NCBI RefSeq assembly: GCF_000400465.1
Contig: NW_008806281.1
Span: forward strand, 270,001 to 302,000
Direction of reading: 5' to 3'
From: Wallemia ichthyophaga EXF-994
Taxonomy: Eukaryota; Fungi; Basidiomycota
Length of the DNA stretch: 32,000 nt
Shown here: in pieces, positions 1-32,000 of the stretch
Layout of the letters: each line of letters opens with the position of its first letter
Position numbering within the stretch: the stretch's first letter is position 1
Position numbers and translations under genes: made by a program
Notes under the pieces: generated by a model
Database searches by the model: none
Told to the model about the DNA's origin: nothing
The model's input: the letters and a program-made list of their open reading frames with translations, nothing else

Positions 1-1
1 T

Positions 2-52
2 ATGCCTGAGGAGAGCTTTGAGAAGGAGAATGAGAATGAGGATGCGTGGTGA
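2..52 (+). CDS. Possible 3' end of an upstream gene (acidic C-terminal tail ...MPEESFEKENENEDAW*)
   Basis: Open frame from the window edge to TGA at 50-52, followed by AT-rich sequence. It is too short to verify. Confidence 0.3.
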   Translation: MPEESFEKENENEDAW

Positions 53-427
53 GTGTGGTGATCTGTACTGTTGTAATTCTATCGCAATTGATTATTTATA
101 TTCTGTGCAATGATTTACAAGGCTTTAACACTTGAATACACCATAAGTTGTGCTTATCCCTGCGCGATAATCGATATTATGAAATGTGTTAGTTAGCAGG
201 ATTATGATCAATTGATCTCATTTTTAATTTCCAGCTCACTTTTAGCGCGATTTCCTTTTTCGGCGACGGGCCTTACTATAAAGGCCGGACTTGTTTCGTT
301 AATTATTTGTCAAGTCAAAGATCGCTGGACGTTCTAACCTCAATCAACTGGTATTGATTAAGACAGAGTCTCTGGGAGATAAAACCACAGCACAGCACAC
401 ACACAGACACACACATACACACTCACA

Positions 428-1501
428 ATGCACTTCTCACAAGCCATCGCGACAGCACTACTTAGCGCAATGCCGGTCATTGCAGCGCCAGTGCCAACAC
501 CAATGAGTATGTCATCAAAACAAAGCCAGATGGTATCGCCGGACCTGATACGAGCAGCGCAAGCAAGCGAGCCTGTAGCAATAAAGGATGTAAAGTCGCA
601 CGACCTAACGTGTGGCAGGGGAGCGTCGGTGCAGCACCAAGACCACCCTGTCGCTATAGACGCAGGCACGCAGCTGCAGATGCAATGGAGCGACGACTGG
701 AAGCACTCCATCGGACCTATAATGACATACCTCGCTGCGTGCGTCGACAACGACTGTGCTCAGTCCGACGTAACTACACTCGAATGGTTCAAGATCGACC
801 AGAAGGCTGCCGATGCGAGTGGGGCTTGGTGGCAAAGCGAGTTGGATACGCAGCGCATATACGTGCCTATCCCTGCCGCCTTGCGTGAGGGCAATTACAT
901 AGTGCGTCATGAAGTAATCGTGCTCGATCAGGACCCTGTGCTGTTCTTCCCGGCCTGCGCTGCGCTGAATGTGCGCAACCAGAACCAAGTTGAGGTTGAG
1001 GGCGTAGAGACTTACCCATCGTCAAACTTCACGGTGGAAATACCAGGTGCTTACGGTGAAGACGACGAGGGGTTGCAGAGCGTGGATGAGGCCTTTGACG
1101 CTCACAGTTACGTCTTCCCAGGTCCACCCGTCTGGCAGCCAGATGTGGATGGATTGGTAGAGAGCGCATCGAGCGATGGGTTCTACGAGGCGGCTGAAAT
1201 GGATGTAGAGATGGCTGGCGATGCTTATCAGGTGCAGTTTTTAGCGCCAAATATCACATCGAGCGTCGAGTTTGTCAGTAGCACCGCGACTACACTGATG
1301 CCTACGATGACAGTGGAAAGCGTGAGTAGCACGACAAGCAGCACTTCCACGGGTACAGCTACAGCTACACCATCCCCCACTCCTTACCACGCGCAACTAT
1401 CACCGCTCCCAACAGATATAAATCACGGTGAGAGCGGCGGTGAAGCGGAAGATGGGCCATCTTACGATGACGGTAGCTGGAATCCAACAAAGTATGACTA
1501 A
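428..1501 (+). CDS. Secreted AA9 (GH61) LPMO-like protein, degenerate copper site, with acidic and Ser/Thr-rich C-terminal stalk
   Basis: Signal peptide. AA9-like motifs LTCG, WKHSIGPIMTYLAAC, WFKIDQ, GNYIVRHEVI and FFPAC. Intronless 357 aa ORF with TATAAA at ~277. Confidence 0.85.
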   Translation: MHFSQAIATALLSAMPVIAAPVPTPMSMSSKQSQMVSPDLIRAAQASEPVAIKDVKSHDLTCGRGASVQHQDHPVAIDAGTQLQMQWSDDWKHSIGPIMTYLAACVDNDCAQSDVTTLEWFKIDQKAADASGAWWQSELDTQRIYVPIPAALREGNYIVRHEVIVLDQDPVLFFPACAALNVRNQNQVEVEGVETYPSSNFTVEIPGAYGEDDEGLQSVDEAFDAHSYVFPGPPVWQPDVDGLVESASSDGFYEAAEMDVEMAGDAYQVQFLAPNITSSVEFVSSTATTLMPTMTVESVSSTTSSTSTGTATATPSPTPYHAQLSPLPTDINHGESGGEAEDGPSYDDGSWNPTKYD

Positions 1502-1566
1502 ATATCGATAAAATTAAAAGTTTTGTAGATTGATAAATTCAGATTGATTCTTGAAGAATTACGGCC

Positions 1567-2755
1567 ATGTCAATTCCATCCGTGTCACGAGCAGAGATAG
1601 TCCAGTGGATAAATGGGGTACTTGACAGCAATTATACCAAAGTAGAGCAGTGCGGAACCGGTGCGATTTACTGCCAGCTTCTCGATTCAATTTACCGTGC
1701 GTGGTGATGTGTTTGTGGGGAGTAGCGGGTTTAACGGGGATTTACAGAGAATGTGCCACTGGGGAGAGTCAAGTTTAATGCTCGCCAGGTGTGTTAAATG
1801 GGTTGGCAAACACCACAGCACTCACCAACATTCCCAGGAATACGAGTACATAAACAACTTCAAAATTCTGCAAACGGCGTTTAGAGTGAGTGTCTTGCTT
1901 TTCCTGCTTCTCTACTCACACAATTCTCGCCAGTCTAACAAGAGTGAGTTGCTTGTCTTGTCCACTTGACCACACGGTTAACCACAATCCAGTGTGAGTG
2001 AATTCATTTTCCCAGCATTCAACTCACACAGCTCAGAAACAAGGTGAGCTAATTCTTTCTAAAAGCATCCCTCTCACTCCACCCATCCAGCCCATTCCCG
2101 TCACAGCTCTTGTGAAATGCAAAATGCAAGACAACCTCGAATTCTGCCAGTGGTTTAAGAAATTTTGGGACGAGCATTTCCCCGGTGGTGAGTATGACGC
2201 TGTCGGCAGAAGATCAGGTGCTCCCGGCGCTGCTGTGTCTGCCACACCTTCAAGCGGTGGTCCTACACCACGAACCTCCTCCGCAGCCGGCACACGGCGA
2301 CCAGCCAAACTCAGCGGTGGCGGTGTATCCTCAGCCGCTGCCGATGCTCAAATCGAGTCTTTAAACGCGCAGATGGGCGACCTCAAAATAAATTTCGATT
2401 CTCTCGAGAAGGTGGGAGCGAGGTGTGGGAGTGTGACTGTTGCTAATCCACCTTATTGCATTGCAGGAACGTGACTTCTACTTTGCCAAGGTGGGTTGTT
2501 ATGGCTTGTGGGTTACTCACCCGTCTCACTCCATCCAGCTCCGTGATATTGAAATCTTGGTTCAAACTCACCTCGAAAACCCAGAAACTATCGATACACC
2601 TGCCAGTGAGGCCTTCCAACAGATTCAGCAGATACTCTACTCTACAGAGGTGGGTTGAGGTTGTTTTTGAACACGCTCACACTCACTCACACTCACCACT
2701 CCAACAGGAAGGCTTCGAAGTGCCAGAAGGCGAGGAGGAAGACGAAACGTTCTGA
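1567..2755 (+). CDS. BIM1: EB1-family microtubule plus-end binding protein (CH domain + EB1 C-terminal domain), multi-exon
   Basis: Spliced model: [43 protein letters not shown]...[15 protein letters not shown]...[18 protein letters not shown]...[18 protein letters not shown]...EEEDETF. Introns 1697-1747, 1789-1837, 1886-1933, 1944-1992, 1994-2036, 2044-2090, 2412-2466, 2491-2538, 2650-2707. Confidence 0.95.
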
Positions 2756-2897
2756 GATAGGTCTGCATACCAACTACGATAATTCAAAAATCTTTGAAAA
2801 CCACTCTAAACGCTTGTTAATTTGCTTTATTCCATGACTCTAGTTTATTATTTGTGTGTATATATGTGTTTATTACAAATGAAACAATTGCCGCGGG

Positions 2898-4528
2898 CTA
2901 CGTAAACATATCATAGAAATTAAAAGCCAGGCAGAAAAACATAACGCTGAAGCCATAGATTATGAGCAAACGACTACCGATACGCAGCCATCTACGACTA
3001 GGATCAGTATCATTTCTGCTGAGAGCTCTATAAAAGAGACCTGGAAGGATAAATGAGATGGCAGTGGAGCCAGTGCTGCCAACGAAAGCGAGTACTTTGT
3101 CTAATTGGCTAACCATCATAGCGATTGACCAAGTGAAGAACAAAATCAAGACTGTCAAGGTGGAGTGTCTGAGAGGAGAAGAAGGAGGAGGAATTTTAAA
3201 CTCGTCATTTGCGTCCTCACCGTCGCTATCACCAACTTGATCATCACGGTGTTCGTCTCCATCACCCTCCCACTGCTGCCACTCGGGCTTGGTTGTCTTT
3301 GCGCTGCTTATGATCTTGTCGAGACTGTTGCGACAGGGATGGACTTGGAGAGGGTAAGAAGAGAGGACAAGCACGGCGATAGCGAGACGACCGAAAGATA
3401 TCAAGATGGAAGTATCTGCGTGGTGTTTGAAAGTATAAAAACACTCACACCCCACTCACCTGGATACATGGACATAATGTTGCTGTTCACCTTATCGCCG
3501 AATGTGACGTAGCCCAACACACCGATGATTTGGTAGAGACCAGCAGCGATGCTGTTGGAGGTGGTTAGTAAGCATGAGCATGAGCATGATCATCAGCATC
3601 AGCAATTCAACGCACCCTATCGAGATGGCTATTACGGCGCAGGTGCTCCCGTGGCTGTTCGACCGCAGCTCGTTCTTGACAGGGTAGAACTGCAGCAGTG
3701 AGTTTTGTGTTCTATGTTATGTGGTCAGGTAGATGCTACTTACATTCTGCGCGCATGTGAATGCGAATACCTAGAAGCAGTGTGAGTGATTTGCCCCTCA
3801 AAACCCCCAACACCCACCAATACGGGGAATTTAGAAATTGCGGAAGAATCGAATTTCGCCCAAGTGATATTGCCAGGTGGAGGGAGAGGGATAGGGGAGT
3901 GAATAGCGCATAGAACAACGATCATGAGTAGGTAGGTAGCGCTAAATATGGAAATGTACGACGTGTATCTGAGTGAGTTCAAATGTCTCATGTGGGCTAG
4001 AGGCGAGAGGATCACGACGAATAGGGAAATCCAGAAGTGCCTGGAGAGGAGTACGGATGGAGGTTCAAAGTGAGAGGGAGTGAGGTGGTGGTAGAATGAC
4101 GTAACGAGTGGCGGCAGTAGCTGGCCGAGGATTAGTAGGTAGCTGATAGCCACGCCGAAGCATTTCAAGGCGATTGCAATGTCAAAGTAGATGGCAGCGT
4201 TTGGGTAGGTGATGTTGGCTACAGCGTTGAAAGAGCTGCTGCGTTTGCTTCCAAGCTGGGTTGATGACAGGTGTAGCAGGTATAGGCCAAATGAAGAGAG
4301 GAATGAAGAGAGGAGAATGAGAATTACAGCAGGTATCAAGCCGGTGGAAGAGATCACACTAGGCATTGCTAGCATTCCAGTGCCTATGATAGTGTTGGCT
4401 AGGTTAGCAACAGAGCTTGGAATTGAAGCCGTGTGGAGAGCGCGTGGCCGGTGGTTGGATTCTAATAGAGGCTGTTGTGTACTGTGATTACTCCTGGAAA
4501 TCCTTCGGATCTGATTTGAATTGGACAT
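2898..4528 (-). CDS. Vacuolar amino acid transporter, Aa_trans family (AVT5/6/7-like), multi-exon
   Basis: NLANTIIGTGMLAMP, IALKCFGVAISYL, exon VFAFTCAQN, SYPLQVHPCR, VGSTGSTAISFILPG and multiple TM segments. ATG at 4528. Confidence 0.9.
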
Positions 4529-4551
4529 GGTGGTGTATACGATGACGAGTC

Positions 4552-4562
4552 CTTTGGCCACC
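4552..4562 (-). promoter_or_regulatory. PACE/Rpn4-like element (GGTGGCCAAAG) just upstream of RPT3
   Basis: One mismatch from the yeast proteasome control element GGTGGCAAA, 16 bp before a proteasome gene ATG. Use of this motif in basidiomycetes is uncertain. Confidence 0.25.
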
Positions 4563-4578
4563 AACCACCAAGACTAAG

Positions 4579-5851
4579 ATGGAAATAATCTCCAAGCAAG
4601 ATCCAACTTTTACAAACCAGGTCGATGAGATTACCACGCTTAATAAAAATCTCGTGAATTCAAGTGATTTGTACTTGAAATTTCATAGCCTCAATAAGCA
4701 TTTGGAATTCCTTGAGCTCCAGCAGGATTATATAAAGGATGAGCAGAGGCATTTGAAGACTGAATTGATTAGAGCCCAAGAGGAAGTTAAGCGTATTCAA
4801 TCAGTTCCACTCGTCATTGGCCAGTTCTTAGAAGCCATCGATGAAAACACTGGCATCGTTGGATCTACAACTGGCTCAAATTACATTGTTAGAATTCTCT
4901 CCACTCTCGACAGAGAACTTCTCAAACCAAACTCATCCGTCGCCCTTCACCGTCACTCAAACGCACTCGTTGACATTCTCCCTCCAGAAGCTGATAGCTC
5001 CATTTCTCTCCTCAGCGATAACGAGAAACCTACTGAATCTTACATGGACATTGGTGGTATGGATACCCAAAAGCAAGAGATCCGAGAGGCTGTTGAATTG
5101 CCGTTGACTCACTTTGACCTTTACAAGCAAATTGGTATTGATCCTCCACGTGGTGTTCTCCTCTATGGTCCTCCAGGCACTGGTAAAACCATGCTTGTTA
5201 AAGCTGTCGCTCACCACACAACCGCCGCTTTCATTCGTGTAAATGGTTCTGAATTCGTTCAAAAGTACCTCGGTGAAGGTCCTCGTATGGTTAGAGATGT
5301 TTTCAGACTCGCAAGGGAAAATGCTCCTGCTATCATATTTATTGATGAGATTGATGCTATTGCAACAAAGCGTTTCGACGCTCAAACTGGCGCTGATAGG
5401 GAAGTTCAACGTATTCTTTTAGAATTACTCAATCAGATGGATGGTTTCGATCAAGATAGTAATGTTAAAGTGCGTTTTTCATTTTTCTTTCATCTCTACT
5501 AAACAAAGACAGGTAATCATGGCCACTAACCGCGCAGATACTCTCGATCCTGCTCTCTTACGTCCAGGTAGATTGGACAGAAAGATTGAATTCCCTGTGC
5601 CTTCAAGACGTGAAAAGCGTCTAATCTACCAAACAATCACCTCAAACATGAACATTGGAGCTGATGTCGATCTCGAAGACTTTGTGTCTAGACCTGATAG
5701 GATATCGTGTGCTGAGATATCATCCATCTTGCAAGGCAGTGGAATGAATGCAATCAGGAATAACTCTTACGTCGTATTGACGCCGCATATCGAAGAGGCT
5801 TACAGCTCAGTGGTGAAGAAGTCTGACGATACACTAGAGTTCTATAGGTAA
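4579..5851 (+). CDS. RPT3: 26S proteasome AAA-ATPase regulatory subunit 6B
   Basis: [24 protein letters not shown], Walker A GPPGTGKT, Walker [34 protein letters not shown] and C-terminal FYR. One intron at 5470-5512. Confidence 0.97.
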
Positions 5852-6139
5852 AATAAAGATGAATAAAATTTGTGTATTTTTGAATAAATTCTGGCTGAAA
5901 CGTGAATAATTCTTGGTTAGCTGCGCTGGTGAGTAAATTTTAGTGCGTGCAAGTGGCCCGATAAGGAGTAAAATGATGAATTGGATTATTTTTGCACGTC
6001 AGTCTGAAACGCTTGATTGATAAATATCCACCGCTTTAAAATCTGATTTGAATTGAAATCCAATCGATTGGGTCACCAACGCGCACACCGAGTAGAGGCT
6101 GGACATATCTGATCAAATCCTTAAGGTATTTTCTCTTCG

Positions 6140-7011
6140 ATGACCGAAGCCTTTGCTCGGATAGATATAGTCAGGTACCATGACTACGTGATCAAAGTTA
6201 AATCACAATCGATATACCCAGCCACGAAATCAAACATGTCCAAATTATACCTCTGTCATCGCTGTTTCGACTACTTCAGCCAAAGGTCTACATACACGAA
6301 TCATATTTCCACATGTACTCTTGAAACTCCAGGCCATGTCATCTACCATAAGCACAACGAGCGTATCCATAGAATAGACGGCCATTTCTACAAAGACTAC
6401 GTTCAGCGTTTGTGCTTATTCGGCAAGCTCTTTATCGATACCAAGACAGTTTTTTTCGATGTCGAGTACTTTGACTTTTTTCTCCTAACAGAAGCTGGTA
6501 TTCCAGTTGCCTTCTTCTCGCGAGAGAAACGCAATGTCGATAACTTCAACCTTGCTTGCATTATAACTTTCCCCCCTTTCCAAAGTAAGCAGTATGGGAG
6601 ATTGTTGATTGAGTGTAGTGGGTGTGTTTTTGGTGCGTGTGCTCATTGCTAATGCTATGTGCTCCAGGCTATGCTTTGTCCCACCTTGACGGTTACATAG
6701 GTACTCCAGAGCGACCGCTTTCTCAACTCGGTCAGCGCAGTTATCTTAGTTTCTGGCGCGACACTTTAGTGCGATCGCTGCCATTAAATCCCACAAATAC
6801 GATGTGGTCCCTCTCCGAATGGTCTAAGAATACCGGTCTGCGCCAGCAAGATATTGTCTTCACGCTGAAGCACTCCAACCTACTCGCAGATAGGGTGATC
6901 ACCATGACCGACGAAAATGACATGAATCAACAAATTTTGTTCAGAGTTAATGAGCTGCTCGATAAGCCAGCGAGACCGTTCAGATTCGATATAGATTGTT
7001 TGTTAGTGTGA
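6140..7011 (+). CDS. Small MYST-family histone acetyltransferase (SAS2-like, no chromodomain)
   Basis: C2HC finger CHRC-x12-H-x3-C, LCLFGKLFIDTKTVFFDV, NLACI, GTPERPLSQLG. Intron 6618-6667. Confidence 0.88.
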
Positions 7012-7074
7012 TGATGTATGATTGATGTATGATATATGTAACTTGATGTAAATTGATGTAATTAGATAGATATC

Positions 7075-7923
7075 TTACAACTTGTTGTGCTGCTGCTTAG
7101 CGTGATGATTAGAAATGATCTTTGTGTCTATCTCTGTCAAAGCATTCTTGAGATCGTCGTTCGAAGGTTCAAAGTCAAGGCCTAAGAGGATAGCGTCGCG
7201 CGCTTCCTGGAGTTTATCGAGTGCGATGAGAGCCTTACCCTTTCTAAAATGACCTTTAGACCAAGCTTTCTTGATTTCGACGACAGCATTAGCATCCGAG
7301 AGGCTCTTTTCGAAATCGCCCTTATTATGAAAACATAGCGAGCGATTAGACAGCGCTAGTGAGAGCTCCTCGCGAGCCAAAACATGTGATTCCCAAGGCG
7401 GTCTATCAGCAGCAAGATCAACAGCGGCTGAAAAGAGTTGTATCGCGTCGTCCAATTTGCCTTCTTTAAACTTTGCATTACCGTCTTCCTTAGACTTTGT
7501 GAATTGCTGAGAGCGGTGTGGTTTCATGATAGTGGGCGGTGGTGGTACAGCGTATTCTGGGTGTTGTTCGAGTTTGTTTATGAGGTAGTTAATGTCATTG
7601 CACACTGATTGGAGCTTCTCTGATGCGACTGGTGCGTCTGATGCCTTTCCACTTGCGTTTGGTGGATTTGATGCGGCTGAGCTGTCGACATGCACTCTAC
7701 TACCCTTAGCGCGCACTGGCTGCTCAACGAAATCGACTTCAGCAGGACTGATCGGTGGTGGCGGCGGTGCAGACATTTGCTGCTGCTGCTGCTGTTGACG
7801 CATTTTGGCTGCCATTTGCTGAGCAATCTCTGGAGTTATCTGCACACGCTGTCCGGGTGGTGGTGGGCGTGGTGGGCGTGCTCCTGGCCCGGCTGGCCCT
7901 GCTGGTGGCTGTGTCGTTGCCAT
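7075..7923 (-). CDS. SEC72: TPR protein Sec72 (Sec63 translocation complex subunit)
   Basis: VPPPP...RSQQFTKSKEDGNAKF, RPPWE...AREELSLALSNRS, DANAVVEIKKAWSKGHFRKG, matching the fungal Sec72 pattern. Pro/Gln-rich N-terminus. Confidence 0.75.
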   Translation of the reverse strand: MATTQPPAGPAGPGARPPRPPPPGQRVQITPEIAQQMAAKMRQQQQQQQMSAPPPPPISPAEVDFVEQPVRAKGSRVHVDSSAASNPPNASGKASDAPVASEKLQSVCNDINYLINKLEQHPEYAVPPPPTIMKPHRSQQFTKSKEDGNAKFKEGKLDDAIQLFSAAVDLAADRPPWESHVLAREELSLALSNRSLCFHNKGDFEKSLSDANAVVEIKKAWSKGHFRKGKALIALDKLQEARDAILLGLDFEPSNDDLKNALTEIDTKIISNHHAKQQHNKL

Positions 7924-7963
7924 TACTTTAGTGCTCGCTGTTACGTTGTAAGAAGTAACTGCC

Positions 7964-8722
7964 ATGGCATTTCAAGCTACTGCTACGAGAAGGCTGATGA
8001 CGGAGTACAAGCAGCTGTCTACGCAGTCGCTAGATGATTCCATGTTCACCGCTGGCCCTGTAAACGAAGATAATTTGTTCGAATGGGAGGCCTTGATACA
8101 GGGGCCTGATGAGACGCCATTCGTGGGTACTGTGGTAGATTTAGATGATTACTTATACATAATATCTACAGGAAGGTGGTGTATTCGCTGCTAGCCTATC
8201 TTTCGTCGGTTCTCTGCGCCTGCTCATTCGCCAGCTAACATTTAGCAGCCTAAAGACTACCCATTAGCGCCGTTCAAGTGAGTTTGAAGGCTTCTGAAAT
8301 AACCAGCTCATAAAAAAACCACAGGATGAAGTTCACGCCACCCATTTTCCATCCAAATGGTGAGCATGGGTGGATTTCCTCCAATCATACTCACATATCC
8401 AGTTTACGAGGATGGAAACGTATGCATATCCATTCTGCATCCCCCTGGAGACGATCCTTTGATGTATGAGCGCTCTTCTGAGCGTTGGTCGCCGGTGCAG
8501 TCTGTCGAAAAGGTTTGTCTCGGGTAGACACTCTCACATGGCTCACAATCCCCTAAGGTCCTTCTTAGCGTCATAAGTATGCTCGCTGAGCCTAACATTG
8601 AATCACCAGCGAACATAGATTGCGCTAAGCTGTTCCGCGTCGATAGAAGCACTTATGACAACAAAGTCAGACAATCAGTCGTCGATATGTTGGGTATTGA
8701 TCAATCAGACATTACAAGCTAG
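7964..8722 (+). CDS. UBC7: Ubiquitin-conjugating enzyme E2 (Ubc7/UBE2G2 class, ERAD), 5 introns
   Basis: [95 protein letters not shown], including the Ubc7/Cdc34-class acidic insertion. Confidence 0.95.
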
Positions 8723-8787
8723 AGTATTATGTGAATAAAGATCAAGGTTGAAATATATTGGTAGTTTTCGTCTACGTCTGAATTTTT

Positions 8788-9258
8788 TCATTTGTTTGGC
8801 TGGATTGCCAGGTCTAGGGTGTTATAATTAGCTAAATAACGTTGATTAATCTTCCACTCACCCGCAATACCATTCTGGAGCACCTCCGTTGATCCCAATC
8901 CCAGCTTTACCTTGTTTGCATAGCTGATGTGTATCTTTGGCAGGCAGTATACTGGTGGAGGTTTGGTGTCAGAGACCCATCTCAGTGAGACTGTTGAATT
9001 GGTCGTGTTTGTACGCATCGGCGATGATTCAATGTAGGCCCAAAACTCAGTCCTGTCTCTGAGGTGGATCGGCGTCTCGTGTGGTGTTTGCTGTTGCTTT
9101 GTTGCTTCGACTGCTCCTGCTCCTTCAACTGGGTCAACTGCTTCAACTACTTGGACTAATTCAACTTGCTTTGCTTCTTCAACTTCTTCAATTCCTCCTG
9201 CCGCTTCTCCATCGAGGTGAATCATTGAAAGTTTTCCGAGCAGTTTGTCCATTTGCAT
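8788..9258 (-). CDS. Hypothetical protein (156 aa) with Glu/Val/Ala-rich degenerate repeats
   Basis: Uninterrupted ORF filling the gap between UBC7 and DUF2015. No recognisable domain. Confidence 0.5.
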   Translation of the reverse strand: MQMDKLLGKLSMIHLDGEAAGGIEEVEEAKQVELVQVVEAVDPVEGAGAVEATKQQQTPHETPIHLRDRTEFWAYIESSPMRTNTTNSTVSLRWVSDTKPPPVYCLPKIHISYANKVKLGLGSTEVLQNGIAGEWKINQRYLANYNTLDLAIQPNK

Positions 9259-9374
9259 TGCGGTTGGTTTTATACTTGTGATAGCTATACCTTCCCAAAG
9301 TATGCTTTCCGGGAAATATCTCTGACTATGTCATATGTCACGCATCTTCGCGCAGTTACATTCCAAAGTTTCTC

Positions 9375-9829
9375 CTATTTAAATTGTACAAATTTTGGAT
9401 CCCTGGGTAGACCAGATTCATCAATATTATTCTGATTGAGTGTGCGCTCTAGTCTCTTTAATCTCGCTTGATCGAAACTGTGTGGGTGTGTCAGGTGAAT
9501 ATTTTCACTTTTGTCACAAATTACTATACTCACGATATCTTGTTAGTATTCATGAGGTTGTTTATTTCCCTCAACTCCAACTCATTCAAACCTTGTCGTG
9601 TATCGTTGAGGTTGTTTGTGATATTAAAGTTGTCTGAGTTGAAACCAAGTTCAATCTGCTCATCAAAGCTTACGGGTATGTATTCCTTTCTTTTGTATAT
9701 ATATTTGTCTGCAAGGTGTATGAGCGATGATGACGCAATCAGCTCATCAAACGCACAATAGAGGGTTACAAAGACAGCGAGAACGATAACAGCGACCAAG
9801 CCAAGCTTGAAATTCAATCTAAATTCCAT
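9375..9829 (-). CDS. DUF2015 / UPF0357 family small membrane protein (YCL012C-like)
   Basis: N-terminal TM, SFDEQIELGFNSDNFNI..NDTRQGL, and after intron 9478-9533 SFDQARL...NNIDESGLPRDPKFVQF. Confidence 0.8.
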
Positions 9830-9928
9830 TTCGTGATAATTTTACTTCAATTTGAACTTAGTTGTGTTTATTCGAGAGTATCAAACCATTTGAAGGTTAT
9901 AAATGCAAAATTTAGAGTAAAAGTACAA

Positions 9929-9935
9929 TGACTCA
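9929..9935. promoter_or_regulatory. Gcn4/CpcA-type response element TGACTCA upstream of ARG1
   Basis: Perfect TGACTCA (ATGACTCAC) 65 bp before the ARG1 ATG. ARG1 is a classic general amino acid control target in fungi. Confidence 0.55.
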
Positions 9936-10000
9936 CACTCTACTGATAAGAATCATCTAATTTTCACTTGTATTCCCCTCTCTTCCTCACACTCATCACA

Positions 10001-11324
10001 ATGGTACAACCAGGCTCAAAAGGAAAGGTTCTCCTCGCGTACTCTGGCGGTTTAGATACTTCTTGTATCCTAGTTTGGCTCATTGAGCAAGGCTACGATG
10101 TCGTCGCTTACCTCGCAAACGTCGGCCAAGAAGAAGATTTCAACGCCGCAAGAGAGAAGGCGATGAAAATTGGCGCAAAGTCTTTCCATTGCGATGTTAG
10201 TGCTGCGTAAATCCTTCCCGTAATTGCACTCAACCTTTTCTTAGGACCTCCGCCGCGAATTCGTTGAAGAGCTCATTTACCCCGCCGTTCAAGCAAACTG
10301 CATTTACGAGGGTATTTACCTCCTTGGTACCTCTCTTGCACGTCCTGTCATCGCCAGAGGCATGATGGCTGTCGCAAAGCGCGAAGGCTGCGACTTTGTC
10401 TCTCACGGATGCACGGGCAAAGGAAACGATCAAGTTCGTTTCGAATTAGCCTTCTACGGTCTCAACCCTGAGATTACTGTTATTGCCCCATGGAGAAACC
10501 CTGAATTCTACGACCGTTTCCCAGGCAGATCCGCTCTCCTTCAATACGCCGCAGAGAAGGGCATTCCTGTATCTCAAACTACCTCCAAGCCTTGGTCCAC
10601 CGATGAGAACCTCTTCCACATTTCCTATGAAGCTGGTATCCTCGAGGACCCTAACACTACCCCTCCAGCTGATATGTGGAAGCTCACTCAATCTCCACAA
10701 GAAGCTCCAGAGAAGCCAGAAGACATCACTATCGAATTTGCGAACGGTTTGCCTGTAAAGCTTCACGTAAAGGAGACTGGCAAGACTCACACAGACAAGG
10801 TCGACGTCTTCGTCACCCTCAACGCTCTCGCCAGAAACCACGGTATCGGTAGAATTGATATCGTCGAGAACCGCTTCATCGGTCTCAAGTCTAGAGGTTG
10901 CTACGAATCTCCTGGTGCTACCATCCTCAGAGCCGCGCACATGGATCTCGAGGGTCTCACTCTCGACAGAAACGTCAGGGCACTCAGAGATCAATTCATA
11001 ACCCCTCAACTCTCCAACATTCTCTACAACGGATACTTCTTCTCTCCAGAGCGTGACTTTGTCGTCAGCGCCATTCCTGCCTCACAGAAGACGGTCAACG
11101 GTGAAGTCAAACTGAAGCTTTACAAGGGCAATGTCGTTGTCTGCGGTAGAAAGTCTGATGAGGGTCTCTATGATGAGTCAGCTGCTTCGATGGATGAACT
11201 AGGTGGCTTCTTGCCTACTGATACCACCGGTTTCATTGCCATCGAGTCCATCCGTCTCAGACAATGGGCAAAGGCTAAGGCTGCCAAGGGTCAATCGGGT
11301 ATTGAGCCAACCGATGTCTACTAA
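10001..11324 (+). CDS. ARG1: Argininosuccinate synthase
   Basis: [69 protein letters not shown]. Intron 10196-10244. Confidence 0.98.
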
Positions 11325-11553
11325 GGTGTTAACTGAGGTGTTATGGTGTTATACTAATTGCTTTGTTTAAAAAAGGTTTTATTTTATGCGTTTCTTTCAT
11401 TCACTTAGTTGTTCATATAGCCAATGTATATTAAATTATACTCAGCACTTTACCGATTCGCGCGGATACTGTGCTTGATCCAAGGCACAATCTTATGTCT
11501 TGAGAAGCACATGTCTTGATGGACACATGCCTAGTATTTAATAAGCATTCGTG

Positions 11554-13229
11554 ATGGGTTTTAGAAGAACTGCAAGCTTTCAAATACTACTCATCACTCT
11601 AATAGCATTGTTATCCGCTCTGACCAGCGCCAGCACTGGCACCGACACTGGCACCGGCACCAGCACTAAGAAATGGCCAGACCTATCGATCTCACCACAA
11701 GGACAACACTTGTCGCGTCTCGACGACACACCTTTTTTCTGGCAAGCTGACACTGCATGGGAGCTAGCAGCGCGTCAGAACGCCACAGATGTCGACGCCT
11801 ACCTCTCCAACCGAGCAAGTAAAGGGTTCAACGTGGTACAAATAGTAGCTGTGGCAGATTTGAATGAAACGACGCACCCCAACTACTACGGTCGTCTCCA
11901 CTGCATGACGCTGACCCCACGCGTCCCGTCGAAGACTACTTCCGCTACCTGGACTGGGTGGTTGAGCGTGCGGCTGACTATGGTAGGTGTATGGTAGTTT
12001 GTACCTTGCAGCAACCCGCACTAACACACTCAGGCATCCTCGTCGCTCTCGTGCCTACGTGGGGTCGCTGGGTGAATTGCGGGTGGAGAGGCCGACCGGT
12101 GATATTCGACGTGGAGAATGCGTGCGTGTTCGTTGAGTACATAGGCGCGCGCTATGCAGGACTTGCCAAGAAAGTGGGTGCGGACAGCAATGCTGACTGG
12201 GCCTGCTCTATTCCAGCAGTACAGGCGGAGTACCAGGAGAACCGCAGCGAGGACCCCTTCGCAATGCTGCCTCCGCTCACATAAGCATGTTCGGTTTGGG
12301 CTGCAATGGTGGACGGTATGGCCGACGCGGTAGACAACCTCTTCGTCACTTACCACCCAACTAACAAGTATATCAACGTTAGTGGCCTGTCGTTGGCGTA
12401 TGGAAACAATTACTTCAACGAGACACTCGGCGCTCATAGCATCAACGTCTCTATGGATGCCGTGCAATCGAGACATGGTGTATCTACGTCGAATGAGGCC
12501 ATTGTGGGATGGAACTCTCTCAGAAACTATGAACTGATCGACGGAATGCGCAAGACTTTCAGCGGGCCAGTCATCAATCTCGAAAATCACTACGAAACAG
12601 GCCATGTCCCTTTCAAACCCGAGCTGGGGGTGTGGAATAGTAGTGATGTCAGACGCCGGCTCTGGAACGGCTTCTTTGCAGGTAGCACAGGAGTCATATA
12701 TGGTGCTGTCTCTGCGTGGCAGCTCTACGATTCTCCTTGGCTGCTAGATAAAGAGCGGCTGCATATTGCCCGGCAAACCAGCTTAAATTACATCGCTTTT
12801 TGAAAATCCGACCTGTAGCTGGAGGGTGCGGGGCAAGTACAACACCTGCAGAAACTGTTCGAACTCTTGTGCAAAGAAAGCTACCTCGCTCTCACTCCAG
12901 ATAGCTCCTTCATCAAGTATGATCGTGTGTTCAGCTACGAGGAGAACAGACACGTGGGTGGGATGCGCAGTGGAGATATGTAATGGGTTTATACTGGCCA
13001 CGGAGACACTTTCGAGCTGTATGTAGAGTGTAATGGCATGATGGTTTCGCAGTGGTAAAACCCGCGCAATGGGTCTTATAGCGAGCAAAGCAAGCAAAAT
13101 GCAGCTTCAATCGTCACTTCATGCACGACCCAAATATATACTCCACCCACAAGCGGTACAGTCGAAGATTACTGGGTGCTGTGTGGTGTGCAATGTTTAA
13201 AGTATTGTGAGCAATGCAATATAAACTGA
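11554..13229 (+). pseudogene. Disrupted secreted DUF4038 (GH140/apiosidase-like) glycoside hydrolase with C-terminal collagen-binding-like domain
   Basis: Signal peptide, PFFWQADTAWEL, RASKGFNVVQ, LVPTWG, PVINLENHYE, FAGSTGVIYG, EGAGQVQHL, WxNPRNG. Frameshift near 11898 and in-frame stops at 12282, 12801, 12816, 12981 and 13056. The 3' end is approximate. Confidence 0.8.
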
Positions 13230-13382
13230 ACTGGTAATATTCTTGTACGATTGAAACAATTGATATAAATGACGCATTTGGTATTATCAAAGAAGCAAAG
13301 AGCAGCCAATAAGCACTATGTTGTAGGGAGTAAGCATTAAGCAGTAACCCAAACAAACTACCAAACCACTATACGCTATGCA

Positions 13383-16300
13383 CTATGCACCGATGATAGT
13401 CTGTCTCTGTATAATAGAGCACTGATTCTCATCTCTGCCGACATGCCAAAAGAAGTTAGTGACATTATACTGACTGAGATACTTCAAGAAATCCTCGTCA
13501 TGCGTAATGAGTATGAGTTGAAAATTCACATCAAGCTGCTTGCGTTCGTGTATCAACTCTGCCAAGCCACTAGCGAGCGACTGAATATTTTCCTGGTCGA
13601 GGTTGGTTGTAGGTTCATCTAGGGCGAGGATGCCACACTTATCCCCGAAGCTGTCTGCCAATGCCAAGCGAATTATAATCGACGCTAGCACCTTCTGTCC
13701 AGCTGAGCACCTACCGCGCATATCCATCTCGGTGCGATCTTTCGCCATGACGACGCGGTAGTTGTACGATTTGCCTCCACGTGCGCCTTCTGCATCGGAT
13801 CGGATAGCTATCGTGTCGATGTCGGTGCCCTGGTATGTGCGCTGCCAGAGGTGGTGTATCTGTTCGTTGATTTCGTCCATCTTTAGACCGTGGAACTGGA
13901 GAATAGCGCTGTTGTAAAGTGAGTGAGCTCATTAAAAACAAACACTATAAATACCCACCCCTCGAGTGCTTTGGCATATTTCTCCAGATCGTCGTTCGCG
14001 AGTGAAGAAGCGGTGACGGCAACATGCTGACGATGGTGTATATAGTCGATATCCTTGTACTCACTATCGAGGTCACTTGTCAACCCATCGATTCTCTTCT
14101 TCTCGCTGAGGAGCTCTCCACCGAGAGCATAATGCTGGGCCTGTTTATCTGCCTCCTTTGCGCGACTATCATCGTACATCTCATCGAATTCTCTTTTAGC
14201 GCGCGTCGTTTCCTCGAGATCGTACGAGTTAATCTGATCGCGCAACTCGTCGAGTTCTCTAGCGAGTTTGCGATGTCGGATATTATCGCTTAAGTTCCGC
14301 TCTGCCTCTTTCGCGCTCGCGGCCGTCTGTTCGTATGAGCGAATGTTCTCGTGGAGACGTTGAGCGTGTGTGCGCGACTCCGCCTCTTCAGCTTCGAGAG
14401 CGGCGATGCGCTCGAGTGTTTCAGCCAGTTTCGTGAGCACGTCGCTGGATACGTACCCCGCAATGGTGCGGTTGGCAGAGAGAAGCTGCTGCACGTATCC
14501 CTCTACTTTGTGGAGTTTGGAGCGGGCAGTCTCCTCAGCACGCTCAACTTGCTCACTGTGCTCACACTTCTCCCGCTCTAGTACATCTCGTGGACCAGAC
14601 AAAGCGTCTATCTCTGGATCAAGCATGCGCGATTGGTCACTCAGCTGCCGTATCTCCAGATCTATCTCAGTTAGTCCACCCTTGGCAGCTTCTAGCTCCC
14701 GAGCTGCGTTACGAGACTGCTCTAGTGATAACTGTTTCTCGTGATGGCACTCCTGAGCATGCGATAGCTCCTGCATTTTCTTCGCCTTGGCATGCTGAGC
14801 CACTGTAAGTTCATCAGCCGTGCTGCGAATGCGCGCGGATATATCGCCCAGCTCCCGCTGTACTTCTTCAAGGGTGAGGGAGGAGTTGGAGGTGAGTTTG
14901 AGTTCGCGTTCGAGCGAACTGATCTCCCGCTCAAGGTCTTTTATCTCGCGCAGCACACGCGATACGTCTCCAGCTAGCATCTTGAGCTGCTCAAGCTCAC
15001 CAAGAGCTTTCTTACCCGCGTCGAGACCTGAATCTGCTCTATTAACATCTCTCTCCAGTATCGAGTGCTTCGCTTCGAGCTCGCCGATTGACGTAGTGAG
15101 TGAAGGCAGCTCAACACTGCACATGCGATCGAGATTGCTCGCTACTGGCTTAAGAATTTTTAACCCCTCGTGTATGCGCGACCACTCCTTCATGTCATTC
15201 TCCACCTCATCCAGATGGGCCGGATTGAGTTTGTCGAGACGGCTGTTTACATACGATTCAAATTTGCCCATCTCGTCACCATCGCTAATGCTCCTATTGC
15301 AACAACGACATTTGTGTTTGGCGCGTGCAATTTCGAGAGCCTTGCGCAGAAAATCCCCAGTACCACTACTTTCGTGTATCTCAGCCATACAACCGTTCTT
15401 CTCTTCCTCTGCGACGCGCGTTGCTTCTTCGAGCGTAGCAGCGTCAGTCTGGGACGATTTCAATGCCTCATCTATGCGTTTCTCCACATCTGCGTGATAG
15501 CCTTGTTAGTAATGCGATGCTTACGAAGCAAATCAACCCCAACCCACGCGCTATCTCTGCCTTCTTTCCCTTTTCACGCTGCCTCTCACCGCCGAGTATC
15601 GTCTCGAGCTGGTTGAACTGCTTGGTAAGAGACTTGTATTCACTCTGCTCGCGTTCAAAATCACCCTCGCGCTCGCGATACAAGCGACCAACGGATATCT
15701 CAAGTGTCTCTGGATCGCTATCTGTGAAATAAACATCTATTAGCGCCTGCTTGTTAGCGACGCTTGACTGTACTGTACTCTGCTTGCGCTCAAGATCAGA
15801 CTTTTTGATAGCAAGGCGTGCACGCGTGTCAGATTGCTGGTTGAGTGTAGCCATCTCCCCATTACGTTCATCCTTGCGCTCTTCGAGGGAGCGTATCGTC
15901 GCTGTCATATCGGAAATCTTGTCGTCGTAGCGCAAAGATACAACATCATCATTGATGGCTTGAAGCTGACGATAGGATTGATCGACATCGCTCTTCATGC
16001 CTTCAATTTTGTTATATGTGGTGCTAAGATCATCGATTTGAGACTGAGTACGACAGCGCTTCAGGTTATGCTGATCAATCTGCTGTCGGATACTAATTTT
16101 AGCTTGTTGCTTTGCAACTAGTTGGGCTGCGATACTCTGCACTTGCTGCTCGAATTCACGTTGTTTGAGAGTGCCGTCGTTGCGCACTTTCGTGACCTCT
16201 TGGAGGTGCATTTTAACACGACCTTTGAGGCTATCGAGGAAGGCGATGGCAGCATCTTGGTTATCGTACGAGTCCATTTCGATGCGCATGTTCAACTCGC

Positions 16301-17486
16301 GGGCGACATCACCAATGAGGTCAAACCTCTTGCGCAACTCGTCGTCGTATTTGGTGGCCTCGGCTTCGAGTTGACCTCTTGTGGTTAGGAGAGATTGAAG
16401 GCGGCGGTTGATGAGGGATGATGATTCTAGCTGTGAATGATACAGGACTGACTCGCTGTCTTTCAATCTCAACTGCTCATCGAGGTGAGACTGAAAGTTT
16501 GTTTGGCGGATATGCAAATCTTGATCAGAGTCGTTGAGAATGGAGATGGAGAGGGAGAGAGAGTTTAGGTTGTCTTGGATGAGAGTTTCACGTTGTTCAA
16601 GAGTTTCAACCTTCTGAAAAATTTCAGTCAACTTGGAAGCAGATTGGTAGAGTTCGCTGTTAGCATGAGAGAGGGTGTCTATTTCAATGGCCAATTCATC
16701 AAAAAGGAGTTGTTTATGGTGAATGTCATTTGTGAGGGAATTGAGTTGATGACGTAATTTGGAAGCCCTATCTTTATCTGAGGAGAGCGATTTAAGTTTC
16801 TCAGATTGAAGTTTAAGATCGATGTTTCTGTCTTTTCTAAGAACCTTTATGCTATCTAAAGCCTTTGTAAACCTCGTTGCCTCGAAAATGTCGTCAAATT
16901 TTTTTTTCAAAACGGAAGGTTCAGACAAAGGCCAATTGGAGTCTTCTTGATGGCAAAAGATGACGTTATCGAGAACAGCTTTTGAAGCGCCGATGAAGAG
17001 AGGGAGATCGTTATCGATAGCAGCGCACTTGGAAGAAATGGCGTTCCTCTTGTTGGTCTTTGTGTCGATGGATTGTAGAGTAGCTTCGAGGGTCTTTGAG
17101 GAGAGTGTGTTTGATCTGGATTGGGTTGCTTGTAGATTTCGGGTAACAGTGAGTGTCTGTTTGGATGTCGATGTGAATCTTAGCTTTACTTGGGCTTTTA
17201 CTTGAGTTTCATTGGCCAGCTTTGGATCGTGGATGAAAGCGCCGCCTTTTGAATTCGGAGGGAGATAACCGGTAGTGGAGTATTTCAAGCATTCAATAAT
17301 TGTAGTCTTCCCACTCCCATTATGCCCAGAAATGATTGTGATTGGCTTATCAAACTGGATAACTTCGTTTGATTTATCGTCAAAGGAGCGTATACCACGT
17401 ATTAGCAGCTTCTGTATATAGCCTGGGTTTATTAGAAATATTAGATTTACCTTCAAATTTACCAGCATCTCCTTTAACTCACTCAT
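13383..17486 (-). CDS. RAD50: DNA repair protein Rad50 (MRN complex SMC-like ATPase)
   Basis: [16 protein letters not shown] (4-nt first coding exon, intron 17423-17482), Walker [20 protein letters not shown], long coiled coils, hook CRCC, signature CSAGQ, Walker B LALDEPT. Further introns near 15490-15547 and 13912-13961. Confidence 0.96.
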
Positions 17487-17497
17487 CGACGTCACTA

Positions 17498-19573
17498 ATG
17501 AAGGAGATTCGCTGTGTGGTTTGCGGTGATCAAGGCGTTGGAAAGACGTCGATAATCGTTAATTTAATTAAAAATGATTTTATAGAGGTGGTTGATCACT
17601 GCCTGCCTGAGGTGGTTGTCGAGTTGGATAACAATCTACACCTGATCGACACTAGTTCCTTGAATTTAGAGCGAGAACTAAAGAAATCTAATGTTATATG
17701 CCTGGTCTACTCTGTCGCTGACCCTAATAACCACGAAAATATTCAAAATTGGCTTCTCTACTTTAAATCTATCGGGATCAATAACCCTATCATTCTAATC
17801 GGCAATAAAATTGACTTGGACTGTCCCAGCTACTCTCTCCACTCGGACATTACCCCAATCATGAAGCAATTCAAACAAGTTGAGTCTTGTGTTGAGTCTT
17901 CGGCGAAATTGTCTATAAACATCAACGAAATCTTTTATTTCGCTCAGAGGGCTGTTCTCTATCCTACAGCTCCCTTATACGATTCCAGGCTACACACCCT
18001 TAAGCCTGCTTCTGCAGCTGCTTTGTCTAGGATTTTCAAACTCTGCGATTCAAATAAAGATGGTCTCCTTGATTATACTGAGCTCAATGCATTTCAAATA
18101 AAGTGCTTCAACTCGCCTTTGTCCGATGGAGACCTCCGAGACATTACCCAGCTCGTCTCCCAGCACTCCCCCCAAACCATCAGCACACTCCCAGACAATT
18201 CAATCGCTCTCACGCAACTCGGATTCATCCTCCTTCATACCATCTTTATCCAGAGAGGAAGACTGGAAACCACGTGGTCTGTTTTGACTAACTTTGGCTA
18301 CGCCCAGGATTTGCGATTGAAGGAAGATTTCCTGTATCCAGAGTGGGTTTCATTTACACCCTTCTACTCTTAACTTATTACATACAGTCTCCACATACCC
18401 CCAAACTCATCTGTAGAACTCTCTCCACAAGGCTACTCATTTTTTACTGAGATTTTTGAAAAGTTCGATGTAGATAAGGATGGAGCGTTGTGCGAGAGCG
18501 AGCTAGAAGAGCTATTCGCAACGTCGCCCGGTAATCCATGGCTCAATAATGGGTTCCCCGACACCACACTTACAGACGAGAAAGGTGCCGTCACTCTGCA
18601 GGGCTGGCTAGCGCAGTGGAGGTGAGTGTGCGAGCGCTTCTACGAAATATCGCACTCATAAACCCACAACCACAGCATGACTACACTCCTCGATCACAAA
18701 ACTACATTAGCTTATCTCGCCTACTTGGGCTACGAGATGGCTTCTGCGCACGAGAACGCAACAACGACATCTGCGCTAAAAACTACCCCTCCTCGTCGTC
18801 GTTCGGGGGATCGCGGAGCTCTTCAGCGCAATGTATTCCTCGCCTATATCATAGGTGCGCCCAACGCCGGCAAAACGAGCCTGCTGCGCGCGCTGCTCAA
18901 CAAGCCGTTTGCTGGTGGGGGTAGTGTGGGTAGCTCGAGCGGTGGGAGTGTGCTGAACGCTGTGAATGCAGTAGAGATGGAAGGTGGTGAGAAGTACCTA
19001 GTAGCGCAGGAGGTGGTTGATTTTGCTGATGTCGCGGGGGGTAGTGGGAGTGTTAGTGGCAAGCACGCCAAGGGCAAACCAGCCACTACGCATCTCCCCC
19101 ACCTTCACAAAGCGGATGTGCTCGTACTAGCGTACGACTGCTCCGACGCCACATCCTTCGCACACCTCACGCACCTAAACAGCATTCACAACCTAGATGG
19201 GCTAGACACGCCGTGCGTCTACGTCGCTACCAAGTCAGACCTTGATCTCGCGCAGCAGCGCAGCGACGTACAACCAGATGTTTATTGTAGGCGTCGCGCA
19301 CTTAATGTGCCCATCGCTGTGAGCGTACAGGCTGGCGAAACGGCGGGACTATTCCAGTATATCTGTTCAGTCGCCAGTACACCCCTTCAAGCCCTGCCGA
19401 GACAGAGGAGAGGAAGGAACGTCGTTAACGCACTCTCTATCGCACTCACTCTCGGGGCTGGCTCTATTGGTATACTTGCCTTTCTCGCCAGAGTTTACGG
19501 CTGGAGATCTCCCACTTCTCTCCTGCTGTCTACGTATAGAGGCGCGTTGCTGTGGGCCAGGAGCTGGCTGTAG
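17498..19573 (+). CDS. GEM1: Mitochondrial Rho (Miro) GTPase: GTPase-EF-EF-GTPase-TM
   Basis: GDQGVGKT, FYFAQRAVLYPTAPLYD, EF hands DSNKDGLLD and DVDKDGAL, GWLAQWSMTTLLD, second P-loop GAPNAGKT and C-terminal TM. Introns 18343-18387 and 18622-18675. Confidence 0.96.
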
Positions 19574-19731
19574 GGGAGTATTATGATATGATTTTGATTT
19601 TCATTCATTTTATTTATTTTTATTCTCGTCTTATCTGTCTTGCTTTCCACGTTGGTCACCTGCATAAATTAATTCTCGCGCGTAATTAACAGATAGGCAA
19701 TGGGTGTTGGAGCATCACGACGACGACGACG

Positions 19732-20660
19732 ATGCTTAAGAAACTACTAACACTGATAATAGCACTCACACTCACACACGCACTAAAGGGAAGCTGCCCA
19801 GCGGATTTGCCGGTCAGCTGCAGCAGAGAGGCGCGCCAATCGCCCGCGGACAGCTGCTGTGTGGAGAAGAACGGGCTACTACTGCTAACGTAAGTAGAGT
19901 TCAATCATGCCACAACCTTATCTTACACCGCGCTACAGCCAATTCTGGGACTGGGTAGGTGAAGCTTGGTATCGGCACCAAATGACGTCACCTGACACCA
20001 CACCAGCACTACTCACCCTACGAAGGCCACGAAGACATGTGGACGCTGCACGGGCTCTGGCCTGATCGCTGCGATGGCAGTTATCCCCAGTTCTGCGATA
20101 ACAGCATGCAGCTGCACAACATCACCTCCTCCCTTCTAGCAGCGGGCGAGACGGACCTCTACCAGGCTATGAGCACTGTATGGCTCGATAACCGTGGACA
20201 CAACGAGCACTTTTGGCAGCATGAGTGGAACAAACACGGTAGTTGCTACAGCACACTCAAACCAGCCTGTCAAGCGGATAGCAGCGAGAGTGGGAGCGAG
20301 AACGTGGACACAATGATTGACTACTTTTCTCGCATTCTTAACACCTACAACCGCTTCCCGACCTACGAATTCTTGGCGAACAGAGGCATAACTCCTTCTT
20401 CTACACACACTTACAAACTGGCAGACATCAAGCACGCGCTCAAGGAAGCATTTGGTTACGCTCCAACTATCAAGTGCGATGGTGGCGGTAATAAGGTACA
20501 CGAAGTTTGGTACTCGTTCAACCTCGAGGGACCACTTGTTTCAGGAACGCTCCTCCCGCGTGAGCAAGTGTCCGCTGATAGCTGCAGCCAGGACGTCTAC
20601 TACCTTCCCAAGCACCAGTCGCGTAACAAGCACAGCGCCAGTGCCATTCCGTGGGTATGA
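19732..20660 (+). CDS. Secreted ribonuclease T2
   Basis: Signal peptide MLKKLLTLIIALTLTHA, SCC..GLLLLTQFWD, CAS I WTLHGLWP, CAS II FWQHEWNKHGSC. Two short 5' introns. Confidence 0.93.
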
Positions 20661-20701
20661 AAGGGAAAACAAAACTAAATCAACATCCAAATACATCTTG
20701 T

Positions 20702-21879
20702 TTACACAGTTTGCTTCTTATTCTCCACACTTCTGCTCTCTTTCTCGCTCAATTCCAACCGTGAATAGAGCATCTGGGTGCAATCGCTGGCGAGAGTGAT
20801 TGTGGCTGCAGCGATGGCAGTACGCAGCCACACGGGATCACCCGCAAACTCCCAAGCTTGTGCATCACGTAAGCACAGAGGAATGGGAGACCTCCGCACC
20901 ACTTTCTGCGTGTATCCCAAGACGGGGTGGAGAATGCGTACACCAAGGAGTAAATCAGCGAGGAGACGACTAGCGAAAGGCCAGGCGAGGGTGGTTGTGA
21001 GGTATCTGCATACGGTGGAGAGCGTGAGTTTGTATCTGAATTGAGTGTCTCGTGCGTGTGGGTTGTTTTCATCGCCATTTCCAACCTCATTCTCATTTTC
21101 GTTTTCATCCACCAAACCCTCACCTTCGTCATCATTGCCATACTGCAGCTGGAACTCTGCACCAGCTATGCTGAATGTCTCCCGACGCGCTCCGCGTGCT
21201 GCTTCGGGAGTGAACCATCCCGCCAATCTCGCGCGACACCACCCGTAAGCCGCGCGGAGAGGGGGTACACAAGCCAGCGTAAGCATTGGGCTGGGTGGCC
21301 AAGCAACGTCTATCGGCTGCACTGGGAAGATGTAGCTGTAAGGAATCACGAAGAAATAAGTCGCAGGGAATTTGTCTGGGAAGTTTGAGTTGTAAAACAT
21401 GAGTGCCCAGGGAACGAGCGAGAGAGAGGACCACATGCGCCATGACCACTGTGGTTTGTTGAGGAGGCTGGCAGAAGCCAGTGGGCCTAGGACTGCACGC
21501 GCCACTGCTGCCCCGTAGAGTGCACCGACGCCAGAAACGCCAAGACCGAGTCCTGTAATGGAGTGAGTGGGTGTCTTCTCGCGCTTCTCGTGCGTCTCCA
21601 CCCACCGGCTATCGTCGCTAGAGGTGATATCCGCCTGAGGAGCTTGTCGGCAGAACGCAGAGGTCTGAGGAGCGGCGGAGTACGCGTAACTATCCTGTAG
21701 CGCTCTCCACACTGCGGACATTGCACTGGACTGTCTGCGTCGTCACTCAGCTTGGATTGCACCCACACGAGAAGGCATTCCTTATGCGCTATCAACGAGC
21801 AGCTGCATGGCGTAGACCACGCGTTGTCGTCATCATCCGTCTTATCAACTAAACAGATCCAGCACCTATTCTCAGCCAT
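20702..21879 (-). CDS. RING-CH (MARCH-type) membrane E3 ubiquitin ligase, MARCH5-like
   Basis: CWIC...PCSC..AHKEC..W..CPQC (C4HC3 RING-CH) followed by several TM segments. Intron ~21553-21605. Confidence 0.8.
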
Positions 21880-21943
21880 CGTTGTGATGGCGGAAGAAGA
21901 CAAAGGTGAAAAATAAAATGAAAATATTTGGCACAAAAAATAT

Positions 21944-23123
21944 CTACAGCATATCAATGTCATCGTTCTCAAGCGGTCTAAGCTGTTGGTGTGTCAGTAG
22001 AGCACATTGCCTACTACTCACCCACAACGAAATCTATGAATGTCTGCTTGCCATGAGCGTCTATGACCATCATCTGTAGGCTGAGCATCCCAATGCTGTT
22101 TATACGCAAGCTAGTCTTGTGCGACGCAGCAATAGCTTTAGAGGCGTGGAGAATATGTGCAGCTCTATACCTCTCACACACCACGCCTTCTACACTCCTC
22201 ACTATACTATCGATAGGACCATCGTCCCGCAGAGCCAGCTGCTCGCTTTCTGGGAAATCAAACTCCAGCGCACCAGTCTCGGAAATGGCACTGAGACGCA
22301 GAGCAGGGGCATTAGCGGATGTGTCTGCGGGTGAAGACAGTGTTACTACATCTGTCTGCGTCTCGAGCGCTGCAAGTGCATCAGACAGCCACTGCGATTG
22401 CATTATCACCTTCATCTGTCTATATTTGAGATGACGTCATTTGCGCAATCTACCCGCCAAACAGCACACTCACACGCTTTCATCGTCGAATGGCAGCTCT
22501 AGTGCTCCATCAGAAGCAATATCATACTCATTCGTCTTGAGCTCGACAGTTGTCTGCGGTGACCACATACTGTCGTCTGGGAGAATAGTAGGGGGAGCGA
22601 TGCTGTGTTGTTAGAAGGGGAAATCAAGCAACTCCACACACACATATCTAATGCTAGTGGATATCCATATCCCTGGTAATTCAATTTCAACACTGTAGGC
22701 ACATCCTGCTCTCCTTTTTCGGAACAAGTAAAATTCGCGTTGGTCACCGTCGTAGTGGCATTGCCGTAGATGTTCATAGTTTCTATTAGGCTACTGATTG
22801 ATATTTCCATCTGCACTGCACCTTCACTGGACTTAAACGCGTATTCGTCGAAGAACGTACGCGGTATATACCCTTTCGCTGTGACTTCTTGTCCGGATTG
22901 TACGGTGAACTGTAGTCCAGCATCGCGTATCTGTAGTACAGCGAGCTGCGTGGGTGGGTGGTTGTCAGTTTACATCGCTTTGTGCTTACATTTGCTAACC
23001 TTGGCAAAGCCTATGGATTTCAGTACTGCGTGGACTGAACGTATATCACACGTCTTGGCTGATAGTATCTAAGGCTTGAAAATTACTTGTCTGGATTGCT
23101 ATTAAATTACAACGCACTGTCAT
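21944..23123 (-). CDS. RAD1: Rad1/Rec1/Rad17 subunit of the 9-1-1 checkpoint clamp, multi-exon
   Basis: Spliced model MTILSAKTCDIRSVHAVLKSIGF..GLQFTV..AKGYIPRTFFDEY..SLIETMNIYG..YQGYGYPL..KVIMQSQWLSDAL..ASHKTSLRINSIGMLSLQ..FIDFV, a PCNA-like Rad1 pattern. The name follows S. pombe/human usage. Confidence 0.82.
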
Positions 23124-23197
23124 CGCCTGCCTGCGTGTTGACACCAGACAACAACAATCCAAGTAAATTCAAGTAAATTACTAGTAGGAAATCCAAA

Positions 23198-24874
23198 ATG
23201 ACTGAAATCGCTTTAAACAAGGAATTCGTTGGGCCAGAGGATGCTAATCAAGGTGAGTTGAATCCTCTTGAGGCTGTCCAACAAGAACACGCGCCAGAAG
23301 ACGTTGCAGAGGCTATAGAAGATTCTTCTGCTTGTGTGCATGAGCCTGGGCCTGAGCAAGTAGCTGAGCCTGAGTCTGAGCAAGTAGCTAAGCCTGAGTC
23401 TGAGCAAGTAGCTAAGCCTGAGCCTGAGGTAGCAGCTGAGCCAATAAATGAGTCAAAAGCCAACCCAGCCAACCCTGATTCAACAACAAACCCACCCGCT
23501 AAACCAGCTGTAACTAAAAAGGTCGTTAAACGCGTCGTACGCTCAACTGCACCTGCTGGCAATCCAAAGGCACCCACTCGCAGACCAATTGGCGCGTCTT
23601 CCACTACAACCACTAAAACTACAAAGCCTGATACTTCTCGTACGCATCCTACAAGTACCACTAGCACTGCCACTCGTTCTGGTCCAGGTACTCAATCTCA
23701 CCCATCACATCCATCAGCCTCACGGGCCCCAAGAACCACCGCCAACCGCTCATCCTCAATTTCTACTCCACGCGCTGATCCTCCCCCAGCTACCACCGCA
23801 CGCAGAACCACTATCGGCTCAACCAAGCCATCCACTGGGGCTGCCGTCAAGGAGAACAAACCACCTGCACCTCGCATGATCAGGAAGAATCCCACTGCGC
23901 CACCAGCACAAGCAAACACAGCTCAATTAGATAAACTCAACGCGCGTATTGCACAGCTCGAGGCAGTTGTTGATGAAAACACCTCTTTGCAAGACAAGTA
24001 CGACGCAGCTAATACCCAAGTAAACGAGTATCAATTGGTTATTGTCAATCTTGAGAAGAAAATGGAGGCAATGAAGACGTTTGTGGATGAGCACGACCGT
24101 ATGGCTGCCGCTGCTGCTACTTCTGTCAATGACACACAGCGCATGCAGTCTGACCTCGATTGCGCAAGAGCAGAAAGCGAGCAATTCAACAAGGCTACTG
24201 GAGAAGCTGAGCAGAAGGTGAAACAGTTGGAGGTGCGTCGAGTGTTAGCACTATGATATGTCGTATTAACCTACTTCACAGGATGAACTCGCCAACACCA
24301 AAGCAAATCACCTTGACACGCAAGAAAAAGCACTGACTGAAAAGAGCGAGTTAATTAGCAAGTTGGAAGTGGAGATGAAAAACTTAAGTGAGACACACGC
24401 GGGTAGTCAAAAGGAGCGCGATGATGTGGCTGCACAGCTCAACACTGCCAATGCACGCATCAGTGAGCTTGAACACCACGCTCACACCCTCAACGACTCG
24501 ATGCAAGTCGAAAACGCTCAACTAAAGAGCAAGATTGAGGAATTGCGTACGTTGGTGGCTGATAAGATGCAAGAGGATGAAGAGGTGCTGAAAAGTGGGC
24601 TCATTTGCTTTTTGTGCGCTATACTAACCAATCGCAGTGAAAGAAGAAATGCAAAGTCTCAGAATGAGTGCTGAGAGTGCTGAAAATGCTCAAAATACAC
24701 CAAACAAAGACGGTGCTGAACGTGCGTAGGAGTAATGAGCTCACAGCATCCATTTTGACTCCTCCTCCAGGCGTACAAGAGCTTGAAGGCGAGCTGAGCA
24801 AGTCCGAAACGCTTATCGCTGATTTAAAGGCGGTAAATGAGCGTATAATGAATCAATTGGCACAACAAGAGTGA
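23198..24874 (+). CDS. Hypothetical protein: acidic repeat N-terminus, Thr/Pro/Arg-rich disordered middle, C-terminal coiled coil
   Basis: Long ORF plus exons joined by three short GT-AG introns (~24233, ~24596, ~24722) that keep the frame. Heptad-rich C-terminus. Confidence 0.75.
23342..23437 (+). repeat. Coding tandem repeat, 4 x 24 nt (EPxxEQVA units)
   Basis: Units GAGCCTGGGCCTGAGCAAGTAGCT, GAGCCTGAGTCTGAGCAAGTAGCT, AAGCCTGAGTCTGAGCAAGTAGCT and AAGCCTGAGCCTGAGGTAGCAGCT. Confidence 0.95.
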
Positions 24875-24973
24875 GAGGAGTGGCTTCAACAATCTTGAAT
24901 GTAAATACAATAAATCTTTGTTTAATTGGAGTGTGTATGTGCCTTCTACCTTGTTCTTTCTTCTCAAACCACC

Positions 24974-27707
24974 ATGACTGACGGCAGCTCAAAAGGCCCC
25001 GATAAATACAATTTCTCCACTGAATGCGTTACAATAGATAATCCAGATGCTGGGAAGGACCAATTTAACAGCTCGTCAGTACCCATCTACCAGTCTGCGA
25101 CTTTTAAGGGAATGAACGGGGAGTACGACTATTCACGCTCTGGAAATCCAACCCGCACACATCTCCAGCACCATCTCGCAAAAATCAGCAGCGCGAAGCA
25201 TGCGTTCGCTGTGAGCAGTGGAATGGCAGCACTCGATGTTATAGCGCGAATTCTTAAACCAGGTGACCACGTAGTAGCCGGTGATGATCTCTACGGCGGC
25301 TCTAATCGATTATTAGGCTATTTACAATCGAATGCGGGCGTTGTAGTGCACCACATAGACACTTGCACTCCCAGCACCGTAGAACAATACCTGGATAAGG
25401 AACGCACCAGATTGGTACTTCTAGAAACCCCTACAAACCCTCTCATTAAGATTTGTGACGTCCAAGAGATCGCCTCGCGCGTTAAAGCCGTTTGTCCTTC
25501 CGCGATTATCGTCGTCGATAACACAATGATGAGCCCGTATCTGCAACGTCCACTCAACTTTGGCGCTGATGTTGTTTATGACTCCGCCACCAAGTACCTC
25601 TCAGGCCATCACGATCTTATGGCTGGTGTGGTCATTTGCAATAGAGACGATCTAGCAAAGGTGGGTGGGAGTATTCTGGTTCAGCTTACAGCTTACGCTT
25701 TACGCCTCACAGCACATGTCCTTCACTATCAACTCAGTCGGCAATGGTCTCGGTCCATTCGATTCGTTTTTGCTGTTGAGAGGTCTCAAGACACTGGCTA
25801 TTCGCATGGATCGTCAGCAAGCATCTGCTAAGATTATCGCATCGTTCCTCAACCAGCTACAATTCCAAGTTCATTACCCCGGTCTCAAAAACCACCCTGG
25901 ACACCACACTCACTTTAAAATGGCTAAAGATGCAGGCGCTGTCCTCTCCTTTGAGACGCGTGACATCAAGACAAGTGAGCGTATAGTGGGGGCTGCAAAA
26001 CTGTGGGGAATTTCCGTCTCATTTGGCGCTGTCAACTCACTCATTTCGATGCCTTGTCTCATGTCTCATGCGTCCATCCCCGCTCATCTCAGAGCTGAGA
26101 GGGGGCTTCCTGAGGATCTCATCAGACTTTGCGTCGGTATTGAAGACTGGGAAGATCTCATAGACGACTTGGAGTGTAGTTTGGTACAGGCGGGTGCCAT
26201 CAGGCGGCGAGAGGAGCAATCCACTTCGAGCACGCTGAGTTCCCCAGAAGGCTCTTTGGAGCGTGTTGGTGAAGAGCGTGCGCTGGGATGGCAGCGGTGT
26301 TTGCCAAGTGATGCCAATAATGCAAGTATGGACGGCGCATTACAACAGCCACATACGTCAGGAGACGCTGAAAACATAGTCGTGTCTGCACCCGGTAAGG
26401 TGATTTTGTTTGGTGAGCACGCCGTCGTGCACGGCGTCACTGCCATCGCGTCCGCCCTTGATCTCCGCTGCTACGGGTGTCTTGGAGCGCGTTCGGACGA
26501 TACAATCCACCTTGTTCTTCCCGACCTCCACAGCGAGTACTCAACCAAGGTGAGCGCACTCCCGTGGGCGGAGACGGAGGTGGAGAAGAGCGACGCTAGC
26601 GACGGCGATGGCAATGACGTCGACATGAACCCTACGCTCATCGCAGCCATCGAAAAGACACTGCCACCATCCATAACTGGCAAGATTCGTGGAGCGGTTG
26701 TTGCATTTGTGCACCACTACATGTCTTTGTGCTATCCCACCAAGCCCAGCCTCACGTTCACGGCCCGCTCCTCGATCCCTATCGGTGCCGGGCTGGGATC
26801 ATCAGCGGCGTATTCGACGTGCGTCTCCGCCGCGCTGCTGTTATACATGCAGAAGGTAGTGATCAACCGCCAACGCGCCACACCGCACATATCGCACAGT
26901 GGACGCAAATACATCGGTGTAGACATCGCAGCAACGGTGAACAAATGGGCGTTTGCCTCTGAGCGGATACTGCACGGGACGCCTTCGGGGATCGACAACA
27001 GTGTGTCGGTCTTTGGCGGGGCCATATCGTATGCGCGCGGACGTGCTCAGCCCATGATCCCCCTGCAAGGTTTCCAAAGCATGCTGCTGCTCCTCGCAAA
27101 CACGCACGTCGAGCGCGACGCGAAGGCGGTGATTTCACGCGTGCATGCCCTTAAAGCGAACCAGCCGGGCCTGTTCGATGAGTGCATGCGCCGCATTCAG
27201 GATGTCGTGGACGAGGCCGTGCGCTGTTTTCAGGATACTGACCTTCCTCGCGAGAGCATGCTCGTCGGTCTAGGTAAACTCGTCGCAGCTAACCACGCCC
27301 AACTCGAGTTACTCGGCGTTAGCCACCCCGCTCTCGAAATGATCATCGCTAAATTGAAGGCGTACGGGCTACAGACTAAGTTGACTGGCGCGGGCGGCGG
27401 CGGTTGCACGGTGACACTCCTCCCAGACTCGTTTGGAGCGGGTGGAGAGAGTGGAAAGAGTGGAGAGAGTGCTCACACTCTTGCTCACGTCACGTCTAAC
27501 CTCGCACAGAACGGGTTCAGCTCAATCGTCACTACCGTCGGCGGATCAGGACTCGGTGTCCTCATCGATAAGAAGGTGTGGGATATGCGTCTCGTTGACC
27601 AGGATGCGCGGGAGAGTGTCGCTCCGTTGGCTGGAATATTCACTCAGAGTTCTGCTGAAGAACTCGCTGGGAAAATGAAGGAATGTGGACATTGGGTGTT
27701 TGTATGA
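24974..27707 (+). CDS. Bifunctional cystathionine beta-lyase (STR3/MetC-like) / mevalonate kinase (ERG12) fusion protein
   Basis: N-terminal half: YDYSRSGNPTR, LETPTNP, VVDNT, DSATKYLSGH (PLP lysine), IRLCVGIED. C-terminal half: SAPGKVILFGEHAVV, PIGAGLGSSAA, HGTPSGIDN, KLTGAGGGGC. One intron at 25661-25713 and no stop between the domains. Confidence 0.93.
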
Positions 27708-27868
27708 GAATGATGCAGTGTTTGAATGACTTTGATGGAAATTGTGGAGTGCTGTGTATTTTGTGCTTTGTGCTGTTTGCGTTTTACAAAGATTTGTAAA
27801 TCTTGATAATCCTTCTTCTCTCGCCGTGTTGAACACTCTGCCGACTACCATCACAACCACAAGACAAA

Positions 27869-28846
27869 ATGAGCGACGAAGAGTTCGAAGAAGGCCCTGA
27901 TCCATTCATGGTTGATCTGGGTGAGGCGAATACGGGGAATCTAAATCTACTCGAGGAGTCGCACAGGATGGAAAGTAATCAGCAAACGGAATCGGCCAAT
28001 TCACTGGCATTTGAACTGGCAGCAGCGTTTGGGAGTGGGGGCAGTGGAGGCAGTCCACTCAAAACGCAGAGGAGAGTGGTAGATGAAGCACACACTTCTT
28101 CTGAGGAATCCAGCGATGACGAACAGATGTACACACTTGACGAAACACAGTTGGAAAAATACAACGCGGAACTTAACAAGGGGATTGAGATTAATGCTCA
28201 ATTTCTCAATAAGCTCGTCGATATCGATAGCGGACTGCCTATGCTTGAATCAACAGCTACAGTTGTAGTGAAAAAACTGGTGGAGACAGCGAAAGTGCGG
28301 GATGATCAGAGCAGGCAGCTTTGGGAAATGGATAGAGAGTTGAGCAAAGAGGACGATAGAGTGTTGGCGGTGCTTGAACCGTTGGAAAATGAGAAAATTG
28401 AAGGATTAGATAGTATAGAAGAGGAGGTGGATGAGGTTGGTGATAGCGTCAATAGCAATATGAATGAGAAGGTCGTTGATACTTACAATAACCACCAAAG
28501 CACCAGCACTCTCAGTAATACCGATAAATCAAACAGTAGTATACCCAGTTTAGAAGGATTCATCGATGAATACCTATTACGATCACTAGGAATGATCACA
28601 GAGATATCACAAATATCAACAGCCACGCTTAACGAGTCAAGTAGAAAGACGCGTGCTATGAGAAGTACCCTGAGTGGGATAAAGATGGAGGACAAACGTA
28701 CAACAAAGGCAATCCAAGTAATCGAGAGATTGGAAAGTAAGAGTAAAACATCATTGAAAGACTTGATGGATAAATTACAAGAAGATTTTATAACAAAGAT
28801 GAATAAAATGACAGAATGGGTTAGTGTACAACGTGTCTCACAATGA
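27869..28846 (+). CDS. Hypothetical acidic coiled-coil protein (325 aa)
   Basis: Long intronless ORF with coding-like composition. No domain recognised. Confidence 0.7.
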   Translation: MSDEEFEEGPDPFMVDLGEANTGNLNLLEESHRMESNQQTESANSLAFELAAAFGSGGSGGSPLKTQRRVVDEAHTSSEESSDDEQMYTLDETQLEKYNAELNKGIEINAQFLNKLVDIDSGLPMLESTATVVVKKLVETAKVRDDQSRQLWEMDRELSKEDDRVLAVLEPLENEKIEGLDSIEEEVDEVGDSVNSNMNEKVVDTYNNHQSTSTLSNTDKSNSSIPSLEGFIDEYLLRSLGMITEISQISTATLNESSRKTRAMRSTLSGIKMEDKRTTKAIQVIERLESKSKTSLKDLMDKLQEDFITKMNKMTEWVSVQRVSQ

Positions 28847-29212
28847 TAAAATGGAGCTATAAAGAGATGACCAGTCTGTGGATTCTAATGAAGGGTTCTC
28901 GATATCGTTGATGAGATTTTTTATTTCAATTTGAATTGAATTTGGCGTGTTTGAGGGAATAGACTGGGGGATTGTGAGGAAGTGAGAGTGAGTATATTTG
29001 GCACTCACAACAGACAAATACAAGTCATTAAAATACAAAAAGTAAATGATTTGATTGGTTGTGACAATCAGCTCCAGTGATTGGCTGTTGAAGTTGCTTA
29101 TAAACTCAACTAAACCAAGGTATAATCCAACGTTTACACTTTCATTTGACGTCAAATTTAATAAAATTGATTTAGATTTGTTAAAAATGATGAATTGAAT
29201 AATTTGAGTCAT
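28838..29212 (-). CDS. Small protein, possible longin-like (Ccz1/Intu first longin) domain
   Basis: FIIFN...GLYLGLVEFISNFN..LELIVT..IIYF..DLYLSV loosely resembles Ccz1-type longin 1. A probable 45-nt intron lies at 28964-29008. Confidence 0.5.
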   Translation of the reverse strand: MTQIIQFIIFNKSKSILLNLTSNESVNVGLYLGLVEFISNFNSQSLELIVTTNQIIYFLYFNDLYLSVVSAKYTHSHFLTIPQSIPSNTPNSIQIEIKNLINDIENPSLESTDWSSLYSSILSL

Positions 29213-29245
29213 TTAGGATGAAAGAAGGTATACGTTACGTCCACC

Positions 29246-30548
29246 ATGTCGATTGAAGGGAGTAAAAGAGAATTGATCGAATTAAAGTTGTTTGAGGTAC
29301 AAGGTAGGAATTGGTTTTGGTTTTTGGTGAGACAACTCTAATTATTTGTAAACTATCAAAGAACTTCGACACACCGACAGACCTTATGACTTCAAATTAC
29401 AAGAAATAGATGAAATAATTGAGAGTACTAATGAATCTGATCAATCTAATGAATTTGGTGATATAATCGATGAAATAAATCAACTCAGATCTCACTCAAA
29501 GGATAAGAATTGGCAGATTATCTACAAATCTACTTCAAATCAAGCTAAATTTATGATGAATAGTTTAGATAAATCTTTTAATTTCGTTGAACAGTTGCTG
29601 GATAAACCAAATTCACCTCAATTCGATGAGATATACTCTTCGTTCAAAGTAAAGTGCAATTACTACATTCCTTCAATTCAAAGAGTTTTAAACATTTTAT
29701 CAAAGTCAATCACTCAAGGTTTCAATATCAACGGTGATTGCCTTAGAGACCACGCTGATTTACAGCAGAGATGGAAAACTTTGGACAACAAACTAGAAGA
29801 AATTGACTCAAAATTGATTCAAATAAAACACTCAAACGATGTTGACATTTTAAACGATAAGCTCGCCCTTTTAAACCTTCAAACTCCTTCAAAACCTCAA
29901 TCACGTCCTTCTTCTAGATTGTCTCATTCACGACCTCCTTCACGTCTCCCTCGTCCTTCAACTCCCTCACGCCCATACAGCCCCACCCCTTCAATCCCCT
30001 CAAATTCATCTACACCCTCACGAATACCACGTTCTTCTCGCTCCTCTTCCCTTCTTTCGGCTGACATTGGTCGTGGTAGAAATCTCCTCACTCCTGAGCC
30101 CACTCTTAGAGCAAATGCGCGTCCTTTTTGGGGCGCTTCTAATAGCCCCATTCCACGATCCAGGAGGGTTGTTAGTGGTAGATCTTCCATCCTTAGTAGC
30201 AGCACATCCAGCAAAAATGAAGATAGCGGTAATTACCTCCCCAACTCCATAGACCCACTAGATGTTCAAGTAGGTATAATTTACAACGATCATGGCCTCG
30301 GCATCGGAATTCAGAGGATCGATCCCCCTCTCTCTCGTAGGCCTCGGCCTGAAACTGTCTCAAACATGCAGGCTCAGTACGCCTTCGAAACTCCGCACAA
30401 CAGGAAAGTAGTTAACTGTAAGCTACTAGAAGTAAAAGCTACAAGGCGTGCTCAGTTAAACGGAGAAGGCGACAGGAAGAAAGTTATGGTTAGAGTCGGC
30501 GGTGGTTGGAAAGATCTATCTCATTATCTCATCGAAAGGCAGCAGTAG
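29246..30548 (+). CDS. GAS2 (GAR) domain protein with helical N-terminus and Ser/Pro/Arg-rich linker
   Basis: C-terminal KVMVRVGGGWKDLSHYL GAR signature. The upstream exon from ATG 29246 joins in frame via intron 29304-29361. Confidence 0.8.
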
Positions 30549-30837
30549 TTTGCTTTGTTTATCTTCCTGGTGCAGTTATACCCCACTTGTATTTTAACGT
30601 TGATTATTTATTCCAATGTAGACAGCTCATGAGGTAATGGCCACCAAATGACGACATTGTTGAAAAGTCGGATAGTCAGATAGGAATATAATGATTGTTA
30701 TGTTACTATAATTTAAATGACAAGTCCAGGCTCATCCCTTGGGATCATTTGAACTTTTGGCATCTGTGCTCCGCGTTACATCACACAATCCTCACGTCAT
30801 GGTTAATTTGAAAGTTTTCAATCATGGAGTGGCGCTG

Positions 30838-30872
30838 AGGGGATATAAAGAAGACAGCATCTTCTTTATATA
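30838..30872 (+). promoter_or_regulatory. STRE-like AGGGG plus two TATA-like boxes upstream of the small hydrophilic gene
   Basis: TGAGGGGATATAAAG and TTTATATAAA lie 30-60 bp before ATG 30901. Confidence 0.4.
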
Positions 30873-30900
30873 AACCACCATCTACATTTGAAACACTATA

Positions 30901-31234
30901 ATGCCAGAACACTTCAAGAAAGCCGAACAAGTCGTGAGTTGTGAACAGTTGCACTAGACATTTCCTCTAACAACATCAGGTCGATCCAGCTGGCCACGGT
31001 ATGCCAACCAAGGATAACCTCAACGACAAGTTGATGAGCGAACGTCCAGCAGGCATCGCCGGTACCACCACCTCTACCACGGACGCTCCAGGCCCAGTCG
31101 ATGACAGAACTCAAGAGGAGAAGTACGCAGACTCACAAGCTACTGCCCAAGTAAACAAGGGTGGTGACAATGTCGTCCCTACCCCAGAGCAACAAACTGA
31201 CCTCAACAACATGAACGAGCGTCTCTCCAAGTAA
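30901..31234 (+). CDS. Small (~95 aa) highly hydrophilic, probably disordered protein
   Basis: Exon 1 MPEHFKKAEQV, intron 30934-30979 (GTGAGT...CTAAC...CAG), then VDPAGHGMPTKDNLNDKL...NERLSK* in frame. Confidence 0.7.
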
Positions 31235-31634
31235 AACTGCTCAATAGAAATCAATCTTAATATTGCTACGCATTTTGTCAATAGACTCACCTTACGCTGT
31301 ATGACTAAATAAATGAATCTAATGCATCGACTTTGTGCTAGCTTGTCGTTAGTTTTCAGAATGGTTTGGTTAGTTTGATTGGTGCGGCCCATCCTCCTTT
31401 CTCAGCTAGTTTGAGATGGCTCAATTTGAAGACATTAATCATTCATTGGTATCAAAAGACGTCATGTATGGTATATAACTGCGTTGTTTGATATTCTCAT
31501 CTGGTTTCATCTTTGACTTTCATAGAGTCATTGTACGTTATCGAGAAAGCTATTCGTTAATGTCCAGATCAGTCTCTCTAGATCGAAATAGCGATAGAGA
31601 TTACTTGCGCGGTGGTCATCATTGATGACGTTTC

Positions 31635-32000
31635 TCATCCTGGACCGTGCATCCAGAAGTGTTGATATCTATGAAACGCACCATCTGACAGCTTGTATAT
31701 GTGCAAGTAGTGATGAGTCTCTTTTATCTTCATTTCGTTTGATGTACCAAAGTCATTCAGAATGACGATTTTCTTCAGTGAAGTCTTTTGGATATCTGGT
31801 AGGGCTCTATTCATACTTTCTATGAGATTGTCCTGTGCCAAGCCAGGCGCATCGGCAGGACGGTGGATTGTGAGTACTTCAAGGGAGGGGTATAGTTTTA
31901 AAATGCACTGCGCAAATACGTTGGCAACGTCATCAAAGATATCGTTTATCTCAATCGTTAACTCTTTCGCGCATTTCGATGAACCGACCAGCTTGGCCAA
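31635..32000 (-). CDS. Partial hypothetical protein (3' part; 5' end outside the window)
   Basis: Open frame of 121 codons running in from the window edge. The true 3' end is uncertain and possibly spliced. Confidence 0.5.
   Translation of the reverse strand: MAKLVGSSKCAKELTIEINDIFDDVANVFAQCILKLYPSLEVLTIHRPADAPGLAQDNLIESMNRALPDIQKTSLKKIVILNDFGTSNEMKIKETHHYLHIYKLSDGAFHRYQHFWMHGPG

What the first reader, a model, noticed from the sequence alone, without database searches (positions are those of the whole stretch)
1886..2090. Probable single-nucleotide exon inside a 10-nt / 1-nt / 7-nt micro-exon chain in EB1
Seen: four back-to-back introns of the size typical here (1886-1933, 48 nt; 1944-1992, 49 nt; 1994-2036, 43 nt; 2044-2090, 47 nt). 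Each has a GTGAG donor, a CTCAC/TTAAC branch motif and a CAG acceptor. They leave exons TCTAACAAGA, T (position 1993) and AAACAAG, which join to TCT AAC AAG ATA AAC AAG, giving AFR-SNKINK-PIPV. This matches the conserved EB1 CH-domain segment (AFxxxKIDKPIPV). Skipping only the 1-nt exon frameshifts the gene. Inference: either an obligatory 1-nt exon or a recursive/twin-intron splicing route. One-nt exons are very rarely described and gene predictors miss them.
Basis: partly seen in the sequence, partly recalled or inferred. Interest (0 to 1): 0.8.

Follow-up and report, generated by a model that had tools for sequence, protein, structure and literature searches.

The report
One-nucleotide exon in Wallemia EB1
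The EB1/Mal3 microtubule-binding gene of the salt-loving fungus Wallemia ichthyophaga almost certainly contains an exon made of a single T, flanked by exons of 10 and 7 bases; five Wallemia-type genomes keep this layout, both public gene models miss it, and one-base exons are rare but already described elsewhere.

Summary
Window 1886-2090 holds four complete short introns (48, 49, 43 and 47 nt). They leave exons TCTAACAAGA, T (1993) and AAACAAG.

The window is Wallemia ichthyophaga EXF-994, and the gene (1567-2755, + strand) is EB1/Mal3/Bim1. With the lone T, the model gives 246 aa reading AFR-SNKINK-PIPV. It aligns without gaps to solved Bim1 and Mal3 CH domains. It also has the 18-residue spacing seen in 115 of 115 listed homologues.

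The T is the middle base of an Ile codon. That position is I, V or L in 120 of 120 homologues.

Four other Wallemia-type genomes have the same 10/1/7 chain with YAG-T-GT. Three of them were compared with the window; their intron interiors are diverged to random level.

The GenBank model (GeneMark-ES) deletes KPIPV. The JGI W. mellicola model needs a non-canonical 100-nt intron.

I found no RNA evidence with these tools, so inclusion of the T in mRNA is inferred, not shown.

One-nt exons are already known in Arabidopsis APC11, Fusarium CYP621A and Coprinopsis cinerea (13 cases). This is therefore a new, unusually well-conserved member of a known kind.

The parts
1567..2755 (+). EB1/Mal3/Bim1 gene of Wallemia ichthyophaga, ATG to TGA. 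Corrected model has 10 exons and 9 introns and encodes 246 aa ending EEDETF.
   Evidence: Model built and translated. Pfam CH (PF00307) and EB1 (PF03271). Identical DNA in KE007231.1 (L002).
1838..1885 (+). Exon 3 (48 nt), [16 protein letters not shown], ending in phase 0.
1886..1933 (+). Chain intron 1 (48 nt, phase 0). GTGAGT donor, CTCAC branch motif, CCAG acceptor. Wallemia-specific position.
   Evidence: Absent in Coprinopsis, Calocera, Cronartium and Serendipita.
1934..1943 (+). 10-nt micro-exon TCTAACAAGA (S N K plus the first base of the Ile codon).
   Evidence: 10 nt in all five genomes.
1944..1992 (+). Chain intron 2 (49 nt, phase 1). GTGAGT donor, TTAAC branch motif 11 nt from the end, CCAG acceptor.
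1993..1993 (+). Single-nucleotide exon T, the middle base of the Ile codon A|T|A.
   Evidence: YAG-T-GT kept in five genomes. Position is I/V/L in 120 of 120 homologues.
1994..2036 (+). Chain intron 3 (43 nt, phase 2). GTGAGT donor, CTCAC branch motif 10 nt from the end, TCAG acceptor.
2037..2043 (+). 7-nt micro-exon AAACAAG (third base of Ile, then N K).
   Evidence: 7 nt in all five genomes.
2044..2090 (+). Chain intron 4 (47 nt, phase 0, between K and PIPV). GTGAGC donor, CTCAC branch motif, CCAG acceptor. An ancient basidiomycete intron position.
   Evidence: Same position in Coprinopsis marcescibilis, Calocera, Cronartium and Serendipita.
2091..2411 (+). Exon 7 (321 nt): [18 protein letters not shown]..., the linker, and the start of the coiled coil.
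1697..1747 (+). Intron (51 nt, phase 1 after SIY). Ancient position.
1789..1837 (+). Intron (49 nt, phase 0 after NARQ). Wallemia-specific position.
2412..2466 (+). Intron (55 nt). It is followed by a 24-nt exon, 2467-2490 (ERDFYFAK).
2491..2538 (+). Intron (48 nt, phase 0 before LRDIE). Ancient position.
2650..2707 (+). Last intron (58 nt, phase 0 after YSTE). Ancient position.

Best explanation
Position 1993 is a real, constitutive one-nucleotide exon of the W. ichthyophaga EB1 gene. It sits in a chain of exons of 10, 1 and 7 nt separated by four ordinary short U2-type introns. Each of the two introns that touch the T has its own 5' splice site, branch motif and YAG acceptor, and a length typical for the species, so each is recognised and removed as a separate intron (intron definition). 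The acceptor AG of intron 2 and the donor GT of intron 3 are one base apart. The factors that bind them therefore very probably cannot sit there together, so the two introns would be removed one after the other. Either order gives a legitimate intermediate: an 8-nt exon TAAACAAG or an 11-nt exon TCTAACAAGAT. The T supplies the middle base of an Ile codon (ATA) in the conserved K-I-D/N-K-PIPV segment of the CH domain. Joining donor 1944 to acceptor 2036 would frameshift the mRNA into an early stop. Shown: the anatomy, the frame logic, the match to homologues, and conservation in five genomes. Inferred: presence of the T in mRNA, sequential removal, and the fate of mis-spliced RNA.
For: 1. Anatomy is exactly as described.
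2. The model with the T gives 246 aa with CH and EB1 domains and an EEDETF tail.
3. It aligns without gaps to solved Bim1 2qjx (140.5 bits) and Mal3 4abo. The GenBank model needs a 4-residue gap (130.5 bits).
4. 115 of 115 matched homologues have 18 residues between LQ and KCKMQ. The corrected model has 18 and the GenBank model has 14.
5. The residue made by the T is I (110), V (6) or L (4) in 120 homologues. All of these have T as the second codon base.
6. Enumerating all GT/GC-AG paths, the 10/1/7 path is best by about 20 bits in the window, L003 and L010. It ties with one weak-site path in W. mellicola.
7. The same chain occurs in W. mellicola (ACAAACAAAA|T|AAGCAAA), Wallemia sp. SRR25399871 (TCTAATAAGA|T|AAACAAG), an AT-rich Wallemia-like metagenome genome (GCTAATAAAA|T|TGATAAG = ANKIDK) and a W. 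mellicola relative.
8. Intron interiors are at shuffled-control identity, while exons are 75-92% identical.
9. In the AT-rich genome all four introns are longer (58-65 nt), and introns 2 and 3 lengthen individually (64 and 65 nt), as expected for two separate introns.
10. The JGI model can only be rebuilt with a 100-nt non-canonical intron. It therefore also carries 18 nt of mRNA in this segment.
Against: No transcript evidence was obtainable.
- No transcript-derived Wallemia EB1 protein is in the protein collection.
- The spliced junction was not found in JGI metagenome or metatranscriptome contigs.
- In W. mellicola one other canonical path (TNKSDK) scores the same against the homologue profile. 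It uses weak sites and does not come up among the top-scoring paths listed for the other three genomes.
- The L003 and L010 copies of intron 3 lack a strict YTNAY branch motif. Only CTTAA- or CTAAA-like motifs are present.
- The order of removal and the steric argument are inference from general knowledge of the spliceosome.
Confidence: 0.88

Rival explanations
1. The GenBank (GeneMark-ES) path is the real one: introns 1944-2031 and 2044-2106, giving AFRSNKTQKQALV and a 242-aa protein with no 1-nt exon.
For: All sites are canonical GT-AG and the frame stays open. It is the deposited model P0001.
Against: It deletes four residues, including the KPIPV motif, from the CH domain. It is the only one of 116 proteins with a 14-residue rather than an 18-residue spacer. 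It forces a gap against solved structures. Its second acceptor (ACAG at 2103-2106) and the extra AG at 2030-2031 are absent from the other Wallemia genomes. The model is ab initio (PMC3849046).
Confidence: 0.03
2. Introns 2 and 3 plus the T are removed as one intron with a non-canonical boundary (TG-AG or GT-CA), as in the JGI W. mellicola model. This would give Arg (AGA) in place of Ile.
For: P0002 (TNKRSK) can only be rebuilt this way. It preserves the 18-nt length.
Against: It needs a very rare splice-site type. It puts R (or S in the AT-rich genome) at a position that is I/V/L in 120 of 120 homologues. It scores 22.5-28.1 bits against 33.6-39.2. It leaves unexplained why YAG-T-GT, two branch motifs and two species-typical intron lengths are all conserved.
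Confidence: 0.04
3. One long intron 1886-2031 gives AFR-LRNK-PIPV. Or 1886-2090 is removed whole, giving AFR-PIPV.
For: Both are in frame in this genome.
Against: They give 12 or 8 residues where every homologue has 14. The introns would be 146-205 nt in a gene whose introns are 43-58 nt. The 2031 acceptor is not present in the other genomes. These paths would also make the conserved micro-exon sequences meaningless.
Confidence: 0.02
4. The T-containing path is used, but the chain is spliced inefficiently or in a regulated way. Frameshifted isoforms that skip the T or retain an intron would then be a substantial product (regulated unproductive splicing).
For: Intron retention is the main alternative-splicing class reported for this fungus, in 15% of genes (PMC3849046). 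Four introns within 205 nt must compete for factors.
Against: Nothing in the sequence points to regulation. EB1 is a housekeeping gene. This reading adds to the main explanation and does not replace it.
Confidence: 0.15

Closest known systems
Single-nucleotide exon of Arabidopsis thaliana APC11 (Guo and Liu 2015, PMC4674806)
   Same: One nucleotide lies between a canonical acceptor and a canonical donor. It is constitutive, needed for the frame, and was mis-annotated in the databases.
   Different: The plant case has cDNA and reporter evidence, which this one lacks. It is a different kingdom and gene. Here the 1-nt exon sits in a chain with 10-nt and 7-nt exons and very short introns.
One-nucleotide exon of Fusarium CYP621A P450 genes (Nelson and Syed 2026, PMC12940212)
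   Same: It is fungal. The nucleotide is the middle base of a codon in a conserved motif (Gly of PKG there, Ile of KIDK here). It was inferred from phase mismatch and conservation across orthologues, and automated models miss it.
   Different: The Fusarium exon is a G (AG-G-GT) in an ascomycete accessory enzyme and is supported by SRA reads. The Wallemia exon is a T in a basidiomycete core cytoskeleton gene, flanked by two further micro-exons. No reads have been checked yet.
Thirteen 1-nt exons in the long-read annotation of Coprinopsis cinerea (PMC12230235)
   Same: They are in a basidiomycete with short introns and many micro-exons, and omission creates premature stops.
   Different: That is a genome-wide catalogue based on transcripts. 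The EB1 orthologue of the related Coprinopsis marcescibilis has no introns at these positions, so the Wallemia case arose independently.
Recursive splicing at zero-nucleotide ratchet points (Drosophila and vertebrate long introns; from my own knowledge)
   Same: An acceptor and a donor are juxtaposed, so the two halves must be removed stepwise.
   Different: At a ratchet point no nucleotide is kept and the 5' site is regenerated by the first ligation. Here one base is kept and both sites pre-exist. The introns are about 45 nt, not tens of kilobases.
Stwintrons (spliceosomal twin introns) of filamentous fungi (PMC12403724, PMC8469720)
   Same: They are fungal, involve two U2 introns in intimate contact, and imply ordered removal.
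   Different: In a stwintron the internal intron interrupts a splice signal of the external one, and nothing remains in the mRNA. Here no signal is interrupted and a nucleotide remains.

Membership tests
Spliceosomal single-nucleotide exon | Exactly one nucleotide between a canonical 3' splice site (YAG) and a canonical 5' splice site (GT...) | tested here: met
   ccag T gtgagt at 1989-1999. The same is seen in four other genomes.
Spliceosomal single-nucleotide exon | Each flanking intron is complete on its own (donor, branch motif, acceptor, species-typical length) | tested here: met
   Introns of 49 nt and 43 nt, each with GTGAGT, TTAAC or CTCAC at 10-11 nt from the end, and YAG. Lengths scale with species (64 and 65 nt in L010). 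The branch motif of intron 3 is degenerate in L003 and L010.
Spliceosomal single-nucleotide exon | The nucleotide is required for the reading frame and for a conserved residue | tested here: met
   Its omission gives a frameshift and a stop. It encodes Ile at a position that is I/V/L in 120 of 120 homologues. The model aligns without gaps to PDB structures.
Spliceosomal single-nucleotide exon | The nucleotide is present at the junction in mature mRNA (cDNA or RNA-seq) | not testable with these tools
   I looked for transcript-derived proteins and for the spliced junction in JGI contigs. Nothing was found. SRA reads cannot be searched here.
Stwintron (spliceosomal twin intron) | An internal intron interrupts the donor, branch point or acceptor of an external intron, and the whole unit is removed leaving no nucleotide | tested here: not met
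   Both introns have intact signals in the genomic sequence. Removing 1944-2036 as a unit shifts the frame.
Recursive splice site (zero-nt exon) | YAG|GTRAGT with no retained base, and the 5' site regenerated after the first step | tested here: not met
   One base (T) lies between the AG and the GT and must be retained.
RP/EB family (EB1/Mal3/Bim1) | N-terminal calponin-homology domain, C-terminal EB1 coiled-coil motif and an acidic EEY/F tail | tested here: met
   PF00307 at 30.4 bits (cut-off 26) and PF03271 at 61.3 bits. Bim1 and Mal3 are the best PDB hits. The tail is EEDETF.

The most novel reading that the evidence does not exclude
The Wallemia EB1 chain (four introns and exons of 10, 1 and 7 nt within 205 nt, kept across the genus) is a natural substrate on which spliceosomes must act strictly one after another, in a fixed order. 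Three of the four introns arose in a local burst of intron gain confined to an 18-nt stretch of coding sequence in the Wallemia lineage. If so, it would be a compact model for how intron definition copes with exons below any steric limit, and for how clustered intron gain creates micro-exons.
Probability: 0.3. Interest if true: 0.6.

Novelty: new member of a known kind. Interest (0 to 1): 0.5.

Why it matters
- It corrects the gene model of a core cytoskeletal protein in two reference genomes. GenBank's W. ichthyophaga model lacks KPIPV. JGI's W. mellicola model carries Arg for Ile and a non-canonical intron.
- It adds a 1-nt exon supported by conservation in five genomes whose introns, where compared, have diverged to saturation. 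That is direct evidence of purifying selection on a single exonic base and its two abutting splice sites.
- It shows that homology-guided enumeration of splice paths can recover such exons where ab initio predictors fail.
- The 10/1/7 chain is small enough to clone as a minigene for studying the order of intron removal in an intron-definition organism.

Tried and rejected
- A loose regular-expression count of intron-like segments against dinucleotide shuffles was not discriminating: 218 seen against about 150 expected. Three of the four other places it flagged (19132-19330, 30934-31049 and 23424-23577 minus strand) were read and are ordinary coding sequence or a single intron. I judged the fourth (3690-3817 minus strand) only by eye from the sequence, as a 27-nt exon and not a 3-nt one. 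I dropped this as evidence.
- The search for transcript evidence failed. A full-length protein search, a segment search, exact look-up of four corrected proteins and a degenerate scan for the spliced junction in JGI metagenome contigs all found nothing from Wallemia mRNA.
- The stwintron and zero-nt recursive-site readings were considered and rejected on their definitions.
- I considered a tandem-duplication origin of the chain, because AACAAG precedes the donors of both intron 2 and intron 4. I did not test the introns for similarity to each other. Any ancient duplicate would probably be undetectable, because the interiors are at random-level identity between species. This stays a speculation.
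- A literature search on EST support for the JGI W. sebi/mellicola model returned nothing useful.

Full report
**What is in the window**

The window is from Wallemia ichthyophaga EXF-994. The EB1 gene sequence 1567-2755 is found base for base in GenBank scaffold KE007231.1 (locus L002). The best protein hit is that strain's 'Microtubule integrity protein mal3' (P0001). Upstream lies an intronless AA9-like gene (428-1500). Downstream, on the minus strand, lies an amino-acid transporter gene. Related genomes share this gene order.

**Check of the observation**

- Intron 1886-1933: 48 nt, GTGAGT...CTCAC...CCAG.
- Intron 1944-1992: 49 nt, GTGAGT...TTAAC...CCAG.
- Intron 1994-2036: 43 nt, GTGAGT...CTCAC...TCAG.
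- Intron 2044-2090: 47 nt, GTGAGC...CTCAC...CCAG.

The branch-motif adenosines lie 10-15 nt from the 3' ends. The other five introns of the gene are 48-58 nt and use the same kinds of signal.

The exons left between the four introns are TCTAACAAGA, T and AAACAAG. Joined, the 18 nt read SNKINK. The full model has ten exons. It encodes 246 aa with a CH domain, an EB1 C-terminal motif and an EEDETF tail. Leaving out the T shifts the frame into a stop 13 codons later.

**Does the protein need those 18 nt and that T?**

- Among the 120 best homologues, 115 match a simple anchor pattern, and all 115 have 18 residues between ...LQ and KCKMQ. The corrected model also has 18. GenBank's P0001 has 14 and is the only outlier.
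- In a column count over 120 homologues, the residue supplied by the codon A|T|A is Ile 110, Val 6, Leu 4. All of these have T as the second codon base. The next residues are D/E/N, K/R and then PIPV.
- The corrected CH domain aligns without a gap to the solved structures of Bim1 (2qjx, 140.5 bits) and Mal3 (4abo). The GenBank version needs a four-residue gap and scores 10 bits less.

**Are there other ways through?**

I enumerated every combination of GT/GC donors and AG acceptors (introns of 30 nt or more) between the end of exon 3 and the KCKMQ anchor. About 2,000 paths are open and in frame, and 77 give the required 14 residues. Scored against a profile of the homologues, the 10/1/7 path gets 39.2 bits, the runner-up 18.5, and the median is -44.8.

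The result is the same in Wallemia sp. L003 (39.2 against 18.5) and in the AT-rich genome L010 (46.7 against 22.5). In W. mellicola one other path (TNKSDK; donor GTGGTT, acceptor GAAG, 100-nt intron) ties at 33.7 against 33.6. It does not appear among the top-scoring paths listed for the other three genomes.

**Comparative evidence**

Four further genomes carry the same chain.
- W. mellicola CBS 633.66 (L001): ACAAACAAAA | T | AAGCAAA = TNKISK.
- An unnamed Wallemia in Logan assembly SRR25399871 (L003): TCTAATAAGA | T | AAACAAG = SNKINK.
- An AT-rich (31.6% GC) Wallemia-like genome seen in many metagenome assemblies (L010): GCTAATAAAA | T | TGATAAG = ANKIDK, which is exactly the family consensus.
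- A W. mellicola relative (L014), in which the donor of intron 3 is GTAAGT.

Pairwise identity of the intron interiors among the window and three of these genomes (L014 was not included) is 39-56%. Shuffled controls give 51%. The flanking exons are 75-92% identical (alignment A1). The introns are therefore saturated with change, yet YAG-T-GT sits at the same codon position in every genome.

Intron lengths track the species. In L010 all four introns are 58-65 nt, and introns 2 and 3 are 64 and 65 nt. This is what two independent introns would do. A single composite intron would not be expected to behave this way.

**What the public models did**

W. ichthyophaga was annotated with GeneMark-ES, an ab initio predictor (PMC3849046). 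Mapping P0001 back onto the DNA shows introns 1944-2031 and 2044-2106. These produce AFRSNKTQKQALV and delete KPIPV. The acceptors this path needs do not exist in the other genomes.

JGI's W. mellicola protein P0002 reads TNKRSK. It can only be reproduced with a 100-nt intron bounded by AG-AC, GT-CA or TG-AG. That model therefore also carries 18 nt here, and it borrowed a neighbouring G in place of the stranded T.

**Age of the introns**

I mapped annotated EB1 proteins onto their genes in Coprinopsis marcescibilis, Calocera viscosa, Cronartium quercuum and Serendipita vermifera.
- Only the phase-0 intron between K and PIPV (window 2044-2090) is shared, so it is old.
- The three introns at AFR|S, K|(A) and (AT)|A are specific to the Wallemia lineage among the taxa sampled.
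- Whether they were gained there or lost elsewhere cannot be settled with four outgroups.

**How it most likely works**

- Shown: two complete introns abut a single T, and the T is needed for the frame and for a conserved Ile.
- Inferred from general knowledge of the spliceosome: in fungi with introns of about 50 nt, the splice sites are paired across the intron, so a tiny exon is not in itself an obstacle.
- Inferred: factors at the acceptor AG of intron 2 and U1 at the donor of intron 3 would overlap, because U1 contacts the last exon bases, here A-G-T. The two introns should therefore be removed in turn.
- Either order is chemically unproblematic. The '5' exon' held by the spliceosome is the whole upstream RNA, not one base.
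- Pairing donor 1944 with acceptor 2036 would yield a frameshifted mRNA with an early stop. It would presumably be degraded.

**Comparison with what is known**

One-nucleotide exons have already been described:
- in Arabidopsis APC11, with experimental proof (PMC4674806);
- in Fusarium CYP621A, with SRA reads, presented as the second case overall and the first in a fungus (PMC12940212);
- thirteen in the long-read annotation of Coprinopsis cinerea (PMC12230235).

The Wallemia EB1 exon meets the sequence-level criteria of this class. It fails the definitions of a stwintron and of a zero-nt recursive site. It is therefore a new member of a known kind. Three things mark it out: the 10/1/7 chain, its location in a housekeeping gene, and conservation across genomes with saturated introns.

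**What is missing**

I obtained no RNA evidence. Protein searches found only genomic ORF fragments from Wallemia. Exact look-ups of the four corrected proteins were negative. A degenerate scan for the spliced junction in JGI contigs found nothing. RNA-seq data for W. ichthyophaga exist, and they would settle the matter in minutes.

**Verdict**

My confidence that the T is a real 1-nt exon is about 0.88. Interest is moderate (0.5): it is rare and well supported, and it is useful for annotation and as a splicing substrate, but it is not unprecedented.

Noticed in passing
L001 4093-4097; L003 3597-3601 (corresponds to window about 2565-2575): W. mellicola and Wallemia sp. L003 have a 5-nt micro-exon AAACT (ILV-QT-HL) between two extra introns. 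W. ichthyophaga and the AT-rich genome L010 have no introns there. This is intron presence/absence variation within the genus.
   Followed up: partly
L001 3571-3616; L010 2464-2514; L014 about 1212-1259 (corresponds to window about 2122): A phase-2 intron in the Gln codon of KCKM|Q is present in W. mellicola, L010, L014, Coprinopsis and Cronartium. It is absent from the window and from L003. It looks like loss of an ancient intron in the W. ichthyophaga branch.
   Followed up: partly
window 2467-2490: There is a further small exon of 24 nt (ERDFYFAK) between introns 2412-2466 and 2491-2538. The gene carries nine introns in 1.19 kb.
   Followed up: yes
L010 (ENA ERZ28600918 scaffold_13, 173 kb), also L011, L012, L004: An unnamed, AT-rich (31.6% GC in the locus) genome has Wallemia gene order (AA9, EB1, amino-acid transporter). 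It recurs in at least 28 blocks of metagenome and Logan assemblies. I did not determine the species.
   Followed up: no
window 375-427: A CA-rich low-complexity tract (cacagcacagcacacacacagacacacacatacacactcaca) lies directly upstream of the ATG of the AA9-like ORF (428-1500).
   Followed up: no
window 3690-3817, minus strand: In the neighbouring amino-acid transporter gene, two short introns appear by eye to flank a 27-nt exon. My loose scan had flagged it as a 3-nt exon. I read it only from the plus-strand sequence and did not check it by script.
   Followed up: partly
P0028, P0030, P0032 and other Mycena EB1 proteins: Many annotated basidiomycete EB1 proteins lack a recorded CH-domain Pfam hit although the segment examined is intact. 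The CH hit is weak in this family generally (30.4 bits against a cut-off of 26), so absence of PF00307 is not a sign of mis-annotation.
   Followed up: partly

Follow-up and report, generated by a model that had tools for sequence, protein, structure and literature searches.

Divergent gene pairs, compact genomes and start-codon introns

Head-to-head protein-coding genes that share one short common control region are familiar from yeasts and mammals as bidirectional promoter pairs. In the textbook form, ca. 100–200 bp separate two transcription start sites that lie back to back, and the resulting transcripts share no sequence. Start-codon mini-exons are a further known feature of fungi, with ATG-proximal introns occurring in Yarrowia and in yeast ribosomal-protein genes, while the intronization of leader or intergenic sequence is a recognised route of intron gain. 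For compacted genomes such as those of microsporidia and nucleomorphs, PMC3629993 describes overlapping transcription (citing Williams et al. 2005), together with intron-bearing genes that combine 5'-proximal introns with short leaders.

The junction between RAD50 and GEM1 in Wallemia ichthyophaga resembles each of these systems in part. With bidirectional promoter pairs it shares the head-to-head orientation, one short common control region and AT-rich, presumably nucleosome-poor DNA around the starts; it differs in that only 11 nt separate the two ATGs themselves, which makes ordinary leaders possible only if the transcription start sites cross. Very short intergenic gaps and a 5'-proximal intron are shared with microsporidia and nucleomorphs, and the transcripts that there start inside the neighbouring gene would have their counterpart in Wallemia. 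Unlike those organisms, Wallemia is a basidiomycete that lives freely and has a normal number of introns (2.4 per gene in W. ichthyophaga; PMC3849046). As in the Yarrowia and yeast mini-exons, the first coding exon of RAD50 extends little beyond the ATG and is followed by a canonical GTGAGT and a short intron (43–60 nt), yet this intron corresponds in position to what is intergenic spacer in a related lineage, and the mini-exon lies directly beside the start codon of a divergent neighbour. The likeness to intronization, namely that sequence which is non-coding leader or spacer in the outgroup is removed by splicing in the ingroup with total length kept (60–77 nt), rests on a single outgroup lineage.

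Architecture of the RAD50–GEM1 junction

The window analysed here is a stretch of 32,000 nucleotides from the very compact genome of the salt-loving fungus W. ichthyophaga, and its relevant features are collected in Table 1. Direct reading places the RAD50 start codon at 17484–17486 (CAT, minus strand) and that of GEM1 at 17498–17500 (ATG, plus strand), the GEM1 protein beginning MKEIRCVVCGD. The genes are oriented head to head with a short upstream region in common, a layout kept in five lineages. The 11-nt separation of the start codons, first put forward in the original prediction, was recovered on rereading and is confirmed as real and kept across the genus: the spacer measures 11 nt in one of three other Wallemia lineages (L003) and 10 nt in the remaining two (L001 and L005). 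Comparison of orthologous loci, which had been proposed as a check, also includes an outgroup (L004) where the genes again stand head to head but with a spacer of 61 nt, no intron and a contiguous ATG TCA TAT.

Collapse of the local assembly, with loss of a true intergenic region, had been named as a possible refutation and has a negligible chance of being correct, no observation speaking in its favour. An independent strain assembly (L002; 99.7% identity) carries an identical junction, devoid of indels or SNPs across 17423–17500, and matching architecture is seen in the three other Wallemia lineages, which come from different projects.

Table 1. Positions of the junction features, invariant runs and public-model errors (numbering of the window).
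Feature	Position	Strand	Description
Inter-ATG spacer	17487–17497	none	11 nt, CGACGTCACTA on plus strand
RAD50 exon 1	17483–17486	-	4-nt mini-exon ATGA; start codon and first base of codon 2
RAD50 intron 1	17423–17482	-	60 nt, GTGAGT...CTAAT...CAG, AT-rich; position equivalent to the outgroup spacer
RAD50 remainder	13383–17422	-	exons 17422–15548, 15489–13959 and 13908–13383; full model 1311 aa
GEM1 (Miro GTPase)	17498–19573	+	exons 17498–18342, 18388–18621 and 18676–19573; model 658 aa
20-nt invariant run	17359–17378	none	RAD50 codons 17–23; 120–139 nt upstream of GEM1 ATG; candidate element
15-nt AT-only invariant run	17561–17575	none	AATTTAATTAAAAAT; GEM1 codons 22–26; 75–89 nt upstream of RAD50 ATG
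19-nt invariant run	17679–17697	none	GEM1 codons 61–67; 193–211 nt upstream of RAD50 ATG; candidate element
Public-model error, RAD50	17468		start set here
Public-model error, GEM1			false 38-aa extension, fused to RNase T2 downstream
Public-model error, RAD50			uncalled in one W. mellicola assembly

Four divergent pairs occur in the window, with gaps of 11, 40, 74 and 171 nt (n = 4), RAD50–GEM1 being the shortest. Coding sequence makes up 73.6% of the W. ichthyophaga genome (PMC3849046), and the mean gap between coding sequences, as calculated from Table 1 of that paper, is about 373 nt. Since the other divergent pairs of the window lie only 40–171 nt apart, RAD50–GEM1 marks the far end of a tendency general to this genome. 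Scans of the window against Rfam and for tRNAs returned no matches. Short direct and inverted repeats near the junction were uninformative, as was TTAATTAA, considered as a recurrent motif but occurring once.

Gene models and placement of the start codons

Both genes had been identified correctly in the original prediction. The RAD50 model carries the typical features of its family, the SMC-like ABC ATPases of the MRX/MRN complex. An N-terminal Walker A lobe runs from residue 1 (GHNGSGKTT at residues 34–42), followed by a long coiled coil whose CxxC zinc hook reads CRCC and a C-terminal lobe with Walker B and a signature motif, SAGQKVLAS, near the C-terminus; Pfam matches comprise AAA_23 (2e-35), SMC_N and SbcC_Walker_B (residues 1180–1250). 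Residue 1 of the spliced protein aligns to residue 1 of both yeast Rad50 (9bi4_C; residues 1–199 against 1–197, E = 6.6e-70) and Chaetomium Rad50 (5dac_A), and a contiguous ATG stands at the exactly homologous codon in 46/81 non-Wallemia RAD50 loci, which bears out the earlier claim that the protein begins at the family start.

The predicted 4-nt first exon and its 60-nt intron were likewise upheld. The pattern ATGA/GTGAGT...CAG/G is kept in four Wallemia lineages, whose introns measure 60, 43, 50 and 49 nt, and ATGA/GTGAGT lies inside an 11-nt invariant run at 17477–17487. In the three other Wallemia lineages (introns of 43, 49 and 50 nt) the reading meets stops or frameshifts unless the intron is spliced. 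Intron 1 thereby behaves in this comparison as a spliceosomal intron does, with GT...AG kept, length drifting and the frame restored by removal; in W. ichthyophaga it contains two CTAAT branch-like sites, keeps the reading frame and has no stop codon, and the unspliced reading is open too.

GEM1 is 100% identical to the W. ichthyophaga protein, 66% to that of W. mellicola and, across more than 90% of the length, 48–52% to Miro proteins from other basidiomycetes. It has the architecture of a Miro mitochondrial Rho GTPase, with two GTPase domains around two EF-hand pairs and a C-terminal membrane anchor: Pfam assigns Ras (5–153), EF_assoc_2 (207–297), EF-hand (301–326) and EF_assoc_1 (333–403), a second P-loop GTPase domain spans 417–546, and the hydrophobic C-terminal tail reads VVNALSIALTLGAGSIGILAFLA. 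The P-loop glycine is residue 11 in 114 of 120 homologues and residue 10 in Wallemia, in agreement with the family start position anticipated for this protein.

A misplaced start codon, with the true starts farther apart, is nevertheless an explanation to be weighed. RAD50 could be read unspliced from an ATG at 17468 (1325 aa), or GEM1 could possess an upstream exon (975 aa); these very alternatives appear in gene models published for another strain, the 60-nt RAD50 intron gives no stop in W. ichthyophaga, and the frame 5' of the GEM1 ATG is open over 43 codons. However, the ATG at 17468 is not conserved, unspliced RAD50 meets stops in L001, L003 and L005, TAA TAA directly precedes the GEM1 ATG in L003, and L001 has a stop upstream of GEM1 with no ATG after it. 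The proposed positions are, moreover, those used by the 114 GEM1 homologues and 46 RAD50 loci above, and even a start at 17468 would leave a gap of only 29 nt. This explanation is very unlikely: homology, together with in-frame stops upstream that are followed by no ATG, pins down the start codons. Owing to the arrangement of the two genes, three public gene models at the locus are wrong or missing (Table 1).

Origin of the layout

The distance from the GEM1 ATG to RAD50 codon 3 measures 77, 60, 66, 65 and 67 nt across the five lineages. As this distance is roughly constant, the spacer did not shrink; rather, the RAD50 start codon probably moved. An ancestral spacer of about 60 nt would thus persist, now spliced out as RAD50 intron 1, and the start codon that RAD50 apparently gained in Wallemia sits on a mini-exon of 4 nt, ATGA, beside the GEM1 ATG. 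Gain of the intron is the direction suggested by one outgroup lineage and by many intron-less RAD50 genes elsewhere, where that state is the rule (46/81 loci with the ATG in place), although the reverse, loss of the intron with a new ATG, is formally possible. Adjacency of RAD50 and GEM1 was absent beside Coprinopsis GEM1, beside Sporisorium RAD50 and in 80 metagenomic RAD50 loci, and the metagenomic RAD50 scan yielded no additional Wallemia lineage (best match 63% identical).

Promoter space and leaders

It had been argued that the spacer leaves no room for a conventional promoter, and this holds for one side of the junction only. RAD50 is indeed squeezed, but as its exon 1 is 4 nt long and followed by an intron, about 75 nt of non-coding, AT-rich DNA lie between the GEM1 ATG and RAD50 exon 2, upstream of GEM1. 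The DNA of the intron region is, in the outgroup, the plain 61-nt intergenic spacer. By this comparison the squeeze really appears to fall on RAD50, whose ATG would have moved beside GEM1. The accompanying dilemma, that a leader is either tiny or reaches into the partner gene, is logically sound given the 11-nt geometry: the RAD50 leader must either lie inside GEM1 coding sequence or measure at most 11 nt.

AT-rich dips (22–28% GC) occur on both sides of the ATG pair in three lineages. Every Wallemia lineage has stretches free of upstream ATGs that would accommodate a GEM1 leader of 36 nt or more and a RAD50 leader of 70 nt or more; this depletion fits leaders of 36–70 nt or longer, varies among lineages and is statistically not compelling. 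Both Wallemia ATG contexts are weak, with T at -3 of RAD50 in 4/4 lineages, and would be compatible both with unusual initiation and with ordinary scanning. Comparison of the lineages revealed no TATA-like element conserved in position within the intron interior. The Tyr-Ile codons of RAD50 (TATATA, 17414–17419) were considered as a TATA box for GEM1 and rejected, since L003 has TAC CTA and L005 TAC ATA.

The core promoter and the leader of GEM1 probably lie in RAD50 intron 1. What follows for transcription is drawn from the geometry, the stretches free of upstream ATGs and the conserved coding patches. GEM1 would probably be transcribed from the AT-rich region of the intron and mini-exon with a leader of roughly 10–35 nt, and RAD50 probably from within the first ~10–30 codons of GEM1, downstream of the AT-only run (Table 1). 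The primary transcripts of the two genes would then have some tens of bases in common, in a head-to-head overlap.

Overlap would be avoided if both genes were transcribed with ultrashort leaders, from start sites placed back to back inside the 11-nt spacer, with translation beginning only a few bases after the cap. Other compacted eukaryotes provide examples of very short leaders, and neighbouring divergent pairs share only 40 and 74 nt, from which it follows that leaders in the W. ichthyophaga genome must often be short. Yet here both leaders together would measure at most 11 nt, and standard cap-dependent scanning, as expected in a free-living basidiomycete, is poor at recognising an AUG that lies less than about 12 nt from the cap. 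Furthermore, the spacer sequence is conserved at few bases only, while the conserved patches sit within both genes and outside the spacer. Such leaders are improbable. A literature search on Wallemia transcription start sites or bidirectional promoters retrieved nothing.

The spacer itself could alternatively serve as a shared control element, at which an ATF/CREB-type factor bound to TGACGTCG co-regulates RAD50 and GEM1, for example under salt or oxidative stress. The CRE-like GACGTCA pointed out originally is present at 17488–17494 and holds 7/8 bases of the CRE palindrome; this heptamer occurs 10 times in the window against 4.1 expected, a count reached by 3/100 shuffles, and two full palindromes lie in intergenic DNA. 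Conservation, on the other hand, fails: a palindrome of the TGACGTCA type does not appear at the orthologous position, where the spacers are TTATTACGTTG and CTCGACCTTG, the motif being replaced by TTACGTT in L003 and by GACCTTG in W. mellicola and L005, and missing in L004. A site between ATGs 11 nt apart would also fall at or downstream of both transcription start sites. As the motif is not conserved it is probably a chance occurrence, a functional CRE-like site is rejected, and joint regulation through the spacer is hardly credible.

Invariant runs inside coding sequence

Of the four longest runs of invariant nucleotides in the 12.6-kb three-way synteny, three lie within 17359–17697. Neither the 1860 nt of RAD50 nor the 12.6 kb of aligned synteny contains a longer run than the 20-nt one, which is invariant in three lineages and interrupted in L005 by two synonymous changes. 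In a codon-shuffle test, based on three lineages only and ignoring local variation in mutation rate, the runs exceeded expectation, with P = 0.014 for this run, P = 0.003 for the 19-nt run and P < 0.0002 for the latter jointly with the 15-nt run. The 15-nt run, where local GC is 22–25% in all three lineages, is a candidate AT-rich core element for RAD50. Taken as a set, the three runs, which lie in the 5' coding parts of both genes, suggest that control elements may be embedded there. A caveat is that the long invariant runs fall where the protein domains are most conserved. In bulk, synonymous conservation was not raised over the first 20–40 codons of RAD50 or GEM1 (P = 0.13–0.89), the signal being seen by the run-length test only.

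It is possible, though less likely than not, that the two promoters face each other, that of GEM1 within RAD50 intron 1 and that of RAD50 within GEM1 codons ~10–70, with the three runs in dual use as coding and control sequence. Because each promoter would then be embedded in transcribed sequence of its partner, the 5' ends of RAD50 and GEM1 would be sense–antisense partners. Such a state would have arisen as the ancestral 60-nt spacer became an intron and the RAD50 start jumped beside the GEM1 ATG.

Significance

Taken overall, RAD50 and GEM1 form a real, genus-wide head-to-head pair of nuclear genes, and we consider it fairly probable that its former spacer has turned into RAD50 intron 1, as a tolerated by-product of compaction. 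The layout is best read as such a by-product of genome compaction and not as a device coupling DNA repair to mitochondria. Neighbouring divergent pairs are 40 and 74 nt apart, and there is no pointer to a special link of that kind.

The pair offers a clean, conserved and tractable case of how Pol II promoters and leaders are accommodated in a free-living eukaryote whose genome is ~74% coding. It also suggests a route to compaction in which intergenic DNA is re-used as an intron rather than deleted, the start codon being shifted beside the neighbour. Were the leaders only tiny, the locus would be of interest for fungal translation initiation; if embedded promoters are true, it would constitute a natural, genus-wide case of promoter elements constrained in coding DNA of a free-living fungus.

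Start codons at the junction

On the plus strand, 17480-17500 reads directly as cactCATcgacgtcactaATG. RAD50 lies on the minus strand, its ATG appearing as CAT at 17484-17486, while the ATG of GEM1 (plus strand, 17498-17500) opens MKEIRCVVCGDQGVGKT, and the 11-base spacer separating the two is CGACGTCACTA. The RAD50 ATG is followed by A/GTGAGT (slash, splice junction) and, 60 bases on, by the acceptor CCCAG/GCTATATACAG. The junction coordinates and sequences of the original prediction are thus exact.

Coordinates of features in the window
Feature	Coordinates	Strand	Description
RAD50	17486-17483, 17422-15548, 15489-13959, 13908-13383	minus	spliced model, 1311 aa
GEM1	17498-18342, 18388-18621, 18676-19573	plus	spliced model, 658 aa
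Divergent pair	7924-7963		TPR-like gene / ubiquitin-conjugating enzyme; ATG-to-ATG 40 nt
Divergent pair	23124-23197		Rad1 (9-1-1 clamp subunit) / Cys/Met-metabolism enzyme; ATG-to-ATG 74 nt (W. mellicola 62 nt)
Third other divergent pair			ATG-to-ATG 171 nt
Invariant run	17359-17378		20 nt, RAD50 codons 17-23
Invariant run	17561-17575		15 nt, AATTTAATTAAAAAT, GEM1 codons 22-26
Invariant run	17679-17697		19 nt, GEM1 codons 61-67

The GEM1 model carries the complete Miro domain set and is 100% identical to a W. ichthyophaga protein, 66% to that of W. mellicola and ca. 50% to Miro/Gem1 of many basidiomycetes. Rad50 domains are found in the RAD50 model. Both N-termini lie, as had been claimed, at their family start positions. 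The P-loop glycine is residue 11 in 114 of 120 GEM1 homologues and residue 10 in Wallemia; upstream of the GEM1 ATG, W. mellicola has an in-frame stop with no ATG between, and in L003, a sister lineage within Wallemia, two stop codons directly precede it. RAD50 aligns residue 1 to residue 1 with the yeast and Chaetomium Rad50 structures, and a contiguous ATG stands exactly ten codons ahead of G(I/V)RSF in 46 of 81 non-Wallemia loci. In the Wallemia lineages this contiguous start codon is absent, a CAG/G acceptor takes its place, and an invariant ATGA/GTGAGT lies 43-60 nt upstream. The unspliced reading meets stops in W. mellicola, L003 and a further Wallemia lineage, L005. Intron 1 of W. ichthyophaga is divisible by three and stop-free, so that here the unspliced frame is also open, uniquely among the lineages compared. 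An independent strain assembly has an identical junction (99.7% identity overall, no indel), so this is no assembly collapse. The adjacency of the two start codons is confirmed.

Conflicting gene models and genomic context

Public models from that other W. ichthyophaga strain place both starts elsewhere. RAD50 (1325 aa) begins there at an ATG inside intron 1 (17466-17468), and GEM1 at 17332, which adds 38 N-terminal residues read antisense to RAD50; the GEM1 model also runs into the downstream RNase T2, reaching 975 aa (17332-20660). Neither start is conserved across lineages, and these alternatives are treated as prediction artefacts of crowding. One W. mellicola strain likewise has a GEM1-RNase T2 fusion model, of 673 aa; a different assembly of that species keeps the genes separate, with just 83 nt between them. 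RAD50 has no annotation in W. mellicola GCA_004918515.1 (L001 3840-8001), the 4.1-kb stretch holding no gene model; the gene is present nonetheless, its 5' end apparently intact.

The W. ichthyophaga genome measures 9.6 Mb, with 73.6% coding sequence and a mean intron of 61 nt (PMC3849046); from the table in that paper, the mean gap between coding regions was calculated as ca. 373 nt. The other divergent gaps in the window (40, 74 and 171 nt) indicate that crowded starts are normal in this genome, 11 nt being the extreme. RAD50 (13383-17486) and the Rad1 homologue (ca. 21944-23123) are two DNA-damage-response genes at most 6 kb apart, a neighbourhood conserved in W. mellicola and L003. Elsewhere, 28001-30000 has a GC content of 0.34-0.41 and a strong plus-strand purine skew (GC skew 0.29, AT skew 0.21), overlapping a gene without Pfam matches as well as the beginning of a KAR9-like one.

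Promoters, leaders and probable transcript overlap

The original prediction saw no room for a conventional promoter, leaving nearly leaderless or mutually overlapping mRNAs. The dilemma is real, but the intron gives GEM1 non-coding room: spacer, 4-nt exon and intron provide ca. 75 nt upstream of its ATG (22-28% GC in three lineages), enough to accommodate a core promoter and a short leader. Upstream of the RAD50 ATG, GEM1 coding sequence is reached after only 11 nt, so that transcription of RAD50 starts either in the spacer (leader of at most 11 nt) or inside GEM1. GEM1 codons 14-27 show a matching AT-rich dip (22-25% GC). In every Wallemia lineage the nearest upstream ATGs lie far enough away for leaders free of uORFs to reach 36 nt or more (GEM1) and 70 nt or more (RAD50), a spacing compatible with overlap, though statistically not strong. 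Ultrashort leaders on both genes are very improbable. On the sequence evidence, some overlap of the primary transcripts is highly probable, most likely head to head and by tens of bases. A literature search for Wallemia transcription start sites or bidirectional promoters found no paper; the nearest described case is that of the microsporidia, with overlapping transcription and very short leaders (PMC3629993). Nothing indicates a functional link between RAD50 and GEM1.

Candidate embedded elements

Mean synonymous conservation over the first 20-40 codons is not elevated. In a three-way alignment, 12.6 kb of synteny contains only 12 invariant runs of at least 11 nt, and three of the four longest fall within 340 nt about the ATG pair; a further 11-nt run takes in the RAD50 ATG together with the 5' splice site. 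When triplets were permuted among alignment columns with the same conserved amino acid, runs so long had P values of 0.014 (RAD50), 0.003 (GEM1) and <0.0002 (two GEM1 runs jointly), from three lineages only and with local mutation-rate variation ignored. The 20-nt RAD50 run is broken in L005, and the runs sit in the most conserved protein domains. These data are suggestive of extra constraint on coding DNA around the shared starts, for example from promoter elements of the partner gene. K-S-N-(E)-V-I is the peptide encoded by each of the two longest runs, in similar codons (AAATCAAACGAAGTTAT, AAATCTAATGTTAT); as the genes are divergent, the runs form an imperfect inverted pair ca. 300 nt apart, which may be coincidence.

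The CRE-like GACGTCA is present in the spacer as described but is unique to W. ichthyophaga, the orthologous spacers being TTATTACGTTG and CTCGACCTTG. The window contains 10 copies where 4.1 are expected, a mild excess reached in 3 of 100 shuffles, and the spacer copy is regarded as probably due to chance. The earlier interpretation is supported in part, through the leader dilemma and not through the motif. The full palindrome TGACGTCA occurs at 19983-19990 (downstream of the GEM1 stop, before RNase T2 starts), 22432-22439 and 29147-29154 (upstream of a KAR9-like gene).

Origin of the arrangement

The head-to-head pair was recovered in five lineages, and the orthologous spacer is 10-11 nt in the other Wallemia lineages and 61 nt in the outgroup L004.

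Junction dimensions across lineages (nt)
Lineage	Spacer	RAD50 intron 1	GEM1 ATG to RAD50 codon 3
W. ichthyophaga (window)	11	60	77
L003 (Logan assembly; RAD50 N-terminus 86% identical)	11	43	60
W. mellicola (L001)	10	50	66
L005 (96% identical to W. mellicola)	10	49	65
L004 (metagenomic contig)	61	none	67

L004 is more distant (RAD50 70-74% identical, GEM1 N-terminus 45-50%), and its RAD50 has an uninterrupted start, ATG TCA TAT. An out-of-frame ATG 5 nt ahead of this start (L004 2280-2289, cccATGAGATGtca) opens a 9-codon uORF overlapping it; its ATGAG is similar to the mini-exon junction of Wallemia, ATGAG|TGAGT. Adjacency of RAD50 and GEM1 was not found in Coprinopsis, Sporisorium or 80 metagenomic RAD50 loci, and appears limited to this clade.

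The nearly constant distance from the GEM1 ATG to RAD50 codon 3 implies that the intergenic DNA has been retained. It is apparently spliced from RAD50 in Wallemia, with the RAD50 ATG at its far end, adjoining GEM1. Since intron-less RAD50 starts are usual elsewhere and identity values make L004 the outgroup, intron gain is the simplest reading: in the ancestor of the genus, judging from this one outgroup, the spacer or leader would have turned into a RAD50 intron, with the start codon shifted onto the 4-nt mini-exon. In W. ichthyophaga, retention of this intron would lengthen Rad50 by 20 residues. What is new here is how the arrangement would have arisen, namely through a start codon on a 4-nt mini-exon, with the ancestral spacer surviving as an intron.
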